A stretch of 64,000 nucleotides of DNA, taken from Promethearchaeota archaeon (GTDB taxonomy: Archaea > Asgardarchaeota > Lokiarchaeia > Sigyniarchaeales > SOKP01). The DNA is taken from contig JAUVXW010000003.1 in the NCBI GenBank assembly GCA_030603385.1, positions 1 to 64,000 of the forward strand. Reading direction: 5' to 3'. Under the pieces are notes generated by a model. The model ran no database searches and was not told the DNA's origin. It saw only the letters and a list, made by a program, of their open reading frames with translations. This document shows positions 1 to 64,000 of this stretch, piece by piece. A program made the position numbers and the translations under genes. The first letter of the stretch is position 1, and each line of letters starts with the position of its first letter.

Positions 1-249
1 ACTCGACAAGTGAGGGGAAATTTTTTAATGAACAATCTAAAACTCATAGAATGCGCCGACCTACTAGAACGGGGGATTATAATGTAAGAAAACAAAAAAG
101 GGGGTTAATTTATAATTGTTAATTCGTTTATAAAATTAACCAAAATTTCTTATCTTAGAATTCCTATTGGAATTTATTTATCCTTTTCAATTAACTTAAT
201 TTATTTTTTTTAACATAAGAAAATATAGAAATATTGAGATGATCTCTGT

Positions 250-822
250 ATGGAAATTACTATAAAACCTTTATCATCAGATATACTTGACGATTGGCTA
301 TACTTTTTTGAGGAAATTGGTTTTGCAGACAATCCTGATTGGTCGGGATGTTATTGCCGCTTTTATCACTTTGCTGGAAATATTAAGGAATGGGAAAAAC
401 AAACTAAAGAAGAAAACAGAAAAGCATCAACCGATTTGATTCGCTCAGAAGAAATGCATGGTTTTTTAGCTTATTCAGATGACAAACCTGTTGGATGGTG
501 TAATATTAATTCAAGAGAAAAGTTTGCGAAAACGTTTTATGAAGACAATTCCCCCGATTCCCAAGAAAAAAAAATAGCTGGAATTGTATGTTATTTAATT
601 GCTCATACAAATAGAAGGCAGGGTATTGCTAGAAAACTATTAAGATACGCAATTTCACATTATAAAGATAAAAAATATGATATCATTGAATCATATCCAA
701 GGATTGGAGAATTATCAGATGCACATAGTTATCGTGGTCCTATTTCACTATATAAATCTGAAGGATTCATAATCCACAAGGAGCTTGAAGATCTTTTTAT
801 AATGCGTAGATATTTAAAATAA
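250..822 (+). CDS. GNAT family N-acetyltransferase
   Basis: ORF track; acetyl-CoA binding motif RRQGIARKLL, plus CYC and VGWCN motifs. Confidence 0.85.
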   Translation: MEITIKPLSSDILDDWLYFFEEIGFADNPDWSGCYCRFYHFAGNIKEWEKQTKEENRKASTDLIRSEEMHGFLAYSDDKPVGWCNINSREKFAKTFYEDNSPDSQEKKIAGIVCYLIAHTNRRQGIARKLLRYAISHYKDKKYDIIESYPRIGELSDAHSYRGPISLYKSEGFIIHKELEDLFIMRRYLK

Positions 823-911
823 AATTGTTCTTTCTTCTTTTTTTCATAGGATTGGTTAAAAATTAAAATACATTTTCTTATAACGACCTCATTTTCAATA
901 ATAAAAAAAAA

Positions 912-961
912 TCTTGGATCTAAGGGCTCAGAAGTATATCTATGAGCCTTCTTCCAAGACA
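912..961 (+). ncRNA. GC-richer intergenic stem-loop (candidate structured RNA)
   Basis: TCTTGGA 912-918 pairs with TCCAAGA 953-959; GGCTCA 925-930 pairs with TGAGCC 943-948; ACA at 959-961. Confidence 0.25.
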
Positions 962-1112
962 TCGCAATTTTGTCGATCGGATGAAATTATTAACCGAAAC
1001 ATATATTATCGAAAATCTACCGTAATCCTTATATATTTGAAATAAGTATTATAACTTAAAGAAGTTTTTTGTTAAAATAAAATACCTATTATAAATTTTA
1101 AAATTAATTTGT

Positions 1113-1117
1113 GGAGG
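1113..1117 (+). promoter_or_regulatory. Shine-Dalgarno site of the histone gene
   Basis: GGAGG 8 nt upstream of ATG 1126. Confidence 0.75.
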
Positions 1118-1125
1118 AATAAAAA

Positions 1126-1368
1126 ATGGCAAAGAAAGTTTTTGCTTGGAGTCCAGTTCGAAAGTTGATGAAGGATAATGGTGCTGAAATGGTTGCTCGA
1201 GATGCAGTTGATGCCTTAATTGATTATTTAGAAAAATTAGCTAGAGGCATGACCAATAAAGCTCTTGAGATGACGCGCCATGCGGGTCGGAAGAATTTTT
1301 AAAACATCTCGATTTAAAACTTTATACTGACCCTTGGGGATATGGACTTGGCAATGACAATATTATAA
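1126..1368 (+). CDS. Archaeal histone (HMf-like), split: join(1126..1295,1326..1368), 70 aa MAKKVFAWSPVRKLMKDNGAEMVARDAVDALIDYLEKLARGMTNKALEMTRHAGRKKLTLGDMDLAMTIL
   Basis: Manual translation. Histone-fold motifs PVRKLMK, GAEMVARDAV and HAGRK; helix 3 (LTLGDMDLAM) continues in the same frame after a 30-nt insert carrying two TAA stops. Not in ORF track because the unspliced ORF is only 58 aa. Confidence 0.92.
1296..1325 (+). other. Putative 30-nt bulge-helix-bulge (tRNA-endonuclease type) mRNA intron in the histone gene
   Basis: GGGUCG-GAAG-[AA^U]-UUUUAAA-loop-UUUAAAA-CUUU-[AU^A]-CUGACCC: 4-bp central helix, two 3-nt bulges on opposite strands, 7-bp inner helix, exon-exon outer helix; canonical cuts restore the reading frame. 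Confidence 0.82.
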
Positions 1369-1404
1369 AAAATTTTAAGACTAATTAATTTCGAATTTTA
1401 AATC

Positions 1405-1420
1405 TTTTTTTTATTTTTTT
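1405..1420 (+). terminator. Oligo-T tract terminator after the histone gene
   Basis: TTTTTTTTATTTTTTT about 37 nt downstream of stop 1368. Confidence 0.5.
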
Positions 1421-1501
1421 CTATACTCCTACTTTAACTGGATTTTTCTTGCTTAAACTCTATTCAAAAATTTTATAATTTCCTAAAATTTATTTTGTTT
1501 T

Positions 1502-2323
1502 ATGAAAGCAAAGAAATCTGAAGGAGAGGTTGTTAAAGATACACAGTCTCCTAACACTATAACTACATTAAAACGTGATTTTAAAACACTTGGTATTACT
1601 GCGGGATCAGTAATTATAATGCATAGTTCTTTAGGTGAAATAGGTTGGACAGTTGGCGGTCCTGTTTCTGTAATACAGGCTTTAATGGAAACCCTTACTT
1701 CAAATGGCACATTAATAATGCCAACTTTTTCTTCTGATAACACAGATCCAACTGAATGGGAAAACCCACCAGTACCTGAAAGATGGTGGAACATCATTAA
1801 AGATGAAATGCCTGCTTATCAACCAGAAATAACACCTACACGCGAAATGGGAATGATCATAGAAAGTTTTAGAAAATGGCCTAATGTTATGCGTAGTAAT
1901 CATCCTTCTTTATCTTTTGCTGCTTGGGGCAAATTTGCGAAATTTATAATAAAAGATCATAAATTAACGTCAGGCTTAGGTGAACATTCTCCTCTCGCCC
2001 GGATTTATGATTTGGATGGAAAAATCTTATTGGTAGGTGTTAATCATTATAACAATACGTCCTTGCATCTGGCAGAATATCGAAGTGATTTCTCTGGTAA
2101 AAAACATATTAAGAATGGATCTGCGATGATGATAAATAAGAAAAGACAATGGGTAGAATATGAAGATCTAGACCATAATAGTGATGATTTCGAACAGCTT
2201 GGAATAAATTTTGAATCAGAAATCAACTATACATCAGGTAAAATTGGCATAGCAGAAGTTCGATTAATCTCACAACGAGAAATTGTTGATTTTGCTATAG
2301 ATTGGTTTAAGAAAAACCGCTAA
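1502..2323 (+). CDS. AAC(3)/YokD family N-acetyltransferase
   Basis: Motifs IMHSSL, GTLIMPTFS, RSNHPSLSFAAWG, NTSLHLAE. Confidence 0.9.
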   Translation: MKAKKSEGEVVKDTQSPNTITTLKRDFKTLGITAGSVIIMHSSLGEIGWTVGGPVSVIQALMETLTSNGTLIMPTFSSDNTDPTEWENPPVPERWWNIIKDEMPAYQPEITPTREMGMIIESFRKWPNVMRSNHPSLSFAAWGKFAKFIIKDHKLTSGLGEHSPLARIYDLDGKILLVGVNHYNNTSLHLAEYRSDFSGKKHIKNGSAMMINKKRQWVEYEDLDHNSDDFEQLGINFESEINYTSGKIGIAEVRLISQREIVDFAIDWFKKNR

Positions 2324-2442
2324 TTTTTATAATAATATCTTATAATCAGGTTAAATTTGAAGAGAAAAACTTTAATCTTATCTTTCAATTAAACAATTAA
2401 ACTGATTGTTTGAATTTAAAAATATATTCTGGTTGATTAAAA

Positions 2443-3015
2443 TTGACTGAAGGAGAAAATGATGGTGTTTTTCCTTTTATAGAGGGAGAAATCATTGATT
2501 TAGTTGCTACAAACTCTAAATGGGCTAATCTTATAGGCCGATGGATGAATGATCCAGAAGTACGTCAATATTCTCGAAATGCATGGCCCCTTACAATCGA
2601 GGAAATCAAGAAATGGTTTGAACCTTCTTCCGATGATAGTTTGAAGGATTTTGTTGTGTTTACAATTTATCATAAAAAAGATAAACGTCCAATTGGAAGT
2701 GTTGGGTTTAATCATATAAATTGGTTAAACCGCAATGCAAATGTTTTTGGGTCAATCGGGGAGAAGGAATATTGGGGCAGAGAAATAATAGTTGAGGCAT
2801 CAAAATTATTGATTAAATATGGATTTACAGAATTAAATCTTCATAAAATATATGCTGGTGTCTTTACTCCAAATAAACGCTCACTTCGAGCAGCTGAAAA
2901 AATAGGATTTAAAAAAGAAGCTGTATTGAAAGAAGAAGTATACGTTGATGGAGAATATGTAGATGCTCATAAATTTGCTCTATTGAAGAAAGATTGGATG
3001 GAAGAGAATAAATAA
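2443..3015 (+). CDS. GNAT acetyltransferase, RimJ/RimL family
   Basis: YWGR, YGFTELNLHKIYA, NKRSLRAAEKIGFKKE. Confidence 0.88.
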   Translation: MTEGENDGVFPFIEGEIIDLVATNSKWANLIGRWMNDPEVRQYSRNAWPLTIEEIKKWFEPSSDDSLKDFVVFTIYHKKDKRPIGSVGFNHINWLNRNANVFGSIGEKEYWGREIIVEASKLLIKYGFTELNLHKIYAGVFTPNKRSLRAAEKIGFKKEAVLKEEVYVDGEYVDAHKFALLKKDWMEENK

Positions 3016-3016
3016 A

Positions 3017-5587
3017 TTATTTTACTTCCGGTAATATTATAATGAAATTACTTCCTTTAGTATAATCTCCTTTTACTTTATCCTCTACCCAGATTTTGCT
3101 ATTGAAGATTTGGAGGATTTTATTGACTAATGAAAGCCCTAATCCCATTCCCTTAGAACCTTTAAGTTCCCTATTTCCGCTCTTAAAAATAACTTCTTTT
3201 CTGTGTTCAGCGACACCTATGCCATTATCAATAAATTCAATTTTAAAATAGTTTTTTTCATCTATTTTTTGCTTTGAAATTCTTATTGAGATTTCTATAT
3301 TTGAATTTTCATTGTATTTTATAGCATTAATTAACACATTTTCAAAAACATCTTGGAGTAGCTCATTAGCATAAGTAAAATAATTTCCATCAATCGAAGA
3401 AACTGATATGTTTACATTTCTCTCTTCATATGCTTTTTCAACAAAAGTTATCGAATTTCTTAAAAAACTGCCAATCTCAACCTTACGAGTTATAATTTCT
3501 TTTTCTTCAAGTTCAGAAAGTGTACGAACATTAGAAATTAATTTTGAACCTCGACTTACCTGTTTTTTTATTATATCAGAAATACTCTCTATTTCTTTAG
3601 ATTTTTCAGATTCACCTAGTTGGTATGCTATAAGCTCTGCTGAAGAATTTATTACTTGTAGTATGTTATTCATATCATGAGCAAATAGGTCTTTGTAGAA
3701 ATTACCTCTATCATATGCTTCTTTATACTTTTTTTCTGAATGTTTTAAAGCTTCTTCGGTAATTTTACGATCAGTAATATCCAATACAATTCCTTGAAAA
3801 TGTGTTATATTTCCGTTTGAATCCCTTCGAATCCAAGATCTATCATCAAGCCATCTAATTTCTCCAGATTTTGTTATGATCCTATATTCTTGGACGAAAT
3901 TATTAATATCTTCATTACTATAAATGTTTATTTCTTCAGTAACTCTTTGTAAATCATCAGGATGAATAATGTCTTCATAGACCATATTTCCAGAATAAAA
4001 ATCCTCTGGAGTGTAACCCAATTGGTCTACATTTTCAGAAACGAATTCAACAGGCCATCCTTCTGAATTCTTCCAAAGAAAAACAACACCGGGGCTATTA
4101 TTTATTATATATTCTAATTCCTCTAATTTTTTATAAGAATTTTTAACTTCCTCTTGAGCAATTTTTCTGTCATTTATATCTAATACCATAGAACGTGATT
4201 CAATAACATTTCCCTTTGAATCAAATAATGGTTTAACTGATATACTTACCCAAATAGGATTTCCTTCCTTATTTACCATTTGAAGTTCTACATCTTTTAC
4301 GGATTCCCCAACTATAAATTTCCCAAATACTTTTTTAGCTAAAGTTAATCCATAATCTGTATCAGGATATAAATCAAAGACTTTCATTTTCAGAAACTCA
4401 TCTTTCTCATAACCTAGAAGTCTTTCTGCTGCTTTATTACTCCTTAAAATTGATTCATCTGTTCCTATTGAGAAATAGGCAATGGGAGCTTCTTCATAAA
4501 GATCCCGAAATTTCTTTTCTGATCCTTTAATTTTTTGCTCTGTAATCTTCCTTTCAGAAATATCTCTCCCTACAGAAACAATAAGTATATCTCCAAAAGA
4601 ACTCTTAAGTGTTGTTCCCTCATACTCATATGGGATACTTCGTCCATCTTTAGTTATTAGTGGCATTTCAACTTTAAATGTTCCTTCTTTTAACACTTTC
4701 TTAGTTGCTTCTGAAGCACGCTTTAAATCCTCCTCATTATAATATGAATCGGGAGCTTTCATTGAAGCAATTTCTTCATCGCTATAACCACTAACTTGTT
4801 TAAATACGTTGTTCCATCTAACTGCTCTGCCACTCTCAGGATTAAAAACGAAAACAGTATCCGTTGAAGAATTAAGTATATCATCAGCAAATTTTTTTTC
4901 TAAATTAAGAGCAATCTCTGACTTCTTTCTTTCTGTAATATCTCCTCCATATATATTAACATAACCTTCTTGTAGTATTGGTGTGATGTTAAATAAATAA
5001 TTTTTATCACCAAACTCAACTTCCAAAATTTTCGTCGTATTTTCATCAAATGCTTGAACTATAATTTCTTCCAATGATTTTGGAATTTTACTACCTTCAG
5101 TTAAATCGAACAAATCTCGACCTGCTTTATTAATATAAATTATCTTTTCTTTATTCACCCTTAGTACAGGATTTGGGTTTTCTGATGGAAACTTTGCTAA
5201 ATCAGAAATTTGTTTCTCTATATTTTTTCGTTCTGTAATATCTCGTATAAAAATAGAAACTTTATCCTTAGACATATAAAAATATCTTGATTCATAGAAA
5301 TGTTTTTTATCTTTCATTTCTAATTCATATTCAAAACTATGGGGTTGCTGTGTTCTTAATGTTTTTTTAATTAATTCTACAATATTTTTACCGAGATTAG
5401 GTGGTAGAAGTTCTACTACTTTTTTCCCCATAAATTCTTCAGGTTGAAGATATAATTCTTGTTCTTTCCCTCTATAATCTAGAATTGTTGCGTCACCAGA
5501 CACCAGAAAATATAAATCTGGAATCGCTTCAAAGATGGTTCTAAATTTTTCTTCAGATTCTTTAAGCTTCTTTTTAATTGAAGTCAT
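3017..5587 (-). CDS. Multi-PAS sensor histidine kinase
   Basis: Repeated PAS/PAC units ending DITERK; H-box FAHDMNN; N-box NAIKY; DNGIG; GMGLGL. Confidence 0.92.
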   Translation of the reverse strand: MTSIKKKLKESEEKFRTIFEAIPDLYFLVSGDATILDYRGKEQELYLQPEEFMGKKVVELLPPNLGKNIVELIKKTLRTQQPHSFEYELEMKDKKHFYESRYFYMSKDKVSIFIRDITERKNIEKQISDLAKFPSENPNPVLRVNKEKIIYINKAGRDLFDLTEGSKIPKSLEEIIVQAFDENTTKILEVEFGDKNYLFNITPILQEGYVNIYGGDITERKKSEIALNLEKKFADDILNSSTDTVFVFNPESGRAVRWNNVFKQVSGYSDEEIASMKAPDSYYNEEDLKRASEATKKVLKEGTFKVEMPLITKDGRSIPYEYEGTTLKSSFGDILIVSVGRDISERKITEQKIKGSEKKFRDLYEEAPIAYFSIGTDESILRSNKAAERLLGYEKDEFLKMKVFDLYPDTDYGLTLAKKVFGKFIVGESVKDVELQMVNKEGNPIWVSISVKPLFDSKGNVIESRSMVLDINDRKIAQEEVKNSYKKLEELEYIINNSPGVVFLWKNSEGWPVEFVSENVDQLGYTPEDFYSGNMVYEDIIHPDDLQRVTEEINIYSNEDINNFVQEYRIITKSGEIRWLDDRSWIRRDSNGNITHFQGIVLDITDRKITEEALKHSEKKYKEAYDRGNFYKDLFAHDMNNILQVINSSAELIAYQLGESEKSKEIESISDIIKKQVSRGSKLISNVRTLSELEEKEIITRKVEIGSFLRNSITFVEKAYEERNVNISVSSIDGNYFTYANELLQDVFENVLINAIKYNENSNIEISIRISKQKIDEKNYFKIEFIDNGIGVAEHRKEVIFKSGNRELKGSKGMGLGLSLVNKILQIFNSKIWVEDKVKGDYTKGSNFIIILPEVK

Positions 5588-5874
5588 AATAAACTAGTCA
5601 CTTCATTTTTTTTGATCATTATATTGTTTTTAATAAGTAGTATCACAATCTTTATTTTAGGTTTCATTTAATAATCTATAAAATGATCCTAATTTTTCGT
5701 TATTATAACACGTACAATATTAAAAATTAGATTGCATATGAGTTTTTATTTAATTAATTAGACTTAGAATCTGCTTAATAACTAAAAAAAAATTAAAAAA
5801 AAAGAATATAACTGCTTAAAACTTATTTTTCATAAAACAAGGAAAGAAAAAAAAGAAATTTAGGTTTAGAGGGT

Positions 5875-6120
5875 TTATCCCCCTCCTATTGGTGGAAAAA
5901 TTGATACAATATCTCCATCATTAAGAACAGTTTCAAGGTCTTTATGTGGTCTTCCATTGACAATGATTATTGTTCTCCATGCTTCCTTAGGAATCTGATA
6001 TCTCTTAAATAATAGCTTAATAGTACTAGTCTCAGGAACACTTATAGCTTCCTTTGTTGGACCATACTCTCTTAACATCGCAAAAAATTTAACTGTAACA
6101 TTGATTTTATTATTACTCAT
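5875..6120 (-). CDS. moaD: MoaD/ThiS/SAMP ubiquitin-like sulfur carrier
   Basis: Beta-grasp pattern VKFFAMLRE...VNGR...DGDIVSIFPPIGGG with C-terminal diglycine. Confidence 0.88.
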   Translation of the reverse strand: MSNNKINVTVKFFAMLREYGPTKEAISVPETSTIKLLFKRYQIPKEAWRTIIIVNGRPHKDLETVLNDGDIVSIFPPIGGG

Positions 6121-6397
6121 CTTCTTCTCTATTGAAATACCATTTATATAGAACAGCCATATTTCTTGGGAAAATAGCTACAATATCTCCACTTTTTACC
6201 TTTTTTGTAAACCCTGAATATCTCCCATTCACAAAAATATGGATAACCTCATTTTCTTCAATGTTATATTTCTTTAAAATATCAGAAACTCTTAATACAC
6301 TATCATCGTTAATGCTAAGTTTTAATGGTAGACTTCCTGTAATATCGGGTTGTGCCTTTTTCCTTAAATCTCCGAATATTTTTACTCGAATTGGCAT
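6113..6397 (-). CDS. MoaD-like beta-grasp protein lacking terminal GG
   Basis: VKIFGDLR...FVNGR...SGDIVAIFP followed by tail RNMAVLYKWYFNREEDE. Confidence 0.75.
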   Translation of the reverse strand: MPIRVKIFGDLRKKAQPDITGSLPLKLSINDDSVLRVSDILKKYNIEENEVIHIFVNGRYSGFTKKVKSGDIVAIFPRNMAVLYKWYFNREEDE

Positions 6398-6416
6398 TTT
6401 TCAACAAACTAATCTT

Positions 6417-8156
6417 TTAAAACACGCTATCTAACTCATCATCAGTTACATCGAAGACTTCATCAGAAGGGGGAAGTTTCTCTTCCATAAAGAACTCAGG
6501 AAGTCTATCGTCAATAGCCGTAAATCCAGCTCTTTTATTGAAATCCAATTCTATATCAATAATTTGTTTTCCAATTACAGCGACATCATCAACAGTCAAG
6601 TTTGCCCCTAATACACCGTTTAAAGATTCGACAATACCTTCTAATCCTTCTGGTATATCTAAAATTGCAAAAGCAACAAATAAACAATAACCTGTAGCAT
6701 CGAGAGCAGCTGTGGCTAATTGTAAATTACGTGAAACCTCTGCTTTTTTAGGATCTCTTGGATCTACTTTACCTCCTACACCCATAATTTCTGGAGCAAT
6801 AGCGTACCCGGCTGTATGGTCTGCTCCCATTGGTGTGGTTGCATAGGTTACTCCAATACCTTTAATGGCACGAGGGTCATATGCAGGTAATGCTTGTCCT
6901 TTTACAGTTGGAATTCTAGTCACACCTAAAACCTTACCAGTAATTTCGGTTCCTTGAGCTAACATTCTTCCTGTTGGGGTCTTTTTATAAATCTCATTCA
7001 TAAGTTTTAACGCACCTTTACCATCTCCAAACTTGGCTAAACCCCCTTCCATTGATACGGCAAGGGTATTACCTGCTTCAATAGTATCACAACCTAAATC
7101 ATTACATGCCCGATTTAATTCACCAATATCATCTAAGTTATAAATCTCACAATTTGCACCTAATGCCCATACAGATTCATACTCTAAAACTCCAACAGGA
7201 TCCTTTCCACCAGGTTTAGTCCATACTTCAGAACATTGTATTATACAACCTGGACTGCAGAAATGAGGACGAACTCCACCTCTTTTCTTGATTTCTTCAG
7301 CTTTAACCTCACCAGATATTTTTTCACATCGATCATCTTGACCTCTAGAAAAATTCCTTTGGGGTAATCCCTGTGCTTCATTTATAATATTGACTAGAAC
7401 CGCTGTACCAAAAGAATTAAGCCCTCCTTGTGGTTTTGTAACATCGTGAGCTGTAAGTGCTTCTCTTAATTTCTTAATTCCTCCATTAAAAACATCTTGA
7501 TTAGCAATTTCAACTCCAGGGGCGTCAGTTTCATCAACTATTATAAATTTTAACCCTTTGGATGCCATTACAGCGCCAAGACCACCTCTTCCAGCATATC
7601 TACTTGGTAATCCCTCAGGATCATTGAAACAGACTCCTGACATTGCTCCAAGTAGTTCTGCTGCGATCCCAACTCCGCAAATACCAACTTTATCCCCAAA
7701 TTCTTTGAAAAGTGCTTTATAGGTATCATATAGACCTTTCCCTACCCATTTATTAGCATCTATGAATTCAGCTCCATCATTAGTAACTTTTAAAAGGAAA
7801 TAATCATCTCCTTCATGCTTTCCTTCAATTATCATTGCTCCGATACGCATCCTTCCGAGCATTTGAGCAAAATTAGTTCCAACATTAGCCTCTTTAATTC
7901 CTCCTGTTAGCGGTGATTTACCACCCACAGAAAGACGACCAGATGTGGGGGCTTTAGTACCCGTTACAATCCCTGGAGCAAATACAAGCTTATTATGGAT
8001 TCCTAATGGATGACAAGTTGGAGGTACTTCTATTGAAACAATAGTTGAAGTCATACCACGACCACCTAAAGCAGCATAATCTCCCGGTAAGTCTTCAAAT
8101 TTAGCCTCTAGATTAGTCATATTTACTCTTAATATTCTTTTTGGCAAATTTTTCAC
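6417..8156 (-). CDS. aor: Aldehyde:ferredoxin oxidoreductase (tungsten AOR family)
   Basis: KSPLTGGIKEAN, AGRGGLGAVMASKGLK, CSPGCIIQC, EYES, YDPR, DDRLP motifs. Confidence 0.93.
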   Translation of the reverse strand: MKNLPKRILRVNMTNLEAKFEDLPGDYAALGGRGMTSTIVSIEVPPTCHPLGIHNKLVFAPGIVTGTKAPTSGRLSVGGKSPLTGGIKEANVGTNFAQMLGRMRIGAMIIEGKHEGDDYFLLKVTNDGAEFIDANKWVGKGLYDTYKALFKEFGDKVGICGVGIAAELLGAMSGVCFNDPEGLPSRYAGRGGLGAVMASKGLKFIIVDETDAPGVEIANQDVFNGGIKKLREALTAHDVTKPQGGLNSFGTAVLVNIINEAQGLPQRNFSRGQDDRCEKISGEVKAEEIKKRGGVRPHFCSPGCIIQCSEVWTKPGGKDPVGVLEYESVWALGANCEIYNLDDIGELNRACNDLGCDTIEAGNTLAVSMEGGLAKFGDGKGALKLMNEIYKKTPTGRMLAQGTEITGKVLGVTRIPTVKGQALPAYDPRAIKGIGVTYATTPMGADHTAGYAIAPEIMGVGGKVDPRDPKKAEVSRNLQLATAALDATGYCLFVAFAILDIPEGLEGIVESLNGVLGANLTVDDVAVIGKQIIDIELDFNKRAGFTAIDDRLPEFFMEEKLPPSDEVFDVTDDELDSVF

Positions 8157-8224
8157 CTCAAATTATTTTAGCATTATATGTTTGTGATTGATATTTATTT
8201 ATACATTTTCTATTTAGAAGGTGA

Positions 8225-8254
8225 GTTCGATATGTACATAAGACCCTATCGAAC
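8225..8254. promoter_or_regulatory. Inverted repeat upstream of aor (candidate operator)
   Basis: GTTCGATA-N14-TATCGAAC, 69-98 bp upstream of the aor start. Confidence 0.3.
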
Positions 8255-8300
8255 CGAATTTTGATGAATGAAGATATTAGCATTAAGAAAAAACGAAAAA

Positions 8301-8375
8301 CAGGCCCGGGGGGAATTGAACCCCCGATCTTCAGCTTAGGAGGCTGCCGCCCTATCCAGACTAGGCCACGGGCCT
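8301..8375 (-). tRNA. tRNA-Arg (anticodon CCT), intronless, CCA not encoded
   Basis: Cloverleaf: acceptor AGGCCCG/CGGGCCT plus discriminator G, anticodon loop CT-CCT-AA, T-arm GGGGG-TTCAATT-CCCCC. Confidence 0.95.
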
Positions 8376-8459
8376 TACACTATTTCATTTTCCGATGTCC
8401 ATATAAATTTATATTATGGTAAAATGATAAATGAATGTGTACGTAAATTCTTTTTGAAA

Positions 8460-8624
8460 TCATAAGTTGAGATTGCTTCGATAATATGCCACTCCACATA
8501 TACCGCAAAAATACTTATTACCTATTTTAATTGCTTTTTCAATAGGTATTTCTGCTTGACAGTTCATTACACAACACTTTACTGCTTTTTGTTCTCCATC
8601 TTCATCTTTAGATAATTTTATCAT
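8460..8624 (-). CDS. Small Cys-rich zinc-finger-like protein, 54 aa (MIKLSKDEDGEQKAVKCCVMNCQAEIPIEKAIKIGNKYFCGICGVAYYRSNLNL)
   Basis: Manual translation; CCxxxC...FCxxC treble-clef-like pattern; below ORF-track cutoff. Confidence 0.7.
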   Translation of the reverse strand: MIKLSKDEDGEQKAVKCCVMNCQAEIPIEKAIKIGNKYFCGICGVAYYRSNLNL

Positions 8625-8749
8625 TGCTTTAGCTATGAGTTTTTATGTATACACCTATAATAATAAACAAAAGGTTTTAATTAATAAGGTTATAATTAAG
8701 ATTATAAAAGTTTTTTTTATAAATAATTGTTTTTTTGAGTTTTTCAAAG

Positions 8750-9016
8750 ATGGAACGAAGATCATCAAATAGACCTATTGATTATTTAAAAGATTCAATA
8801 AATAAAGTAATTCTCATAAAAGTAAAGAGAAATCGTCTCTTTCGTGCTTTACTGAAATCTTTCGATGAACATTTAAATCTCTATATAGAAGACGCCCAAC
8901 AAATATTTGAGTACCAAGACGAGGAAGGTAACATTAGGGAGGAACATGAAGTGCTTGGAGACATTGTTATTCGTGGTGATAATATTATATTTATTAATCT
9001 TGCAAATCCGGAATAG
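8750..9016 (+). CDS. Sm/Lsm-like RNA-binding protein (SmAP)
   Basis: Sm1 (LKSFDEHLNLYIEDA) and Sm2 (GDIVIRGDNII) motifs; ATG 8750 preferred to TTG 8735. Confidence 0.92.
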   Translation: MERRSSNRPIDYLKDSINKVILIKVKRNRLFRALLKSFDEHLNLYIEDAQQIFEYQDEEGNIREEHEVLGDIVIRGDNIIFINLANPE

Positions 9017-9283
9017 GGAAGGATAAATCTGATTCTTAGTTTATAGCTTTCTGGAATTATCTAAAGCGTTTAGTATATTATAGCAATCTTTTTCACTAGA
9101 ATGACTTTTCATAATCACATACGATATGATCAAATCTTGGATAATAATTGTTCTATGTTAATCTAACTTAATAAATAATCTCAGAGAAATATACTTTTAA
9201 AGATTCAATATTTAGTTATTTATAGGTACATCAACTAATTTTTACTCAGAAAAAGAAAAATAATAAGAAAGAGTTCCGAAGAA

Positions 9284-11371
9284 TTGAATCCTGAAAATGG
9301 TAAAAAATCAAATCAATCAGTCATAGTTAACCCTAATTTAGGGCGTCCTATATTTTTAAATATAGATCGCAAACTGAAAAAGAAGGAATTTCAAACCGAG
9401 ATTCTTTTTATTAGTAATATAATGGATCCTAAGGAATTTAGTAAAGACATAAAGGGGAAAATAAAACTTGTTCCTGTATTAGATTACATGTGGAAATTTA
9501 GAGAAATTTTTGAGTTAAAAAAGAAAATATTTAAAGAAGATGAAACTGAAGGCTTTTGGGCAAGAAGGCGGAAAAAAAAAATTAAAAAAAGAAAACAAAG
9601 AATTATTGAGAAAGAAACGAAAAAAGATGAGAAATTTTATGATTTTAAGATAGATGACATTGATTATAAGTTAAAGAAACTAAGAGCTCATCCATATAGA
9701 GTAGATTCCCTTTCACTTTCAGCTATTGATATTAAAGAAGCCCCCACAATTCCTATTTCTAATATTTCTTATTTAGAAGGGTTAAGTCCACAGGATTATT
9801 TGTTAAAATATAGTATTTTTGGAAATCTTACTAAATTTTATAGGGTGTCTGTTAGATTCACAATCAGCAAAGAGGTAAAGAATTTCCTAAAAGACCGAAC
9901 TTTTGTTATGTTTGATTTAATCTTCTCAAAAGATAGAATAAATTATCATTCAATTGTTATTTCTAAAAAAGAATGGAAAAGTTTTATGTTTGTTCATGCC
10001 ACAGATTTACATTTAGCAGAAAGAAATGATAGAATTTATAGTATCGTTAAAAAATGGACTGAATCTTCCGTCATAAGAAGTGTGGATGATTTTTTTGATA
10101 CGGTTGCTAAAAAATTAAAGCTCAAGAAAAAAGATAAGCGAGAAAAAGTTTTATCAGAAATAAAAACTCCCTTAAGAAAACGCTTAATAAATCCAAATAA
10201 TCAATTCAGAAAATTTATTAAAATAATCAATAGAAAAGTATTTAGAAATGAGATTGATTTTATTGTCCTCACAGGAGATCTCGTTGATTATACAGTTCTA
10301 AGCCAATTAACAAAAAAGGTCCGTAAATTAAATGAATTTAAGTATGAAGAGAGTAATTGGAAAATATTTAAAGATATATTACTTAACTCCAAAAATCAAA
10401 AACATTATAAAGGTGTAATTAGAGGAGAAGAATTATTATGTCCTATTTTTACAACAGTTGGAAATCATGATTATCGGCCATATCATTATGATCTAACATG
10501 GGCTGAAATGTATAAAAAAATAGGATTAAACGCAGCAGAAGCTATTGCATTAAATCAACTTTTTTCTGCTTCTCCAATATCAGCATTAGTTAAATCTACA
10601 ATGGCGTTAAAAGGATATTTATCTGAAATAAATCCTTCCTTTAATTTTTTTTTATCCCTAGGAAATAATAATTTTATTTTTCTAAATACTGGTTCCGATT
10701 CTTTCAAAAATATTAGGGATTTAATTACTGGTCATCCTTCGGTAACTGGTCTTGTTGGCAAACAGATAAAATATTTAGAAAACCTCATAAACCATAAAGT
10801 ACAAGATAAGTCAAATGTATTTCTATTTTTACACGGTCCTCCAATAAATACTGGAGAAAAAAAATTAACTATTAAACTTTTTGAAAAGAAAGGTGGAAGA
10901 TTTGTCAAAGAAAAGATGGAGGACTTCAAAGAATCTATTTTGAAAAAATTAGGACAACCAAACTCTGCTGCGAGATTAGATAAAATCTTTAATGTAAAAT
11001 ATGGAACAGTTTCATCAAATTGGGAAAAACTTGTTAAATTCTGTAAAGATTATTGTACTCTTACATTTTCCGGACACACACATACACTAAGAGAGTTTAG
11101 ATTAGAGGATCCAGAGACAAAAACTAAAGTATACGATTCACCTCCTTTCAGCTTGAAAAAAATTGAAAATCCTGCCGCAGTTTACTACGATATTTATTCT
11201 GAACTCTACACTGATGCTGAGAGCATCGAAAAGCATGGGCCTTTTATTGTACAAACTCCTGCTTTAGGTTTAGGCGGATATAAAAATTTGGAAACGGCTG
11301 GAGCTTATAGGGTGATTACAATCAAAGATGGAAAAGTAGACTCTTTTAAAGTAAAATATATAAATCGATAA
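9284..11371 (+). CDS. Calcineurin-like metallophosphoesterase with long basic N-terminal extension
   Basis: DLH, GDLVD, GNHD, LH, GHTH motifs. Confidence 0.85.
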   Translation: MNPENGKKSNQSVIVNPNLGRPIFLNIDRKLKKKEFQTEILFISNIMDPKEFSKDIKGKIKLVPVLDYMWKFREIFELKKKIFKEDETEGFWARRRKKKIKKRKQRIIEKETKKDEKFYDFKIDDIDYKLKKLRAHPYRVDSLSLSAIDIKEAPTIPISNISYLEGLSPQDYLLKYSIFGNLTKFYRVSVRFTISKEVKNFLKDRTFVMFDLIFSKDRINYHSIVISKKEWKSFMFVHATDLHLAERNDRIYSIVKKWTESSVIRSVDDFFDTVAKKLKLKKKDKREKVLSEIKTPLRKRLINPNNQFRKFIKIINRKVFRNEIDFIVLTGDLVDYTVLSQLTKKVRKLNEFKYEESNWKIFKDILLNSKNQKHYKGVIRGEELLCPIFTTVGNHDYRPYHYDLTWAEMYKKIGLNAAEAIALNQLFSASPISALVKSTMALKGYLSEINPSFNFFLSLGNNNFIFLNTGSDSFKNIRDLITGHPSVTGLVGKQIKYLENLINHKVQDKSNVFLFLHGPPINTGEKKLTIKLFEKKGGRFVKEKMEDFKESILKKLGQPNSAARLDKIFNVKYGTVSSNWEKLVKFCKDYCTLTFSGHTHTLREFRLEDPETKTKVYDSPPFSLKKIENPAAVYYDIYSELYTDAESIEKHGPFIVQTPALGLGGYKNLETAGAYRVITIKDGKVDSFKVKYINR

Positions 11372-11381
11372 TTTTCTTTTA

Positions 11382-12737
11382 TTAAGTTTTTGCTTGTTTT
11401 ATGATTTTTGAGTAATACTTGCGAATTGTTTTGATTTGTTTAGAATTAAAAACATCCATTTTAAAATTTCTCAAAAAACTTCCGAATTTAGGAAATTGTT
11501 CAGGTTTGGTTTTTGTAAGAAAAGCACAATTGATTACAGTAAATAAAATACTCAGCTTTTCATTTAATGTAAATGAGTTTTTATTTACAAATTCCTCAAA
11601 TAAATCAGAAGTAATTAAGGCATTTTTAATCGGAACTTTGATACTGTCATCTTTTGGCTTATCGCTTTTAAACATAATGGGTTTTATTTCAATACTTTTT
11701 GAAATAATCTGGTCTATCTTATCTCTTGTATCACTAATATTTGTATTATTTTCAATCTGATCAGTGGGTAAAGAAACCTTATTTTCTGTCATTGTCAATT
11801 TTTCATCAACTATAGCTATATCATCTAACATAAATAATGTATCAGATGCCAAATCTGTATTTTCAAACAATTCTTTTAGTAGTGGAGAATGTTCTATACT
11901 CATATCTAATACATCTGCGATTATTCGTATCTTTCTATCCCGATTATCTTTATGATTTGCCACCATTGGGTAAGTTTTTAAACCGATTAAAGTTTCTATT
12001 TCTTCTGGGCTCATTACATTCCTCAAATCTTGTTTATTAGCAATACAGGCAGCTCGAGCATGAGGAACTTCTTCACTTATTAATTGAACAAAAAATTTAC
12101 TCTTTTCTACATTTTTTATTATGGAATCTGTAACTACAAGCACAGCATCGCTCTCTTTGATAAATCCCCCCCAAAGAAATTTAAATTGTTCTTGGCCAGC
12201 GAAATCAAATAACCGAAAAAAAAGGTTCCCAATTTTTATTGTAGCTATTTCACCAGTAATAGTAGGAACATGTTGAAGAGGAATTTCATCCATTTTTATT
12301 AATTTTTTTATAGTAGTTTTACCAACTCCAGCAAATCCTACAACCGCAATTTTAGGTTTTAAATTCTTATGCATTTCATCAAGCATCACGTTAATTCCAG
12401 TAAAGTTGATCTTACTCAATTCTTTTACCTTTAACTCATCCCCAATACGATTTAAGAACTGATCTTTAAAATTATCTAACTGCATTTTGATTAATCGATA
12501 AAAATCATCCATCAAATCTGTGACAAAGAGAAAAATTAAATTGTTTTCAATGTCAAAATTATACGCTATTCTGTATTTAATATAATCAAAATGCCCTGAT
12601 GTTCTACCAAGACTTTTCTTTGCTTCTGTTAGAATTTTAAAACTTAGATCCTCAATTTCAGAATCACGTAGAGCATTTCCATAATTCCTTTTATAAATTA
12701 TATCATTACCTTTAAGCACATATACTTGACGAAGCAT
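11382..12737 (-). CDS. Longin-like domain fused to Arf/Rag-like small GTPase, with C-terminal extension
   Basis: GFAGVGKT, PTIT, DFAGQ, NKQD; N-terminal region (about 120 aa) has a longin-type beta/alpha pattern. Confidence 0.82.
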   Translation of the reverse strand: MLRQVYVLKGNDIIYKRNYGNALRDSEIEDLSFKILTEAKKSLGRTSGHFDYIKYRIAYNFDIENNLIFLFVTDLMDDFYRLIKMQLDNFKDQFLNRIGDELKVKELSKINFTGINVMLDEMHKNLKPKIAVVGFAGVGKTTIKKLIKMDEIPLQHVPTITGEIATIKIGNLFFRLFDFAGQEQFKFLWGGFIKESDAVLVVTDSIIKNVEKSKFFVQLISEEVPHARAACIANKQDLRNVMSPEEIETLIGLKTYPMVANHKDNRDRKIRIIADVLDMSIEHSPLLKELFENTDLASDTLFMLDDIAIVDEKLTMTENKVSLPTDQIENNTNISDTRDKIDQIISKSIEIKPIMFKSDKPKDDSIKVPIKNALITSDLFEEFVNKNSFTLNEKLSILFTVINCAFLTKTKPEQFPKFGSFLRNFKMDVFNSKQIKTIRKYYSKIIKQAKT

Positions 12738-12931
12738 ACTATTTTAACTTATTATTGATCAATAGGAATTGTAAAAATCATGATTTATGAAAAACACATA
12801 CTTAGTAAAATAAGATATTTAAAAACAAGAATTTATTAACAGTGTATCGAACAAAATTAAAACTGAATTACTAACATCTTCTTTTTTCAATAAAACTCTA
12901 AGATTAAAGAAAATTCAAATTAAAAAGTTAT

Positions 12932-14413
12932 TTATTCATGAATAGGTCTTCCCTTTTTATGAATAGCTTTTCCAATCACGGCTTCACTTCCTTCAAGCAC
13001 CATCTCGGAGATAGTAGGATGGCTATGGATTGTTTCAGCAATATCACGGACCGTTAAACCATGTTTTATGGCGAGTGCGAGTTCTGCAATTAATTCAGAA
13101 GCTTCAATACCTATACAAGATGCTCCTATAATTTTTAATGTTTCTTTTTCTGCAATTGTCACTAGAAAACCTCTCTCTTCTCCCATACATTTTGCCTTTC
13201 CTAAGGATTTATATGGAAATTGCCCCATCAATACATCAATCCCACGATCTTTTGCTGCTTTCCTTCTTATTCCAACTGACCCAATATTGGGTGAAGTAAA
13301 AATAGTAGCAGGCACAACATTATAATCTGTTTTAGTTTCCTTAACAGGGAAACTTCCAATACTCGCTAATGCATTAGCAACAGCCACATCTGCCTCGTGA
13401 TATGCAATATGAGCCAGCATCAAACCTCCAGTAACATCTCCAATCGCATAGATTCCTTTAACAGATGTTTCTAAAGTGTTTACATTACATTTTATTGCTC
13501 CTCTGTCTGTTTCAATCCCTAAATCTTCCAATCCCAAATCCTTTGATTCTTTCATTCTACCAATTGAAACTAAGCATAAATCTGCTTCGAAAGTAAACTT
13601 TTCTGCATCTTCAATTTGATCTCTCGGAACTGAGGCAGAACAAGTTATTACCTTTACACTTGAACCTGTATTTTCTACAGATAAAACATTTTGAGAAGTC
13701 TTAACTACAATATTTAATTCATTGAATTTTTTAAGTAATTCTTTTACAATCATCGGTTCTTCGGTGGCAATAGGAGAAGCAAGGTATTCTAACATGGTAA
13801 CCTTACTACCAAAGGATGCAAATATATTAGCAAACTCACACCCAATTACTCCTGCTCCGATAATTAATAGTTTTTCTGGCACTGTTGTAAAGTTAGGGTC
13901 TAAGATATCATCACTTGTTAATATCTTTTCGTGGTCAATGTTAAAGGAAGGTATTAAAGCAGGAGAAGACCCCGTAGCTAGTATTACCCTCTTTGCTTTA
14001 ATCGTTTTTTTTTCTATTCCTTGGATCAAAATATCATATCCAGAATGAATATCTCCTCCAATTATTTTACCATGTCCATAATAAAGATCATTTTTCCACG
14101 CCTTTTCTAATGATTCTATACCCCCAACTAATTCTTCAACAACTCGATTTTTCCTTTCTACCGCTTTTTTAAAATTAAGACTATAATCCTTGATTTCTAT
14201 TCCTAATTCTTCAAAATCTTTCAATCTTTCAATTGAATGTACAGATGCATATAAAGCTTTAGTAGGTATACAACCGCGATTTAAACAAGTCCCTCCTAAT
14301 TTAGCTTTCTCAATTAAAGCAACTTTTGCACCATACTGAGCAGCTCTTATTGCTGCATGATATCCTCCTGGTCCCGCCCCAATAATAGCTAAATCATAAA
14401 GAAGATCAGACAT
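12932..14413 (-). CDS. lpdA: Dihydrolipoamide dehydrogenase
   Basis: GAGPGG, GGTCLNRGCIPTK redox disulfide, HPTISE. Confidence 0.95.
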   Translation of the reverse strand: MSDLLYDLAIIGAGPGGYHAAIRAAQYGAKVALIEKAKLGGTCLNRGCIPTKALYASVHSIERLKDFEELGIEIKDYSLNFKKAVERKNRVVEELVGGIESLEKAWKNDLYYGHGKIIGGDIHSGYDILIQGIEKKTIKAKRVILATGSSPALIPSFNIDHEKILTSDDILDPNFTTVPEKLLIIGAGVIGCEFANIFASFGSKVTMLEYLASPIATEEPMIVKELLKKFNELNIVVKTSQNVLSVENTGSSVKVITCSASVPRDQIEDAEKFTFEADLCLVSIGRMKESKDLGLEDLGIETDRGAIKCNVNTLETSVKGIYAIGDVTGGLMLAHIAYHEADVAVANALASIGSFPVKETKTDYNVVPATIFTSPNIGSVGIRRKAAKDRGIDVLMGQFPYKSLGKAKCMGEERGFLVTIAEKETLKIIGASCIGIEASELIAELALAIKHGLTVRDIAETIHSHPTISEMVLEGSEAVIGKAIHKKGRPIHE

Positions 14414-14642
14414 TTTTTCTATTAAACCTTTAATTAATTGAAATAAATATAATTTCGTGTTAAAAATGTAAATAATTCAATTAGTAATAAATTTAATCAC
14501 ATAAAGTTATAAATTAAATAAGCATAATCGAGAAAGACTATTAGATATTAGCAATTAAAACAGATAAAATAATAAAATCTTTTTCCATATTTATTATTAT
14601 TATTATTAATGACGATTAATCTTGACTTATTAAAAAGCTGGT

Positions 14643-16079
14643 GTGCCTTTTTTGTATATTAAAAATACTACTGGACTCTTTATAAAAGATTTGAACGAAG
14701 ACCAATTATATTTTAGAAAAATTACAATAAAAGCGCTTCAAAAGGCAATTAGCGCAGTTAAGCCTAAGAATTTAATTGAAAAATCGATTAAAGTCCAAAA
14801 TAATATTTTAATTATTCAGAATGATCAATATGACCTTAATGAGTATAATAAGATCTATATCATTGGAGGGGGTAAAGCAACTGCTGAAATGGCATTCTCA
14901 TTCGAAAGCATATTATCTAAGTTAAAAAATGTAGATTATAAGGGAATTATAAATGTACCTAAAGGTTCAGTGAAAGGTGGATTGATGGAAGGAAGTAGGA
15001 TCAAAATTAATTTTGCTTCACATCCCATTCCAGATGCAAATGGAGTTAATGGCACAAAACAGATGATGCGAATAATAGAGAAATCACAAAATAATGATTT
15101 GATTTTTTGTTTAATATCTGGGGGAGGATCAGCATTATTACCTTTACCGAAAAGAGGGATAAGTATAGAAGATTTGCAAGTGGTTAATGCTCTACTTTTG
15201 GCTTCTGGTGCTTCTATACATGAAATTAATATTATTCGAAAGCATCTATCGGATTTTAAAGGGGGTAATCTTGCTAAAAAATTATATAATGCAAGTAGAG
15301 CAACATTAATTTCTATAATTATTTCGGATGTTGTAGGAGATAAATTAGGCTCTATCGCATCTGGACCTTCTGTACCAGACACTACTACTTTTAATGATGC
15401 TATAGAAGTTTTAAAGAAATATGACATTTATGAAAAAATGCCAATGTCAGTTATAAACCATTTGGAAGAGGGATTGCTAGATGATAATAAAGAAACCCCT
15501 AAATTCAATGATGAGTGTTTCAATAATGTTCATAACTATATAGTAGGTATTGTTAAGACTGCTGTAGAAGAAGTCATCTCCTTCTTGGATATACAAGGAT
15601 TCGTTGCATTTTATTTTTCTAACGAAATAGTTGGTGAAGCAGAAAAATTTGGAAAATCGTTGTATAATATAATTTCTCAAAAATTTAAGGAAACATCTAA
15701 AAAAAATACTTTTGGTAAATTTGCTCTTATCGGTACAGGGGAATTAACTGTAACTATTAAAGGTAAAGGTATTGGGGGTAGGAATCAAGAAATGCTGTTA
15801 AGTTTTTTAGACTTTATAAAAGAAAGAGAGATACCTTATGAATTTTTGATTATGGGTGCGAATCTTGATGGCATTGAAGGAAATAGCGAAGCAATGGGCG
15901 CTTTAATAGACAACTATGTGTTATATCAAATAAATAAAAAAGAAATTGATCTAAGGAACTATCTAGAAAATAATGATTCAAATAGTTTTTTTAAATTAGT
16001 TGAAACCGAAATAATAACTGGTCCAACGGGATGCAATGTAAACGATTTAATTATAATTTTACTACAATTTAAAAAATAA
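14643..16079 (+). CDS. Glycerate 2-kinase (MOFRL family)
   Basis: GGGKA, SHPIPD, LISGGGSAL, IASGP, GGRNQE, TGPTGCNVND. Confidence 0.92.
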   Translation: MPFLYIKNTTGLFIKDLNEDQLYFRKITIKALQKAISAVKPKNLIEKSIKVQNNILIIQNDQYDLNEYNKIYIIGGGKATAEMAFSFESILSKLKNVDYKGIINVPKGSVKGGLMEGSRIKINFASHPIPDANGVNGTKQMMRIIEKSQNNDLIFCLISGGGSALLPLPKRGISIEDLQVVNALLLASGASIHEINIIRKHLSDFKGGNLAKKLYNASRATLISIIISDVVGDKLGSIASGPSVPDTTTFNDAIEVLKKYDIYEKMPMSVINHLEEGLLDDNKETPKFNDECFNNVHNYIVGIVKTAVEEVISFLDIQGFVAFYFSNEIVGEAEKFGKSLYNIISQKFKETSKKNTFGKFALIGTGELTVTIKGKGIGGRNQEMLLSFLDFIKEREIPYEFLIMGANLDGIEGNSEAMGALIDNYVLYQINKKEIDLRNYLENNDSNSFFKLVETEIITGPTGCNVNDLIIILLQFKK

Positions 16080-16360
16080 TGATATACTTTACACAAAAAT
16101 GTTAAAAAATGTGTCCAAAATGTGGTCATAAATTTATTGAATCTGATTTTATTACTAAGAAATCAAATTGAAATGGTAAAAAATACTCAAATTTCTATGT
16201 AAATATAACTTACTGAATTTTGGTTTGAATCCAATTTCTTAAGTATGAAAAATTTTTTAAAGAGTGCAGTAGATTTTATTTTATCGGGTTAACTTTTATT
16301 AACTCTTAAATAAATTTTCAATCTATTATAATAAAAAAAATTAAAAACTGGTAAGTAATA

Positions 16361-18499
16361 ATGGCAAAAAAAACTAAGAAAAAGAAACCAACGAGAATGG
16401 GATGGGATGAAACTGAAGCAGGGGAAGAATTAGTAGCAGATGCACTCAAAAGAACAGATATGGATAAAGGAAAAGTAAAACTGGTTGATAGAGATACTGC
16501 AACACCAGTCATTGAGACATATGATGAAGACACGGGAAAACTTGAAGGTAGTATTTTATTGAAAGATAGAAATCGAGAAGGCTTATTAACATTAGTAAAG
16601 ATCATTGAGGATGTCGAAGTAAAACAAGATCACGATGCTAATGTTGAATCTTATAGTTTTAGTGGAAAAATTAGTATAGAAAATCCAAGTAAAACGGATC
16701 GACTTTGGGACATAGATCTTTCTTTAGCTAATATCGGTAGTACGAATTTGAAATCGAAGGATATATCAATAAGAGAATTAGGTACTGAGTATCCAGATAA
16801 TGTTGAAACAAGGGAATTTGAACTAAAAAAGGATGTAGAAAATCTCTTTTTAGTTAAAGAGTTTATCAATACTCTTACCGAAGCTGACGAGGTTTTAAAT
16901 ATCAATGATATTGAAAGAGAAATGTTAAAACCTAAAGATAAAGCCAGTAAAGTAAGTAAAAAAGTTGTAGCAACAATACCACCAACCGCAGAAGATGATG
17001 AAGAGGAAGAGGATGAAGAAGGAGAAACATGGGAAGATGGTGGAACTGCTGTTGAAACAGGTTTGGAGACATTTGGAATTTCCATTGATAAAGAGAATAC
17101 CATAACCTTCGCAATAGCGCTAAGGAATATGTTTGATAAACCTGTTTCTGATATTGAAGTAATTAAAACTATACCGGAAGATTTTAAAAACCCTGTAGTG
17201 AGAGATACAACGGAAGGACGAGCAGAAATCCAAGGAGATAAAATAATTTGGAAAATTGATAAATTAAGACCAGAATATACTGTTTTACTTAAATTTACAT
17301 GCAATATTATGGTAAATGACATCGCTAGAAGAAAAACTGGTGCTATTGATGTTTCCTATAAGGCTGCTTCTTCATTTGCCGAAGGTTTAGCTATAGATAA
17401 ATTTGATGCATACACTCGAAACAAATTTTTTATTGATACTCTTGAGAGAGATGAAGAACCAAATATCTGGGATAATAAATTAATCTTTGATAACTCTTCT
17501 GAATTCATTATTCAACTTTTCAATGCTGATGTATATTCTCCGGATGACGAGAATACAAAATTTGTTGATATTGATCCTAATGATGTGCCAATGTTACCTT
17601 CAGGAGCTCAATGGCATTCAGTTAAGTGGCAATATGAAAGTGAAGATTATCCAACATTCAGAAAGAAACTTGAATTTAGAGTCGTTCCTGACTATCAATA
17701 TCACGTCAATGTTGTAGTTTCAATCTCAGATGTTATATTAGAAATAGCTAGTATAACTGGAGATATGGCCTATGATAAGGTTGAAACGCCAACTTACAAA
17801 ACTCAAGATGTTACTACTACTCTTAAAATGGCAAATAATGGTTCTGCTCCATTGAACGAAATTACTGTTATTCAACAATCTTTCACTGATGAATACCAAC
17901 CACCTAAAGCAAATGAAATTAAACTAATATGGGATGGAGATGAAGTGGAACTTTCTGCTGATGCAGTTAGTTTTGAAACGGGTGTATTTACTCTTTCACT
18001 ATCAAATCTTAAAGATACTAGTACAGGTATGTTTAAACCAGACTCAAGCTTAGAATTCCAATATCCAATTCACTGTGTAAAACCTGCTCGAGATTCAAAA
18101 TTTGAATCAGAAATCATCTTTCACTCAAACACATTTCCAGTAAGTCAGGAATTAGAATTTGTACCTGAAGTTCCTATTATTGAAGCACTTCATATCAGAA
18201 GGAAATTCCGTACAAGTAAAGAAGTTGTCCCTATTGGAGATCTTGGCAATTACAGAATTATCTTAACTCTTGAAAATATTGGTGAATCAAAGTTATATAA
18301 TCTTCTAATTCTAGATAAGGTTCCTGACCAATTTGAGTATTCCCAATACTCTATGACACCAGAAATCACCGATGAGGTAGGTGCAGACACCTTAAAATGG
18401 GCGATTGACGAACTGGAAGTTGGAGACAAATTAGAAATAACTTACGAGATTACGGGAACGGGTAAATATTCCCCAAGTGAAGCACAATTAGCACTTTAA
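16361..18499 (+). CDS. Acidic beta-sandwich protein with mu-homology-domain-like / DUF11-like regions
   Basis: Long real ORF. Segments KIIEDVEVKQDHDANVESYSFSGKISI, DIEVIKTIPEDF..TTEG..IIWKIDKL and IDVSYKAASSFAEGLAI resemble adaptin mu / delta-COP MHD strands (by eye). Confidence 0.55.
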   Translation: MAKKTKKKKPTRMGWDETEAGEELVADALKRTDMDKGKVKLVDRDTATPVIETYDEDTGKLEGSILLKDRNREGLLTLVKIIEDVEVKQDHDANVESYSFSGKISIENPSKTDRLWDIDLSLANIGSTNLKSKDISIRELGTEYPDNVETREFELKKDVENLFLVKEFINTLTEADEVLNINDIEREMLKPKDKASKVSKKVVATIPPTAEDDEEEEDEEGETWEDGGTAVETGLETFGISIDKENTITFAIALRNMFDKPVSDIEVIKTIPEDFKNPVVRDTTEGRAEIQGDKIIWKIDKLRPEYTVLLKFTCNIMVNDIARRKTGAIDVSYKAASSFAEGLAIDKFDAYTRNKFFIDTLERDEEPNIWDNKLIFDNSSEFIIQLFNADVYSPDDENTKFVDIDPNDVPMLPSGAQWHSVKWQYESEDYPTFRKKLEFRVVPDYQYHVNVVVSISDVILEIASITGDMAYDKVETPTYKTQDVTTTLKMANNGSAPLNEITVIQQSFTDEYQPPKANEIKLIWDGDEVELSADAVSFETGVFTLSLSNLKDTSTGMFKPDSSLEFQYPIHCVKPARDSKFESEIIFHSNTFPVSQELEFVPEVPIIEALHIRRKFRTSKEVVPIGDLGNYRIILTLENIGESKLYNLLILDKVPDQFEYSQYSMTPEITDEVGADTLKWAIDELEVGDKLEITYEITGTGKYSPSEAQLAL

Positions 18500-18647
18500 A
18501 AATTTAATAATATTTTTTATTTTTTTTTAATTTCTATATTACAATAATAGTTTAATAATTCTCAAGATAATTATTAAATGAATAAACAGAAAAATTTAAT
18601 TTAGATATCATAAAAATTTCTATAATCTAAAGGAATCTTTTCAGATC

Positions 18648-20300
18648 ATGATTAGAAAGCGCTATAAACTTATTGATATGTTTGAATGTCCGGACGCAGT
18701 TTTAACATGTTCAATTTTAAGATGCCATGATAATAGCTTCTTAGTTTTTGGTGGACACGATAAAACACTCTATTTAATGGATGAGAAAATGAATATACTT
18801 GATGATAGAGTTTTTGATGGATGGTGTCGATGTAGTTATCCAATTGATCTCGATGGGGATGGATGTGATGAAGTTTTAGTCGGTGCTGGTGATGGAAATT
18901 TCATGGTTTTAAAATTGAGTCCAGAAAAGAAAAAATTAGTTGGAATAATGCGATATAGATCTCCAAAGAAAATAAATTGTTGTATCGCGGGAGATTTTAC
19001 TCGAAATGGGAATATAGAATTAATATTTGGTAGTGAAGACAAAACTCTCAAGATTTTTGATAGTATTGAGGCTAAAGAACCAAAATTCATTTTATATTAC
19101 GACTCTTGGGTGACTGCTTGTACCTTAGGGATCTTAAAAATACCTGATGAAAAAGTCCCAATTTATGGATTATTAGTCGGTACGAAAAATGGAATTGTTC
19201 AGTTAGTTAGTTTCAAAGATGAGCTTCCTGATATCATCTGGCAAAAGGATTTTAAAGCGCAAGTCAATGACATTAAAGTTGGCGATGTCACAAATGATGG
19301 ATTCAATGAAATTTTATTAAGCTCTGATGACTCAACAATAAAAATTCTTGATAGTAATGGAGAAATCATTAAAGAAATTCAGATTGATGAGGGTCGTCCT
19401 TTATCATTGCTAATAGAAGATATTGATGGTGATAATGCTAGTGAGATCGTGGCTGGATGTGCAGATGGATCCTTAAAAGTATTCCATAATCCTTCTATTG
19501 GTTCTACTGATTTTGAGTTGAAATGGAAAACAAAAGTATCCACTTCAATTAAACATATTTGTTATCGATTAGATCCAGAGCAAAAGAAAAATATAGTCTT
19601 CGGAGGATATGATCGCAAGATTAGAATTGTCAGTGATTTTGAATGGGGAGATAAACAACCTCTTGATATCCCTCAACAAATCAAGATAGAAATGATAGAA
19701 CATACTGAAAAAGAAAGAATAATTGATGAGATAACCAATGCTCAGGAAGTACCAACCAACATAAGAGAACATATCTTCGAGATTCTACTAAAAAAGGGAC
19801 ATTTGAAAGATCTAGCAGCGGAATTAAGAAATTTAGACTATACAGAAGACGAAATATTGGAAGAATTGGCAGTACTTAAAACACAAAAATCTGTAGTATA
19901 TGAAAAAGTAGTTTACCCTGTATGGAGTTTACCAGAAGAAGAAAGAGAGGAAAAAGTTGAAGAAGAAGCACCAGTTGAGGAACCTAAAGTTGCTTTAAAA
20001 CATATGGTTATAGAAGAACCTATTAAGACAGATAAAGAAAAATTAAGTGCTGTTCTATCTACTGTTAAAAAAGAAAAAGCCCCTAAAGAAAAAGTAAGTG
20101 CCGGAGATTCATTGAATAAAATAATCCTTGAATTCCTTAAACAAAAGGAAATTGTAACTACGAAAGCGGAATTCGTGAATGCTATAAAAGAAAAAGGCTT
20201 TACTACTAATCAAATTGAAAAAGAAATAAATATATTAAAGGAACAAGGTAAGATAAATTATTCTCGTGCAAAACCAAAGGGTTGGAGCCTTGCTGATTAA
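18648..20300 (+). CDS. FG-GAP/WD-type beta-propeller protein with C-terminal winged helix
   Basis: Repeats DLDGDGCDEVLVG, DFTRNGNIELIFG, DVTNDGFNEILL, DIDGDNASEIVAG; C-terminal wHTH-like segment ending KPKGWSL. Confidence 0.75.
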   Translation: MIRKRYKLIDMFECPDAVLTCSILRCHDNSFLVFGGHDKTLYLMDEKMNILDDRVFDGWCRCSYPIDLDGDGCDEVLVGAGDGNFMVLKLSPEKKKLVGIMRYRSPKKINCCIAGDFTRNGNIELIFGSEDKTLKIFDSIEAKEPKFILYYDSWVTACTLGILKIPDEKVPIYGLLVGTKNGIVQLVSFKDELPDIIWQKDFKAQVNDIKVGDVTNDGFNEILLSSDDSTIKILDSNGEIIKEIQIDEGRPLSLLIEDIDGDNASEIVAGCADGSLKVFHNPSIGSTDFELKWKTKVSTSIKHICYRLDPEQKKNIVFGGYDRKIRIVSDFEWGDKQPLDIPQQIKIEMIEHTEKERIIDEITNAQEVPTNIREHIFEILLKKGHLKDLAAELRNLDYTEDEILEELAVLKTQKSVVYEKVVYPVWSLPEEEREEKVEEEAPVEEPKVALKHMVIEEPIKTDKEKLSAVLSTVKKEKAPKEKVSAGDSLNKIILEFLKQKEIVTTKAEFVNAIKEKGFTTNQIEKEINILKEQGKINYSRAKPKGWSLAD

Positions 20301-20747
20301 CTACTCCTTTGGTTTTTTAATTAAAAAATCTATCATACTTTTTTCAAACGGTTCAAATTGATTTAATTCTGAGAAGTTAGCTCCATTGAATTTTTGAATA
20401 AACAATTGTAAAACCGGATTTACTCTTTCAAAAAATTTATTAACAAGTTTATCAGATTTCTTTTTCGATTTATCCACTAACCCATATAAAATTAACGATT
20501 CTTTCATATTATTATCCCCAGATTGGACTTCTGCTATTTTAAAAATAAATAAGATATTTCCTGATTCTAAATATTCTAAAGAACTCTTATGGAAAGCAGT
20601 TTCAACAAACGCATTTATAGCGGATATAAATGCACCTCTTAGGTCTTTGTTAACACCATGTTCTTTTTGAGCGGGTAAATCCATAAAAATATGATTGACA
20701 AGTACAAACCCACGGAAAACAAATCCTATCTCATAGAGCTCTTTCAA
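20301..20747 (-). CDS. Longin-like domain protein
   Basis: Size and beta-beta-alpha-beta-beta-beta-alpha pattern (LRGAFISAINAFVE, YLESGNILFIF, LILYGLVD). Confidence 0.6.
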   Translation of the reverse strand: MKELYEIGFVFRGFVLVNHIFMDLPAQKEHGVNKDLRGAFISAINAFVETAFHKSSLEYLESGNILFIFKIAEVQSGDNNMKESLILYGLVDKSKKKSDKLVNKFFERVNPVLQLFIQKFNGANFSELNQFEPFEKSMIDFLIKKPKE

Positions 20748-20889
20748 TTTTTGATCGATTACTTTAATTAGTTATAATTTTTCTTACTAAATTAGAAATT
20801 TTTTTCGTATTTAACTTTAAACTAAACATAGATAGTTTAGAGATTAAATTAAATTAGGAAAGGAAAAAATGATATGGAGTATTAACTTC

Positions 20890-21069
20890 TTAAGCTTTTT
20901 TTATTCCAAGCTCTTCTAATTTTTCTTTGAAAGGAAAGCCTGTATCCCACTCCCTACCACATTTTTCATAATAGACTTTTAAGTTTTCTTCTAAATCGAC
21001 AACAATTCCAGCGGGACCCCCAGTTTTTAAAGCTGTTAGTACAATTTTTAGTAAGTAATCATCTTCTCG
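20890..21069 (-). pseudogene. Remnant of an aldehyde:ferredoxin oxidoreductase C-terminus
   Basis: Manual translation REDDYLLKIVLTALKTGGPAGIVVDLEENLKVYYEKCGREWDTGFPFKEKLEELGIKKA*; preceded by in-frame TAG, no start codon. Confidence 0.75.
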
Positions 21070-21322
21070 CTAAATTACGTATTGCCTATGTTATGAATAA
21101 AATGGTTACTACAACCACAGGAGATCCGCATAGTACTAGACTCATCGAAGCGTTATATAATTAAATTTGATGAGGCGGTAAGGAATAAAGGTAGAAATGA
21201 ATAAGAAGTTGATCTTTAGAAATTGACTATATAAATATAGAAAATGACAAATAGTTTTTATTATCTAAAAAAATTGTATAAGAAAGAAATAAGGTAATAT
21301 TAAAAGTGGTGATAAAAAAAAA

Positions 21323-22537
21323 ATGAAAGTGTTAGCATTAGGTGGTTCTGGTGATATGGGTAGAATGGCTGTAGCTATACTCCTTGAATCTCCTAATATT
21401 TCATCAATTACTGTAGCAGATAAAAATTTTGAAAGGGCTAAACATTTTGTCAAATTAGTAGGATCTGATAAACTAAACCCGGTTGAAATTGATGTTGCTG
21501 AGCATGATAAACTAGTAGATTTAATTTCATCTCATGATATTGTTATGAATACGGTAGGTCCTTATTATAAATTTGCTACAATGATATTAGAAGCAGTTAT
21601 TAAGACTAAGAAACCGTATGTAGATATTTGTGATGATTGGAAACCAACATTAGATCTACTTGATATGAATGAAAATGCAAAGAAAGCGGGAATTACCGCT
21701 ATTATCGGGATAGGAGCGAGTCCTGGAATTACAAATTTGATGGCTATTCTTGCATGTTCTAAACTTGATGAAGTTGATGATCTTATTACAGCATGGGGTA
21801 CTTTTGGTGGCGGAACAGTAGGAGAGAGACCTAAATACTATGTATCTCCAAGAAGATTTTACAAAAAGTTTATGGACATGCCTATAATCGCTAATGCTGC
21901 AACTATGCATCTTTTTTATGAAACATTAGAAGATATTCCAACATACAAAGACGGGAAATTTATCAATATTAAACCTTTAACTGTCGCAGAACCCTATCAA
22001 TTTCCAGGATATAAAGATACATATGTGTGTTATATAGGTCATCCTGAACCTGTAACATTACCAAGAGTAATAAAGGCGAATTCTGTATCAAATTTAATGT
22101 ATATGGGTAAGATAATAACAGATGTAGTCCGTAAATATACTCAAAAGATATCTGATAAAGAACTTACAGTTAGCGAGGCATCAGTAAAATTTTATGAGGA
22201 ATTAAGAGAACGGGGAAGTGATCCAGAATTAGTTAAGGAATATATTGGTACACCTCCAGGACTAAGTGTCAAAGCAACAGGAACAAAAGACGGTAAAAGA
22301 AAAATAGTGGCAATCGCAAATGAACGTGTTCCATTTGGCGCGATGGCAGGAGTCACAGGAGTTCCATTAGCAATTGCAGTTGAGATGGTAATAAATGGAG
22401 AAATAACTGAAAAAGGTGTTCTTAGCCCTGAAGAATCATTCTCTGATCCAATGGGATTTCTTGATAAATATGCAAAATATTGTGGAAAAAATCTTTCTGG
22501 AAAGGATATCTTACTTATAAGGGAAGTGGAACTTTAA
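21323..22537 (+). CDS. Saccharopine dehydrogenase-like NAD(P) oxidoreductase
   Basis: LGGSGDMG, NTVGPYY, YVDICDD, GASPGITN, HPEP. Confidence 0.88.
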   Translation: MKVLALGGSGDMGRMAVAILLESPNISSITVADKNFERAKHFVKLVGSDKLNPVEIDVAEHDKLVDLISSHDIVMNTVGPYYKFATMILEAVIKTKKPYVDICDDWKPTLDLLDMNENAKKAGITAIIGIGASPGITNLMAILACSKLDEVDDLITAWGTFGGGTVGERPKYYVSPRRFYKKFMDMPIIANAATMHLFYETLEDIPTYKDGKFINIKPLTVAEPYQFPGYKDTYVCYIGHPEPVTLPRVIKANSVSNLMYMGKIITDVVRKYTQKISDKELTVSEASVKFYEELRERGSDPELVKEYIGTPPGLSVKATGTKDGKRKIVAIANERVPFGAMAGVTGVPLAIAVEMVINGEITEKGVLSPEESFSDPMGFLDKYAKYCGKNLSGKDILLIREVEL

Positions 22538-22596
22538 AACTCAAATAATATTTATATTTAATATATATAATACCAATTAACGAATGTAAAGTTATT

Positions 22597-23109
22597 ATGA
22601 CAAAACAATCAAAAGAAAAAATCTTAGAAAAAGCCTTTGAGTTAGGGCAGAAATTTGAAAAAAAAAATACTGGTTGTGCTCAGACATCAATAGCTGCTAT
22701 ATTTCAAGCATTAGGAATTTGGAATGATGATGTATTTAAAGCCGGAAGTGGGCTTGCTGATGGTTTAGGGCTCACTGGAGATGGATCTTGTGGCGCTCTT
22801 GTGGGTGCATCTATGGTAATTAGCTATCTTTTTGGAAGAGAATATAAAGATTTTGGAGATATGTATAAGTCTATGGAATCATATAGGCTTGTAAAGAAAT
22901 TACATGATATTTATGTTGAAAAATACGGTTCTTGTAGATGTTTTGATGTTCAAGAATCGTTGGTGGGTAGAACTTATGATTTGTGGGATCCTGATGATTT
23001 GAAAGCAGCGTTCGAATCTGATATGATGGAACATTGTTCAAAACTTGTAGGAACTATTGCTAAACTTGCAACTGAGATAATTTTAGACGCAGGGTTCACC
23101 CCTGAATGA
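22597..23109 (+). CDS. C-GCAxxG-C-C family redox protein
   Basis: GCAQ, GSCGALVG, GSCRC, HC. Confidence 0.85.
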   Translation: MTKQSKEKILEKAFELGQKFEKKNTGCAQTSIAAIFQALGIWNDDVFKAGSGLADGLGLTGDGSCGALVGASMVISYLFGREYKDFGDMYKSMESYRLVKKLHDIYVEKYGSCRCFDVQESLVGRTYDLWDPDDLKAAFESDMMEHCSKLVGTIAKLATEIILDAGFTPE

Positions 23110-23139
23110 ATTGTTTAAATTATAAGTAAAATAAGGGGA

Positions 23140-23664
23140 TTGAAAATGGTAAAAAAGGATTTGGAATCTAAATTTGATGAAAAAATTAAAGAATTAGAGG
23201 CAGAATTACCAAGTAAGAATGTAGGTGTAAACTGTGCTGAATTAACATTAACAAGTATCTTAGAGGTGCTTGATGTTGATAACTATTTGTTTCATAATAT
23301 TGCCAAACCTTTAGCTGGTGGATTTGGAGGGTATAAGTCGGAAAAGGGATGGATGGGCGCTTGTGGTGCTGTAGCAGGAGGATGTGCTGCAATTGGAGCT
23401 ATAATGGGTGGGAAAAAATTAATGGACGATCAGACTATGACAATGGCATATTTTAAAGCTGCGAAATATTGTACTGAATTCGAAAATCAATTTGGGTCTG
23501 TTATATGTTCGGAATTATGCGGTTATGACTTCAGTAAACCAGAAAACTACTTGCAATATAGAGAAAATGGTATTTGGGAAAAAACTTGTTATAAACTTGT
23601 GGTATGGGGAGTGGATAAGATACGAAAATTAACTCAAGAAGACTTAAAAAAAAAATGGGAATAA
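23140..23664 (+). CDS. C-GCAxxG-C-C family redox protein (tandem paralogue)
   Basis: NCAE, GACGAVAG, GSVICSEL, TC. Confidence 0.85.
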   Translation: MKMVKKDLESKFDEKIKELEAELPSKNVGVNCAELTLTSILEVLDVDNYLFHNIAKPLAGGFGGYKSEKGWMGACGAVAGGCAAIGAIMGGKKLMDDQTMTMAYFKAAKYCTEFENQFGSVICSELCGYDFSKPENYLQYRENGIWEKTCYKLVVWGVDKIRKLTQEDLKKKWE

Positions 23665-23780
23665 ATTAATAATCAATTTTTATAATGTTATTTTTTTTTG
23701 AAATTAAAAATTTTTTATACTAATAATGGTATATTAAAATTATTCAAAGGTATGTTTTTATTTTTTAAAGAAAAGAGGTA

Positions 23781-24035
23781 ATGAATATGGCTGATGAAGA
23801 AGAATCTCGCTTCTGCCCTTACTGTGGAATTGCATTGAAGCATCCATATTGGGCTCATGTCCAAGCAGAACATCCCGAGAAATATTCACAGAAGGAAACA
23901 TGGATAAAATTATATGAAGATTATACTGGTTTAGGAATGGATGAAACTACATCATTAATGGTTATTTCAGAATTATTCAACGCAACCCAGGAAGAAATTA
24001 AATCTTTCCTAAAAAATGCGAAAGTGATGAAGTAA
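23781..24035 (+). CDS. Small C2H2 zinc-finger protein
   Basis: CPYC-x10-HVQAEHP. Confidence 0.75.
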   Translation: MNMADEEESRFCPYCGIALKHPYWAHVQAEHPEKYSQKETWIKLYEDYTGLGMDETTSLMVISELFNATQEEIKSFLKNAKVMK

Positions 24036-24119
24036 AATTTTATAGATACAACGATTTCTTTTTAAGAATAAAAATAAATAAGAATATAGGATAAAATAAT
24101 TTAAAAGATATAATTCTAA

Positions 24120-24425
24120 TTAAAACTCTTCTTCTTCTTCGCTTTCTTTAAGCAATCCAGCTTGTTTTAATAAATCCTCTACGCTATCTCGAGCTTTAAT
24201 AACTTGTTCATTTTCTTGGAGGTTAAGTTGTTCTATCATAGAATCAGAAAATTCCATAAGTTTACTAATAGCTTCACTCGAAAATTCTTTTACTTTTTCA
24301 GAAGTTTCCTCAATAAAATCTCTTCCAGATTCTCCGAAAACACTACCAACAAAATCCTCGAGAGCACTATTCATCTTATCAATGAAATTTTCTTTTTCTT
24401 CTCCTTCTTCATCACTCATGTTCAT
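24120..24425 (-). CDS. Acidic helical hypothetical protein
   Basis: ORF track; plausible composition, AAGGT upstream. Confidence 0.65.
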   Translation of the reverse strand: MNMSDEEGEEKENFIDKMNSALEDFVGSVFGESGRDFIEETSEKVKEFSSEAISKLMEFSDSMIEQLNLQENEQVIKARDSVEDLLKQAGLLKESEEEEEF

Positions 24426-24521
24426 GTACCTTTTTTTTAAGATTAATTAAATTCTATAATTTTTTTAAATATTAAAATTCATGTGCTCTGTTTTAAAATT
24501 ATGTAATATTTTCAGATTTTA

Positions 24522-26018
24522 GTGATAATCATGAGTGAAAATCACTTTCTACATGGATTTTTAAACCCAAAAAGTGTTGCTTTCTACGGGACGAATAATA
24601 AAGGTAGTTCTTTAGCTGCTATACAAATTATGAATTTGATTAAGTCTAATTATGATGGAAAGATATATCCCATTCATTTAAAATTAGATTCAGTTATAGG
24701 ATTCAAAGCTTACAAATCAATAGCAGAAATACCAGAAATACCCGAACTTGTTGTTATTGTTTTATCCGCTAAAGTTGTTCCACAAATTTTTAAAGAATGT
24801 GGAGAAAAAGGAGTAAAAAGGATTATTGTGATTTCTGGAGGTTTTAGGGAGTTAATTGGAGACCGTGAAAATACACTTACAGAAGAAATCAATAAGATAT
24901 CTCATCAATATGGGATACGATTTATAGGTCCTAACTGCTTGGGTGTTTTTAATAACTGGTATGGAGCAAGAAAGGAAAATTTAGCTTTCAATATTTCTAT
25001 TTGGGAACATATAAAGAAAGATAATTTCTCAATTGCTTCTCAGAGTGGTACTCTTTCAAGCCATATTTGGTTTGATCCCGGAAGCTTAGACATAGGCTTA
25101 AGTAAGTCTCTTTCAGTGGGTAATGAAGCAAATATTGATATAGTAGATTGTTTAGAATACTTTAAAGATGATGAGGATACTAAAGTAATTGGATTATATA
25201 TTGAAGAATTAAAACGTGGAAAAAGATTTCTAGAATTAGTTAAGGAAATTACACCCAAAAAATCTATTGTAGCAATATATGTTGGGGGTTCAGAGGCAGG
25301 AAATCGCGCTCTTCGGAGCCATACGGGTTCATTAGCAGGTGATGCTAAAGTTTATAGTGCGGTATTCAAAGAAACAGGGATTATACAAACAGATTATGTT
25401 CAAGAATTTTTAGATATAGCAATGATATTAAGTCGAGAGATATTGCCCAAAGGAAATCGTTTTGGTGTGATAACTAATTCGGGAGGTCCTGGAGCAATGG
25501 TTGCGAATAACGTGGAAAATAAAGGGTTGATTGTACCAGAATTATCTGAATCCCTTCAAACTCAATTGATAGAGATTTTACCTTCAAACGCAAGTGCTAA
25601 AAATCCAGTAGATTGCGCTTTTGATATGAATTTGCCATACTTCTATATCACATTACCTGAAATTCTAATGAAATCTGGTGAGATCGATGCTATTATTCAG
25701 TATGGGGTTGTAGGATTTCAGGATGTTTTAGATGACTATCTTAAGTATGATAAAATTGCTAAGCACGCAGAATTTCAACATCAACCCTCCGAAGTTATGG
25801 ACTCATTAGCGCAGAAATTATTACTCCCCACCATGAAAAATTCAGAAAAATTTTCAATCCCAATTTTATATGTGAATCCAATGAGCTTTACAAGCCCTTG
25901 GTCTAAACGATTAAGAAAAAATGGAGCACTACTCTTTCAATTATGGGATAGACCTGTAAATGCACTAGCGAAAGTATGTGAATATGTAAATTATAAAAAA
26001 AAATATGAAAATTGCTAG
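24522..26018 (+). CDS. acdA: ADP-forming acyl-CoA synthetase alpha subunit (CoA-binding)
   Basis: FIGPNCLG, SQSG, VGNEA, SHTGSLAG, TNSGGPG, NPVD. Confidence 0.88.
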   Translation: MIIMSENHFLHGFLNPKSVAFYGTNNKGSSLAAIQIMNLIKSNYDGKIYPIHLKLDSVIGFKAYKSIAEIPEIPELVVIVLSAKVVPQIFKECGEKGVKRIIVISGGFRELIGDRENTLTEEINKISHQYGIRFIGPNCLGVFNNWYGARKENLAFNISIWEHIKKDNFSIASQSGTLSSHIWFDPGSLDIGLSKSLSVGNEANIDIVDCLEYFKDDEDTKVIGLYIEELKRGKRFLELVKEITPKKSIVAIYVGGSEAGNRALRSHTGSLAGDAKVYSAVFKETGIIQTDYVQEFLDIAMILSREILPKGNRFGVITNSGGPGAMVANNVENKGLIVPELSESLQTQLIEILPSNASAKNPVDCAFDMNLPYFYITLPEILMKSGEIDAIIQYGVVGFQDVLDDYLKYDKIAKHAEFQHQPSEVMDSLAQKLLLPTMKNSEKFSIPILYVNPMSFTSPWSKRLRKNGALLFQLWDRPVNALAKVCEYVNYKKKYENC

Positions 26019-26092
26019 TACAACGCTAAATGGTAAGAATGATATTGTTTTAATTACTTCTTATAACGCTCTTTTTATAAATTGTTATTATT

Positions 26093-29002
26093 CTATTGAA
26101 TTATTTTTTTAAATTTTTTTGAATCTTTTATATTATTAAAATCTGTGTCTTCTTCCGCCAATTTTTTATATTCATTATCCAGTTCAACCACTTTTTTTAG
26201 TAGCTGAAGAGCTTCTTCCTCATTATTCAATAAAGATGCTAAACATGATGAATTATAAAGTGAACTAGGATCATTTGATTCAATTTTTAATACTTTTTGA
26301 AAACACTCTTTAGCTTCAATTAATTTTCCCAATTTAGCTAGAAGATTTCCTTTACAGGCCAAAGCATCAACATAATTTGGATCTTTTTCTAAGGCATTAT
26401 TATAGTACTCAAGTGCATCATCATACCTTTCTAATTCAACTAAAGCATTTGCTATATTAGTTAATGCAATTATAAAGTCTGGATCTATTTCAAGAGCCCT
26501 TTCGAAACATTTTAGGGCTTTCTTGAATTTTTTAAAATGGTTAAATAATATACTTCCTTTATTCACCCATGTTTTTATGTTTGTTGGATCTATATCAAGT
26601 ATTTTGTCATAATATTTTATTGCCTCTTCATATTTTCCAGAATCATCCAAAGTTAAACTTTTATGATATAATGCATGTAAATCATTGGGATTCGTTTCGA
26701 GGATATTATCAAAACAATTAATTGCTTCTTCATATCTTTGTAATTCAATTAAAGCTATTCCTTTATTCCCTAAAGTACTTATATCATTGGGGTCAATTTC
26801 AAGTATTTTATTAAAATATTCCATTGCTTCTTCATATCTTTGTAATTCAATTAAAGCTATTCCTTTATTTCCTAATGCGCTTGTATCATTGGGGTCAATT
26901 TCAAGTATTTTATTAAAATATTCCATTGCTTCCTCATATCTCTGCAATTGACTTAAAGCTATTCCTTTATTTCCTAAAGCTCGTATATCATTAGGTTCAA
27001 TTTCAAGTATTTTATTAAAATATTCAATTGCTTCGTCATATTTCTGTAATTCACTTAAGGTTTCACCTTTGTTACTTAAGGTGTATTTATCATTTGGCTC
27101 AATTTCAAGTATTCTATTAAAATATTCAATTGCTTCCTCATATCTCTGTAACTCACTTAAAGCTATGCCTTTACACCCTAAAGCATTTATATTATTTGGT
27201 TCCTTCTTAAGTATATTACTAAAATATTCAAGTGCACCTTTGTAATCTTTTAAATTAAGTAATGATAAAGCTTTATGGAAAATAACATGGTTATCATCTG
27301 GTTTAAATTCAAGTATTTTATCGTAACATTTAATGGCTTCTTCATCTTTGTCTAATTCATATAAGCAAATACCCTTATACAAAAGGGATAATTCGTCATA
27401 GGTATCATCTACAAGATTTTCATTAAATGAATTAATGGCTTGTTCGTATTTCTTCTGTATAAAAAAGATCATTCCCTTGTCAAAGAATAATTCTTTATAT
27501 TCTGGGTCTTTTTCATGAACTTTGTTAATGTAATCTATGACCTTATCGTATTCTTCTTTATCCATATGTTTTTGGATTTCCTCTTGATCTGTAGAGGATA
27601 TTTTCTTTGAAAAATTTATTTTTAATTGATCAAAACTTTCTAAATGATGATATGTCAGAAATTCAGGTTGTTCAAGTGCAAATCCCAATCCTTCTCGACG
27701 ATACCTATGGTTAAATTTAGATTTTTCTTCATTGTATTTATTTATTAGAGTTTTAACTACTTCAGCATCATAAATATTTAAGTTGTTTAAAAGTGTATGA
27801 CTTTTTGAAGTTAAAAACCAAAAACAATTTTTTGATTCAAGGAAATTATTTTCAACAAGAAAATTAATTACAAAATTCCCAAAATTATTAAAAATAATCT
27901 CTCTGATCGTTATAATACCATTTAAGGAATAAAATTGCATTCTATTATTTTTTAGGAAAATTTCCTTTAGAATATTTTTATCTTCTATGCTGTTATCTAA
28001 ACTATCAATTAAATTTTCTTTTTCTGTCGAATCAAAGGCAAATTCATCAAGATTCTTAATTTTCTGAAACAGATCTAATAGTTCTAAGGTTATATCCTCA
28101 AATTTTAAGATTTTTTTCAATATCTCCCAACATAATTTTAGAAATAATAAAACTTCTAGTCCTTTATTGAGAAAAAGGAACTCTAGAAGTTCTGCTTTAA
28201 TATTTAATTTAGAAATTCTTTCTTCAAATCTTACTTGATATTTAATATCTAATGGAGTTATATTCTCAATATTTTTGAAAATATCGTCAAACACGTAAGG
28301 GAGATCCTCCAAGTTTTCAACGGAAATAAGTTTAGAAGTTTTATCACTTGAGAAATAATATTCTAAAATATTTTTAGAAATATCTTGTTGTTTAAAAGGA
28401 CAGAAATTTTGAATGCTGATACAATCCCATGCTTTCCAATCTGAAAAATCCTCAATTACATCGCACATAGAATAAAAAGAAGTACTTTTAGGAATAGATT
28501 TAATTTTCAAATATTTACAATTTTTTAATTTATATGTATTTCTCACGTAAGCAATTCCTATTATATTAAGATTATCTTGTTCACTACACCAATCAGTTTC
28601 AATATAGTGAGCGGCTGAGACAGAATAATTAATTATTGCTAAGAGACAGTTTTGAATAATTTTTTTTAAAAGCCGTTTCATCTGGAATGCTTCAGATGTG
28701 TATTGTTTTATCAATGTAGTAGGAAATCGGATTATTTTATCTTTAAATTTATGATAAATGTATCTACTTGTTATACATAAGTACCCTCGATTCGTAAGAA
28801 TTCTGCAAATAAAATCCAAGTATGGCCAAGTATCAAAAGCACCCAATACAGCTATTCTATATTCATCACCAGGACCATAAAACAAATTGTTTAACTCAAA
28901 GTCAATAAAATCTTGGACATTTTTTTTCACAATATCATTAACTGTATCAAATTTGTTAAGATAAAATTTTATAACAGATTCTGATAAATCTCCATTATTC
29001 AC
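26093..29002 (-). CDS. Large TPR protein with N-terminal Rossmann-like (possibly NDT/TIR-like) domain
   Basis: About 13 TPR units in the C-terminal half; N-terminal YRIAVLGAF...CLLAIINYSVSAAHYIE. Confidence 0.85.
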   Translation of the reverse strand: MNNGDLSESVIKFYLNKFDTVNDIVKKNVQDFIDFELNNLFYGPGDEYRIAVLGAFDTWPYLDFICRILTNRGYLCITSRYIYHKFKDKIIRFPTTLIKQYTSEAFQMKRLLKKIIQNCLLAIINYSVSAAHYIETDWCSEQDNLNIIGIAYVRNTYKLKNCKYLKIKSIPKSTSFYSMCDVIEDFSDWKAWDCISIQNFCPFKQQDISKNILEYYFSSDKTSKLISVENLEDLPYVFDDIFKNIENITPLDIKYQVRFEERISKLNIKAELLEFLFLNKGLEVLLFLKLCWEILKKILKFEDITLELLDLFQKIKNLDEFAFDSTEKENLIDSLDNSIEDKNILKEIFLKNNRMQFYSLNGIITIREIIFNNFGNFVINFLVENNFLESKNCFWFLTSKSHTLLNNLNIYDAEVVKTLINKYNEEKSKFNHRYRREGLGFALEQPEFLTYHHLESFDQLKINFSKKISSTDQEEIQKHMDKEEYDKVIDYINKVHEKDPEYKELFFDKGMIFFIQKKYEQAINSFNENLVDDTYDELSLLYKGICLYELDKDEEAIKCYDKILEFKPDDNHVIFHKALSLLNLKDYKGALEYFSNILKKEPNNINALGCKGIALSELQRYEEAIEYFNRILEIEPNDKYTLSNKGETLSELQKYDEAIEYFNKILEIEPNDIRALGNKGIALSQLQRYEEAMEYFNKILEIDPNDTSALGNKGIALIELQRYEEAMEYFNKILEIDPNDISTLGNKGIALIELQRYEEAINCFDNILETNPNDLHALYHKSLTLDDSGKYEEAIKYYDKILDIDPTNIKTWVNKGSILFNHFKKFKKALKCFERALEIDPDFIIALTNIANALVELERYDDALEYYNNALEKDPNYVDALACKGNLLAKLGKLIEAKECFQKVLKIESNDPSSLYNSSCLASLLNNEEEALQLLKKVVELDNEYKKLAEEDTDFNNIKDSKKFKKIIQ
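26682..27200 (-). repeat. Near-identical 102-nt tandem repeats encoding TPR units
   Basis: Unit containing tcaatttcaagtattttattaaaatatt recurs at about 26784, 26886, 26988 and 27090. Confidence 0.85.
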
Positions 29003-29051
29003 CTAAATATCATACTCTTGATTTTTGTATATTAAAGAATTTCTCTCTTAT

Positions 29052-29089
29052 CATTTATTATTGTATTACCATTTATTATTGTATTACCA
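29052..29089. repeat. 18-bp tandem duplication in the upstream region of the TPR gene
   Basis: CATTTATTATTGTATTAC x2 (29052-29069, 29070-29087) plus CA. Confidence 0.8.
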
Positions 29090-29289
29090 AATATAAAAAT
29101 AATTTTATTTCTAATTGATGAATTAATTATAGCTAAGAATCTAGAGAGGACTTATTCTAAGCAATTACAGAAATTTATGAGAGCAATGCGAATCGTCATA
29201 AAGGCACCCAACCTAGATATCGTAGGTAAAATATGTAGAATATAAAAACTGATTTGAAAAAAAGGTTTAATGACATAAATGCTATTAAA

Positions 29290-30725
29290 CTAGTTATTCC
29301 CACTCTTAATTAGGCGATGAAAGGGTAGTTTATATCCTTCTGGGAAAGGAGACTTATAACCTTTGTCTTTAAACGTATTATCGAACTCTTTACGTGCTTT
29401 TTCTACTAATTCTGGATTATCTAAAAATTCTAAAGCAGTTAAACAAATGATCTGAGCAGCTTTAATCATACCTTTATGTCCTATACTCATTCCTGAAGTC
29501 GCCACATTTTGCCAAGAATGTCCTGGAGATCCTATTACATGGCATGCTGTACCAAATTCTCCTAATGGTGTATACCAGGATACATCTCCTACATCTGTAG
29601 AACCAGCAGCGACTGTTCCTTTTCCTAAAGGTGGAGATATGATGGGAAATAGTGCTTGTTCAAGATTTTTCATTGCCATATCTAACATATCAGAAGGTAT
29701 GATTTTTTTTATTTCTGTAAAATCAGGTGGTGGTACAGTTTTCTTCAATTCTTCGGCAAATCTTTGTTCGTCTTTATTAAATATTGGTGGACCAATTTGT
29801 CTCATTTTATCATAAATTACATTATTTACCACATCATTACGGATGGGATTATAAGTCCCACTTAGGAAATCAATTTCGAGTCGAGTTTCTGTCATTAATA
29901 CAGCACCCTCAGCTACTTTAATTAATCGATTATAAAGTTCATCAACTTGATATCGTTCAGGAGCTCGTACGAAATAATGTACTTCAGCTTCAGCTGGAAC
30001 TATATTAGGTGCAAGACCTCCATTAGTAATTACATAATGAAGTCGAGCATCAGGTATCATATGTTCACGCATGTAATTCGCACCAACATTCATAAGTTCT
30101 ACCGCATCGAGGGCGCTCCGTCCATTATATGGATCTGCAGCAGCATGTGCAGTTTTCCCATAGAATTTAAAAAATACAGAATTCATGGCAGTATTTGATT
30201 GGAGTGCAATCCCATTAAAAATCCCTGGATGCCACGTTATTGAGATATCAATATTCTCAAAGACTTGACCAGGATTAATCATATATCCTTTTGTATTAAA
30301 CACTTCTTCAGCGGGACACCCATAATACTTTATTGTCCCCTTTACTTCTCCAGCATCAAGTGCTTCTTTTACCGCCAAAACAGCTCCTACACCTGCAGTG
30401 CCTAAAAGGTTATGCCCACATCCATGACCAGGTGCTCCTTCCTTTAATGGCTTCTTTATGAACTCCGTAGTTTGACTTAATCCCGGTAAAGCATCATATT
30501 CACCTAATACCGCAATTATTGGTTTACCACTACCATAAGAAGCTACAAACGCCGTAGGTATTTCTGCTATACCCTCATCAACATTAAAGCCATTTTCCTT
30601 TAAAACTTTTGTTAATAGTTCTGAAGATTTATATTCTTGGAATCCCAATTCGGCGAATTCCCATATTTTATCACTAATTTCTATAAGAGTGTGTTGATTC
30701 CTCTTTATCCCTCTTGAATATTCAT
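29290..30725 (-). CDS. M20 amidohydrolase (AbgB-like), apparently frameshifted near its N-terminus
   Basis: GEYDALPG, HGCGHNLLG, PAEE, GSTDVGDVS. Homology extends upstream of 30648 (ISDKIWEFAELG), but the only nearby ATG (30725) is out of frame by 1 nt. Confidence 0.85.
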
Positions 30726-30885
30726 TAAATTTTCTTACCAGTTTCCTTCACATTTTTGATTATTAGTATATTTAAATCATAAATCAAGATTACATTTAAA
30801 AATTATACAACCAATAATTTTTTTAGGTAAAAGTAATAGATACAAATATCTATTATTCAAAACCTTTACAATAAATTCTAATATT

Positions 30886-32886
30886 GTGAATTCAATTATG
30901 AGTGATGAAAGAAAAAAGCTCTGGGAACCTTCCAAAAAATGGATAAAAAATGCAGAAGTAACACATTTCATTGAGCTCGTTAATAAAAAATTTAAAAAGA
31001 ACATTAAAGGAGCCAAAGAATTATATCAATGGTCAATTGATAATATTGAGGATTTTTGGGCGGCAATGTGGGATTTTGGAAGTATCATTGCTTCACAGAA
31101 GTATGATAAGGTTGTTGAAGATTTAAGTGTTTTTCCTGGTACTAAGTGGTTTCCTGGAGCAAAACTTAATTTTGCTGAAAATCTCTTAAAATATAAGGAT
31201 GATCAGTTCGCGTTTATATTTCAAGGTGAATCCAAAAAGACCGAATTAATTACGTATGAAAATTTAAATAAACAAGTCGCCCGTTTAGCAAAATCTCTCC
31301 GTGAAATAGGAGTTAAAGTAGGTGATAGAGTAGTATCATATATCCCAAATTTAATTGAAACACCTACAGCTATGCTAGCTGCAACTGCTATTGGTGCTAT
31401 TTGGGCTTCTTGTGGTGCAGAATTACAAGCAAGTGCCGTAATTGATCGATTTAGGCAAATTGAACCTAAAGTGATATTCACAGTAGATGGTTATTATTAT
31501 AGAGATAAAGTTTTTGGAACTATTCCTAATATTAAAAAAGTGGTTGAAGCAATTCCTTCAATTGAAAAGGTTGTTGTTGTTTCATATGTTTCTGATGGAA
31601 AACCAGACATAAGCAGTATTCCTAATGCAGTTCATTGGGATGACTTCATTTCTAAGGAGGAGAATCCTAAACTCGACTTCGAGCAATTACCTTTTGATCA
31701 CCCCGTTTATGTTATGTTTTCAAGCGGTACTACGGGGAAACCTAAATGTATGGTTCAAGGTGCAGGAGGGGTTTTAATTAATCATCTAAAAGAATTAATA
31801 CTATCAACTGATCTTAATCGTTCAGATGTAATAATTTATATAACTGCTCCTAGTTGGATGATGTGGAATTGGTTAATAAGTTCACTAGCTGTAGGGGCAA
31901 CTGTATTCCTATATGATGGAAACCCTCTCTATCCTGATCCTCTTCGAATGTTTGAACTAATAGAAAAATATAAAATTTCTATATTTGGAACTAGCGCGTC
32001 ATACATCCATCATCTCATGGGTATAGACGCAAAACCAACTGAAAAATATGATTTAAGTTCACTTCGAGAAATCTCTCAAACAGCATCTACACTCTCACCT
32101 GAAGGATTTGAATATGTGTATAGAGATATTAAAAAAGATTTATATTTCAATTCAATAAGCGGAGGGACTGATTTTAATGGGTGTTTTGCTTGTGCATTAC
32201 CCATACTTCCGGTATATTCTGGGGAACTTCAAGTAAAATCACTAGGAATGAAGGTTCAGGCTTATAATGAAAATGGTGAACCAGTTCTTGATGAACAAGC
32301 TGAATTAGTATGTGAAGCTCCCTCCCCTTCAATGCCTATTTACTTCTGGGGAGATGATGATAATATGACAAAATATAAAGCAGCCTACTTTAATGATTTT
32401 AAAGATAAAGATAAGAATGTGTGGCGTCATGGTGATTATATAGTAATTCATAGTGATACGGGTGGAATAACTTTTTGGGGGCGCTCTGATGCTGTTCTGA
32501 AACCTTCTGGAGTCAGAATTGGAACAGCTGAGATTTATAATGTTGTTGAACAGTTATCAGAAATAGCTGACTCGTTGGTGATTGGACAAAAGATTAGTGG
32601 TGATATCCGAATTGTAATGTTTGTATTGTTAAACGAGGGTTATGAGCTCACTGATGACTTGAAGGATAAAATTAGAAAAACATTACGAGAGAAAACTTCC
32701 CCTAGACATGTTCCCAAGCTTATAATACAAGCACCCCCAGATGGTATTCCCTATACATTTAGCAATAAAAAGGTCGAGATTGCGGTTAACAAGATAATCC
32801 ATGGAATGGCAATAGCAAATAGAGGTGCTTTAAGAAATCCAGAATCATTAGATTTCTATGAAAAAATGAGAGATGAATTAAGATAA
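30886..32886 (+). CDS. Acetoacetyl-CoA synthetase
   Basis: WFPGAKLNFAENLL, FSSGTTGKPKC, WMMWNW, SISGGTD, GRSDAVLKPSGVRIGTAEIY. Confidence 0.92.
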   Translation: MNSIMSDERKKLWEPSKKWIKNAEVTHFIELVNKKFKKNIKGAKELYQWSIDNIEDFWAAMWDFGSIIASQKYDKVVEDLSVFPGTKWFPGAKLNFAENLLKYKDDQFAFIFQGESKKTELITYENLNKQVARLAKSLREIGVKVGDRVVSYIPNLIETPTAMLAATAIGAIWASCGAELQASAVIDRFRQIEPKVIFTVDGYYYRDKVFGTIPNIKKVVEAIPSIEKVVVVSYVSDGKPDISSIPNAVHWDDFISKEENPKLDFEQLPFDHPVYVMFSSGTTGKPKCMVQGAGGVLINHLKELILSTDLNRSDVIIYITAPSWMMWNWLISSLAVGATVFLYDGNPLYPDPLRMFELIEKYKISIFGTSASYIHHLMGIDAKPTEKYDLSSLREISQTASTLSPEGFEYVYRDIKKDLYFNSISGGTDFNGCFACALPILPVYSGELQVKSLGMKVQAYNENGEPVLDEQAELVCEAPSPSMPIYFWGDDDNMTKYKAAYFNDFKDKDKNVWRHGDYIVIHSDTGGITFWGRSDAVLKPSGVRIGTAEIYNVVEQLSEIADSLVIGQKISGDIRIVMFVLLNEGYELTDDLKDKIRKTLREKTSPRHVPKLIIQAPPDGIPYTFSNKKVEIAVNKIIHGMAIANRGALRNPESLDFYEKMRDELR

Positions 32887-32905
32887 ATTCAGTTTCTTTT
32901 TATTC

Positions 32906-33331
32906 TTACTTATTCTTTTTGAGAATTTTAATTTTATTAATTAGATCCTCTGTTGATAGCACTTTTACGTGATTTTGTTCCTCTTTTAATTTTTTATCAT
33001 TTGACCAAACTGCAGATTTGAGTGCTAAAGCTAGTGCTAAATAAACTGAATCTTTAGGATCAGGTGAAAATGCATTCGCTTTTTCAAGAAAAAGAATAAT
33101 ATTTTTTTGAGGGATAAAAGTAATATATTCTTTTAATATTTGTACAAAAGTTTCAAAGTTTTCTTTTGATCTGTGAGTTCTTTCAAGGATTTGGGCTTGA
33201 TATTTGGAAAATTCTTCTAATAAGAATTCTGGTGCAAATAATTGTAACACATCACTAATGATAAGTTCAGCAGTTAAACCTCCCTTTATTAATGCTGCAA
33301 ATAAAATATTGGCATCAATTACTAATTTCAA
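32906..33331 (-). CDS. vapC: PIN-domain toxin (VapC)
   Basis: VIDANILF, DPKDSVYLALA, WSNDKKL. Confidence 0.9.
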   Translation of the reverse strand: MKLVIDANILFAALIKGGLTAELIISDVLQLFAPEFLLEEFSKYQAQILERTHRSKENFETFVQILKEYITFIPQKNIILFLEKANAFSPDPKDSVYLALALALKSAVWSNDKKLKEEQNHVKVLSTEDLINKIKILKKNK

Positions 33332-33333
33332 CG

Positions 33334-33558
33334 TTATTCCCTCAAATAACGCTCAGCTATCAATTTACTTACTTCTTTTCCTAACTTTAAAGCATCTTCA
33401 GGAGTAATCTCACTATCTATCCGAAACCCTCTTAAGAATTTAAGATGAGCTATTTTTTGCTTAATTGATGTTCGAGCGACCTCTGACCAATTAATTTCTG
33501 GGAATTCTTCCATCTCCTTTTTTAAATCTTCTGGGATTGAAAGGGTTATATTTGCCAT
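33334..33558 (-). CDS. vapB: Ribbon-helix-helix antitoxin (VapB-like)
   Basis: MANITLSIPEDLKKEMEEFPEINWSEVAR, directly upstream of the PIN gene; start reassigned to ATG 33558. Confidence 0.85.
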   Translation of the reverse strand: MANITLSIPEDLKKEMEEFPEINWSEVARTSIKQKIAHLKFLRGFRIDSEITPEDALKLGKEVSKLIAERYLRE

Positions 33559-33683
33559 TTTTTTAAATTTTTTTGTTCTATGTGAATTTATGTGAATACA
33601 CATATTAATATTTTTCTTCTGAATAATATAATCAAATTGAACAAAGAGAAAATAAAATTTGTAAAATGTTCAAGAATATAGGT

Positions 33684-34517
33684 TTAATCAACCCAAAAGT
33701 CTTTTGCTAATCCTCTTCTGGTTTGCCATAATCCATCCTTTCGATTAAAACCGATAACACCCTTCCCTTGATCAGCATCTTTTATTTTCCACATTCCATT
33801 AACAGCTCCAGTTAAGCCCGCTGATAGAACTTCAAAGCCTTGCGCAGTATACAAATCGCATTCTACCCCTCGATTAATTATAAATTTTAATTGACGCATC
33901 CCTTGTTGGTTTTTAGATTTAAGTACTTCTAATAGTTTTTCAACCTCATTATCGAGTTGGTTATCAGGAACTAATCTATTCCACAAATTCCATTCGACGG
34001 CTTTTTTACCTGAATGAAGCGCACCAAGAAGGTTGATTTCCTTAGCTCTCCTTCGACCTATGAATCGAGCCAATCGTGTCGTACCCCCCCATCCAGGCGT
34101 TATTCCAACATCTACTTCAGGCATTCCCCACTTTGAGCGTTCAGTAGCAATAACAAAATCACAAGCCATAGTTATTTCTAACCCACCACCAACTGCATAT
34201 CCATCTACAGCAGCAATTGTGATTTTATCTAATTCTTCAAGTTGATTAGCCATATTTTGATAATATCTTGCACGACGAGTTATATCATTAGCGTCACCCC
34301 ACCTTACCATTTCACTAATATCGTCTCCAACACAGAAATTATTCCCCGCTCCTTTAATAACCAGGAATTTAAATTTTTTAGATTGCCTAATGATTTCTAT
34401 TGCGGAAACTATTTCATCAGATAGTTTCATGCTTAAAGCATTTTTAACTTCTGGACGATTGAGTGTTATAAACGCAGTTTTATCCTTCTCTTCATATATT
34501 AAATTTTCAAAATTCAT
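33684..34517 (-). CDS. Enoyl-CoA hydratase/isomerase family
   Basis: ITLNRPEVKNAL, GYAVGGGLE, PEVDVGITPGWGGT. Confidence 0.92.
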   Translation of the reverse strand: MNFENLIYEEKDKTAFITLNRPEVKNALSMKLSDEIVSAIEIIRQSKKFKFLVIKGAGNNFCVGDDISEMVRWGDANDITRRARYYQNMANQLEELDKITIAAVDGYAVGGGLEITMACDFVIATERSKWGMPEVDVGITPGWGGTTRLARFIGRRRAKEINLLGALHSGKKAVEWNLWNRLVPDNQLDNEVEKLLEVLKSKNQQGMRQLKFIINRGVECDLYTAQGFEVLSAGLTGAVNGMWKIKDADQGKGVIGFNRKDGLWQTRRGLAKDFWVD

Positions 34518-34765
34518 AACTTCCTCTTAATTAAAATATAATTTAAATTTTGCTGAGTTTCTACATACAAGTGAAAAATAAAGAAGAACCTAAAATATTG
34601 TATATAGTGAAACACTTAAGAACCTAAATTCTCTTGACCTCTATATAGAAATGAAAGAAAAACATCTTTTTTCTAACTTTTTAATTATAAAATTGAATGA
34701 TTTAAATGGAAATTTCTATAGTCTATAGAGATATAGTTTAAATTTATACAATTTAAACCATTATT

Positions 34766-35383
34766 ATGGATTTATATGACAAATTACCTGATGGCCCAAT
34801 TAAACCTGTAGGAGACCTCTCAAAAAAATTTTTAGAGCTCAGGATTAAATCGTTCAAGGAAGCCTGTGATTATGTACACAATATAGATTATGGTTATAAT
34901 ACAAATTATGATGATAAAATGATACTTTTTAAAGAGGACATGGGTACATGCACAACCAAACATGCGGTAATAGCAGGTCTTGCGGAAGAACTTAATATAC
35001 CTCTCCATAAACATGTAGGTATCTATAAATTAACAGAAGAAATCTCTACTAATACAAATGAAATATTAAAAAAATATAACATACCCTATATACCTATGGC
35101 TCACTGCTTTTTAGTGTATAAAGATTTCCGTTTTGATCTCACAGAAGGTAATTGTAATGGAAAAAATACAACTATCAAGAATTTCATCCATGAGGAAGAA
35201 GTAGATCCATTTATCAGCAGAAAGGATGAATATTTACTTTATAAAAGGATATTAAAAGAACAAGTTCTACCATCGAAAGAAATGGTGGGTATTAAGGAAA
35301 GAACTCTGCTAAAAGCAAGGGAGGAATCTATAATTCTTTTTAAAAAAAATGTGAAAAAGCAGAAGGAATTAGAGACGTCTTAA
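34766..35383 (+). CDS. Hypothetical protein, transglutaminase-like
   Basis: GTCTTKH...AHCFL...FDLT suggests a Cys-His-Asp triad. Confidence 0.55.
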   Translation: MDLYDKLPDGPIKPVGDLSKKFLELRIKSFKEACDYVHNIDYGYNTNYDDKMILFKEDMGTCTTKHAVIAGLAEELNIPLHKHVGIYKLTEEISTNTNEILKKYNIPYIPMAHCFLVYKDFRFDLTEGNCNGKNTTIKNFIHEEEVDPFISRKDEYLLYKRILKEQVLPSKEMVGIKERTLLKAREESIILFKKNVKKQKELETS

Positions 35384-35403
35384 CTTGCTTTATTTGTTGC
35401 TTT

Positions 35404-36027
35404 TCATTTGCGCTCCATAAACACATAATTTGCGATATGGGGTACAGGTTTTCCTCTAATTTCTATTGTTTTTAATTCAATTATCTTAAAGTATGATTCA
35501 AAAAGGTTTTTTAGCTCCTCCTCAGATGAAAAATACAAAACTGTACCCAAAGGAGTTTCTCTGTATTTTCCTTGACCACCAAAGCAAGGATCTTTCTCAC
35601 TGAAACTAACCGAAAGATATTTTGCCTTTGGATTCAGTATTTTGTACACATTTTCAACATATTTCTGTCTTTTTTCAGGAAAAATATGATGCAATAATTC
35701 CCAATCATATGCAAAATCAAAATTGATCTTGAAATCTTCAATATTACTAACAATATCCCCAACAAGGAAGTTACACTCAACTCCCTTTTCTTTAGCTTTC
35801 TTTTTAGCTATCGATATGGCTGAAGTAGAAATATCAATTCCAGTAACATTAAATCCTTTAGTGGCAATGTAAATAGTATAATTACCAATACCGCAGCCTA
35901 AATCAATGGTTCTACAAGGTATTATTTTACCACTCTCAACTAATTCAATTAAAGAATCTGGAGGTGTTTCGTAATTCCAAGGGATCTTTTTTAATGGCAT
36001 TTCCCTATAAATTTTATCTATATCCAC
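35404..36027 (-). CDS. Class I SAM-dependent methyltransferase
   Basis: IDLGCGIG, VTGIDIS, FDFAYD. Confidence 0.9.
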   Translation of the reverse strand: MDIDKIYREMPLKKIPWNYETPPDSLIELVESGKIIPCRTIDLGCGIGNYTIYIATKGFNVTGIDISTSAISIAKKKAKEKGVECNFLVGDIVSNIEDFKINFDFAYDWELLHHIFPEKRQKYVENVYKILNPKAKYLSVSFSEKDPCFGGQGKYRETPLGTVLYFSSEEELKNLFESYFKIIELKTIEIRGKPVPHIANYVFMERK

Positions 36028-36215
36028 TTACCTCACTTAATTTTTTATTTATATACTTCATAATAAAAAATTCTTTCTATAAGGATTTTACAATATAAAA
36101 TAAATTAAAAAAAAAGATAAGATTCGATAACAATCGCAAAAACAGATTTTTACTAATTATTATTTGTTTCTTATGTTATATTTTCTTTTTTGTAGATTTA
36201 TAAAAGTCTATAAGG

Positions 36216-36476
36216 TTAAAAACGGAAATCTCTTCTACCGCCTCGATTGTACGGATTAGGCGGAGCTTTTTCGGTTACGACTACATTCGAAGCTTGTGGA
36301 CCCTTTTGTCCATCGACAACTTCAAATTCAACCTTATCATTCTCATTTAACGTTTTATATTCGTCATCTCTTCCACTTAATGCGGTGTAGTGAACAAATA
36401 CATCGTTACCTTCTTCAGAGTTTATAAATCCAAAGCCTTTTCGGCTATTAAACCATTTTACTGTTCCTTTTACCAA
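36216..36476 (-). CDS. csp: Cold-shock domain protein with RGG-like tail
   Basis: [11 protein letters not shown]1 KGFGFI, RNP2 [13 protein letters not shown]. Confidence 0.95.
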
Positions 36477-36600
36477 TTCAATTCACTTAAAATTTTTGAA
36501 AAAAATACTTTATTTTGTACAAGTATTGATTAGAAAAAAGTACCTAAAGGTAATAAACTTTGACATTTTTGGGATAGATGGAGAATTTTTTCCAGAAGAT

Positions 36601-36672
36601 CAAGTACTTAAGCCTATTATACACGTGATTTTATTTTGGAAAATTAAACCATTTTACTGTTCCTTTTACCAA
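36601..36672 (-). other. 23-codon uORF whose first 10 codons are identical to the csp start ([23 protein letters not shown])
   Basis: 36643-36672 is an exact 30-nt copy of 36447-36476. Confidence 0.6.
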
Positions 36673-36895
36673 AGCACTTTTTGATAATGGGATTGGTTTT
36701 ACCGACTTTTTTGAGATTTCTGAAAAAAAAATCTAAAGGATCTTTAAAAATTTTCTTTTTTTTCCTAATTACCATTAATCTACATTAATCTTGAATTATT
36801 AAAAGTGAAAAATTAATTATATAATTTGTAATAAATTGACTAAGTTATTATTAATTAAATTACTTAACAGAATACGTTAACGTCTGAAACATCCT

Positions 36896-37858
36896 ATGAA
36901 TAAAGCAAAATTTTATGACATTGTGAAAATGGATGATATACGTGTATCAGTACCACAAACCAGCCACTTTAGTGTAGGAACATCTCCCTATTACGCACAC
37001 CAGCATGGACTTGCTATAGACATTTACCACGACTTAACTTTAGAAAACTATGAGGTATTAAGCCCAGTTTCTGGAAAAATCTTGAAAGTCAAACCTCTAA
37101 TCGCCCCGAAACCGAAATTTATAGGTGGAATTAATAAAGATTACCTAATTTTGATCAGTAATCCCTCTAATTCTGATTTAGTGTGGAAACTCATGCATGT
37201 TAAACCATCTGGTAATGTAGGGGACCAGATCGAAATAGGAGACCCATTAGGGAAAACAATTCGAAATGGATATTTTGCTTATTGGTCAAGTCCTCACTTA
37301 CATCTAGAAATGAGACCATTTAAAGATGCTATCCGCGCTCGTGGTGGAAAACATTTTTCTTTAGCAGTTGAAATTAAAAAGAACTTTAAAAAGTCTCCTA
37401 TGAATTTAAAATTTAAAGAAGTTCCAGTAGAAATTCAATCAATTTTTCCAGAATATATTCTTGGGCGATTTCCAGAATCCTTCTATCATAAAATTTTACC
37501 AATTATCGGAGTTAAGGTAGAAGTAAATCAATTAAATTGTTTATTAGACGGAGGTATCCCTCATTATAAGATCGGTACCGTTATTTCGCAACAAGAAAAT
37601 AGTTTAAATCCTTCTCATTCAGTAAATTTAGGAATTGATAAGATTGGAACTTTACATGAAATTAATGGGCAATTTGGATTTCTTAAATTTGATTCTGTTA
37701 ATTTCTCACTTAATACCAAAGAAATAAGAGGAATTTCACTCTATCTCGCGAATTTCTTACCTTTAATAAAAATAATTCCATATCAAAAGAATGAATTTTC
37801 GTTTGAACCAAATTCTATTCAATATTTAAGTCTATTTTCAAACCATCTAACAACTTGA
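36896..37858 (+). CDS. M23-like metallopeptidase domain protein
   Basis: HGLAID (HxxxD-like), SPVSG, GDQIEIGDPLG, PHLHLE (HxH). Confidence 0.7.
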   Translation: MNKAKFYDIVKMDDIRVSVPQTSHFSVGTSPYYAHQHGLAIDIYHDLTLENYEVLSPVSGKILKVKPLIAPKPKFIGGINKDYLILISNPSNSDLVWKLMHVKPSGNVGDQIEIGDPLGKTIRNGYFAYWSSPHLHLEMRPFKDAIRARGGKHFSLAVEIKKNFKKSPMNLKFKEVPVEIQSIFPEYILGRFPESFYHKILPIIGVKVEVNQLNCLLDGGIPHYKIGTVISQQENSLNPSHSVNLGIDKIGTLHEINGQFGFLKFDSVNFSLNTKEIRGISLYLANFLPLIKIIPYQKNEFSFEPNSIQYLSLFSNHLTT

Positions 37859-40800
37859 TTACTCAATAGTTTCTTGGATTATCGGAAGTGTAAAATAAAA
37901 AGTCGATCCTTCATTTCTCCCTTCAGATTCAACCCAAATCTTTCCTCCATGTAATTCTACTATTTTTTTTGAAATGTATAACCCAAGGCCAGAACCATCA
38001 GATATTATATCAAGTCCTTGACCATACCTTTCAATCTTTCCAAATTGAGTAAATAATCTTTCTTTCTCTTCCTTAGTTATCCCAATTCCGCTGTCCTTTA
38101 TTGAAACTATAATAAGATTATCTTTAATTTCAGATACAATTTCTATAGTCCCATCGGGGGGAGTATATTTTATCGCGTTGTTTATCAAATTACTTATTAC
38201 TTGATGTATCTGTTCTGGCTCAAAACTCGTTATCAGCTTATCATGAATGGTTAAATTGATAGTATGATTCCTCAATCTAGCTAATCCTCGTAATTCTCTC
38301 ACACTCAATTTTATAAAGAAAGATAAGTCGTCTACAATTTTTTTTAGTTGAACCTTTCCTGACTCTAATTCAGCTGTATTTAAGATATCTTGTATAAGAC
38401 CTTCGAGGCGTTCACATCCTTGCTTAATTTCAATAACTGATGCTAGAACATAATCATCTAACTTTTCTTTATGCACACTTAATAAAAGATCAGAATAACC
38501 TTTAATTGAAACTAAAGGTGTTTTCAATTCGTGTGAAGTCCTTCTCATAAATTCCGATTTTAAACTATTTAATTTGACTAACTCTTGTTCAGCTACTTTT
38601 TTTTCTGTAATGTCCATGACTGATACTAACTCTGCGGGGCTTCCCATATAATTGATAACTGTTGAGAATTGATCAACCCATTTTAACTTACCTGATTTAG
38701 TGAATACTCGATAGGAATAATACGGTTTTACATTAGGATCTCCCCTCCGTAATTTCTCTCGATATTCTCTTAAAAACTGTAAATCATCAGGATGTATCAT
38801 TTGGACTATATTATCTGTTGTCCAATTTGCGATATCTTCATTGGAATATTCAAAAATTTGCAGTAGGGCATTATTCACATATTCAATTTTATTATTTACT
38901 GTTATCAAAATACCCGTAAATGATTGTTCAGCAATCGTTCTAAATTTCTCTTCCGATTCCTTTAGTTTTTGTTCAGATATTTTCTCATCAGTTATATCGT
39001 GAATTGTGACAAAATCCGCTGGTTTTCCTCTATAATTAATATTTTTTGAGAATAATTCTAACCATACGATATCTCCATTTTTCTTTATCCCTCTAAAATG
39101 ATATTGGTTAATAACATTTGATTCACCCAATTGTTTTTTTCTAGCTTGCTCAGCAACTAATTTTCTATCCTCAGGATATATAATATTAAGAAAACCTCCT
39201 TTTTTCCATGCCATAATTTCTTGTACAGTGTAACCAAATATATTAGCAAGTTGGTTATTTACATATTGAATTATATCATCTTGTAGAATAGCGATCCCCA
39301 AGAAAGACTGTTCTGTAAGTGTTCTGAATTTCTCTTCCGATTTCTTTAGTTTTTGTTCAGCATTCTTACGCTCCGTAATATCCTGAGCAACGGCTATAAG
39401 TCTTATTATCTTACCATTTTCATCTTTAATTCCTAAACTGATTGCTTCTGCTAGAAATTCTGTTCCATCTTCTTTAAGCATCGTGTAATGATTGATTCCT
39501 CTTGATATTCCTTCTAAAGACTTATTCATAGCCTCCTTTAGTTTTGGTAAATCGTTTTCTGAAAAGAAATTTCGAATATTTTTGCCTTCTAAAAGTTCTG
39601 GATTTTTCACACCATGAAGATCACAGAATTTCTGATTGTACAAAACTATATTTCCATTTAAATCTAAAACAACAATAGAAGCAGGTACCATTTCAAATAA
39701 AGTTCTAAATTTTTCTTCTGACTCTTTTAACTTTTCTTCCGATATTTTCCTTTCATTAATATCTTGCATTATTATTTGGAGATACATTTTATCTTTCAAT
39801 TTAAAAATTGAAGCTGTTGGCTCCACCCATATTGGAGAGCCATCTTTCTTAACAATTTGCAATTCATTAGGTTTTGGTATATCTCCTTTAAGTAGAACTT
39901 TAAAGTCCGCCATAACTATAGGAAGATACTTGCGAGGAAACATGGGTATATCAATCATATTTTTTCCAATTATATCTTCTCTGGTATATCCAGTTATTTG
40001 ATCTTCCTTAAAATTACAATCTATAATTTTACCCGTCATATCTCCGATTATTATAGAGTATGGTGAACTCATAAATAAATGAGAATATTTTGCTTCTGAT
40101 TCTTTTAACAAATTTTCAGCTGTTTTTCGTTCAGTGATATCTGCCACAAGGGCAATTGCACCTTTATAACTACCCTTATTGTCAAAAATTGGAGAAGCCA
40201 TCAATCTCGTAATCACTTTTTTACCATCTTTTCGAATAAATTCTTTTTCAATTTCTTCCTTCACACCCCTTTTTCTCCTTTCAAGAGTGTTCTTTGTTAT
40301 TTCTATATCTTCTAGAGATGTAATATCGAATAAATTTCTCCCTATCATCTCATCAACTTCATATCCCAATATTTTTGCCATACTTGGATTTACTAAGGTT
40401 GTATTCGCATTTTCATCAATAACCCACACACCTTCTAAGGAGTCTTCTATTAACTGTCGATACTTTTTTTCTGATTCCTTAATTGTTTGTGCTGCTTCAA
40501 TACGTTCAGTTATATCATGAAAAGAAGTTACCATAAATCCAGGGTTAGTTTGAAAAGCAAAAACCTCATAAGCACCTTGTATCTTCTCATCCTTATAATC
40601 CACTTGGTCCCATTTCCATGTACTTCCTTCTTTAGCAATATTTTTATAACGTTCTGGTATATCGGTGTTAATTAGTGGTGGAAACGCCTCTTCTATTGTT
40701 TTACCAATAAACTGTTTATTATCTGCATTAAGTATTTTATCTGCAGTGGGATTTGCGTCAATAAATATAAGTTGTCCATCTGAATTTAACTCATATACAT

Positions 40801-41257
40801 GTAAACCTATAGGAATTGATTCAAATATATTTCTAAATCTTTTTTCTGATTCTATTGATTTTAATTCTGCAAGTTTTCTTTGCGTAATATCAGTGATAAT
40901 ATGAACTGTTCCAGTGATCTCACTTTCATCATTAAAGACAGGATCTGCGGAAATTTCAACCCATCTTCCATTAAGTTGTCTAATGGTAGCTTCTCTGTGA
41001 CCAGACTCCAGCATAAGTTTCACAGGGCACCATTCAATCGGTCCTGACGTACCATGTACTAATTCCCAACAAGAGTGACCAATGATTTCGCTATAACTAG
41101 ATTTCCCCAAAATATCAAGTGTTGCTCTATTGCATTGAATAATTTTATAATCTAAATCAATGAGAAAAATAGACTCCCCTATAGCATCAAGAGTTGCTTG
41201 CCATAGTTTTGTATTATTTTTTAACTCCCCTTCAATTTTTTCGGTAATATCTTTCAA
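37859..41257 (-). CDS. Multi-PAS sensor histidine kinase
   Basis: About 7 PAS/PAC units; SHELKTPL; NAIKYT; DSGIG; GSGLGL. Confidence 0.93.
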   Translation of the reverse strand: MKDITEKIEGELKNNTKLWQATLDAIGESIFLIDLDYKIIQCNRATLDILGKSSYSEIIGHSCWELVHGTSGPIEWCPVKLMLESGHREATIRQLNGRWVEISADPVFNDESEITGTVHIITDITQRKLAELKSIESEKRFRNIFESIPIGLHVYELNSDGQLIFIDANPTADKILNADNKQFIGKTIEEAFPPLINTDIPERYKNIAKEGSTWKWDQVDYKDEKIQGAYEVFAFQTNPGFMVTSFHDITERIEAAQTIKESEKKYRQLIEDSLEGVWVIDENANTTLVNPSMAKILGYEVDEMIGRNLFDITSLEDIEITKNTLERRKRGVKEEIEKEFIRKDGKKVITRLMASPIFDNKGSYKGAIALVADITERKTAENLLKESEAKYSHLFMSSPYSIIIGDMTGKIIDCNFKEDQITGYTREDIIGKNMIDIPMFPRKYLPIVMADFKVLLKGDIPKPNELQIVKKDGSPIWVEPTASIFKLKDKMYLQIIMQDINERKISEEKLKESEEKFRTLFEMVPASIVVLDLNGNIVLYNQKFCDLHGVKNPELLEGKNIRNFFSENDLPKLKEAMNKSLEGISRGINHYTMLKEDGTEFLAEAISLGIKDENGKIIRLIAVAQDITERKNAEQKLKKSEEKFRTLTEQSFLGIAILQDDIIQYVNNQLANIFGYTVQEIMAWKKGGFLNIIYPEDRKLVAEQARKKQLGESNVINQYHFRGIKKNGDIVWLELFSKNINYRGKPADFVTIHDITDEKISEQKLKESEEKFRTIAEQSFTGILITVNNKIEYVNNALLQIFEYSNEDIANWTTDNIVQMIHPDDLQFLREYREKLRRGDPNVKPYYSYRVFTKSGKLKWVDQFSTVINYMGSPAELVSVMDITEKKVAEQELVKLNSLKSEFMRRTSHELKTPLVSIKGYSDLLLSVHKEKLDDYVLASVIEIKQGCERLEGLIQDILNTAELESGKVQLKKIVDDLSFFIKLSVRELRGLARLRNHTINLTIHDKLITSFEPEQIHQVISNLINNAIKYTPPDGTIEIVSEIKDNLIIVSIKDSGIGITKEEKERLFTQFGKIERYGQGLDIISDGSGLGLYISKKIVELHGGKIWVESEGRNEGSTFYFTLPIIQETIE

Positions 41258-41494
41258 AATATCCTTATCCCCATTTATCTAATAATAATAAGAGTTATAA
41301 TTTAATCAACATGTAAATTTTAAAAATAAGAAATTGTATTTAACCATTTGCACTATGAATTAAAAAAGGAACTCAAGCTCTAGAAATGAATATTCCTAAA
41401 ATATTTTTAAAAATACATAAATTATAGAGCAATGATCTCAAATAAAACTGCTTCAAAGACATTTTTAAGGGAAAAATTATCCTTAGGTAATTAC

Positions 41495-42688
41495 TTATAA
41501 CTTATTTTTTTGTATCCTCTTTAAAATATCTAAGTATTTTATAATTTCTTTAGCATCGCTTTTACCGATACAATAGTCTAACTGTTTAGTGAAGAATTGG
41601 CTCAAGATTTTCAATTGAGGGCTTGAAATTTTAAATTTATTACCCTCCTCAATTTGTTTATCTAGTATAGTATCCTTTACTTCTTCAATATTCATATTAA
41701 TTATTTGAAGTGCTATCCATTCGAAAACATCATCAATGTTTTCACTTGTTTTTGCTGAGGTTTCCATATAATATATTCCTAATTCTTTTGCCAATTCCAT
41801 GCCTTCTTCTGTAGTAATTTCTCTTGAATTACCTAAGTCTACTTTATTTCCCACCAATATTAACAATATGTTTGGAAAAGCTACTTCTGTAATAATATCA
41901 TACCATTTTTTCACATTTTCAAATGACTCTCGATCTATTATATCGAAAACTATAATACCTGCACGTGAATCAGTTAGATAATCTGGCCAAAGGCGTTGAA
42001 ATTGACTTTGACCTGCTAAATCCCAAATCATGAATCTTACAGAAGTTTTTAATTCATCAAATTGACATTCTTTTTTAGAAATAAAAGTTCCAATAGTAGC
42101 TTTATAATCTGCTTTAAATATTCCATGAACGTATCTTTGTACCATACTGGTTTTTCCTACACCACCATCACCAATTAAGCTCAATTTATAAACATAATTA
42201 GATGAAAGAGGTGCTTTCTGATAATATTCCATTTTATGTTTGATTTTTTCTACCTCAGTCTGTCTCTTAATCTTAGGCATAACTGGACTAACAGGCAACT
42301 CACCATCAATTATTCGTGCTACTTTATCAGCTGCTAAATAAGTATATGGAAAAATATCATCCACAAAAGCATTAGGGTGGAGGATAGACACTAATACATG
42401 ATCTGATCCAGATTCGCAAAAGATAAAACGAAATTTGTCTGTATCAAAAGTACCGGCACCAAAAGTACCAATATCAAAGTCTTGAGTTATTTTCTTAAGT
42501 ATTAATTCAACTAAGGCACTAAATGCTCCTACAAATTTTTTCTCATCTACATTCTCTGGATCTCGTGTTAAAATTTCTACTACTAATCCATCCTGTCCTA
42601 CTACAAGGACTGATATTAAGGATTCCCCTACTTCTTGCATGTACCATTTAAATAAAGCTTGTAATTTAGCCTTATCAATATATACCAT
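41495..42688 (-). CDS. Roadblock/LC7 domain fused to Rab-like small GTPase
   Basis: N-terminal LISVLVVGQDGLVV; GDGGVGKT, YKATIG, WDLAGQ, NKVD, ETSAK. Confidence 0.88.
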   Translation of the reverse strand: MVYIDKAKLQALFKWYMQEVGESLISVLVVGQDGLVVEILTRDPENVDEKKFVGAFSALVELILKKITQDFDIGTFGAGTFDTDKFRFIFCESGSDHVLVSILHPNAFVDDIFPYTYLAADKVARIIDGELPVSPVMPKIKRQTEVEKIKHKMEYYQKAPLSSNYVYKLSLIGDGGVGKTSMVQRYVHGIFKADYKATIGTFISKKECQFDELKTSVRFMIWDLAGQSQFQRLWPDYLTDSRAGIIVFDIIDRESFENVKKWYDIITEVAFPNILLILVGNKVDLGNSREITTEEGMELAKELGIYYMETSAKTSENIDDVFEWIALQIINMNIEEVKDTILDKQIEEGNKFKISSPQLKILSQFFTKQLDYCIGKSDAKEIIKYLDILKRIQKNKL

Positions 42689-43015
42689 TATATACCAGCC
42701 TTAATCTTTTGTTAATTATTATTTTTACTAAAAAAATCGGTCTATTTTAGTGATTATAATAGATTAATAGAGTTTGATTATTTGAATTCTTTTAAAACAA
42801 AAGGTAAAAAAAGTCAAGACAATAATTTTAATACTTGGATTTTCTTTTCTGATTCAATCACTAATAATCAGCCCTGTTAGATTTTAAAGAAGAGAAATTA
42901 ACCATTCTAAATATAATTTATACCAATAAATCACATAAAAAGTTGTATTTAACACTTTCGTTAGCGAAAAATATCAACAAAAACGGTAGAAAAGGAAAAA
43001 ATACGATTTTATCAT

Positions 43016-43948
43016 TTAGTCTAGTCCATAAACTTGCCTTGGTGCAAGATATTTTGGAAATATATTTATTAAACTCAACCTAGCAAGATAACAGAGATGA
43101 CATTCATCCACATACTCCTTCTCATGCCTAATATCAAGTTCCTTAACTAATTGAGTAGGACCTCCTCGCATTAATGGGCCGCATATTGGGTGTGAATCGG
43201 CATTATAATTCTTGATTAATTCTGATAGTGGGGTTTCCCAAAAGTTGCCAATGCTTAAACCTTGACAAATGTGTGCATTTCCAAATGGATCAACATGAAT
43301 TCTTCCAAGTTCCTTAAAATCTTCATATGGACATTCATTCAAATCTTCCCATGGTCTCTTTGGCAAACCTTCGATCAAATTTTCAACAGCTCTCCCTTTG
43401 AACATAGCTCCACCGCTAATAATAGGTTTTCCTTTTTCTTGTTCTTTCTTAACTATTGGTTCCTCAATGCTTATGGTCATCGCAGGTAGTTTTAGATTCT
43501 CAGAAGCTTTCTTGGCAATTTTTGATAGATTCTGTTTTTCATCTTCATAGTGAAATGTGTCATCACTTATACTAAAATTATCTACACCTAATTCAGCGAA
43601 TGGTTTGAGCCAAATTTCAGCATCTTCAATACTAGTTGCCCAATATGAGTTGGTTACTATTCCAACCTTAAATCCCTTCTCTTTCGCGAGTTTTGCACCT
43701 TCGACCATTATTGGATAATAAAGAAATGGTTCACCACCTTCGAAATAGATCCATTCCACGGTTTCAATTTTCTTTACCTCACTAAGAACTTCTTTGATTT
43801 GTTTTAAAGTAAATGTTCCTTGAGAACTTGGGCTGCAGTATAAAAAACAGTGATCACATGAATAATTACATGTATAGGTTAATAAGAAATGGATTCCTTT
43901 CAGCATTTTTTTTTCACTCAATATTAAGGATATTTTCATATCAAACAA
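43016..43948 (-). CDS. Radical SAM protein
   Basis: CNYSCDHC, FEGGEP, C-terminal Cys cluster. Confidence 0.9.
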   Translation of the reverse strand: MFDMKISLILSEKKMLKGIHFLLTYTCNYSCDHCFLYCSPSSQGTFTLKQIKEVLSEVKKIETVEWIYFEGGEPFLYYPIMVEGAKLAKEKGFKVGIVTNSYWATSIEDAEIWLKPFAELGVDNFSISDDTFHYEDEKQNLSKIAKKASENLKLPAMTISIEEPIVKKEQEKGKPIISGGAMFKGRAVENLIEGLPKRPWEDLNECPYEDFKELGRIHVDPFGNAHICQGLSIGNFWETPLSELIKNYNADSHPICGPLMRGGPTQLVKELDIRHEKEYVDECHLCYLARLSLINIFPKYLAPRQVYGLD

Positions 43949-44021
43949 TTTTCAATCTTAAAAAAAATTAATTAATTAGATTTCATTAAACTCTAGAAAA
44001 TTTCAAATAAATTGAGATATA

Positions 44022-45368
44022 ATGGTTGAACCAGTAAGTATGTATGAAAAATATTTTAAAGACCCTAAGCGGGAGCCTGTACTTGTAGATTATGTTAGAA
44101 CACCTATGGGTAAAAGAAGAGGTACTATTGTATGGCATAGAGGAGATGATCTTGTTGTTCATTGCTATGAAACCATATTAAAACGCAATAAAATTGATCT
44201 AAGCTCAATAGGAGATTCTATCGTTGCTTGCAATAGTCAAATTGGCGATTGCGCTTTAGATATTGGAAGAACTGCAGCATTAGCAGCTCATTTACCTGTA
44301 AGCGTACCAGGGATGTCTATAAATCGTCAATGTGCTGGTGGAGCTCAAGCTGTGATGTCCGCATGGCAGGCAATTGCCTCAGGAATCCATGATTGCGTAA
44401 TATGTGGAGGTGTAGAAGTTCAAAATAAGTATCCCATAATGTCAGATACGTATATATTTGATAGAGAACAAAATAAAGCTGTAATGATACCACCAAATAA
44501 AAAGATCCAATCAAATCCTGAGGTAGTACGAAAAGCACAAGAATATAAAGCTCAAATGGCAGATCAGATTACTGCTGCTCATTACCTTGGAGTAGTTTGG
44601 AGGGATAAATCTGGTAAATCCTTGGAAGAATTTAGAAATGAATTAGATGGCTTATCTCTACATTCTCATAAGAAAGCATGCTCCACATGGGATAAAAGAG
44701 GAAAAGAAATCGAACCTATATGGTGTCCTAAAATTGATGAGAATGGAAATCCTATGTTAAATGAAAAGAAAGAGATCGCGAAAGATCCAAGTTTGTCAGT
44801 ACTAACTGAAAAAGATGAAACTCCCCGCCCTACCACCTCAATGGAAAAATTAACAAGCTTAAGAACAATAGCTGGAAGAAAAAGTAAGGCTTTTCTAACT
44901 GCAGGTAATAGTTGTCCTACAACTGATGGTGCTGCTGCACAATTATGGATGACAAGAGAGCTAGCCGAAGAATATGGCCTTAAAATAAGAGCAGGTATAG
45001 TTAACTTCGCGGTTGTTGGAACTGATCCAGTTCTCATGCTAACTGGACCGATAAAAGCAATCCCAGAAGCTTTAAAACGAGCAAATATGACTTTAGATGA
45101 CATGGCTTTTATTGAAGTAAATGAAGCCTTTAGCCCTGTTGTATATGCTAGTTGCTATGATTTAGGATTAGATTGGAAAGATGAACGATTTAACCCATGG
45201 GGTGGGGCAATTGCTTTGGGGCATCCAACAGGGATGACCGGAACCCGTTTAATAGGTTCAAATCTTCACCAATTGGAAGAATCTGGCAAAGAATATGCAA
45301 TATCTTCAATGTGTGTAGGGTTAGGTATGGGTGCTGCCACAATTATACGAAATGAGCATCCTAAATAA
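44022..45368 (+). CDS. Acetyl-CoA acyltransferase (thiolase)
   Basis: INRQCAGG, EVNEAF, GGAIALGHP, MCVGLGMG. Confidence 0.93.
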   Translation: MVEPVSMYEKYFKDPKREPVLVDYVRTPMGKRRGTIVWHRGDDLVVHCYETILKRNKIDLSSIGDSIVACNSQIGDCALDIGRTAALAAHLPVSVPGMSINRQCAGGAQAVMSAWQAIASGIHDCVICGGVEVQNKYPIMSDTYIFDREQNKAVMIPPNKKIQSNPEVVRKAQEYKAQMADQITAAHYLGVVWRDKSGKSLEEFRNELDGLSLHSHKKACSTWDKRGKEIEPIWCPKIDENGNPMLNEKKEIAKDPSLSVLTEKDETPRPTTSMEKLTSLRTIAGRKSKAFLTAGNSCPTTDGAAAQLWMTRELAEEYGLKIRAGIVNFAVVGTDPVLMLTGPIKAIPEALKRANMTLDDMAFIEVNEAFSPVVYASCYDLGLDWKDERFNPWGGAIALGHPTGMTGTRLIGSNLHQLEESGKEYAISSMCVGLGMGAATIIRNEHPK

Positions 45369-45487
45369 GAATGTCAATAACTTTTTATTTTTTTCTCTTG
45401 CGCTATCAAATTGAATAAGTTTAAAGTTTACGATTGAATTTTAATCTTATAAAAACTTAAAAAAATTAATTTAAAGGTATAAATCTT

Positions 45488-46678
45488 ATGATAGAATTTA
45501 CAGAAGAGCAAAAATTAATTAAGCAGAGTGTTTCAGAATTTGCCCAAAGAAAAATTGCTCCAATTGCACTTGAGATGGAAAAAAACAAGGAGATTCCGCA
45601 AGACGTTATAAAAGGTATGGCAGAATTAGGTTTACTTGCATGTACAGCAGATCCTGCCTATGGAGGTTCTGGATTAGATGCCGTTACAGCAGGAGTTATC
45701 GCAGAAGAATTAGCTAAAGGAGACTGTACAGGTTCGACATGCGTGTTTTATCTAGTTCAAGCTGCATGGGGTTTTCTACTAAACAAATATGGGACTGAAG
45801 AAGCAAAAAACGAAATTTTTCCTAAAGTTACTGCAGGGGATTGGTTTCTAGGAATTGCTACTACCGAAAGTGGTGGTGGAACTGATGTTGTCGGTGGAAA
45901 AACGAATATTAAGAAGGATGGAGATTTCTTCATAGTTAATGGTGAAAAAATGTATATCAGTGGCGTACGAGAAGCAGTAACTAATGGAGGTGGTCATATT
46001 ACTATTGCTCATCAAACTCCTGAGTTAGGTTCGAGAGGAATGACCGTGTTTTACTTACCTTTAACAGCTGAGGGAATTACACCCACTTATATCGAAGATT
46101 TAGGTCGTGAAGGTATTTCATGCGGGGGATTTTCGATCGATAATGTAAAAATTCCTAAACACTATATAGTTGGTGAAGAAAATAGAGGATTTTACATCAT
46201 TCATGAAGGCTATGAGTATGCTAGAGCACTAATTGCTGTAATATGTGCTGCTGCTGGCCTGAAATCACTAGAAAATGGTATGAATTATGCGAAAGAGAGA
46301 AAGGTATTTGGACAACCATTAGCTAAATTTCAGGAGATTAATTTTAGATTAGCAGAACACTATACAAAATTAGAAATGTTAAAGCGTCTTGGTTATGAAG
46401 CGTTAAAGGCTATTGACTTAGAGCAAGAAGGAAAAGGAAATAGGTTTGAAACGAGTAAAATTGTAGCAATGGCAAAGATGTTCGCTTCGGACTGGGCTTG
46501 CGAAGCTATTAATGATGCACTTCAGTGGCAAGGGGCATTTGGTTATTCTCGAGAATGCCCAGACCAAGCAGCCTGGAGAGCAGTAAGGTCATTTTCATTA
46601 GCCGAAGGGACACGTGAAGTAATGAAAATGATAGTAGCTAGAGAGCTTCTTGGAAAAGAACTTGTTAGCTACAAATAA
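45488..46678 (+). CDS. Acyl-CoA dehydrogenase
   Basis: IATTESGGGTD, NGEKMYIS, RKVFGQPL, GAFGYS, AEGTREV. Confidence 0.93.
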   Translation: MIEFTEEQKLIKQSVSEFAQRKIAPIALEMEKNKEIPQDVIKGMAELGLLACTADPAYGGSGLDAVTAGVIAEELAKGDCTGSTCVFYLVQAAWGFLLNKYGTEEAKNEIFPKVTAGDWFLGIATTESGGGTDVVGGKTNIKKDGDFFIVNGEKMYISGVREAVTNGGGHITIAHQTPELGSRGMTVFYLPLTAEGITPTYIEDLGREGISCGGFSIDNVKIPKHYIVGEENRGFYIIHEGYEYARALIAVICAAAGLKSLENGMNYAKERKVFGQPLAKFQEINFRLAEHYTKLEMLKRLGYEALKAIDLEQEGKGNRFETSKIVAMAKMFASDWACEAINDALQWQGAFGYSRECPDQAAWRAVRSFSLAEGTREVMKMIVARELLGKELVSYK

Positions 46679-46793
46679 CTTGTTAGCAACAAATAAATTC
46701 ATTAACTTTTTTTTATATTTTTAATAGAATTTATATTAATTCATTGAAGAATTAAACAAAGTTACTGATCACAATCAAGAATTTTTTATTATT

Positions 46794-47579
46794 ATGAAAT
46801 TTATCGTATGTGTTAAGCAAGTTCCTGAATCAAACGTCCTTAAAATCGATCTAAAGACAAATAGAGTGTTGAAAGAAGGAGTTTCAACAATAATTTCGCC
46901 ATTTGATCAGTTTGCTTTAGAAGAGGCAATTAAAATAAGAAAAGACGGAGATGAAATTATTGCTATTTCAATTGGTAATCTTGAATCAAAAAGTACTTTA
47001 ATGAGGTGTTTAGCCTTAGGCGCTGATAAAGGGATATTGCTTAACGATGAGATTTTTCAAGATTCTGATACATTTGCTACATCAAATATACTTGGAGCAG
47101 CTATTAAAAAAATAGGAGATTACATCATAATTTTTTGCGGAAACTCTTCTTTTGATACTGGTACAAGCCAAGTTGGTCCTGAGTTAGCAGCAGTATTAAA
47201 TATTCCTCAGGTGACATATGCTGAAAGTACTGAAGCAGTCACAAATGGGAAAATCAAAATAAAAGTGCAAACAGACGAAGGGTATAGAATAATAGAATCA
47301 ACAGTTCCACTAGTCGTGGCATGTATCCCACCCTCTTCTTTTCAACCTCGCATACCTCCTTTGCCAAAAATTATGGCTGCCCAAAAGAAGCCGTTTGAAA
47401 TTTGGAATGCTGAAGATATTGGAGGCGATAGAAATAAATTTGGTTCTAATGGTTCCTTAATAAAAATTATAAAACTCTATGAGCCACCAAAAAGAGATCA
47501 AGGTATAGTAATTACCGACGAAGCAGATACTGCTGTAGAGAAATTAATGGAATTATTGAGTAAAGATAAGGTGATCTAA
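46794..47579 (+). CDS. etfB: Electron transfer flavoprotein beta subunit
   Basis: VCVKQVP, FDQFALEEA, DTGTSQVGP. Confidence 0.93.
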   Translation: MKFIVCVKQVPESNVLKIDLKTNRVLKEGVSTIISPFDQFALEEAIKIRKDGDEIIAISIGNLESKSTLMRCLALGADKGILLNDEIFQDSDTFATSNILGAAIKKIGDYIIIFCGNSSFDTGTSQVGPELAAVLNIPQVTYAESTEAVTNGKIKIKVQTDEGYRIIESTVPLVVACIPPSSFQPRIPPLPKIMAAQKKPFEIWNAEDIGGDRNKFGSNGSLIKIIKLYEPPKRDQGIVITDEADTAVEKLMELLSKDKVI

Positions 47580-47581
47580 TA

Positions 47582-48583
47582 GTGGTTGACTATAGAGACG
47601 TTTGGGTATTTGTAGAGTTTAAGAAGGATAATATTAGAGGAATTTCTTTTGAGTTACTAGGAAAGGCGAAAGAACTAGCAAAAAAATTGAATGAGAAAGT
47701 TTGTGTTATTCTAATTGGAAATAATATTTCAAAGTTTAAAGAAACTTTTTCTTCTCATGGGATAGATAAAATTTATTTATGTGAAAATCCAGTTTTGGGA
47801 GAATACCTCACAGAAACATATTCTTCCATCCTTGTGGATTTAACTCAAAAATATATGCCTAATATAATTTTATTTCCTGCAACCAAGATTGGGAAAGATT
47901 TAGCACCAAGAGTAGCATGTACATTAGAAACTGGTCTAACAGCGGATTGCATTGATTTAGACATTCAAGATGGTAATCTAGTACAAACACGAACAGTATA
48001 CGGTGGAAACTATTTAGCAGATATAATATGTTCCAAAACAAAACCCCAAATGGCAACAATAAGACCAAATGTAATGGAGAGATCGGAAATAACGACTAAA
48101 AACCAACCTGAAATTATTGAGTTTCTTATAGATATAGATCCTAATCAACTTCAAACAAAAGTCACAGAGAAAATTGAAACAACTGTATCCTATGTCAAAC
48201 CGATTGATGAGGCAGATATCATTGTATCCGGTGGTCGAGGAATAGGAAGTGAAGAGAACTTTAAAATCATTAATACATTAGCTGAGGTATTAAATGCAGC
48301 AGTGGGTGCTAGTAGAGCGGCTGTTGAAGCGGGATGGGTTTCAAAATCATGTCAAGTAGGACAAAGCGGGACGGTTGTTTGCCCTAATATTTATATTGCG
48401 TGTGGTATATCAGGGACAACCCAACATCTAGTTGGAATGAAAAGCAGTAAAAAGATTATTGCTATTAATAAAGATCCCAATGCACCTATATTTGAAGTAT
48501 GTGATTATGGTATAGTTGGCGATTATAAGATCATTGTTCCAATGTTAACAGAAGCATTAAAGAAAAAACTATCTCAGGATTAA
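47582..48583 (+). CDS. etfA: Electron transfer flavoprotein alpha subunit
   Basis: IVSGGRG, GASRAAV, QVGQSG, CGISG, AINKDPNAPIF. Confidence 0.95.
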   Translation: MVDYRDVWVFVEFKKDNIRGISFELLGKAKELAKKLNEKVCVILIGNNISKFKETFSSHGIDKIYLCENPVLGEYLTETYSSILVDLTQKYMPNIILFPATKIGKDLAPRVACTLETGLTADCIDLDIQDGNLVQTRTVYGGNYLADIICSKTKPQMATIRPNVMERSEITTKNQPEIIEFLIDIDPNQLQTKVTEKIETTVSYVKPIDEADIIVSGGRGIGSEENFKIINTLAEVLNAAVGASRAAVEAGWVSKSCQVGQSGTVVCPNIYIACGISGTTQHLVGMKSSKKIIAINKDPNAPIFEVCDYGIVGDYKIIVPMLTEALKKKLSQD

Positions 48584-48599
48584 ATTAATCTGAACTAGT

Positions 48600-50318
48600 T
48601 TAGGTATTGGATAAAGAAACATTCCTATAGTTTTTATTAGAACTATATGCCCACATTGCTGTTTGTAAGTTTCTACAGTGAATCCATGTATTAAAGAATT
48701 TTCTATACAATGTTAATTTGGAATACAGTTTTTTTGAACATTTTCTATGAGTTTTTAGGAAATCTTCATTTTCCATATTTTTAATATTATAAGTTAAATG
48801 TCCCATATCATAGAACTTCCAATCTTGAGGAAAATCAATATTTATAAGTCTTTCATTTTGCTGTAATTCTTTGAATAATCGTGTACCTGGTAAAGGAGTT
48901 AATATGGTAGTTTGAATAACATCAATACGATTTTTTAATATGTATTTGACTTTCCTATACATACTTTCTTTTGTTTCCGAATCAGAACCAAAAATGAATG
49001 CTCCTAAAACTGCGATTTTGTATTTATTAATTTTGTTGAAAGCTCTTTCATAATCAAGTTGGAGGTTCAATCTTTTATCCATTACTTTAAGTTCTTCTGG
49101 ATCAGCGGATTCTAATCCTAAGAATACCATTTTACATCCTGCTTTCGCTGCCCATTTTATGACTTCTTCATTGCTTCCAAAATTTAATGAAGCTTGGCAG
49201 AACCATGTTTTATTCAATTTTCTCTCCACCATTCCTTTAAAAAGGTTAATTGTTCTCTCTTCAGCGCTTTTACCATATCCAAGAATATTATCATCCACAA
49301 AGAAAATCATTCTTTGAGGCATTTGTTCCAATTCATCTAATACTTCCTCGTAGGGGCGTTGCCTATATTTTCTTCCATTAAATGCACTTACCGAACAGAA
49401 GTAACAATCCATAGGACAACCTCTTGAAGTTTGTAAAGTCCCAAATAAATATTTATTACTATATATCTTCCTATTAGGGATAACAGTATTCTCTAAGTCT
49501 AAATGAACACCTTCATATTTCTTTTTTAATTTATTGTTAAGAAAATCCTTTATAACTGTAGGCCAAATACTCTCTGCTTCTCCTATTACAACAGAGTCAA
49601 CGTACTCCAAAGTTTCTTCGGGAACCATTGAAGCATGTATTCCCCCCATAATAACGGGTATATTTTTATTTTTATAATGAGCAGCAATTTTATAGGCACG
49701 GTTTGCAACTGAAGTAAATGCTGTTATACCAACAAGATCGGCGTCTTCATACTTAAAATTTTCAAAATTTTCATCAATTAATTTAATTTTAAAGATGTTG
49801 GGAGTTAAGGCGGCTATTATTCCTAAACCTAAAGGTGGAAATGTTGAGGATGGATTTATTGTTAATCCTGCTACATCTTTATTTACAGGATTTATTAATA
49901 AGAGTTTCTTTTTTTCTGGTTTTTCATCAATTTCAATAGGTCTTATCGTAATTTCAAATTGTTTTTTTAGATCTCGAATTAAAATGTAAATTCCTGAAAA
50001 GTAAAACACTAAACTAATGAAATAAACAATAAAGAATAGTAATAAAGCAATTACATTTGTAAAAAGAAAAATGCTATTGATTATTATTGTAGGTAATGAG
50101 AAGAATAAAATCGGGATCATGAATGGTGATTTATTTTTTATTTTAACAACCACACTTTTATTCTGTGCTGTCTCTTTAAGCCCAGAAAGATATGGCATAG
50201 GGTAAAATATTATAAAAGAAGGGATTATTATCCAGATATATTCTTGTATTAAAAAAATCGTAATTAAAATCATGGAAATTAAAAATGCAAATAAAGGGTA
50301 AATATACTTTAATCTCAA
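48600..50318 (-). CDS. B12-binding radical SAM protein with N-terminal transmembrane helices
   Basis: Hydrophobic N-terminal region (about 115 aa); PPLGL, MGGIHAS, GEAE, TSRGCPMDCYFC, TPLPGT. Confidence 0.88.
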   Translation of the reverse strand: MRLKYIYPLFAFLISMILITIFLIQEYIWIIIPSFIIFYPMPYLSGLKETAQNKSVVVKIKNKSPFMIPILFFSLPTIIINSIFLFTNVIALLLFFIVYFISLVFYFSGIYILIRDLKKQFEITIRPIEIDEKPEKKKLLLINPVNKDVAGLTINPSSTFPPLGLGIIAALTPNIFKIKLIDENFENFKYEDADLVGITAFTSVANRAYKIAAHYKNKNIPVIMGGIHASMVPEETLEYVDSVVIGEAESIWPTVIKDFLNNKLKKKYEGVHLDLENTVIPNRKIYSNKYLFGTLQTSRGCPMDCYFCSVSAFNGRKYRQRPYEEVLDELEQMPQRMIFFVDDNILGYGKSAEERTINLFKGMVERKLNKTWFCQASLNFGSNEEVIKWAAKAGCKMVFLGLESADPEELKVMDKRLNLQLDYERAFNKINKYKIAVLGAFIFGSDSETKESMYRKVKYILKNRIDVIQTTILTPLPGTRLFKELQQNERLINIDFPQDWKFYDMGHLTYNIKNMENEDFLKTHRKCSKKLYSKLTLYRKFFNTWIHCRNLQTAMWAYSSNKNYRNVSLSNT

Positions 50319-50456
50319 TAGTTTAAACCTCTTTTGGGCGCATTTGGATTAGATTTCTTTCTTAGAATATTAAATTTTATGAAATGATCTTAAGTTATTT
50401 GAATTTTAGAAAATTAAAAAAGTCTAAGAAGATTTTTTAAATACCTATAATTCATT

Positions 50457-51686
50457 TTGACTATGAATAAAGTTGCAATAATTGGAGTAGGACATACCAA
50501 ATTTGGAAGATTGCAAGATAAAGGATTGATGGATCTTTTATGTGAAGCATCTCTAGAAGCTATTGAAAATTCTAATACTAGTAACAAAGATTTTGATTCA
50601 GTATATGTTGGAGCAATGAGTCCAGAAATCTTTAATCAAACCTCAGGTATTGCAAGTGCTCTTGTTGATAGAATTAGTTTAATTCCTGCCGCTGCAGATC
50701 ATATCAAAAATGGACCTGCGAGTGGAGGGTCAGCAGTTAAAGCTGGTTTTCAAGCAATTGCTTCCGGAATTAGTGATTTAGTATTAGTGGTCGGAGGTGA
50801 AAAAATGACTCATATTACAACTCCTGGTTATGTTACTTCAAATGTAGCTACTTTAACCCATCCCGAAGCAGAACGGCCTCATGGAGTTTCCCTTCCATCC
50901 TTTGCCGGATTATTAACACGAGCTTATCTAGAAAAATACGATGCTAAACTTGATTGGATTTCAGATATAGCACTTAAAAATCATAAAAATGGAACAATGA
51001 ATCCGAATGCGCATTTTCAGCGGACTATTGAGAGCTTTATGGAAAGTGCTATTAAGAAAGGTAAAGGAAATTGGGATAATGTTTATGATTTCCTTAAAGA
51101 TGATAAATCCAATCCTATTATTGCTGACCCATTAAGACTTTTTCATATTTGTCCCATCTCAGATGGGGCAGCAGCTTTGGTTTTATGTAATGCTGAAAAG
51201 GCTAAAGATTTTTGTGATACCCCCATTAATATTTCTGGGATTGGTCAAGCAACTGATACCCACATCGTATTTGAACGCGAAGATCTTACTACATTAAAGG
51301 CTTTAAGATTATGTTCAGCTCAGGCATATAAAATGGCAAATAAAACCCCCGAAGATATAAATGTAGCAGAACTACATGATGCTTTCGAAATTCTTGAAGC
51401 TGTTCAATCAGAAGATATTGGGTTTTTCAAAAAGGGAGAAGGGGCAAAAGCAGCTCATGACGGATTAACAGAAATTGGAGGTAAAATCCCTATAAATCCA
51501 TCAGGAGGGTTAAAAGCCAGAGGACATCCTTTAGGTGCAACAGGTATTGCTCAGGTTGTGGAGTTAGTATGGCAATTAAGAGGGGAAGCTGGGAAACGAC
51601 AAGTTGATGGAGCAGAAACGGGTATTACATGTAATTTTGGAGGGTTTGGTAATAATATAATTTCAATTTTAGTAGAGAGAATGTAA
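50457..51686 (+). CDS. Thiolase, SCP2/archaeal AcaB-like
   Basis: AELHDAF, NPSGGLKARGHPLGATG; the usual N-terminal Cys region reads NGPASGG. Confidence 0.88.
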   Translation: MTMNKVAIIGVGHTKFGRLQDKGLMDLLCEASLEAIENSNTSNKDFDSVYVGAMSPEIFNQTSGIASALVDRISLIPAAADHIKNGPASGGSAVKAGFQAIASGISDLVLVVGGEKMTHITTPGYVTSNVATLTHPEAERPHGVSLPSFAGLLTRAYLEKYDAKLDWISDIALKNHKNGTMNPNAHFQRTIESFMESAIKKGKGNWDNVYDFLKDDKSNPIIADPLRLFHICPISDGAAALVLCNAEKAKDFCDTPINISGIGQATDTHIVFEREDLTTLKALRLCSAQAYKMANKTPEDINVAELHDAFEILEAVQSEDIGFFKKGEGAKAAHDGLTEIGGKIPINPSGGLKARGHPLGATGIAQVVELVWQLRGEAGKRQVDGAETGITCNFGGFGNNIISILVERM

Positions 51687-51775
51687 TAGTTATAATTAAA
51701 ATTTAAAATATTATAAATCCTAAGTGTTTAATTTAAAATTTATCTTAATTTTAATCTTAAAAAAGCAATTGTATA

Positions 51776-52438
51776 TTAGTTAATCACTTTAAATTGAAGT
51801 TCTGTGCCATTTTTATCAAAACATTTAATATGGTTTATACTATATGGAAAACCTACAATAAAATGAAATCTGTTTCCTTTAAATACACTATTTAAATCTT
51901 GTAAAGAAGGGAATACATTTCCAGATGGATGTGAATGAATGGTTCCTTGATAATATCGATTTATTGGAATTCTACTCGGAAAAAATACTCCTGAATTTCT
52001 TGAAGTAATTGCGCCTGGAGGTAATATAAATTCTGAAAATACATTTTTATCCATTTCAAGGATTCCTAAAAATTCTTTTGGATGATGCGCCCGACATAAC
52101 GCTAAAAACCCCTCTAATAAATCCCTTTTTATTTTGACCGTATTTGATTGTAGATCCTCTAAAATATAAATAATTTCATTAATAACATTTAAAATAGACT
52201 TAGTCTTAATTATTTTCCAATTTTTTAAAGAAGTGATATCATTATTTAATTTTTTATAAACTGTCCCAGATTTAATAAGCTTAACTTTTGGTTTTTTAGG
52301 ATATTTAGAATAGTCAATTTCTAACATAATCCCCTTTATTAATCCAATTTTAATATGTGAAATTTTATTTTCAATAGTTTCAGCGTTAGGAAAATGTTCT
52401 ATAATTTTTTGATATTGTATCTCAATTTCTTTAATCAT
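51776..52438 (-). CDS. UBC/RWD-like domain fused to JAB/MPN+ (JAMM) metalloprotease
   Basis: C-terminal E...HSHPSGNVFPSLQD (HxH-x7-S-x2-D); N-terminal LEIDYSKYPKKPKV resembles the YP..P motif of UBC/RWD folds. Confidence 0.75.
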   Translation of the reverse strand: MIKEIEIQYQKIIEHFPNAETIENKISHIKIGLIKGIMLEIDYSKYPKKPKVKLIKSGTVYKKLNNDITSLKNWKIIKTKSILNVINEIIYILEDLQSNTVKIKRDLLEGFLALCRAHHPKEFLGILEMDKNVFSEFILPPGAITSRNSGVFFPSRIPINRYYQGTIHSHPSGNVFPSLQDLNSVFKGNRFHFIVGFPYSINHIKCFDKNGTELQFKVIN

Positions 52439-52522
52439 TATGTAAATATAATTACGATTTTAAAAGAATGTTTTCTATTTTGGAAATAATATTACTTATG
52501 GAAAGAAGTGAATGTGTTAGTT

Positions 52523-54421
52523 TTACTCCTCTAATTGCTCTATTTCTAAGAGAAAAAGATCTGCGATTGTAATCCATTTTTGTTTTGTTTCATCGTCTAT
52601 AGAGCTGTTCTCTGTTAATTCTTTTCCTTTTTTAAGATTTTCGAGGGCTAAGTCGAAATTTTTAAGCTCTTTATAACAGATCCCTAGTTTAATATAAGTT
52701 TGATGAATGTACCACTCTTTACTATCTAATTCAATAGCTTTTAAGAATTTTTGTGACCCTTCTTCATACTGTTCAAAATACATTAAAATTTCACCATACG
52801 TATCATGATACATTGCATTATCAGGAGCTTTTTCCACAAGATCTTGGATTATATTAAGCGATTCTTCTTTTTTATCTAAATATTGAAGCCAATAAGCTTT
52901 ATAATTAATAAGATCATTGTTTTGAGGATTTTTTTCAATCAATTCATTAATTATGTCTAAACCTGCTTTTACTTCTTGCATCCTTCTAAGAACAGACGCT
53001 TTTTTCATTTTAATATCAAGTTCACTTTCGGGAAATATTACTAACATCTCATTTAGTAAAGTCAATACGTCATCGAATTGATTATAATAAATTAAAATTC
53101 TTATCTTTGAATAGTATAAATCAAGATTCTCTGGATTTGATTCAATTTTTATATCAAGTTTTTTAATTTCTTCTTTATAATCATCTTGTAACTCTTCGAT
53201 ACTTCTTGATTGAAATATATCTATCATATCTTGCCAAATAATGCCTTCTAATTTATCATACGTCTCTTTAAATTCAACTTTTGCTTCAATTTTGTAAGCT
53301 AAATAGTTAATGTATTCTGGTAAAAAAATATGTAAGGGTTCTTTTAAACCAATAGAAAATAATATTTGACAAATATCTTCTAAGATATCATTTATGGTGC
53401 TACTTATATCAAATGATCTTGAAAACAACTTATTTAGATAGGTAAATTTGGTGATATGATCTTCTGTGATAGCTCTAAGCATTATTTCTAATCTTTCATC
53501 CTCCTGAAAGTAATAATGCATATCTGGTTCTACAATAATTTTAAAAAATTTAATGGGAAAAATTTGATTTTCAATAATTTCATCAATATAATAATCCACT
53601 TTAGATTCTTTTATTCCATAAGTATTCGAGAACTCCTCTACGGAAATATAATTAGGATATTGACTTGGGTGATTAATTGAGATAAAAAGTAGGATTTTGT
53701 CAAAATCTTCCTCATTTGTTAGCATTGCTTCAACTCTGGTATAATCCAATTTCAGCATATTGTTGAGTAACCTAAATTGTATGTCTTTATTTTCAATGTT
53801 ATATTTATTAAAAAATTTGATAGTTTTCACTGTAATCTCTTCAATTCTCTTACTTTCTTCCTCTAAAATTGATTGTTTATCTAAATCATATTCTTGTAAT
53901 ATTCTAGAATACTCTATTTTACCTGAGCGGGTAATTCTATATTTCTTTTCCTCTTTTTCTATAAACCCTTTATCGAGTAATAAGTTTATATTCTTAGACA
54001 GGGACGATTGATTGATAGAAAGAGGTTCTGCTAGGAAATCAGCCCATTTGCAAAAATTATTATTATAAACCATCCAAAGAATCCAATGATCGTAATTTCT
54101 TCTTCTTTTAATTATAGCAAGAGGATAACTTAGAGTTCTTTTTTTTTCTTTAGCTTGTGATAATTCAAGATATCTCTTTCTGCCTTCTGAAGTAATTTTA
54201 TAGTGCCCTCTTGAAATATTCTCAGCGAATCCTTTCCCCTTTAATAATGATAGATATTTTGAGAGAGTAGATAACCGAAGTTCAAGCGGTTTTTGAGTAA
54301 AATTAGACCACTCACATTCTTCATTATTATATAACATCCAAAGAATGATATGTTCAAAATTTTTTTTCTCCAGGGCTGGAGGATTATAAATCTCTTTAGG
54401 AGGTAAATTTATTCGACTCAT
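52523..54421 (-). CDS. Tandem winged-helix plus TPR protein (putative transcription regulator)
   Basis: Two wHTH repeats (ILWM.YNN..C.W......STLS/SSLS...G.....Y.IT..G) and C-terminal TPRs. Confidence 0.8.
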   Translation of the reverse strand: MSRINLPPKEIYNPPALEKKNFEHIILWMLYNNEECEWSNFTQKPLELRLSTLSKYLSLLKGKGFAENISRGHYKITSEGRKRYLELSQAKEKKRTLSYPLAIIKRRRNYDHWILWMVYNNNFCKWADFLAEPLSINQSSLSKNINLLLDKGFIEKEEKKYRITRSGKIEYSRILQEYDLDKQSILEEESKRIEEITVKTIKFFNKYNIENKDIQFRLLNNMLKLDYTRVEAMLTNEEDFDKILLFISINHPSQYPNYISVEEFSNTYGIKESKVDYYIDEIIENQIFPIKFFKIIVEPDMHYYFQEDERLEIMLRAITEDHITKFTYLNKLFSRSFDISSTINDILEDICQILFSIGLKEPLHIFLPEYINYLAYKIEAKVEFKETYDKLEGIIWQDMIDIFQSRSIEELQDDYKEEIKKLDIKIESNPENLDLYYSKIRILIYYNQFDDVLTLLNEMLVIFPESELDIKMKKASVLRRMQEVKAGLDIINELIEKNPQNNDLINYKAYWLQYLDKKEESLNIIQDLVEKAPDNAMYHDTYGEILMYFEQYEEGSQKFLKAIELDSKEWYIHQTYIKLGICYKELKNFDLALENLKKGKELTENSSIDDETKQKWITIADLFLLEIEQLEE

Positions 54422-54486
54422 GATATTTTCTTTAAAAGTCTTTATCTTTAGTTATATATAGTTTTTAATACTATATAAATTTCGCG

Positions 54487-54539
54487 AGCTTCCTTTAAAA
54501 TTCGAACTTCATTTGAAGTTCATGTAATAAAACTAAATA
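54487..54539. promoter_or_regulatory. Palindromic operator(s) plus BRE/TATA-like box
   Basis: GAACTTCA-TT-TGAAGTTC 54504-54521 with a degenerate copy at 54487-54502; AAACTAAATA begins 9 nt after AAGTT. Confidence 0.65.
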
Positions 54540-54594
54540 TAGGATACAAACTAAATTATAATTATAACAAAACTAAAAAAAAAGGTAAAAAAAA

Positions 54595-54663
54595 ATGAAA
54601 AAAAATGCCAAGAAAGGATTAATAAAAATAAATAATTACGCTTTTAGATATTTACTCAGATAA
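54595..54663 (+). CDS. Small peptide ORF, 22 aa (MKKNAKKGLIKINNYAFRYLLR)
   Basis: Manual translation; AAGGT upstream, downstream of operator/TATA, followed by T-tracts. Confidence 0.4.
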   Translation: MKKNAKKGLIKINNYAFRYLLR

Positions 54664-54888
54664 ATTTTTCTTTTTCTATTTTTTAATTATTATTATTTAT
54701 CGATTTTTAAACTATTTCTTTCTATTATAAAATCTGTTAAGACTTTATTTTGCTTAATGCAATTCTGCGGGATAACTACATAAATGGGATAAAAAATTTT
54801 TATTATTTCAAGCTAAAATTTTATATTACAAAAAATCTAATCTACTATTAAATAAATTAAGAATATATGATTCCCACAAATAGATTCA

Positions 54889-55428
54889 ATGACTGGTGCT
54901 CAAAAATTTCGATTTAAGATTTCTGTAATAGGCGATGGGCAAGTAGGTAAGACCTCTTTAATTAAAAAGTTCACAAAAGGTTCTTTTAAGAAAGATTATA
55001 TTAAAACTATAGGTGCCCAATTCTCTAAGTATGAAAAAGAAATAGATGGAGATGAGATTCGGTTGATATTCTGGGATATAGCCGGTCAGGATGATTTTCT
55101 TTTTCTACGGCCTTCATTTTATAAAGAAAGTGGGGCAGCAATTATTGTCTTTAGCCTTGAAGAAAATGAGTTAGGTAAACGGAGTTTTGAGCATATAAAT
55201 AATTGGTATGAGAATATTAAAAAATTCTGTGGGGAAATACCAATAATTCTATTTGCTAATAAAGTAGACCTAATTGAGGAAGATAATCTAGATAATTCTG
55301 AATTTCAAAAAATGATAACAAAACATAGTTTTCTAGGATATTACTTGACTTCAGCAAAAACAGGGCAAGGTGTTCATGACGCTTTTAATACTCTTATTAA
55401 TGAATTGTACTATAAATCCAAGACTTAA
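54889..55428 (+). CDS. Rab-like small GTPase
   Basis: GDGQVGKT, YIKTIG, WDIAGQ, NKVD, TSAK; no C-terminal prenylation Cys. Confidence 0.92.
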   Translation: MTGAQKFRFKISVIGDGQVGKTSLIKKFTKGSFKKDYIKTIGAQFSKYEKEIDGDEIRLIFWDIAGQDDFLFLRPSFYKESGAAIIVFSLEENELGKRSFEHINNWYENIKKFCGEIPIILFANKVDLIEEDNLDNSEFQKMITKHSFLGYYLTSAKTGQGVHDAFNTLINELYYKSKT

Positions 55429-55464
55429 CCATGAGTATTATAGGATTATAATATAGTACTATCT

Positions 55465-57987
55465 TTAAAATTCCGTTTCTAGTTGCTCAATCTCTGCTAA
55501 ATAGAGATTTACTATTGCTAGCCATTTTCTTTTTGTATCAAGATCACAAAAACATTTGTTTGTAAATTCTTGACCTTTACTAAGATAATCAATTGCTAAA
55601 TCATAATTTTCAAGTTCCTTATAACATATACCTAACTTTATATAAGTCTGGTTAATATACCACTCATCACTAGCTAATTCTATTGTTTTTAGGAATTCTT
55701 TTGTAGCTTTTTCATACTCCTCGAAGTTCATTAAAATTTCACCATATGTGTCATGGTATATTCCCAACTCGGGACTTTTTTTTATAATCTTCTCGATAGT
55801 TGTTAAAACCTTTTCTTTTTCATCTAAATATTGTAACCAATAAATTTTATTAAGTATGAGACTATTATCTTCGGGATATTTTTCGATTAAATCATTGATT
55901 ATCTCTAAACCTGCTTCAATATTTTTCATTTCTCTAAGAATATACGCTTTTTTAATCTTAAGATTCTTTTCCGCTTCAGGAAAATCAACTAGTAATTTGT
56001 CCAATATGGTTATTATTTCGTCGAACTGGTCAAAATAAATTAAAATCCTAATTTTAGAATTGTACCAATCTAGTGTTTTAGGATTTAATTTAATAGCATT
56101 ATCAATCGATTCTAGAGCATCTTCATAATTATTCAATTCTAGTAGGATTTGGCTTTTTAACTGATAATATCTTGCTTTATTGTTTTTATTTGATTCTAAA
56201 TTAATAGCTTTCTCGATATAACTTATTCCCATTTCTTTATCTGCTTTTTCTGCATCGAATGTATAAATCCTATTATAACCAAGTACTAGTCCCTTTAAAA
56301 CGAGAGAAAGAGGTAGTTTAGGATATATTTCTATTGCTTTATTTGTCATATTTAAAGCATTTTCAATATCTCCTAGAGTCATATATGAAAAAGCTAACAG
56401 AAAAAAATAAGGAGCATATATTTCATCTTCCTTATTAATAAGAGATAAATCTACTTTACTCCTTAAGAATTCTATTAATTCTTTATTCCGATTTAAATGA
56501 CAAAGAATAATTCCTTTAACAATAATGAGATCTAAATTCTTTATCTTCGATTTAGAATTAGCAAAAACTTTACCCAATTCTTCCAATCTTAAAGCTTTAT
56601 CATATTCTTTCGATTTTAAATAATCTTGGATCTTTAAATTTAATTCTTCTGGTTTAAACCAGAAAGCTAAGTATGGTTGTAGTACTTCTAATATTGAGGT
56701 ATCTAAATAATAATTCATTTCGCTTTCACCAATAAATTGATATTGAGAAGTTTTATAAATGTCTGATTGCAATATTTCAGGAATGTTCTGCCAAATAATT
56801 CCTTCTAATTTATCAGAAACACCAACTAACTTCTTTTCTTTCTCAATTTTATATGCTAAATAATTGATATATTCAGGTAAAAATTTTCTTAATGATTTTT
56901 TTAATCCTTCATCGAATACATTTTGGCAAGCTTCGTCCAAAATAGCATTTACAGTAGAACTCATATTTAGAGGGAGAATTAAATCTGAGGAGCCCTCAAA
57001 AAGCTTATTCAGGTAGGTAAACTTTGTAATATGTTCCTCTGTAATAATCCTAAGCATCATCTCTACTTTTTCATCTGATTGAAAATAATAAAATTTATCT
57101 GGGAGCACCTCTAATTTAAAAAATCTTATTGGAAAAATTTGGTTTTCCACTATTTCATCAATATAATAATCAAGAGTAGTTTTTTTAATTCCATATTTTT
57201 CAGAGAATTCTTCAGGAAACATATACTTGGGAAAATCATTTGGATGGTTAATCGAAAGAAGAAGTAATATTTTATGAAAATCCTCCTCATCCCTTAATAC
57301 CGGTTTAATTTTTTCATAGTCTAACCTCAAAACACTATTAAGGAATCGAAATTGAATATCTCTCTCACTGATTTCAAAACTTTCAAAAAAATTTAGTGTT
57401 TTTTGTGTTAGTTCGGTTATTCGTTTACTTTCTTCTTCTAATATCGACTGTCTGTCTAAATCATAATAAGTTAACATTTTAGAATACTCTGATTTACCCA
57501 ATCGAGTAATTCTATATTCTTTATTTTCCTTTATTACAAATGTTTTTTCCATTAATTTATTCATATTCTTTGATAAGGAGGATTGATTAATAGAGAGAGG
57601 TTCTTCAAGGAAATCTCCCCATTTGCAATAATTATTATTATAGACCATCCATAGGATAGTGTGATCATAGTTCCTTTTTGCAAGAATTACCTTTGGAGGA
57701 TAACTTAATTTCCTTCCCCCCTTCTTGGCTTGTCCTAATTCGTAGTATCTTTCTCTTCCTTTAGATGTAATACGATACTGATTGAATTCACTTTTCAAAA
57801 TATGCCCATTGCTTTTAAGTCTATTCAAATAAATAGAAAGTGTTGATCGATTCACTTTTTCTTTTAAATCTGACCAAGAGCATACTTCATTATTGCTTAA
57901 TATCCAAAGAATAATGTACTCATAATTGGGTTTGCCAATTAAAGGATTTAAAATCTCGTCAGGGGGGTAATTACAAGGTGTATCCAA
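55465..57987 (-). CDS. Tandem winged-helix plus TPR protein (paralogue of 52523..54421)
   Basis: Shares long near-identical blocks (ILWMVYNNN, PLSINQSSLSKN, QSILEEESKRI, YHDTYGEILM, QTYIKLGICYKEL); has extra TPRs. Confidence 0.82.
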   Translation of the reverse strand: MDTPCNYPPDEILNPLIGKPNYEYIILWILSNNEVCSWSDLKEKVNRSTLSIYLNRLKSNGHILKSEFNQYRITSKGRERYYELGQAKKGGRKLSYPPKVILAKRNYDHTILWMVYNNNYCKWGDFLEEPLSINQSSLSKNMNKLMEKTFVIKENKEYRITRLGKSEYSKMLTYYDLDRQSILEEESKRITELTQKTLNFFESFEISERDIQFRFLNSVLRLDYEKIKPVLRDEEDFHKILLLLSINHPNDFPKYMFPEEFSEKYGIKKTTLDYYIDEIVENQIFPIRFFKLEVLPDKFYYFQSDEKVEMMLRIITEEHITKFTYLNKLFEGSSDLILPLNMSSTVNAILDEACQNVFDEGLKKSLRKFLPEYINYLAYKIEKEKKLVGVSDKLEGIIWQNIPEILQSDIYKTSQYQFIGESEMNYYLDTSILEVLQPYLAFWFKPEELNLKIQDYLKSKEYDKALRLEELGKVFANSKSKIKNLDLIIVKGIILCHLNRNKELIEFLRSKVDLSLINKEDEIYAPYFFLLAFSYMTLGDIENALNMTNKAIEIYPKLPLSLVLKGLVLGYNRIYTFDAEKADKEMGISYIEKAINLESNKNNKARYYQLKSQILLELNNYEDALESIDNAIKLNPKTLDWYNSKIRILIYFDQFDEIITILDKLLVDFPEAEKNLKIKKAYILREMKNIEAGLEIINDLIEKYPEDNSLILNKIYWLQYLDEKEKVLTTIEKIIKKSPELGIYHDTYGEILMNFEEYEKATKEFLKTIELASDEWYINQTYIKLGICYKELENYDLAIDYLSKGQEFTNKCFCDLDTKRKWLAIVNLYLAEIEQLETEF

Positions 57988-58062
57988 ATTTCATTCATTT
58001 ACCAGTAGATTATATACTTATAATTAATATATAGAAGGGGTTTATTTATACTTTTTGATTAA

Positions 58063-58078
58063 AACTCTAATTAGAGTT
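58063..58078. promoter_or_regulatory. Perfect palindrome AACTC-TAATTA-GAGTT upstream of the wHTH-TPR gene
   Basis: On the minus strand it is followed after 8 nt by AAAGTATAAA (TATA-like). Confidence 0.6.
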
Positions 58079-58144
58079 AAAAAATTACGGATGAAAATGA
58101 ATGTAAATATGTGAGAAAAAAAATATTATCTAAAAAAGATCTAA

Positions 58145-58179
58145 GACTCCATTCAGAGTTTACGATACTAAACTATATA
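58145..58179 (+). promoter_or_regulatory. Operator plus BRE/TATA-like box of ORF 58231
   Basis: GACTC-CATTCA-GAGTT, 9 nt, AAACTATATA. Confidence 0.65.
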
Positions 58180-58230
58180 TTAAACCCTGCTCTAATTATT
58201 CTTAATAAAAAAACAAAAAAGTGAAAAAAA

Positions 58231-58431
58231 ATGACCCAAACTTATCAAAAAATAATAATAGTGAAAAGACCTGAAGTTCAAACACCAATAGAAAGTGAAA
58301 TGGATGAATTACTTGGAGATTTAAATCCAAGATATTTTGAGGAAACTATTCCTTTTAAAGAGGCGATTGAAAGGGTTTATACCTCAGATATTAATGTTGG
58401 TTCTAAATTCAATTTCTTTAGTGTGTTTTAG
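58231..58431 (+). CDS. Small hypothetical protein, 66 aa
   Basis: ORF track; conserved operator-promoter upstream. Confidence 0.65.
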   Translation: MTQTYQKIIIVKRPEVQTPIESEMDELLGDLNPRYFEETIPFKEAIERVYTSDINVGSKFNFFSVF

Positions 58432-58544
58432 AAATAATTAAATTTTTTTTTAATCTTATTTTCAGGTTGAATCTTATTTTCGCATATAAAAATTTTCTGT
58501 TTTTGAAATCCTTAAAAGCAAATTATTTTATCATTTATGCGACT

Positions 58545-58865
58545 ATGAAAAATTTTTCCTCTAAAACTCACTTAAGTAACTATCAATATGCCATAAAAAT
58601 TATTGAAGATTGTAAGGACTATTGGCTTCAAGATCAATTTCCGAATATTGATCAATTTCTATATGATTATGATTTAATAGATATCACTGGAAAAATCCAA
58701 GATTTTAAGTCTTATTATCAATTTAAGGATGCTCTGGATCATTTAACAAACTATAAATTCATCAGGATCTTAATAGATTCTAGAGCAGTTCCTCGAATTT
58801 ATAAGGGGAACAGAGATATTCCAAACAATTTTACTTATGAAGAATATTGGTCAAGAGATTTTTAA
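58545..58865 (+). CDS. Hypothetical protein, 106 aa
   Basis: ORF track (58467 TTG); ATG 58545 is the more plausible start. Confidence 0.55.
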   Translation: MKNFSSKTHLSNYQYAIKIIEDCKDYWLQDQFPNIDQFLYDYDLIDITGKIQDFKSYYQFKDALDHLTNYKFIRILIDSRAVPRIYKGNRDIPNNFTYEEYWSRDF

Positions 58866-59007
58866 AACCTGACGAGCTGAGTCTTTACGAATTTTTAAAC
58901 TATTCTAGTCATATGTTTTAAACTCTATAACTTCTTCTTAAGAATGAACTTATATTAAACAGAGACACATTTTAAGAAGAGATGAGGAGAGTCTAAAACA
59001 AGTCTTA

Positions 59008-59042
59008 AACTCCACTTGAACTTCGCAACGTTAAACTATAAA
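59008..59042 (+). promoter_or_regulatory. Operator plus BRE/TATA-like box of the small-ORF cluster
   Basis: AACTC-CACTTG-AACTT, 9 nt, AAACTATAAA; the downstream TTAAACCYTGCTCTAA is also shared with the 58145 promoter. Confidence 0.65.
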
Positions 59043-59096
59043 TTAAACCTTGCTCTAACTAAACTTATGAGAAAAAATATGAGTGTGAAAAATAAA

Positions 59097-59180
59097 ATGA
59101 AACAAGTCACAGTAAAGGAAGATTCCCTTATCGAACTTGAAGATCTATATATAATTCAGTTCCAAATTCGATATTTTTAG
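59097..59180 (+). CDS. Small peptide ORF, 27 aa (MKQVTVKEDSLIELEDLYIIQFQIRYF)
   Basis: Manual translation; N-terminus resembles that of ORF 59226; alternative in-frame ATG at 59067. Confidence 0.5.
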   Translation: MKQVTVKEDSLIELEDLYIIQFQIRYF

Positions 59181-59225
59181 GGTTTATTAATTTACAAAAA
59201 TATGAATTGAGGGGTGGTAGAATAA

Positions 59226-59480
59226 ATGGTTCAAGTATTAGTTAAGAGAAAGGAATTTGAGGAACCTTTTAAAATAGAAGATGTAATTATTTTAGAAGAG
59301 CTCCCTGCTATTGAGGAAGATTATACGATAGTGAGAGTAAAAGCAGAGGAGAAACCAGTTAAAAATGCTTTATCAAAATTATTGATGAAAGCTAAATATA
59401 ATGCTAAGTATTTAGAAGAGAAAATTCCTGTGGAAAAGGTCAGAAGAAATATTCACTACAGGAACTACGGAAATTTCTAA
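59226..59480 (+). CDS. Small hypothetical protein, 84 aa
   Basis: ORF track; strong SD-like GAGGGGTGG upstream. Confidence 0.7.
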   Translation: MVQVLVKRKEFEEPFKIEDVIILEELPAIEEDYTIVRVKAEEKPVKNALSKLLMKAKYNAKYLEEKIPVEKVRRNIHYRNYGNF

Positions 59481-59531
59481 AAAACAATCTATCATCATAA
59501 CGCTGATTTAATTCATCCGACAAGCCGAAGT

Positions 59532-59587
59532 AGTAAAATCAGGGAGAAGTAAAATCAGGGGGAGGGGGACCTTTTTTATCCCCCTCC
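59532..59587 (+). other. 13-nt direct repeat followed by a GC-rich 9-bp hairpin
   Basis: AGTAAAATCAGGG at 59532 and 59548; GGAGGGGGA 59561-59569 pairs with TCCCCCTCC 59579-59587. Confidence 0.6.
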
Positions 59588-59628
59588 ATTTGATATATAT
59601 TTAAATGATAAAGGGAGGGCGAAATAGA

Positions 59629-59721
59629 ATGAAAATTAAATATTTAGAGAGAATTGAAAGGATTAAGATAAAAAACGATTTAGAAGAGCATAAGGAGCTC
59701 ATTAATCGTATAATAAAATGA
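59629..59721 (+). CDS. Small peptide ORF, 30 aa (MKIKYLERIERIKIKNDLEEHKELINRIIK)
   Basis: Manual translation; SD GGGAGGG upstream. Confidence 0.5.
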   Translation: MKIKYLERIERIKIKNDLEEHKELINRIIK

Positions 59722-59776
59722 TTAATTTTTTCAAATTTTTCAAAATAAAAAAAAATTTAATAGAGGTTGTCAATAA

Positions 59777-59872
59777 ATGAAAGAACAAAAAAAGGATAAG
59801 TGGAAATATTCGATGGGAAGTTTTCTTTTAAATCCAGAAAAATATAAATTTGGATTAAAAGATCTTAAATAA
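59777..59872 (+). CDS. Small peptide ORF, 31 aa (MKEQKKDKWKYSMGSFLLNPEKYKFGLKDLK)
   Basis: Manual translation; SD GAGGT upstream, T-tract downstream. Confidence 0.5.
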   Translation: MKEQKKDKWKYSMGSFLLNPEKYKFGLKDLK

Positions 59873-60043
59873 AATTCAAACTTTTTTTTTTTATTTCAAA
59901 TTATTAGTACAATTTTCAATTTCGTACATTTTTCGATTACTTTTTAGCAGAAACAAAAATTTTATATTAAAAAATAACTGATCTTAGTTTGATTACATTT
60001 TTTTAAATAGAATATATACTTTTTTTATTTCTTCTAAGATTCT

Positions 60044-60601
60044 ATGAGTGATGAAGGTCGTAGGTTCCGATTTAAAATTTCCGTAATAGGTGATGGGCAG
60101 GTAGGTAAGACCTCTTTGATTAAAAAGTTCACTCAAGGATCATTTAAGAAGGATTATGTTAAGACAATAGGGGCACAATTCTCGGTGTACAATAAAGAAT
60201 TAGAAGGAGATAAAATCAGATTATTATTTTGGGATATTGCTGGGCAGGACACCTTCCACTTTTTACGTCCTTCTTTCTTTAAGAACAGCAAAGCTGCTAT
60301 TATTGTATATAGTCTTGAGGATAATAAACTTGGTAAAGAGAGTTTTAAGCATTTATTAGATTGGCACGAAGACATTATAAAACATTGTGGAGATATTCCG
60401 ATAGTTGTATTTGCAAATAAGGTTGATCTAGTAGACGAGGATAACTTAGACGATTCAGATATTAAAGAAATAGTTAAAGAACATAATTTTCTTGGGTATT
60501 ATATAACATCAGCAAAAACAGGGAAGGGTGTAATTACAGCATTTAATATGATAATTGATGAGTTATATAACAAGTTTAAAACATTATCTGTAGAGTTATA
60601 A
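60044..60601 (+). CDS. Rab-like small GTPase (paralogue of 54889..55428)
   Basis: GDGQVGKT, YVKTIG, WDIAGQ, NKVD, TSAK. Confidence 0.92.
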   Translation: MSDEGRRFRFKISVIGDGQVGKTSLIKKFTQGSFKKDYVKTIGAQFSVYNKELEGDKIRLLFWDIAGQDTFHFLRPSFFKNSKAAIIVYSLEDNKLGKESFKHLLDWHEDIIKHCGDIPIVVFANKVDLVDEDNLDDSDIKEIVKEHNFLGYYITSAKTGKGVITAFNMIIDELYNKFKTLSVEL

Positions 60602-60857
60602 GATTGAATTATCATTCAAAAGAAGATTTACTGAGCTTAGATAATTATTGATAATTCAAGATGCTTTTATTTTATTAGAGAGAAGTTTTATAATAAAAAA
60701 AATCTAATCTTACATCATATAAGATTTATTTAACTTATTATTCTAACCTCTATTAAAAATTCTATGATATTCAATTATCTCGAAATAAATTTTATTGAGT
60801 TTATTTTAATACTAATAAGCATTTTAGAATAATTATTGTTCAAAAAGATGAGAAACA

Positions 60858-61214
60858 ATGGAAGGAGAAGAAAAATATCAATGGGTAAAATGTAAAAATT
60901 GTGGATATTTACAGTATAAATCTCATTTAAGATGTTTAAAATGTAAAAATAGTAAATTTGAAAGGATAAACGCTTCAGGAACATGTAAACTTCTTACTTT
61001 TACTATCTTAAAAGCACCTCCTGCTGAATTTAGGAACAATCCTTCATATGCGCTAGGAGTTGTTGAATTTGAAAATGGAGTAAAAGCACTTGGGCAAATA
61101 TCAACACAAGATAATTTAAAAACTGGAATGGAATTAAAACCTATATACACTAAAATTTGCGATAATTTAGATGGAAAAGAAATATATAATTATGTATTCG
61201 AACCAAATTTATAA
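60858..61214 (+). CDS. DUF35 Zn-ribbon/OB-fold protein (thiolase partner)
   Basis: CKNCG...CLKC, PYALGVVEFENG. Confidence 0.88.
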   Translation: MEGEEKYQWVKCKNCGYLQYKSHLRCLKCKNSKFERINASGTCKLLTFTILKAPPAEFRNNPSYALGVVEFENGVKALGQISTQDNLKTGMELKPIYTKICDNLDGKEIYNYVFEPNL

Positions 61215-61235
61215 AATTTATGGAGAATAAAAATA

Positions 61236-62912
61236 ATGTTTACAAATGAAGAACTTCAGAAAATTAAAAGCAAAAGGTCTGAATGGGAAGAACAAAATCT
61301 ATCAAATTTTGTTCAAAAAGGAGAGCGAGAGCAAAAATTTGAAACCCCTTCAGGAATTCCTCTAAAACATGTGTATGGGCCAGAGGATATTGAAAATATT
61401 GATTATTTAGAGGATCTCGGATTCCCTGGGGCACCACCTTTCACTAGGGGGGTATATCCAAATATGTATAGAGGAAAGATTTGGAGTATGAGACAATATA
61501 GTGGTTTTGGTGATGCGCGTAAAACTAATGAACGATTTAAGTATTTAATCTCTCAAGGTCAAAAAGGGCTTTCAATAGCTTTTGATCTTCCTACTCAAAT
61601 GGGGTATAGTTCGGATAATAAGATTTGTTTAGGTGAAGTAGGACGAATTGGCGTCACTGTTAATTCATTGAAGGATTTCGAAAAGGTTTTTAAAGGTATA
61701 GCTTTGGATAAGGTTTCAACCAGTATGACGATAAACGCACCAACATCAATAATATTAGCAATGTATATCGCGATAGGAGAAAAACATGGTGTTAAACAAG
61801 AACAATTAACCGGTACACTTCAAAATGATATTTTGAAAGAATATACTGCAAGGGGAACTTATATCTATCCCCCCAAGCCCTCTTTAAGACTAACCGCAGA
61901 TGTAATTGAATATTGTTCAAAAAATTTGCCAAGATTTAATACAATCAGTATATGTGGTTACCATATGCGTGATGCGGGGAGTAATGCCATTCAGGAATTA
62001 GCATTTACTTTAGCTGATGGTATTTCATATGTTGAAGAGGTTCTCGAAAGGGGCATTGATATTGATGATTTTGCTCCAAGATTATCTTTCTTCTTTACCA
62101 CTCATAATAATTTTTTTGAGGAGATCGCGAAATTAAGAGCGGCAAGACGATTATGGGCGAGGCTCATGAAGGATCGGTTTAATGCTAAAGATCCTAACTC
62201 ATTAAGGTTAAGGTTTCACATCCATACTTCGGGGAGCACATTGACGGCCCAACAACCTCAAATTAATATTATTAGAGCTACTCTTCAATCATTAGCCGCT
62301 ATATTAGGAGGGACTCAATCTCTTCATACTTGTGGAGCTGATGAGGCTTTGGCTATCCCTACTGAAGACTCAGCTAGACTTTCATTAAGAACACAACAAG
62401 TGCTTGCATATGAAACTGGAGTTACGGATGTTGTTGATCCATTGGGTGGATCTTATTATATTGAACATTTGACCAGTAAATTAGAAGAAAAAGCATTGGA
62501 ATATATTGATAAAATAGATAAAATGGGTGGCATGCCTATTGCCATTGAAAATGCTTTTATTCAAAAAGAAATTCTAGATAATGCTTATATGGAACAAAAG
62601 CGGATTGATGATGGAAGTAAAAAAGTCGTTGGAGTAAACATATTTTGCACTGATGACGAATATAAAATAGATACCTTCAAATATGATAAGGACTCTGAAA
62701 GAAGAATCAAAGAAGCATTAAATAATTTAAAGAAAGACCGAAATGTAAACCTCGTTAAAGAAAAATTAAATCAATTAAAAGAAGTTGCTAATTCTTCTGA
62801 AAATATTATGCCGATTATGATTGAGACAGTTAAAACTTACGCTACTGTACAAGAAATTTGTGATGTCCTACGAGATGTATTTGGGGAATATCAGTCTCCT
62901 CAGATATTTTAA
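61236..62912 (+). CDS. Methylmalonyl-CoA mutase, substrate-binding (large) subunit
   Basis: PFTRGVYPNMYRG, MRQYSGF, AFDLPTQMG, QNDILKEYTARGTYIYPP, GYHMRDAG. Confidence 0.92.
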   Translation: MFTNEELQKIKSKRSEWEEQNLSNFVQKGEREQKFETPSGIPLKHVYGPEDIENIDYLEDLGFPGAPPFTRGVYPNMYRGKIWSMRQYSGFGDARKTNERFKYLISQGQKGLSIAFDLPTQMGYSSDNKICLGEVGRIGVTVNSLKDFEKVFKGIALDKVSTSMTINAPTSIILAMYIAIGEKHGVKQEQLTGTLQNDILKEYTARGTYIYPPKPSLRLTADVIEYCSKNLPRFNTISICGYHMRDAGSNAIQELAFTLADGISYVEEVLERGIDIDDFAPRLSFFFTTHNNFFEEIAKLRAARRLWARLMKDRFNAKDPNSLRLRFHIHTSGSTLTAQQPQINIIRATLQSLAAILGGTQSLHTCGADEALAIPTEDSARLSLRTQQVLAYETGVTDVVDPLGGSYYIEHLTSKLEEKALEYIDKIDKMGGMPIAIENAFIQKEILDNAYMEQKRIDDGSKKVVGVNIFCTDDEYKIDTFKYDKDSERRIKEALNNLKKDRNVNLVKEKLNQLKEVANSSENIMPIMIETVKTYATVQEICDVLRDVFGEYQSPQIF

Positions 62913-63035
62913 AACCATAATAGTTTTATTATTTTTTGTCTTTTTCTATTTAATTATTTATGTAATGGTTAGTTAACTTACTTATAATTATTAATCATAA
63001 GAAAATTTAAGCTACATCTATTATTAGAGATATCT

Positions 63036-63602
63036 ATGAAATTAAAAATACGATTTTCAGGTCGCGGAGGTCAGGGGATAAAAACACTTGGAAGTGCATT
63101 AGTTCGGGTTGCAATGGTTGCTGATTATTATGCAACACTCACCGTTGACTATACACCATCTGTTAGGGGGGGTCCTATTTTCTGTGATGTTATTTTAGGT
63201 TCTGATCCTATTTCATATCCATTCTGCGATAAAGATGCTGATATTTTTATTGCAATAGATCAAAAAGGATTCGAACGAGCAGCTGAATGTATATATGAAA
63301 AAACTTTTTCTTTTATCGATGAGCATACAATCGCAAACGCCGAAGAAATCATTCAGGAAGGGAAAATTCACCGTGTTCCAATTACAAGACGAGCTGATGA
63401 AAATAAATTACCAAAGAGCGCGAATATTCTCTGTTTAGGATTCCTTTCTAAATATCTTCAAGAAAATGGAAAAATAGATCTAAAAGAAGAATATTATGAC
63501 CAAGTCTTGAATAATATGCCAAAACGGTTTAGAGATGTGAATATTCATAGTTATCAACTTGGTCAAGCTCTTTATCAAGAATTTATAGATAAATCTCAAT
63601 AA
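63036..63602 (+). CDS. 2-oxoacid:ferredoxin oxidoreductase gamma subunit
   Basis: FSGRGGQGI, YTPSVRGG, ANILCLG. Confidence 0.88.
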   Translation: MKLKIRFSGRGGQGIKTLGSALVRVAMVADYYATLTVDYTPSVRGGPIFCDVILGSDPISYPFCDKDADIFIAIDQKGFERAAECIYEKTFSFIDEHTIANAEEIIQEGKIHRVPITRRADENKLPKSANILCLGFLSKYLQENGKIDLKEEYYDQVLNNMPKRFRDVNIHSYQLGQALYQEFIDKSQ

Positions 63603-63759
63603 GATGTATGTATTAATTCTCAACAGAGCTGTTTATTAAGAATAGTACACTTTTTAATGAGTTGCTTATACTTTTAAAAAGCAAATTTAAAAGAGAACCT
63701 ACTATTTTAAAGCATAAGAGAAAAAAATATAGTCAGAATGTATAATAGAGGTTTAAAAA

Positions 63760-64000
63760 ATGTTAAAATCTAAACGAATACCAATTTTGCCACCTCCTTC
63801 CCCCGAGAAAAAATATGAAATAATAATAGATTCTGAACAATGCGATGGTTGTGAATTATGTTTGTCATTCTGTCCAAAAGAATTAATAGAAATAAGTGAA
63901 GATAAGTTCAATAGTCGCATGCTCCACTATGCGATCGTGGTTAAACCTGAAGAGTGTGCAGGATGCGGACAATGTGAACGGTTATGTCCTACAGTTTCAT
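63760..64000 (+). CDS. 2[4Fe-4S] ferredoxin / oxidoreductase delta subunit (runs off the window)
   Basis: Manual translation: CDGCELCLSFCP...CAGCGQCERLCP; GAGGT upstream. Confidence 0.85.
   Translation, partial: MLKSKRIPILPPPSPEKKYEIIIDSEQCDGCELCLSFCPKELIEISEDKFNSRMLHYAIVVKPEECAGCGQCERLCPTVS

What the first reader, a model, noticed from the sequence alone, without database searches (positions are those of the whole stretch)
1126..1368. Asgard histone gene interrupted by a 30-nt bulge-helix-bulge (tRNA-type) mRNA intron
Seen in sequence: a histone ORF with an SD site stops at HAGRKNF* (TAA 1300-1302). The missing helix 3 (LTLGDMDLAMTIL*) resumes in the same frame at 1327, beyond a second TAA at 1315. 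The mRNA folds as follows: outer exon-exon helix G1284-C1288 with G1329-C1333 plus G1289-C1327 (U1328 bulged); 4-bp central helix GAAG 1290-1293 with CUUU 1320-1323 (one G-U); 3-nt bulges AAU 1294-1296 and AUA 1324-1326 on opposite strands; 7-bp inner helix UUUUAAA/UUUAAAA closing a 9-nt loop. Established knowledge: the archaeal splicing endonuclease EndA cuts BHB motifs after the second nt of each bulge and RtcB ligates the exons; the well-known archaeal protein-gene case is crenarchaeal cbf5. Applying that rule excises exactly 1296-1325 and gives AAG AAA CTG, i.e. HAGRKKLTLGD. This restores the histone-fold R-x6-D salt-bridge spacing (R55/D62) in a 70-aa histone, and the ligated exons leave a 7-nt loop like an anticodon arm. 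Codons flanking the site are unusually GC-rich for this genome (GCG GGT CGG / CTG ACC), consistent with selection on RNA structure. Inference: protein-coding mRNA splicing by the tRNA machinery in an Asgard chromatin gene, which standard gene callers would miss. I am not aware of a described case in a histone gene.
Basis: partly seen in the sequence, partly recalled or inferred. Interest (0 to 1): 0.96.

Follow-up and report, generated by a model that had tools for sequence, protein, structure and literature searches.

The report
Spliced tRNA-type mini-intron in Asgard histone
A histone gene of an Asgard (Promethearchaeota) archaeon is split by a 30-base insert shaped like a tRNA intron, and comparison with relatives indicates it is cut out of the mRNA by the tRNA-splicing enzymes, a kind of splicing that the papers I could search confirm for only one other archaeal coding sequence (cbf5).

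Summary
The histone ORF stops at TAA 1300-1302. Helix 3 resumes in frame at 1327. [quoted passage not shown]

Cutting after the second base of each bulge gives a 70-aa histone. An intronless allele on a 97-99% identical metagenome contig (L195) encodes exactly this protein, and about 100 intronless orthologues match it closely.

- **Same intron elsewhere:** four other Promethearchaeota MAGs carry a 30-nt intron at this site. Four base pairs show compensatory changes, and the exons have dN/dS of 0.03-0.10.
- **Exon-exon helix:** it has 4-6 Watson-Crick pairs in intron-bearing genes, against about 2 in 76 intronless ones.
- **Other histone introns:** about 20 further 30-nt BHB introns sit at about 8 sites in histone paralogues of the genus, two of them in a second histone of this genome.
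- **Enzymes:** two EndA subunit genes and RtcB are present.
- **RNA evidence:** one metatranscriptome contig from a relative is joined exactly at 1295|1326. This is suggestive, not proof.

Verdict: a real EndA/RtcB-type mRNA intron (confidence 0.88). The library I searched holds no paper on histone or Asgard mRNA BHB introns. This scan has already noted the same class in many Asgard genomes, including this one.

The parts
1113..1117 (+). Shine-Dalgarno GGAGG, 8 nt upstream of the ATG
   Evidence: Read directly.
1126..1295 (+). Exon 1: histone-fold helices 1 and 2 and loop 2, up to HAGRK plus the first two bases (AA) of codon 57
   Evidence: PF00808, 35 bits, profile positions 6-54 of 65. It is 90-97% identical to about 100 orthologues.
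1284..1289 (+). 5' strand of the outer (exon-exon) helix, GGGUCG
   Evidence: Pairs with 1327 and 1329-1333. Two of its six pairs show compensatory double changes among five orthologous introns. It has 6 Watson-Crick pairs here against about 2.2 on average in 76 intronless genes.
1290..1293 (+). 5' strand of the 4-bp central BHB helix (GAAG, exonic)
   Evidence: Pairs with 1320-1323. It is 100% paired in all five orthologous introns.
1294..1296 (+). 5' bulge AAU; predicted cut between 1295 and 1296
   Evidence: The geometry is read directly. The cut site agrees with the indel boundary against the intronless allele L195.
1296..1325 (+). 30-nt BHB intron with in-frame TAA codons at 1300 and 1315; inner hairpin 1297-1319 (7 bp, 9-nt loop)
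   Evidence: It is absent as a clean 30-nt indel from the conspecific contig L195. Homologous 30-nt introns sit at the same site in L139, L123, L171 and L175. It is single-copy in this genome.
1320..1323 (+). 3' strand of the central helix (CUUU, intronic)
1324..1326 (+). 3' bulge AUA; predicted cut between 1325 and 1326
   Evidence: RNA contig X4 begins its match at 1326, directly preceded by an exon-1 end. The indel boundary against L195 agrees.
1326..1368 (+). Exon 2: third base of codon 57, then helix 3 (LTLGDMDLAMTIL) and stop TAA 1366-1368. Bases 1327-1333 form the 3' strand of the outer helix.
   Evidence: The intronless orthologue aligns without gaps to HPhA/HMfB through this segment. 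Conserved residues L58, T59, D62, M63, L65, A66 and M67 are kept in all five intron-bearing genes.
1405..1420 (+). T-rich tract (T8-A-T7) downstream of exon 2; likely transcription terminator
   Evidence: Read directly. This is inference. No such tract follows the premature stop at 1300.

Best explanation
Bases 1296-1325 are a bulge-helix-bulge intron in the pre-mRNA of an archaeal histone. Both exons are transcribed together. The end of exon 1 pairs with the 3' end of the intron (the 4-bp central helix) and with the start of exon 2 (the outer helix), while the intron's own 23-nt hairpin forms the inner helix.

The heteromeric (alpha-beta)2-type splicing endonuclease EndA then cuts after the second base of each 3-nt bulge. 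RtcB joins AAGAA to ACUG, which creates codon AAA (K57) and a 70-aa histone with an intact helix 3.

- **Shown here:** the structure, the precise boundaries, the conservation with covariation, the purifying selection on both exons, and the presence of the enzyme genes.
- **Inferred:** that EndA and RtcB are the enzymes acting, and that splicing happens in this strain.
For: 1. **Exact product.** The spliced protein is identical to the one encoded by an intronless allele on contig L195. That contig is 97.4-99.4% identical to window 142-2582 and differs by a clean 30-nt indel at 1296-1325.

2. **Intronless orthologues.** About 45 genus orthologues and 73 more distant ones are intronless and read HAGRKKLT.... 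The orthologue aligns gap-free to HPhA/HMfB.

3. **Same-site introns.** Thirty-nt introns at this site occur in four other Promethearchaeota MAGs from different studies. Of all cells, 87% are paired, against 26-62% when the partners are slid. The central helix is 100% paired, and four pairs show compensatory double changes, two of them between synonymous exon positions across the intron.

4. **Outer helix.** Watson-Crick pairs number 6, 6, 4, 6 and 5 in intron-bearing genes, against a mean of about 2.2 (maximum 5) in 76 distinct intronless genes. Four of the five CDS differences from the conspecific intronless allele fall in the 9 nt after the junction.

5. **Selection.** dN/dS between intron-bearing genes is 0.03-0.10 at dS of 0.65 or more. 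The introns of L123, L171 and L175 differ by only 1-2 nt.

6. **Generality.** About 20 histone-gene inserts at about 8 sites in the genus are each exactly 30 nt. For each, a BHB scan blind to the protein picks the cut that restores the residue seen in intronless orthologues, for example K-H-N and T-R-N in this genome's second histone.

7. **Enzymes.** Two EndA paralogues of about 200 aa and one RtcB are present. Asgard EndA is reported as the broad-specificity (alpha-beta)2 type (PMC5829648).

8. **RNA.** Metatranscriptome contig X4 joins ...GCGGGTCGAAAGAA directly to 1326 ACTGACCC.... That exon-2 signature was found only in intron-bearing genomes.
Against: There are no RNA reads from this strain. 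The two other RNA contigs (X1, X2) end before the junction.

The X4 contig comes from a relative, which has a different C-terminus. Intronless alleles exist in nature (L195, L190-L194, L165), so X4 could in principle be a transcript of an intron-lost gene, or DNA carried over into an RNA library.

Within the 54 species of the genus only this genome has the intron at this site, and a conspecific strain lacks it. The copy here could therefore be young.

The minimum-free-energy fold prefers a register that breaks one central pair. The covariation rests on five sequences in roughly two clades.
Confidence: 0.88

Rival explanations
1. The gene is a pseudogene. A 30-nt insertion (replication slippage or a mobile-element footprint) inactivated it in this strain, and only the 58-aa fragment, or nothing, is made.
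For: A conspecific contig lacks the insert. The genome has three intact histone genes that could cover the loss. Only this species of 54 in the genus has the insert at this site.
Against: The same-site insert persists in four other species at saturated synonymous divergence, with both exons under strong purifying selection (dN/dS 0.03-0.10) and exon 2 still open.

The helices covary. The flanking synonymous codons are adapted to pair. The insert is single-copy rather than a repeat. About 20 inserts in histone genes are all exactly 30 nt with BHB geometry.
Confidence: 0.05
2. Translational bypassing. The ribosome hops over the 30 nt, as in phage T4 gene 60 or the 'byp' inserts of Magnusiomyces mitochondria, so no RNA splicing is needed.
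For: It is a short insert carrying stop codons, inside a hairpin, within a conserved coding sequence, and the total length is a multiple of 3. The resemblance to bypass elements rests on my own knowledge and was not tested.
Against: There is no matching take-off and landing codon pair 30 nt apart: AAG/AAU at 1291-1296 against UUU/AUA at 1321-1326.

The junctions fall in all three codon phases across the histone introns. Covariation follows BHB pairs, including the intron-exon central helix. An RNA contig lacks the 30 nt.
Confidence: 0.02
3. It is a genuine BHB intron, but splicing is partial or regulated. The unspliced message then gives a helix-3-less 58-aa histone fragment with a role of its own, and the intron acts as a switch rather than a passive passenger.
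For: A stop codon follows the 5' cut site within two codons in all five same-site introns. Histone genes seem to be preferred hosts, with about 8 sites. The introns are far more conserved than synonymous sites.
Against: No data on isoform ratios exist. Stop codons are expected by chance in AT-rich 30-mers. A histone fold without helix 3 is unlikely to dimerise; that is inference from the HMfB alignment.
Confidence: 0.05

Closest known systems
BHB intron in the cbf5 (pseudouridine synthase) pre-mRNA of Crenarchaeota (Watanabe 2002; Yoshinari 2006; Yokobori 2009, PMC2738675)
   Same: It is a BHB intron inside an archaeal protein-coding sequence. It is cut between the second and third bulge residues. 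It is linked to a hetero-oligomeric EndA. Its distribution is patchy, with gains and losses, and gene callers mis-annotate it.
   Different: The phylum differs (Promethearchaeota/Asgard rather than Crenarchaeota) and so does the gene (a histone). Here there are many sites in one small gene family, up to two introns per 70-aa gene, a uniform 30-nt length, and presence/absence polymorphism within a species. cbf5 splicing was confirmed by cDNA; here it was not.
Canonical archaeal tRNA and rRNA BHB introns (EndA cleavage, RtcB ligation)
   Same: The hBHBh' geometry is the same: 3-nt bulges on opposite strands, each 3' of its strand of a 4-bp helix. The enzymes are encoded in the genome.
   Different: The host RNA is an mRNA. 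The outer helix is built from codons and is maintained by synonymous substitutions.
BHB intron in the 5' UTR of Haloferax volcanii HVO_1309 (PMC7714728)
   Same: It is an mRNA substrate of the archaeal splicing endonuclease, shown in vitro and by circular-RNA sequencing.
   Different: That intron is 46 nt long and lies in an untranslated leader. This one interrupts the reading frame, so splicing is required to make the protein.
IRE1/RtcB unconventional splicing of XBP1 and HAC1 mRNA in eukaryotes
   Same: It works in a similar way: a short (26-nt in XBP1) intron is cut out of an mRNA at stem-loop structures by a non-spliceosomal endonuclease, and a tRNA ligase joins the ends, changing the protein's C-terminus. 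This rests on my own knowledge.
   Different: The endonuclease (IRE1) is unrelated and recognises a different motif, and the process is stress-regulated. There is no evidence of regulation here.
Translational bypass elements (T4 gene 60; mitochondrial 'byps')
   Same: They are short stop-containing inserts within conserved coding sequences.
   Different: They need matching take-off and landing codons and act at the ribosome. Those features are absent here (see the rival explanations).

Membership tests
Archaeal BHB (EndA-type) intron | Two 3-nt bulges on opposite strands separated by a 4-bp helix, each bulge 3' of its central-helix strand | tested here: met
   Bulges at 1294-1296 and 1324-1326; central helix 1290-1293/1320-1323 (one G-U pair). 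The central helix is 100% paired in five orthologous introns.
Archaeal BHB (EndA-type) intron | Flanking helices h (exon-exon) and h' (intron hairpin) | tested here: met
   The outer helix has 6 bp with one bulged U. The inner helix has 7 bp. Compensatory changes occur in both.
Archaeal BHB (EndA-type) intron | Cutting after the second bulge nucleotide yields the functional mature RNA | tested here: met
   The product equals the protein of intronless allele L195 and fits about 100 orthologues. The same rule holds for about 20 other histone introns.
Archaeal BHB (EndA-type) intron | Splicing endonuclease and RtcB ligase encoded by the organism | tested here: met
   Two EndA paralogues match TIGR00324, one like the N-terminal/beta half and one like the C-terminal/alpha half. 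One RtcB scores 558 bits.
Archaeal BHB (EndA-type) intron | Intron absent from mature RNA, and an excised (often circular) intron detectable | tested here: inconclusive
   One metatranscriptome contig (X4) from a relative is joined exactly at 1295|1326. No RNA from this strain covers the site, and the excised intron was not examined.
Archaeal BHB (EndA-type) intron | Cleavage by EndA in vitro | not testable with these tools
   This needs recombinant EndA alpha and beta subunits and a 1270-1350 transcript.
Archaeal histone (HMf family, Pfam PF00808) | Complete histone fold (helix 1, loop 1, helix 2, loop 2, helix 3) with the R-x6-D pair in loop 2 and helix 3 | tested here: met
   Exon 1 alone covers profile positions 6-54 of 65. 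After removal of the 30 nt the sequence has R55/D62. The identical-length orthologue aligns gap-free to HPhA residues 10-68.

The most novel reading that the evidence does not exclude
Histone genes of Promethearchaeota are preferred hosts of a uniformly 30-nt class of BHB introns. These introns move between alleles, paralogues and sites together with short flanking conversion tracts. Because each places a stop just after the 5' cut, splicing by the tRNA machinery would gate how much full-length histone is made, giving post-transcriptional control of chromatin proteins in the closest archaeal relatives of eukaryotes.
Probability: 0.12. Interest if true: 0.9.

Novelty: new member of a known kind. 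Interest (0 to 1): 0.8.

Why it matters
In the papers I could search, endonuclease-dependent splicing of an archaeal coding sequence is confirmed only for cbf5 in Crenarchaeota. A 2020 paper (PMC7714728) still calls cbf5 the only example besides its own 5' UTR case.

Here a chromatin gene of an Asgard archaeon needs such splicing. Its gene family carries these introns at about eight sites, up to two per 70-codon gene.

- **Annotation:** gene callers truncate or split these genes. The public record of this contig holds the 58-aa fragment, so Asgard proteomes and histone inventories are undercounted.
- **Biology:** the tRNA-splicing machinery would have a routine role in mRNA maturation in the closest archaeal relatives of eukaryotes.
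- **A testable case:** intron-bearing and intronless alleles occur in near-identical genomic backgrounds and are told apart by four synonymous bases. This is a natural experiment for testing splicing and for studying how such introns are gained or lost.

Tried and rejected
- **Ab initio genome scan.** I scanned for BHB geometry plus restoration of an open frame (L = 30, then 16-60) and compared it with a mirror-image BHB control. There was no excess over the control, so this scanner cannot give a census. It says nothing for or against other introns. A homology-based census is needed.
- **Scanner hits in the window.** The few hits apart from the histone were not convincing and were not pursued.
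- **MoxR check.** A PF07726 search of the genome, meant to test another note's split MoxR gene, showed no match with internal stops. That claim remains untested.
- **RNA contigs X1 and X2.** They cover only 1097-1283 and stop before the junction, so they are uninformative.
- **Run shares.** Shares of 0.04-0.08 of the words were not used for any claim about habitat.
- **Repeat or MITE origin.** blastn-short finds no second copy of any of this genome's three histone introns.
- **Shared loop motif.** The CUCGAUU loop shared by the window intron and intron A of the second histone was considered a sign of common origin. I could not distinguish it from chance.
- **Tree of spliced coding sequences** (210 nt). 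Intron-bearing genes are scattered among intronless ones, but resolution is too low to count gains and losses.
- **Literature.** Six searches found no paper on BHB introns in histone genes or in Asgard mRNAs. The 2026 preprint on Asgard tRNA introns does not treat mRNAs.

Full report
**1. The observation**

GGAGG at 1113-1117 precedes ATG 1126. The ORF of 58 codons ends at TAA 1300-1302, and a second in-frame TAA lies at 1315-1317. From CTG 1327 the same frame reads LTLGDMDLAMTIL and then a stop at 1366-1368.

Exon 1 matches the archaeal histone family PF00808 (35 bits), but only up to profile position 54 of 65, so helix 3 is missing.

The thermodynamic fold of 1276-1341 (-17.8 kcal/mol, z = -2.7) finds the inner 7-bp stem and the outer helix. 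It shifts one register (G1290-C1327) at the cost of one central pair.

With the cut sites fixed, 8.5e-5 of shuffled inserts give a 4/4 central helix plus a 7-bp inner stem.

**2. The insert is real DNA and a discrete 30-nt unit**

A contig of an independent run (X8, kind not recorded, a 98% identical strain) spans 1146-1500. It has six substitutions, none between 1257 and 1357, so the insert is there unchanged.

An exact-sequence look-up of the predicted 70-aa spliced protein found it in the public collection (P0005). It is encoded on a 2.8-kb metagenome scaffold (L195) that carries the same neighbouring genes. L195 is 97.4% identical to window 142-1295 and 99.4% identical to window 1336-2582. 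It differs by a clean absence of 1296-1325.

So the BHB rule (cut after the second base of each bulge) predicts exactly the protein made by an intronless allele of the same species. The public annotation of this contig holds only the 58-aa fragment (P0004).

**3. Orthologues**

In 54 species of the genus, about 45 carry an intronless 70-aa orthologue that reads ...HAGRKKLTL.D.... Only this genome has an insert at this site. One other genome (G022) has a different 30-nt insert in the same gene, between ARD and AVD.

A wider scan of species genomes returned 80 loci titled Promethearchaeota or other Asgard names, which settles the organism. Of these, 73 are intronless. Four (L139, L123, L171, L175) carry a 30-nt insert at exactly this site.

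The intronless orthologue aligns without a gap to the solved histones HPhA and HMfB through helix 3.

**4. Structure is conserved and covaries**

- 87% of cells are paired, against 26-62% when the partners are slid.
- The central helix is paired in every sequence.
- Four pairs show changes on both sides: two in the inner stem and two in the outer helix.

One of the outer-helix pairs links the first base of the Arg55 codon with the third base of the Leu58 codon: C-G here and in L139, A-U in the other three. That is covariation between two synonymous exon positions across the intron.

The number of independent events is small, because the five sequences form about two clades.

**5. The exons are adapted to the intron**

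The six outer-helix positions form 6, 6, 4, 6 and 5 Watson-Crick pairs in the five intron-bearing genes. In 76 distinct intronless orthologues they form 1-3 pairs in 72 cases, 4 in three and 5 in one. The exception, L165, is a candidate recent intron loss.

Against the conspecific intronless allele, four of the five coding differences lie within the 9 nt after the junction: CTG ACC CTT here, TTG ACT TTA there. The same pattern holds between L139 and five intronless contigs that encode its spliced protein.

It also suggests that gain or loss goes with a short conversion tract.

**6. It is not a decaying gene**

Between intron-bearing orthologues dN/dS is 0.03-0.10 at dS of 0.65 to saturation. 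Exon 2 keeps L58, T59, D62, M63, L65, A66 and M67 and its usual stop.

The introns of L123, L171 and L175 differ by only 1-2 of 30 bases at that divergence. The insert is single-copy in the genome.

**7. The histone family is full of such introns**

A family search of this genome found a second interrupted histone on contig C36. It has two 30-nt inserts (L005 1523-1552 and 1683-1712).

A BHB scan blind to the protein picks cuts that give K-H-N and T-R-N. These are exactly the residues of intronless orthologues (RRLMKHNGA, KKITRND). The naive in-frame deletion would give K-N-N and T-K-N instead.

Two other species share both introns. Their few substitutions sit in the terminal loop or a bulge, or turn pairs into G-U.

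Further 30-nt BHB introns occur at other sites in paralogues of G007, G020, G041, G069, G067 and G024. At one shared site the central helix is CACG/CGUG in this genome and UACG/CGUA in G007.

In all I delimited about 20 introns at about 8 sites, in all three codon phases, and every one is exactly 30 nt. I cannot explain the uniform length.

**8. Machinery**

The genome encodes two EndA paralogues of about 200 aa. One resembles the N-terminal (beta-like) half and one the C-terminal catalytic half of fused enzymes. It also encodes one RtcB. This fits the (alpha-beta)2 EndA with broad specificity reported for Asgard archaea (PMC5829648).

ARAGORN finds only 18 tRNA genes, 7 of them with introns, in this 94%-complete genome. 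That is in line with heavily interrupted Asgard tRNA genes (preprint 10.64898/2026.10.13.758758).

**9. RNA evidence**

No RNA run holds this strain. I laid four runs on the locus.

- Two RNA contigs of relatives stop before the junction.
- One 157-nt contig from a sediment metatranscriptome (X4) matches 1326-1357, and directly before 1326 it reads ...GCGGGTCGAAAGAA. This is an exon-1 end joined exactly at the predicted 1295|1326.

The C-terminus of the X4 contig differs, so it comes from a relative. Its exon-2 start, ACTGACCC, occurs only in the intron-bearing genomes (this one and L139) among more than 100 orthologues.

This is suggestive of splicing but not proof. Intronless alleles exist, and RNA libraries can contain DNA.

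**10. Rivals**

- **Pseudogene:** contradicted by sections 4-7.
- **Translational bypass:** there are no matching take-off and landing codons, the junctions fall in all phases, and covariation follows BHB pairs.
- **Assembly artefact:** excluded by X8 and by four other MAGs.
- **Regulated or partial splicing giving a truncated isoform:** not excluded.

**11. Comparison with what is known**

The closest case is the cbf5 pre-mRNA intron of Crenarchaeota. PMC2738675 states that splicing was not confirmed for any other archaeal protein gene. PMC7714728 (2020) still names cbf5 as the only other example besides its own 5' UTR intron.

Six full-text searches found nothing on histone or Asgard mRNA BHB introns.

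This scan's own notebook already holds many such notes on Asgard genomes, including the two-intron histone of this genome. Some follow-ups there report spliced RNA reads. I re-derived the two-intron histone independently but did not test the others.

**12. Verdict**

This is a genuine BHB intron in a histone mRNA. It is a new member (new gene, new phylum) of a kind known from cbf5. Confidence is 0.88. The missing piece is RNA from this strain.

Noticed in passing
G000 contig C36:120995-121270 (L005 1471-1748): A second histone gene of this genome carries two 30-nt BHB introns (L005 1523-1552 and 1683-1712). Both are shared with two other species (G069, G019), and other species have intronless orthologues.
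   Followed up: yes
L066, L067, L068, L071, L091, L093, L105, L106 (genus relatives): Histone paralogues of the genus carry BHB introns at about 8 different sites and in all codon phases. Every one delimited (about 20) is exactly 30 nt. The uniform length is unexplained.
   Followed up: partly
L195 (ENA scaffold) against window 142-2582: There is presence/absence polymorphism of the intron within about 98% identical genomic backgrounds. Four synonymous differences cluster in the 9 nt after the junction. This looks like a short conversion tract linked to intron gain or loss.
   Followed up: partly
L165 (Promethearchaeota AMARA_1S contig): This intronless orthologue still has the helix-forming exon codons (GCG GGT CGG ... 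TTG ACC C). It is a candidate for recent precise intron loss.
   Followed up: no
whole genome G000: ARAGORN finds only 18 tRNA genes (7 with introns) in a 94%-complete 3.9-Mb genome. Most tRNA genes are probably hidden by non-canonical or multiple introns.
   Followed up: no
window 250-3015: The histone gene sits among three acetyltransferase genes: GNAT at 250-822, an Antibiotic_NAT/AAC(3)-like gene at 1502-2323, and GNAT at 2443-3015. The GNAT, histone, NAT order is kept on contig L195.
   Followed up: no
window 8301-8375 (-): tRNA-Arg(CCU) is the only tRNA that ARAGORN finds in the 64-kb window.
   Followed up: no
window about 29438 (-): A weak hit of my BHB-plus-frame scanner (37-40 nt) lies between two open frames (...CGDFRNEYRT / ALEFLDNPELVEK...). 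It cannot be told from the scanner's high background.
   Followed up: no

What the first reader, a model, noticed from the sequence alone, without database searches (positions are those of the whole stretch)
1290..1333. Splicing as a possible switch between a truncated and a full histone (HAC1/XBP1-like logic)
Seen in sequence: the intron length is a multiple of 3, yet it holds two in-frame TAA codons, both within the paired inner stem. Unspliced mRNA can therefore give only a 58-aa protein lacking helix 3. Established knowledge: helix 3 and the L2 Arg-Asp pair are needed for a stable fold and for the four-helix-bundle stacking of archaeal histone dimers; eukaryotic HAC1/XBP1 mRNAs are activated by non-spliceosomal excision and tRNA-ligase joining. 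Inference: histone supply could be coupled to tRNA-splicing capacity. Other short truncated-looking genes in this lineage may hide similar BHB introns, forming a genome-wide class.
Basis: inference. Interest (0 to 1): 0.72.

Follow-up and report, generated by a model that had tools for sequence, protein, structure and literature searches.

The report
tRNA-type mini-intron splits Asgard histone gene
A histone gene of an uncultured Loki-type (Asgard) archaeon is interrupted by a 30-base hairpin shaped like the introns that archaea cut out of tRNAs, so its message almost certainly has to be spliced; nothing shows that this splicing works as a regulated on/off switch.

Summary
The histone gene at 1126-1368 carries a 30-nt insert (1296-1325) with two in-frame TAA codons (1300-1302 and 1315-1317), both in the inner stem. 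The unspliced reading frame ends after 58 aa.

The insert is a canonical hBHBh' intron. Cutting after the second base of each 3-nt bulge gives AAG AA|A CUG, that is RKKLTL. This is exactly the sequence of 106 uninterrupted orthologue loci. Excision extends the Pfam histone match from profile positions 6-54 to 6-65.

Five other carriers of the same-site intron show compensatory changes, including changes at synonymous exon positions. The genome encodes two EndA subunits and RtcB.

The same architecture interrupts a paralogous histone twice, and also UvrB, a nucleoside-phosphorylase-like gene and a LURP-like gene.

The HAC1/XBP1-like switch is not supported. The intron is sporadic (6 of 112 loci, at least 3 gains or losses). 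Related introns are 29 or 32 nt long. The two stops here are within chance (P=0.16). Across seven independent 30-nt introns, however, in-frame stops are enriched (11 observed against 4.9 expected, P=0.003), which suggests a fail-safe role.

No RNA data could be obtained. This scan has noted such introns before, in this genome and in others; the searchable literature documents BHB introns inside coding regions only for cbf5.

The parts
1113..1118 (+). Shine-Dalgarno-like GGAGGA upstream of the histone start codon
   Evidence: Read directly from the sequence. It is identical in the related metagenome contig L102.
1126..1295 (+). Histone exon 1: Met1 to the first two bases of codon 57 (helix 1, L1, helix 2 and the start of L2)
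   Evidence: ORF list and translation. PF00808 at 35.1 bits, profile positions 6-54. 96-98% identical to uninterrupted orthologues.
1284..1289 (+). 5' strand of the outer exon-exon helix h (GGGUCG)
   Evidence: Pairs with 1327 and 1329-1333; U1328 is bulged. Pairs 1284:1333 and 1288:1329 show changes on both sides among carriers.
1290..1293 (+). Exonic strand of the central 4-bp helix H (GAAG)
   Evidence: Pairs with CUUU at 1320-1323. 100% of cells are paired in 5 carriers.
1294..1296 (+). 5' three-base bulge (AA|U); predicted cut between 1295 and 1296
   Evidence: The canonical rule (cut after the second bulge base) gives AAG AA|A CUG, which is the orthologue sequence RKKL.
1296..1325 (+). 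30-nt BHB intron
   Evidence: Absent from 106 orthologue loci and present in 6. It has the architecture 1 + 9 + 5 + 9 + 4 + 2 nt, shared with other introns in this genome and its relatives.
1297..1319 (+). Inner hairpin h' (1297-1305 paired with 1311-1319, 8 of 9 pairs) with loop AUCUC at 1306-1310
   Evidence: Fold. Two pairs with changes on both sides (17:39 and 25:31 in alignment A1).
1300..1302 (+). First in-frame TAA; it ends the 58-aa unspliced ORF
   Evidence: Its position is not conserved in the other carriers.
1315..1317 (+). Second in-frame TAA
   Evidence: Present in all six carriers of this intron.
1320..1323 (+). Intronic strand of the central helix H (CUUU)
   Evidence: Invariant in 5 carriers.
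1324..1326 (+). 3' three-base bulge (AU|A); predicted cut between 1325 and 1326
   Evidence: Same reasoning as for the 5' bulge.
1326..1368 (+). Histone exon 2: third base of codon 57, then LTLGDMDLAMTIL and the stop codon (rest of L2 and helix 3)
   Evidence: The frame is intact and LTxxDMxLAM is conserved in all carriers. Synonymous divergence exceeds non-synonymous divergence in most carrier pairs. The spliced product matches PF00808 over positions 6-65 at 41.6 bits.
1327..1333 (+). 3' strand of the outer helix h (C-U-GACCC, with U1328 bulged)
   Evidence: The Thr codon is ACC in 6 of 6 carriers against 11 of 106 intronless loci.

Best explanation
The insert at 1296-1325 is a genuine archaeal bulge-helix-bulge (hBHBh') intron inside an HMf-type histone mRNA of a Promethearchaeota (Loki-type Asgard) archaeon.

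Proposed steps (inferred, not observed):
1. The pre-mRNA folds so that exon bases 1284-1289 pair with exon bases 1327-1333 (helix h).
2. Exon bases 1290-1293 pair with intron bases 1320-1323 (helix H).
3. The intron forms a 9-bp hairpin (h').
4. The two-subunit splicing endonuclease EndA cuts after the second base of each 3-nt bulge, at 1295|1296 and 1325|1326.
5. RtcB joins the exons and probably circularises the 30-mer.
6. The mature mRNA encodes the 70-aa histone.

Splicing is most likely an obligatory maturation step, as it is for tRNA introns, and not a condition-dependent switch. Unspliced message yields only a 58-aa dead-end peptide.

The in-frame stops of this particular intron are within chance. 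As a class, however, such introns seem to favour in-frame stops. These would release ribosomes that reach an unspliced intron in a cell without a nucleus.

Shown here: the motif, the exact junction, covariation, selection on exon 2, and the presence of the enzymes. Inferred: the cleavage and ligation themselves, their timing, and the role of the stops.
For: 1. Junction. About 45 same-genus orthologues and further Promethearchaeota orthologues are uninterrupted 70-aa genes reading ...HAGRKKLTL.... The window gene equals them plus 30 nt. The canonical BHB cutting rule predicts AAG AA|A CUG, the orthologue codon.

2. The rule generalises. In six further introns it reproduces the orthologue residue at the junction:
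   - paralogue intron 1: H
   - paralogue intron 2: R
   - the G022 intron: D|A
   - the G020 intron: D|I
   - UvrB: E|A
   - phosphorylase-like gene: S-T-G
.

3. Structure is conserved. In 5 distinct carriers of this same-site intron, 87% of cells are paired against 26-62% when the partner is slid, H is 100% paired, and 4 pairs change on both sides. Two of these four lie in the exon-exon helix at synonymous positions: Arg CGN/AGA with Leu CUG/CUU, and Ala GCG/GCC with the first base of the next codon.

4. Exon codon choice tracks the intron. Thr is ACC in 6 of 6 carriers against 11 of 106 intronless loci. Gly is GGA in 0 of 6 against 48 of 106.

5. Exon 2 stays coding in all carriers. The stop is at codon 71, LTxxDMxLAM is kept, and pS exceeds pN in most pairs (for example 0.75 against 0.12).

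6. Excision restores the full Pfam match: profile positions 6-65 at 41.6 bits, against 6-54 at 35.1 bits.

7. The machinery is encoded: two PF01974 EndA genes and RtcB. Asgard archaea are reported to have the (alpha-beta)2 type of EndA (PMC5829648).

8. It is not an assembly artefact. The identical intron occurs in an independent metagenome contig that is about 93% identical overall.

9. tRNA genes of this genome are hard to find: ARAGORN detects 18 in 3.9 Mb, 7 of them with introns. This fits the heavy use of BHB introns in tRNA genes reported for some Asgard archaea (bioRxiv 10.64898/2026.10.13.758758).
Against:
- The outer helix needs a bulged U1328, and h' has one A-A mismatch.
- The genome has three intact histone paralogues, so this copy could decay without cost.
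- Between the window and its nearest carrier L195, exon 2 shows pN about equal to pS (0.15 against 0.17, on tiny counts).
- The covariation rests on 5 sequences from about two clades.
- Constitutive splicing, as opposed to regulated splicing, is an assumption.
Confidence: 0.78

Rival explanations
1. Regulated switch. Retention or removal of the intron is modulated by conditions. The cell would then toggle between an inactive or dominant-negative 58-aa fragment and the full histone, coupling chromatin supply to tRNA-splicing capacity as HAC1/XBP1 couples a transcription factor to Ire1.
For: - Any BHB-bearing mRNA necessarily depends on EndA and RtcB.
- The second TAA is kept in all six carriers.
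- In-frame stops are enriched across seven independent 30-nt introns: 11 observed against 4.9 expected, P=0.003; 11 in frame against 6 in the two other frames, P=0.008.
Against: - The intron is present in only 6 of 112 parsed orthologue loci, with at least 3 gains or losses, so it cannot be a conserved regulatory device of this histone.
- The same kind of intron sits in UvrB, a phosphorylase-like gene and a LOR-family gene, and near the N-terminus of a paralogous histone, where retention leaves an 18-aa peptide rather than a truncated histone.
- Introns at the UvrB site are 29, 30 or 32 nt long.
- The two stops in this intron are within chance (P=0.16).
- No sensor nuclease was found (weakly informative).
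- Three intact paralogues are present.
Confidence: 0.08
2. Dead insertion. A small hairpin element landed in one of five histone paralogues and inactivated it. The gene is a young pseudogene and nothing is spliced.
For: Other intact histones exist. The carrier lineage nearest to the window shows no clear excess of synonymous change in exon 2.
Against: - Exon 2 is intact and conserved in six carriers from two deep clades.
- Exonic synonymous sites covary to keep helix h.
- The insert fits a strict BHB whose cut sites restore the orthologue codon.
- The same architecture interrupts UvrB (single match per genome with this query) in six of 22 genomes.
Confidence: 0.07
3. Translational bypass or recoding. 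Ribosomes hop over the 30-nt hairpin (as in T4 gene 60 or the mitochondrial byp elements) and no RNA cutting takes place.
For: A hairpin with a stop codon close to its 5' side resembles a bypass gap. UUU-UAA at 1297-1302 and UUU at 1321-1323 could serve as take-off and landing codons.
Against: - That hop would give RKNF|ILTL, two residues longer than every orthologue in loop L2.
- No matched take-off and landing codons can produce RKKLTL.
- The other introns lack matched codons.
- In every case the BHB rule predicts the junction to the base.
- The 29- and 32-nt alleles at the UvrB site need exact removal to restore the frame.
Confidence: 0.02

Closest known systems
BHB intron in the cbf5 (pseudouridine synthase) pre-mRNA of Crenarchaeota (Watanabe 2002; Yoshinari 2006; Yokobori 2009, PMC2738675)
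   Same: - An EndA-type bulge-helix-bulge intron inside a protein-coding gene.
- Patchy gain and loss among relatives.
- Hosts with a hetero-oligomeric (alpha-beta)2 EndA.
   Different: - A different phylum (Asgard) and different host genes: histones, UvrB and others, in several genes per genome.
- A uniform 29-32 nt mini-architecture (9-bp stem with a 5-7 nt loop).
- Several insertion sites within one 70-codon gene family.
- Exon synonymous sites visibly adapted to the motif.
Archaeal tRNA and rRNA BHB introns (Marck and Grosjean 2003). Asgard tRNA genes are heavily interrupted (bioRxiv 10.64898/2026.10.13.758758)
   Same: The same hBHBh' geometry, the same cutting rule, and the same presumed enzymes (EndA, RtcB). 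The intron can persist only where exon sequence can build half of the motif.
   Different: The host RNA is a translated message. Ribosomes and the splicing enzymes therefore compete for the same RNA, and reading frame and in-frame stops become relevant.
HAC1 / XBP1 unconventional cytoplasmic splicing (Ire1 plus tRNA ligase or RtcB)
   Same: Non-spliceosomal endonucleolytic excision of a short intron from an mRNA. Exons are joined by the tRNA-splicing ligase (RtcB in metazoans). The unspliced message gives a different, non-functional C-terminus.
   Different: - The nuclease would be constitutive EndA recognising a BHB, not a stress-activated Ire1 recognising twin stem-loops.
- There is no frameshift logic.
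- The intron is not conserved across orthologues.
- No regulation has been shown.
EndA substrates in Haloferax volcanii mRNAs (PMC7714728)
   Same: Shows that archaeal splicing endonuclease can act on BHB motifs outside tRNA and rRNA.
   Different: I did not read that paper's mRNA data beyond its abstract. The case here is an intron inside the coding region that breaks the reading frame of conserved proteins.

Membership tests
Archaeal hBHBh' (bulge-helix-bulge) intron | Central helix H of exactly 4 bp | tested here: met
   G1290-G1293 pair with C1320-U1323 (one G-U pair and three Watson-Crick pairs). 100% of cells are paired in 5 carriers.
Archaeal hBHBh' (bulge-helix-bulge) intron | Two 3-nt bulges on opposite strands, each directly 3' of its H strand | tested here: met
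   The bulges are 1294-1296 (AAU) and 1324-1326 (AUA), read. The same layout is seen in the paralogue, G022, G020 and UvrB introns.
Archaeal hBHBh' (bulge-helix-bulge) intron | Flanking helices h (exon-exon) and h' (intron) | tested here: met
   h has 6 bp with U1328 bulged, and 90% of its cells are paired. h' has 8 of 9 pairs here, and 80% of its cells are paired across carriers. Each helix has two pairs with changes on both sides.
Archaeal hBHBh' (bulge-helix-bulge) intron | Cutting after the second bulge base and joining the exons yields a functional product | tested here: met
   The predicted product RKKLTL equals 106 intronless orthologue loci. The Pfam match extends to positions 6-65 of 65.
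Archaeal hBHBh' (bulge-helix-bulge) intron | Host encodes the splicing endonuclease and the RNA ligase | tested here: met
   Two PF01974 genes (99 and 71 bits) and one PF01139 RtcB gene (558 bits).
Archaeal hBHBh' (bulge-helix-bulge) intron | Intron actually removed from the RNA (spliced junction, circular intron) | not testable with these tools
Archaeal HMf-type histone (PF00808) | Profile match above the curated cut-off over the whole histone fold | tested here: met
   The unspliced ORF scores 35.1 bits over positions 6-54. The spliced product scores 41.6 bits over positions 6-65. The cut-off is 21.4 bits.
HAC1/XBP1-type regulated unconventional splicing | Signal-activated endonuclease (Ire1 kinase/RNase) | tested here: inconclusive
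   No PF06479 match in the genome, which is 94% complete. The control genomes contain no positive, so the search is weakly informative.
HAC1/XBP1-type regulated unconventional splicing | Intron conserved in orthologues as part of the gene's regulation | tested here: not met
   6 of 112 parsed loci carry it, and at least 3 gains or losses are forced by well-supported branches.
HAC1/XBP1-type regulated unconventional splicing | Splicing ratio changes with conditions | not testable with these tools
   No transcriptome access.

The most novel reading that the evidence does not exclude
The in-frame stop codons are a selected, working part of these Asgard mRNA mini-introns. In a cell without a nucleus, ribosomes reach the intron before or while EndA does. 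A stop inside the hairpin releases them. Unspliced message then yields only a short inert peptide instead of a histone (or UvrB) carrying a 10-residue insertion. The downstream half of the BHB also stays free of ribosome traffic and can refold and be cut. Intron retention would then act as a tunable brake that ties the output of several genes to EndA/RtcB capacity.
Probability: 0.2. Interest if true: 0.8.

Novelty: new variant of a known kind. Interest (0 to 1): 0.6.

Why it matters
Introns in archaeal protein-coding genes are documented in the searchable literature essentially for one gene family, cbf5 in Crenarchaeota (searches found nothing on Asgard mRNA introns).

A family of 29-32 nt endonuclease-type introns that come and go in histone, DNA-repair and metabolic genes of Asgard archaea is therefore notable. 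[quoted passage not shown] It would mean that interrupted, splicing-dependent messages exist in cells without a nucleus.

This makes an old question testable: how do splicing and translation coexist on one RNA? The apparent enrichment of in-frame stops is a first concrete handle on it.

There is also a practical consequence. Gene callers truncate or split such genes: here a 58-aa "histone", and a 111-codon open frame where uninterrupted UvrB orthologues have 656-690 codons. Asgard proteomes are therefore systematically mis-annotated at these sites.

Tried and rejected

- Translational bypass. Rejected: no take-off and landing pair gives the orthologue sequence, and the UUU...UUU hop gives a loop two residues too long.

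- Stop-free 30-nt introns hidden inside long ORFs of this genome. Strict motifs inside ORFs number 278 in sense orientation and 208 in antisense. Those with a full outer helix number 7 against 7, and they translate to ordinary conserved protein sequence. There is no evidence for such introns, and the test is weak.

- Genome-wide scan false positives:
  - adjacent same-frame genes at C39:9663 and C26:1750;
  - an in-frame TGA at the Cys/Sec position of HdrA (C10:119015-119044);
  - an in-frame TGA in an SDR gene (C10:17872-17901), where homologous sequence continues.

- Possible recent transfer. A 109-nt stretch (about 1260-1368) is identical between the window and contig L102. Local identity is 95-97% and other identical stretches of more than 60 nt occur, so this is not significant.

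- Ire1-type RNase domain search. No hit, but the control had no positive.

- Other interrupted genes inside the 64-kb window. Only the histone intron is credible.

- The 29-nt hdrB intron noted earlier by this scan for this genome was not re-examined.

Full report
**What is at the coordinates**

The window is AT-rich, about 30% G+C. It lies in a 3.9-Mb, 58-contig genome. Relatives' record titles name Promethearchaeota/Promethearchaeia, that is Loki-type Asgard archaea.

A GGAGGA box at 1113-1118 precedes an ORF at 1126-1302. The ORF encodes 58 aa and matches the archaeal histone family PF00808 over profile positions 6-54 of 65. Reading on in the same frame gives NF*NISI*NFI and then LTLGDMDLAMTIL*.

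- the interruption is a multiple of 3;
- it holds two in-frame TAA codons (1300-1302 and 1315-1317);
- both lie in the paired inner stem;
- the unspliced product lacks helix 3.

**Exact boundaries**

About 45 same-genus orthologues are 96-98% identical over exon 1 and are uninterrupted 70-aa genes reading ...RHAGRKKLTL(E/G/N)DMDLAM....

A codon-by-codon comparison shows that the window gene equals these genes plus 30 nt. Only one placement reproduces AAG AAA CUG, namely an intron at 1296-1325.

**Structure**

The canonical geometry is as follows. On each strand, reading 5' to 3', a flanking helix is followed by the 4-nt H strand, then by a 3-nt bulge that is cut after its second base. This follows from the textbook 37/38 tRNA intron (my own knowledge) and agrees with the description of the motif in the preprint read.

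The region folds accordingly:
- h: 1284-1288 pair with 1329-1333, and 1289 pairs with 1327; U1328 is bulged.
- H: 1290-1293 (GAAG) pair with 1320-1323 (CUUU).
- Bulges: 1294-1296 and 1324-1326.
- h': 1297-1305 pair with 1311-1319 (8 of 9 pairs), with loop 1306-1310.

The predicted cuts at 1295|1296 and 1325|1326 are exactly the boundaries found from the orthologues.

The minimum-free-energy fold of 1270-1350 recovers the inner hairpin and the outer stem: -18 kcal/mol, z = -1.9. It pairs the central region in a register one base away from the H helix given here.

Excision lifts the Pfam match to positions 6-65 at 41.6 bits, the same as an intact orthologue.

**The rule holds elsewhere**

A paralogous histone on contig C36 of the same genome carries two 30-nt inserts. 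They are shared with genomes G019 and G069, while about 25 related loci lack them. The rule gives:
- AAA C|..|AU = His, with H helix UGAA:UUCA;
- ACG AG|..|A = Arg, with H helix CACG:CGUG.

Both are the orthologue residues.

- In G022, the orthologue of the window gene has a different 30-nt intron after MVARD. Its H helix is CUAG:CUAG and its h' has 9 of 9 pairs.
- In G020, a histone has yet another intron in helix 3. Its H helix is GACG:CGUU and its h' has 9 of 9 pairs.

All of these share the layout 1 + 9 + 5 + 9 + 4 + 2 nt.

**A class beyond histones**

I scanned the whole genome for this layout where removal restores a long ORF across an in-frame stop. Counts in sense against antisense orientation were:
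- 7 against 2 at 100 or more codons on both sides;
- 5 against 0 for 30-nt candidates in a scan over variable lengths.

Credible cases are:
- UvrB, C4:251907-251936, junction YYDYYQPE|AYMP;
- a Glycos_trans_3N/Glycos_transf_3 phosphorylase-like gene, C10:126771-126800, junction DKHS-T-GG, stem 9 of 9;
- a zinc-ribbon/LOR protein, C55:17369-17398;
- probably an AAA ATPase with a 32-nt intron, C26:16566-16597.

For UvrB I compared 22 genomes. In 15 of the 21 loci that could be read, the gene runs straight through QPEAY; one further locus lacked the search motif but has a 676-codon open frame. Six carry an intron at that very junction: 30 nt in G000 and G019, 29 nt in G002, 32 nt in G021 and G008, and a different 32 nt in G011.

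Lengths that preserve the frame are not a rule of the class.

**Conservation of the window's intron**

The identical intron occurs in an independent metagenome contig, L102, which is about 93% identical overall.

Homologous 30-nt introns sit at the same site in four other Promethearchaeota MAGs: L195, L168, L190 and L194.

On the alignment of the 5 distinct carriers:
- 87% of cells are paired, against 26-62% when the partner is slid;
- H is always paired;
- four pairs change on both sides.

Two of these four pairs are exon-exon pairs at synonymous positions:
- 1288:1329, C-G or A-U (Arg CGN or AGA with Leu CUG or CUU);
- 1284:1333, G-C or C-G.

Codon usage agrees:

| Codon | Carriers | Intronless loci |
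|---|---|---|
| Thr ACC | 6 of 6 | 11 of 106 |
| Gly GGA | 0 of 6 | 48 of 106 |

The two locus sets overlap in part, and relatives are not independent observations.

Exon 2 keeps its frame, its stop position and the motif LTxxDMxLAM in all carriers. Synonymous divergence is mostly greater than non-synonymous divergence. Selection could not see this exon if translation always ended in the intron.

**Evolutionary dynamics**

On an exon-only gene tree of 83 distinct sequences, the six carriers fall into both major clades, interleaved with intronless sisters. For example, L190 is sister to the intronless L188 with support 99/90. Well-supported branches force at least 3 changes.

The intron is thus gained, lost or transferred repeatedly.

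**Machinery**

The genome encodes two PF01974 EndA genes and one RtcB gene. Asgard archaea are reported to have the broad-specificity (alpha-beta)2 type of EndA (PMC5829648).

ARAGORN finds only 18 tRNA genes in 3.9 Mb, 7 of them with introns. This fits the heavily interrupted tRNA genes reported for Asgard archaea.

**The switch hypothesis**

Nothing found here speaks for regulation:
- the intron is sporadic among orthologues;
- three intact histone paralogues exist;
- in the paralogue, retention of intron 1 leaves an 18-aa peptide, not a truncated histone;
- housekeeping genes carry the same kind of intron.

For this intron, structure-preserving shuffles give at least 2 in-frame stops in 16% of cases.

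Two results nevertheless keep the stops interesting:
- The second TAA is present in all six carriers.
- Across seven independent 30-nt introns there are 11 in-frame stops against 6 in the two other frames together (binomial P=0.008), and against 4.9 expected from structure-preserving shuffles (P=0.003).

The sample is small, and one of the seven (UvrB) was found by a scan that required a stop.

The simplest reading is a fail-safe. Where translation is not separated from RNA processing, a stop inside the intron prevents synthesis of an insertion-bearing protein and clears ribosomes from the motif. This is inference.

One stop-free 30-nt insert exists: in L102, after MAKKV, with a relaxed BHB.

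**Rivals**

- A dead insertion is contradicted by exon-2 conservation, by the covariation, and by the UvrB cases.
- Ribosomal bypass cannot produce the orthologue sequence, and it fails for the 29- and 32-nt alleles.
- An assembly artefact is excluded by independent assemblies.

**Literature and earlier notes**

Full-text searches found mRNA BHB introns described for crenarchaeal cbf5 and EndA substrates in Haloferax. For Asgard archaea they found only tRNA introns.

This scan has already noted 30-nt BHB introns in histone and other genes, in other genomes and on other pieces of this genome. I re-derived the C36 case independently. I did not re-examine the others.

**Verdict**

This is a real, probably spliced, tRNA-type mini-intron in an Asgard histone gene, and a member of an apparently unpublished class. 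The proposed HAC1/XBP1-like switch remains an untested idea with low prior probability. The narrower idea that in-frame stops are functionally favoured deserves a proper census.

Noticed in passing
own genome contig C10:119015-119044 (+), outside the window: HdrA-like gene with an in-frame TGA exactly where homologues have the Cys/Sec of the motif ...FPTDDCSI*ILGP... It is probably a selenocysteine codon. It surfaced as a false positive of the intron scan.
   Followed up: partly
own genome contig C10:17872-17901 (-), outside the window: Short-chain dehydrogenase gene with an in-frame TGA (DINFKGA*LVSKYAAKVMK...). Homologous sequence continues after it, so this is not an intron. It could be read-through, Sec, or a lesion.
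   Followed up: no
L102 (metagenome contig Ga0209977_10000446), corresponding to window 1138/1139: The orthologue on this contig carries the window's intron and also a second 30-nt insert after MAKKV. That insert has no in-frame stop and only a relaxed BHB (H 3 of 4 pairs, stem 6 of 9). It may be a decaying or exonised intron, or a relaxed substrate.
   Followed up: partly
UvrB junction QPE|AY: own genome C4:251907-251936; loci L107-L128: One exon junction holds introns of 30, 29, 32 and a different 32 nt in six of 22 genomes. The inner sequences are unrelated but the exonic H strand is the same. This suggests repeated insertion at a permissive site, or rapid turnover of the intron interior.
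   Followed up: partly
own genome, whole: ARAGORN finds only 18 tRNA genes (7 with introns of 8-53 nt) in 3.9 Mb. Most tRNA genes are probably too interrupted for the program to detect.
   Followed up: no
own genome contig C26:16566-16597 (-): A 32-nt candidate intron (H helix GCAG:CUGU, stem 9 of 9, 7-nt loop) directly after the Walker B motif LLIDEIDKAD of an AAA ATPase. Because the length is not a multiple of 3, the unspliced message shifts frame. The downstream half has no Pfam hit at E<=0.001.
   Followed up: partly
window 8301-8375 (-): tRNA-Arg(CCU), uninterrupted; the only tRNA that ARAGORN finds in the 64-kb window.
   Followed up: no
L006 and L007 (own genome C29:22451-22537 and C5:49176-49271): Two small paralogous ORFs of about 60 aa (MAKKEGFEVLFVKSKVREYIKGKECNTSGD...) give weak sub-threshold PF00808 matches. 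They are uninterrupted and are probably not histones.
   Followed up: no

Follow-up and report, generated by a model that had tools for sequence, protein, structure and literature searches.

Two neighbouring gene cassettes raise the question of whether a large DNA-binding protein, several very small ORFs and a Rab-like GTPase constitute a single regulatory system in an Asgard archaeon, and what signal such a system would read. The cassettes occupy positions 52523-55428 and 55465-60601 of the window, i.e. of the whole stretch of 64,000 nucleotides analyzed here. Both follow the same plan, with the main genes placed by ORF listing and Pfam: a minus-strand gene for a protein with tandem winged helices and TPRs, plus-strand small ORFs that are conserved, a Ras/Rab-like GTPase gene, and a palindromic operator adjoining a TATA-like box. 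The two-unit layout that a preliminary description had proposed from the letters alone (wHTH-TPR gene, operator, small ORFs, Rab-like GTPase) is therefore real. Each cassette unites a previously undescribed kind of DNA-binding regulator, tiny protein genes behind a rare shared operator and a Rab-like GTPase; since this arrangement is kept throughout the genus, it places Asgard small GTPases in a regulatory context that can be tested.

The regulators of the two cassettes are paralogs. Reg1 (52523-54421, minus strand; 632 aa) was assigned to clade A of the regulator tree, and its Pfam matches include two HTH_45-type winged helices (40.1 bits at a cutoff of 25.5) and TPR. Its units are arranged as wHTH1 (residues 22-89), wHTH2 (110-177), a long helix, a third winged-helix-like unit (237-306), a helical linker and a TPR solenoid (408-631), and the AF2 model of the regulator is confident (pLDDT 85.7). 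Across the regulators, the Pfam domains are HTH_45, HTH_34 and MarR-type winged helices together with TPR. Reg2 (55465-57987, minus strand; 840 aa, TTG start), a clade-B regulator by ORF listing, Pfam and tree, has the reg1 architecture with ~210 aa of additional TPR, and it lies tail-to-tail with the first GTPase gene, ras1, across a gap of 36 nt. The two proteins are 60% identical across residues 1-405 and 56% identical across the C-terminal TPR. Clades B and C are sister groups in the tree. In a large sister clade of regulators (~60% identity), both a GTPase and these small ORFs are missing from the neighbourhood, and a variant GAACT-repeat operator stands ahead of assorted genes.

Operator P1 (54504-54521) is a perfect palindrome, GAACTTCATTTGAAGTTC, located 83-100 nt from the reg1 start; it is kept in orthologs, and its ACTTC half-site type follows clade A. 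The TATA-like box AAACTAAATAT (54530-54540, plus strand), 9 nt past P1, would serve as the peptide promoter, while on the minus strand a TATA-like word AAACTATATAT (54454-54464), 43 nt before the reg1 start codon, is the presumed promoter of reg1. In the second cassette, operator P2a (58063-58078), the perfect palindrome AACTCTAATTAGAGTT at 76-91 nt from the reg2 start, has no adjoining TATA box. It is identical in five of the six clade-B spacers containing this stretch, differs at a single position in G013, and is missing from the shorter G018 spacer. Operator P2b GACTCCATTCAGAGTT with the TATA-like word AAACTATATAT (58145-58180, plus strand) forms the o66 promoter; P2c AACTCCACTTGAACTT, which carries one mismatch, is followed by the TATA-like word AAACTATAAAT (59008-59043, plus strand). 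An 85-nt promoter repeat at 58129-58213 matches 58992-59076. By footprinting, P1, P2a and P2b are conserved, and the flanks of P2a and P2b vary.

These elements are rare. The 64-kb window contains three perfect rACTyy-N4-rrAGTy matches (54505, 58063 and 58145), all in the cassette spacers, which bears out the shared operator-promoter noticed earlier, and a one-mismatch match at 59008; all five AAACTAWAWAT words of the window fall within the two-cassette region. The operator+TATA module occurs in only five copies in the 3.9-Mb genome, three of them at this locus, and each is followed at a constant spacing by a small ORF. Across 31 genomes of the genus, the strict operator pattern gave 43 matches and the reversed control none; 13 of the 32 matches in G000-G024 are divergent from a regulator gene and lie within 1.3 kb upstream of it. 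Some orphan modules stand 150-250 nt ahead of AOR or aldo-keto reductase genes, not small ORFs. The half-site type follows the regulator clade, with ACTTC/ACTTT in 17/17 cases for clade A and ACTCC/ACTCT in 15/17 for clades B/C. It also predicts the product, ACTTC sites preceding 22-30 aa peptides and ACTCC sites preceding o66-type microproteins.

The best reading of this promoter organization, which we consider modestly probable, is that the regulator acts locally as a transcription factor restricted to this lineage, probably activating the microprotein genes under its control, and takes a protein input through its TPR. The two paralogous cassettes would then belong to a regulatory system confined to a single genus of Lokiarchaeia (Promethearchaeota), with the large protein acting as a one-component transcription factor. 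Its tandem winged helices would bind, probably as a dimer, the rACTyy-N4-rrAGTT palindrome; an unusual TATA-like box (AAACTAWAWAT) follows this site after ~9 nt and is itself placed 61-66 nt ahead of the start codon of the tiny protein gene. The position of the operator, directly 5' of the BRE/TATA element, makes activation of the microprotein genes the most likely mode; the regulator may also control its own divergent promoter. The paralogs seem to have diverged in specificity, reg1 (clade A) working with ACTTC half-sites and 22-30 aa peptides, and reg2 (clade B) with ACTCC/ACTCT half-sites and 58-85 aa microproteins.

The putative target genes, all on the plus strand, differ between the cassettes. 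The first cassette has a single 22-aa Lys-rich ORF (54595-54663; 26 aa in relatives; dN/dS 0.16-0.65), with AGGT and an A-run ahead of its ATG and oligo-T tracts behind it. In the second, o66 (58231-58431; 66 aa; dN/dS 0.28-0.50) and o84 (59226-59480; 84 aa; dN/dS 0.18-0.26; strong SD GGGGTGGT) belong to one HMM-defined microprotein family (N-x-x-Y-F/L-E-E), whose 433 public clusters are all named hypothetical. AF2 predicts that the N-terminal half of o84 is disordered and that its helices are C-terminal, at residues 47-79. A GC-rich hairpin, GGAGGGGGA-N9-TCCCCCTCC (59561-59587), is located 3' of o84; its stability is not significantly above that of shuffles (z -1.6). Between the two genes lie o132 and the remnant of a second o66-type gene. 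O132 (58467-58865; dN/dS 0.07-0.14), a conserved small protein of 106-132 aa with an uncertain start (TTG 58467 or ATG 58545), was found only in clade-B loci, at 72-96% identity in four species, and has no Pfam or Atlas match. In the remnant (59097-59180), 161 nt present in G019 and G002, where the gene encodes 81-84 aa, have been deleted, which shifted the frame and left a 27-aa ORF. Further downstream, o38 (59629-59721; SD GGGAGGG) is 73-83% identical in three species as a 30-aa version and 81-92% as a longer 38-aa version; with dN/dS ~1 and few changes, it is only a putative coding sequence. The 31-aa peptide o31 (59777-59872; dN/dS 0.40-0.66) represents a '...LLNPxKYxFGLKDL' family and is followed by a T11 run.

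Judged by substitution patterns, the small ORFs are mostly under purifying selection, with an overall dN/dS of 0.07-0.5 for o132, o84 and o66. They are conserved, with dN/dS mostly below 0.5 and SD-like sequences, so the possibility raised at the outset that they are unconserved does not hold. Three points of the earlier ORF list need changing: the ORF at 59016-59180 is the remnant, unit 1 has just the one ORF, and the 38-aa ORF probably starts at 59629. The word "peptides" suits the 22-30 aa products but not the most constant partner of the regulator, which on comparative grounds is the 58-92 aa microprotein family, not the GTPase. This family has 38 members in the fetched loci, and all 36 of those near a regulator are divergent from it. 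In whole-genome searches not restricted to regulator loci, 10 of 12 microprotein matches lie divergently upstream of a regulator gene (8/9 in five other genomes and 2/3 in this one). The family also adjoins distant regulator paralogs, and it occurs in a different taxonomic family (G026).

The GTPases are more loosely attached. Ras1 (54889-55428, plus strand; 179 aa; Ras family E 2.7e-41) has intact G1-G5 motifs and no C-terminal Cys, and ras2 (60044-60601, plus strand; 185 aa; E 3.9e-39) is 70% identical to it, in agreement with the close paralogy first described. Among solved structures, Rab23, Rab21 and a Thorarchaeota Rab are nearest to them, and three close paralogs in this genome (61-67% identical) reside in unrelated neighbourhoods. 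A conserved block, AAAATTTTATATTAC... (54810-54857, plus strand), marks the ras1 promoter and contains no operator match; the similar AAAAATTTTATATTAAAAAAT (59955-59975, plus strand) is the likely ras2 counterpart. With promoters of their own that carry no operator, and with oligo-T runs between them and the small ORFs, the GTPase genes do not obviously belong to the regulon. Nevertheless, their linkage is not unique to this locus: a ras1-subfamily GTPase lies within 4.5 kb of 50 of the 113 regulator paralogs in 25 genomes, on the opposite strand every time, though the compared loci are mostly orthologs of one genus and such counts therefore overstate independence.

In another account, the microproteins work together with the Rab-like GTPases, as their regulators, effectors or adaptors, and the regulator only sets microprotein expression in response to some unrelated signal that its TPR perceives. 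The genes for microproteins and GTPases are intermingled, on the same strand in 29/29 cases and in arrays such as small ORF, ras, o31, o84, ras in L043, L033 and L034, and only one GTPase subfamily is involved. We consider this account unlikely, as microproteins also stand beside distant regulator paralogs without a nearby GTPase (L046, L048, L050 and L051), and orphan copies, e.g. C36 in this genome, had no GTPase neighbour in a Ras search of the genome.

Sequence comparison across loci indicates that regulator, operator, small ORFs and GTPase form a conserved, co-diversifying unit rather than neighbours by chance. GTPases upstream of clades B/C form a single clade (99/97), mirroring the B+C grouping of the regulators. 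The partial correlation between TPR and GTPase divergence is 0.43 when pooled and holds in one of three clades only. The microproteins have diverged in step with the DNA-binding domain (partial r 0.49), with no additional tracking of the TPR (partial r -0.15). It is very improbable that the genes are uncoupled neighbours by descent, left by an old segmental duplication that persists by inertia in one genus. The evidence does come from one genus and one outlier, a depth at which orthologous synteny is expected, and the GTPase promoters are independent; however, the strand relation is constant despite rearrangements, spacers of 220 to >3000 nt, divergent and tail-to-tail variants, and ORF gains and losses. 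Moreover, few copies of the operator exist in the genome, its type changes with the regulator clade, and the microprotein-regulator pairing persists in paralogs below 45% identity and beyond the genus.

For the local transcription factor that we favour, the C-terminal TPR solenoid would be the input domain, acting through protein-protein binding. Its ligand may be the neighbouring Rab-like GTPase, giving a GTPase-gated switch, or the microproteins themselves, giving intracellular feedback; we regard the two as about equally likely.

A stricter version of the second option, in which the short ORF products are TPR ligands that switch DNA binding, perhaps after processing or export and re-uptake, would make the locus an archaeal analog of Rgg/SHP or PlcR/PapR quorum sensing, and it seems doubtful. 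Small ORFs do lie divergently beside a DNA-binding TPR protein, whose paralogs have cognate ORF types, and the 22-30 aa peptides start with a Lys duplet, which is found in 56% of RRNPPA propeptides, including non-Sec-predicted ones (PMC9765709). Ligand folding upon binding would fit the microprotein, given its predicted make-up of mostly disordered chain and C-terminal helices and the aromatic residue that closes members of the family. On the other hand, the maximal Kyte-Doolittle 9-mer average is at most 1.6 in all small ORFs, i.e. there is no hydrophobic export region, as the lack of signal sequences observed initially suggested. Clade-D regulators have no adjoining small ORF, and the microproteins diverge with the DNA-binding domain, not the TPR. 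The initial caution over RRNPP homology was justified, as a Pfam search of the locus genes gave no RRNPP family match at E<=0.01, and generic TPR proteins were best among the Foldseek PDB matches listed. It is in logic alone that the locus resembles the RRNPP(A) cassettes of Bacillota (Rgg/SHP, PlcR/PapR, NprR/NprX, PrgX, AimR/AimP; PMC9765709): a DNA-binding domain at the N-terminus and a TPR-type domain at the C-terminus of one cytoplasmic protein, an adjacent small ORF, and expansion into paralogous cognate pairs. Membership is rejected on the type of DNA-binding domain, the export signal and the taxon. Two, perhaps three, winged helices replace the single XRE-type HTH, no sequence homology was detected, and no RRNPP receptor is among the top structural matches listed. 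Many partners here are 58-92 aa microproteins, the host is an Asgard archaeon with a Rab-like GTPase in the neighbourhood, and peptide sensing is putative.

Large SARP/AfsR-type activators of Actinobacteria likewise carry a winged-helix domain and a C-terminal array of TPRs on a single polypeptide, and they bind repeats just upstream of the core promoter. They contain OmpR-type wHTH, BTAD and NB-ARC ATPase domains and recognize direct repeats, whereas in the present regulators the tandem winged helices are HTH_45/MarR-like, an ATPase is absent, the sites are palindromic and the promoter is archaeal. Pairings of a Ras-superfamily GTPase with a TPR protein, as in our cassettes, include MglA-SgmX in Myxococcus and Rac-GTP with the p67phox TPR domain. 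Known TPR effectors of small GTPases are scaffolds or effectors without a DNA-binding domain, whereas here the TPR is fused to winged helices beside operators. Bdellovibrio MglA and the TPR protein Bd2492 form a 1:1 complex (PMC3983030); the GTPase of our cassettes is a candidate partner of the TPR. Ras1 and ras2 share Ras-superfamily G domains with the Asgard 'Rab-like' GTPases (PMC4915359; PMC10933270), among them the Thorarchaeota Rab of structure 7EZB (PMC10933270, whose full text has no occurrence of the term 'TPR'), but differ in lacking the C-terminal prenylation cysteine. In actinobacterial conservons (CvnA-D G-protein systems; PMC13343842), too, multi-copy prokaryotic cassettes connect a small GTPase of Ras-like type with dedicated partners in regulation. 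A conservon is an operon that encodes the GTPase together with a histidine-kinase-like protein, a domain-of-unknown-function protein and a roadblock protein, whereas the Lokiarchaeial cassettes, with no kinase or roadblock protein, have divergent genes in place of an operon and a DNA-binding TPR protein and microproteins as the partners.

The locus at 52523-60601 encodes a probable transcription factor that has a sensor domain and is accompanied by cognate small ORFs; it is lineage-specific and uncharacterised, and its tie to Rab-like GTPases is unusual. Cassette 1 contains the regulator gene reg1, the operator P1, a 22-aa peptide ORF and the GTPase gene ras1, and cassette 2 contains reg2, the operators P2a-c, a series of small ORFs and ras2. 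The ORF list and Pfam searches confirmed the anatomy proposed in the preliminary description: both regulators, reg1 (52523-54421, 632 aa) and reg2 (55465-57987, 840 aa, with a TTG start), lie on the minus strand and consist of two winged-helix domains followed by TPR repeats. The HTH_45 domain scored above its gathering threshold of 25.5 bits in both reg1 (40.1 bits) and reg2 (30.8 bits), accompanied by weaker matches to HTH_34, MarR and HVO_A0261_N and by matches to TPR_2, TPR_1, TPR_8 and related families. In the middle region of the regulators and in the small ORFs, Pfam at E<=5 gave no family match except a chance hit to Periphilin_C (E 0.22). Residues 1-405 of the two regulators are 60% identical and their C-terminal TPR portions 56%, with reg2 having about 210 additional TPR residues. 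In the AlphaFold2 model of reg1 (pLDDT 85.7), two helix-helix-helix-strand-strand units (wHTH1, 22-89; wHTH2, 110-177) precede a long helix, a third winged-helix-like unit (237-306), a helical linker and a TPR solenoid (408-631). A Foldseek search of this full model against the PDB, dominated by the TPR domain and uninformative on the winged-helix part, retrieved TPR proteins with probability 1.0; among the matches listed these were generic ones (consensus TPR, OGT, APC/C, MamA and Tom70). Directly downstream of reg1 lies a 220-aa Prok-JAB (JAMM/MPN) gene (51776-52438, minus strand), a neighbour kept also in two related genomes, G019 (97% identical) and G005 (82%).

The plus-strand GTPases ras1 (54889-55428) and ras2 (60044-60601) belong to the Ras family (Pfam E 2.7e-41 and 3.9e-39, respectively) and are 70% identical, with the G1-G5 motifs visible in their alignment (GDGQVGKT, T in switch I, DIAGQD, NKVD and SAK). 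Their initial naming as Rab GTPases stood in part. The Ras-superfamily G domain is clear and the top PDB matches of ras1 are Rab23 (E 9e-33), Rab21 and the Thorarchaeota Rab 7EZB, but RhoA is nearly as close and a C-terminal prenylation cysteine is absent from both proteins, which end in YYKSKT (ras1) and KTLSVEL (ras2); for these reasons 'Rab-like' is fair and 'Rab' is unproven. A tblastn search with ras1 found about 60 Ras-family matches in the 3.9-Mb source assembly. Three GTPase paralogues in this genome (61-67% identical) adjoin unrelated genes. The regulator family has two copies in this genome; other species of the genus gave 4-13 matches to reg1, which are matches and not a copy count. 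Beyond the locus, a 118-aa ORF without an assigned family (60858-61214, plus strand; 85-93% identical in G019 and G002) is followed by a methylmalonyl-CoA mutase gene (61236-62912).

Lack of conservation of the small ORFs, a doubt raised at the outset, was not borne out. By tblastn, o66, o132, o84, o38 and o31 were all recovered in other species. Nei-Gojobori comparisons with five or six species gave the dN/dS ratios, of which those for the short ORFs carry an ascertainment bias, since these ORFs were detected through protein similarity; the ratios amount to 0.07-0.14 for o132, 0.18-0.26 for o84, 0.28-0.50 for o66, 0.16-0.65 for the 22-aa peptide (54595-54663) and 0.40-0.66 for o31, with 0.07-0.18 for ras1 as a comparison, and to about 1 for o38 (30 aa), where changes are very few. 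The small ORFs are genes, o38 being a candidate one. HMM iteration united o66 and o84 in one microprotein family, for which the fetched loci supplied 38 members (58-92 aa), sharing a C-terminal core, L..L.N.(K/R)Y(F/L)EE.IP..., and an aromatic last residue. A profile search with this family retrieved 433 public clusters, all named 'hypothetical' or without a name; those labelled with an organism all have Promethearchaeota-type MAGs or marine-sediment metagenomes as their source, and public records list these microproteins as 'hypothetical protein' only. In the AlphaFold2 model of o84 (pLDDT 63), residues 47-79 form helices and the N-terminal half is disordered; the ESM Atlas gave no usable match for o132. 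As first noted, the products lack obvious signal sequences: a Lys duplet is present in the 22-30 aa peptides, and the maximum Kyte-Doolittle 9-mer average of 0.58-1.59 leaves no small product with a hydrophobic stretch fit for a signal peptide or membrane anchor. A second o66-type gene in the source genome was broken by a 161-nt deletion, its remainder being the 27-aa ORF at 59097. Two direct repeats, AGTAAAATCAGGG, lie between o84 and the 30-aa ORF (59529-59587, plus strand) and are followed by a GC-rich 9-bp hairpin, GGAGGGGGA-N9-TCCCCCTCC (59561-59587), conspicuous in DNA of 25-30% GC; its stability did not significantly exceed that of shuffled sequences (z -1.6). Rfam and tRNA scans of 52000-61500 gave no match, and nothing noticed in these analyses suggested a mobile element or defence island.

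The shared operator-promoter postulated for each unit was recovered as a conserved palindrome and TATA-like module in both spacers. Alignment of the reg1-ras1 spacer from six species revealed four parts: the P1 palindrome, GAACTTCATTTGAAGTTC in the window (54504-54521); a TATA-like word, AAACTAWAWAT, 9 nt after it; an SD-like AGGT/GTGA followed by an A-run; and an ATG, 61-66 nt downstream of where that TATA-like word begins. Further copies of the module stand before o66 (58145-58180, with the operator P2b at 58145-58160) and before the remnant at 59097 (59008-59043, with P2c at 59008-59023), and these two copies also form an 85-nt direct repeat. The whole 3.9-Mb assembly contains five copies of the module regex, three of them in this locus. 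The operator pattern rACTyy-N4-rrAGTy has three perfect matches in the 64-kb window, all in these spacers. All five AAACTAWAWAT words of the window likewise fall inside the locus; a single one is on the minus strand, where its position 43 nt ahead of the reg1 start codon makes it the presumed promoter of reg1. The perfect palindrome P2a, AACTCTAATTAGAGTT (58063-58078), lies 76-91 nt from the reg2 start, and P1 lies at nearly the same distance from that of reg1 (83-100 nt). Among the six clade-B (reg2-type) spacers that hold this stretch, P2a is identical in five and carries one mismatch in the sixth (G013), while the flanks vary; it is absent from the shorter G018 spacer. In most loci of clades A (reg1 type) and C, 82-88 nt separate the proximal operator from the start codon, and clade B is comparable. 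Across 31 genomes of the genus a strict module pattern, which misses P2b (AGAGTT), gave 43 matches versus none for a reversed control, and coordinate comparison places 13 of the 32 matches from G000-G024 upstream of a regulator-family gene, at a distance of 1.3 kb or less and facing away from it. Two marks of an archaeal winged-helix one-component transcription factor are present here, namely a domain above threshold and a conserved palindrome at a fixed promoter-near position, and we infer that reg1 and reg2 are DNA-binding regulators whose winged helices read the palindrome. Since an operator-pattern search of the window found none near the ras1 or ras2 promoter, the GTPase genes were for now kept out of the operator regulon.

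Module copies also occur far from regulators. The remaining two in the source genome precede a 69-aa o66 paralogue (55% identical) on contig C36 (21236-21533; 6237-6537 of the fetched locus L004) and a 24-aa Lys-rich ORF, conserved in G019, on contig C53 (79947-79982, minus strand). Seven loci from other genomes (L147-L153; G007, G016, G011, G017, G005, G003 and G001) contain a conserved orphan variant, ..GAAGTTCAAyAwTTyAAACTATAwAT, 150-250 nt before larger genes with N-termini resembling aldehyde:ferredoxin oxidoreductase (AOR) or aldo-keto reductase; on account of these genes the regulon may reach into metabolism. Rfam gave no match on the orphan-module loci.

The partners of the regulator differ in their constancy. 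In the fetched loci, 36 o66/o84-family members have a regulator gene close by, and every one is transcribed divergently from that gene; all 29 with a GTPase nearby share the strand of the GTPase. Because these loci had been selected via the regulator, the pairing was recounted by a profile search of whole genomes without that choice. In five whole genomes, eight of nine microprotein matches lie divergently upstream of a regulator gene, and the figure for the source genome is two of three. The pairing holds for regulator paralogues less than 45% identical that have no GTPase nearby, and it recurs in G026, which belongs to a different family within the order. Linkage to the GTPase follows a narrower distribution: a ras1-subfamily gene occurs within 4.5 kb of 50 of the 113 regulator-family matches in 25 genomes, always on the opposite strand; such linkage is limited to clades A, B and C and absent from a clade about 60% identical to reg1. 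The linkage is accordingly not unique to this locus, as had at first been conceivable. Among these 50 regulators, 43 have a divergent upstream GTPase, 23 a downstream (convergent) one and 16 both, with seven of the 23 downstream GTPases lying tail-to-tail within 50 nt of the regulator. This tail-to-tail placement at the regulator 3' end, 3-45 nt apart, is a second fixed layout (window 55428-55465; L033, L034, L035, L038 and L039). Given the reach of the microprotein pairing to paralogues without a GTPase nearby, the core partner of the regulator family is the microprotein and not the GTPase, over the one genus and one outlier that make up all comparative evidence.

Where the GTPase is linked, its tree mirrors that of the regulators, in which clade A stands apart from the sister clades B (830-844 aa) and C (640 aa). 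A single clade (99/97) unites the GTPases upstream of B and C and contains a well-supported subclade upstream of B (95/91) and a weaker group upstream of C (86/86); those upstream of A are placed elsewhere, and those tail-to-tail downstream of A form a clade of their own (98/93). The two cassettes thus go back to an early duplication of the pair that the genus has since retained, and their co-diversification amounts to few independent events, not dozens. A more telling sign is that operator type follows the regulator clade as well, with ACTTC/ACTTT half-sites in 17 of 17 clade A cases and ACTCC/ACTCT half-sites in 15 of 17 from clades B and C. It also predicts the product: ACTTC operators precede 22-30 aa peptides of two families (MKK..K.GLIKINNYGQNP..RDLLK-like and ..LLHPKKY.FGLKDL-like), and ACTCC operators precede o66-type microproteins. 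Clade-D regulators have GAACT-type repeats beside a TATA box that drive assorted divergent genes. Such an array and TATA box are conserved in the 600 nt upstream of the regulator start in L099-L132, the fourth clade (about 60% identical to reg1), and precede divergent genes that differ between species, some membrane or secreted-looking, with no GTPase near the regulators.

Archaeal activators such as Ptr2 use a site just upstream of the BRE, whereas archaeal repressors usually bind over the TATA box or over the start site. Here the operator ends about 9 nt before the TATA-like box, i.e., just upstream of the expected BRE position. Because this position matches Ptr2-type activators, we somewhat favour activation over repression, such that the regulator would switch on the microprotein genes from this site; autoregulation of the divergent reg promoter is possible. 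The TPR solenoid would be the obvious input domain, with candidate ligands encoded next door. We consider the GTPase and the microproteins about equally probable in this role and leave a sizeable chance to another ligand. Binding of the neighbouring GTPase would agree with the conserved linkage and with the 1:1 precedent of MglA and Bd2492, a prokaryotic Ras-like GTPase and a TPR protein (PMC3983030). In pooled partial Mantel tests, TPR and GTPase distances correlate given the DNA-binding domain (0.43, p about 5e-4; 0.28 for the converse, DNA-binding domain and GTPase given TPR). However, values within clades are 0.30, -0.08 and 0.58, and the pooled signal was not relied on because it fails in two of the three; in addition, each ras gene has a promoter of its own that lacks an operator, and oligo-T runs lie between the ras genes and the small ORFs. 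The microproteins, for their part, are the constant partner and look like ligands that would fold on binding, but they diverge in step with the DNA-binding domain, not with the TPR (partial r 0.49 versus -0.15, from 16 pairs with short alignments). Of the peptide-responsive transcription system tied to small GTPases first proposed, the cassettes, operators, small ORFs and linkage stand as a conserved, co-diversifying architecture, whereas peptide sensing does not gain from its co-evolution proxy, this negative TPR-microprotein correlation. We regard as rather improbable a self-contained Asgard signalling circuit, of a kind not known to have been described, in which the wHTH/TPR factor reads the nucleotide state of a cognate Rab-like GTPase or the level of a cognate microprotein and switches on a private microprotein regulon via a dedicated operator.

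Asgard archaea encode dozens of Ras-superfamily GTPases per genome, and to our knowledge almost nothing is known about their interaction partners. Here one GTPase subfamily is tied genus-wide to a probable transcription factor, a rare operator that tracks the regulator, and conserved microprotein families. A vague question about GTPase function is thereby turned into bench tests with a few small soluble proteins and 16-18-bp DNA sites, and the little-known set of transcription factors in the archaea closest to eukaryotes gains a new family of regulators along with several microprotein families that are new as well. A circuit that reads the GTPase or microprotein, if true, would for the first time give an Asgard small GTPase a defined input-output wiring; peptides as ligands, if true, would make this the first peptide-sensing transcription system in archaea. 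The full-text literature, with most subscription journals outside its coverage, yielded no description of the regulator, the microprotein family or the linkage.

Compared with known systems, the cassettes resemble in logic those of the RRNPP family of bacterial TPR receptors and propeptides, which combine a DNA-binding domain with TPR repeats, an adjoining small ORF and paralogous cognate sets (PMC9765709). The regulators have a C-terminal TPR domain, and small ORFs lie divergently upstream of them in both units and in paralogues, in the place of a propeptide gene. However, RRNPP receptors have an XRE-type HTH, whereas the present proteins have winged helices and no XRE or RRNPP family match (Pfam, E<=0.01), and no RRNPP receptor was among the top PDB matches listed by Foldseek. 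RRNPP(A) propeptides carry an export signal, a Lys duplet followed by a hydrophobic region, for the Sec or PptAB route (PMC9765709); here the Lys duplet occurs without a hydrophobic stretch. RRNPP hosts are Bacillota, and the present host is outside Bacillota. Membership fails because of this HTH type, the missing profile match, the missing export signal and the host, in agreement with the preliminary description, which had claimed no homology. Besides a looser likeness to the conservons, the linkage of a Ras-type GTPase to a TPR protein recalls GTPase/TPR effector pairs, as in the 1:1 binding of Bd2492 by MglA (PMC3983030).
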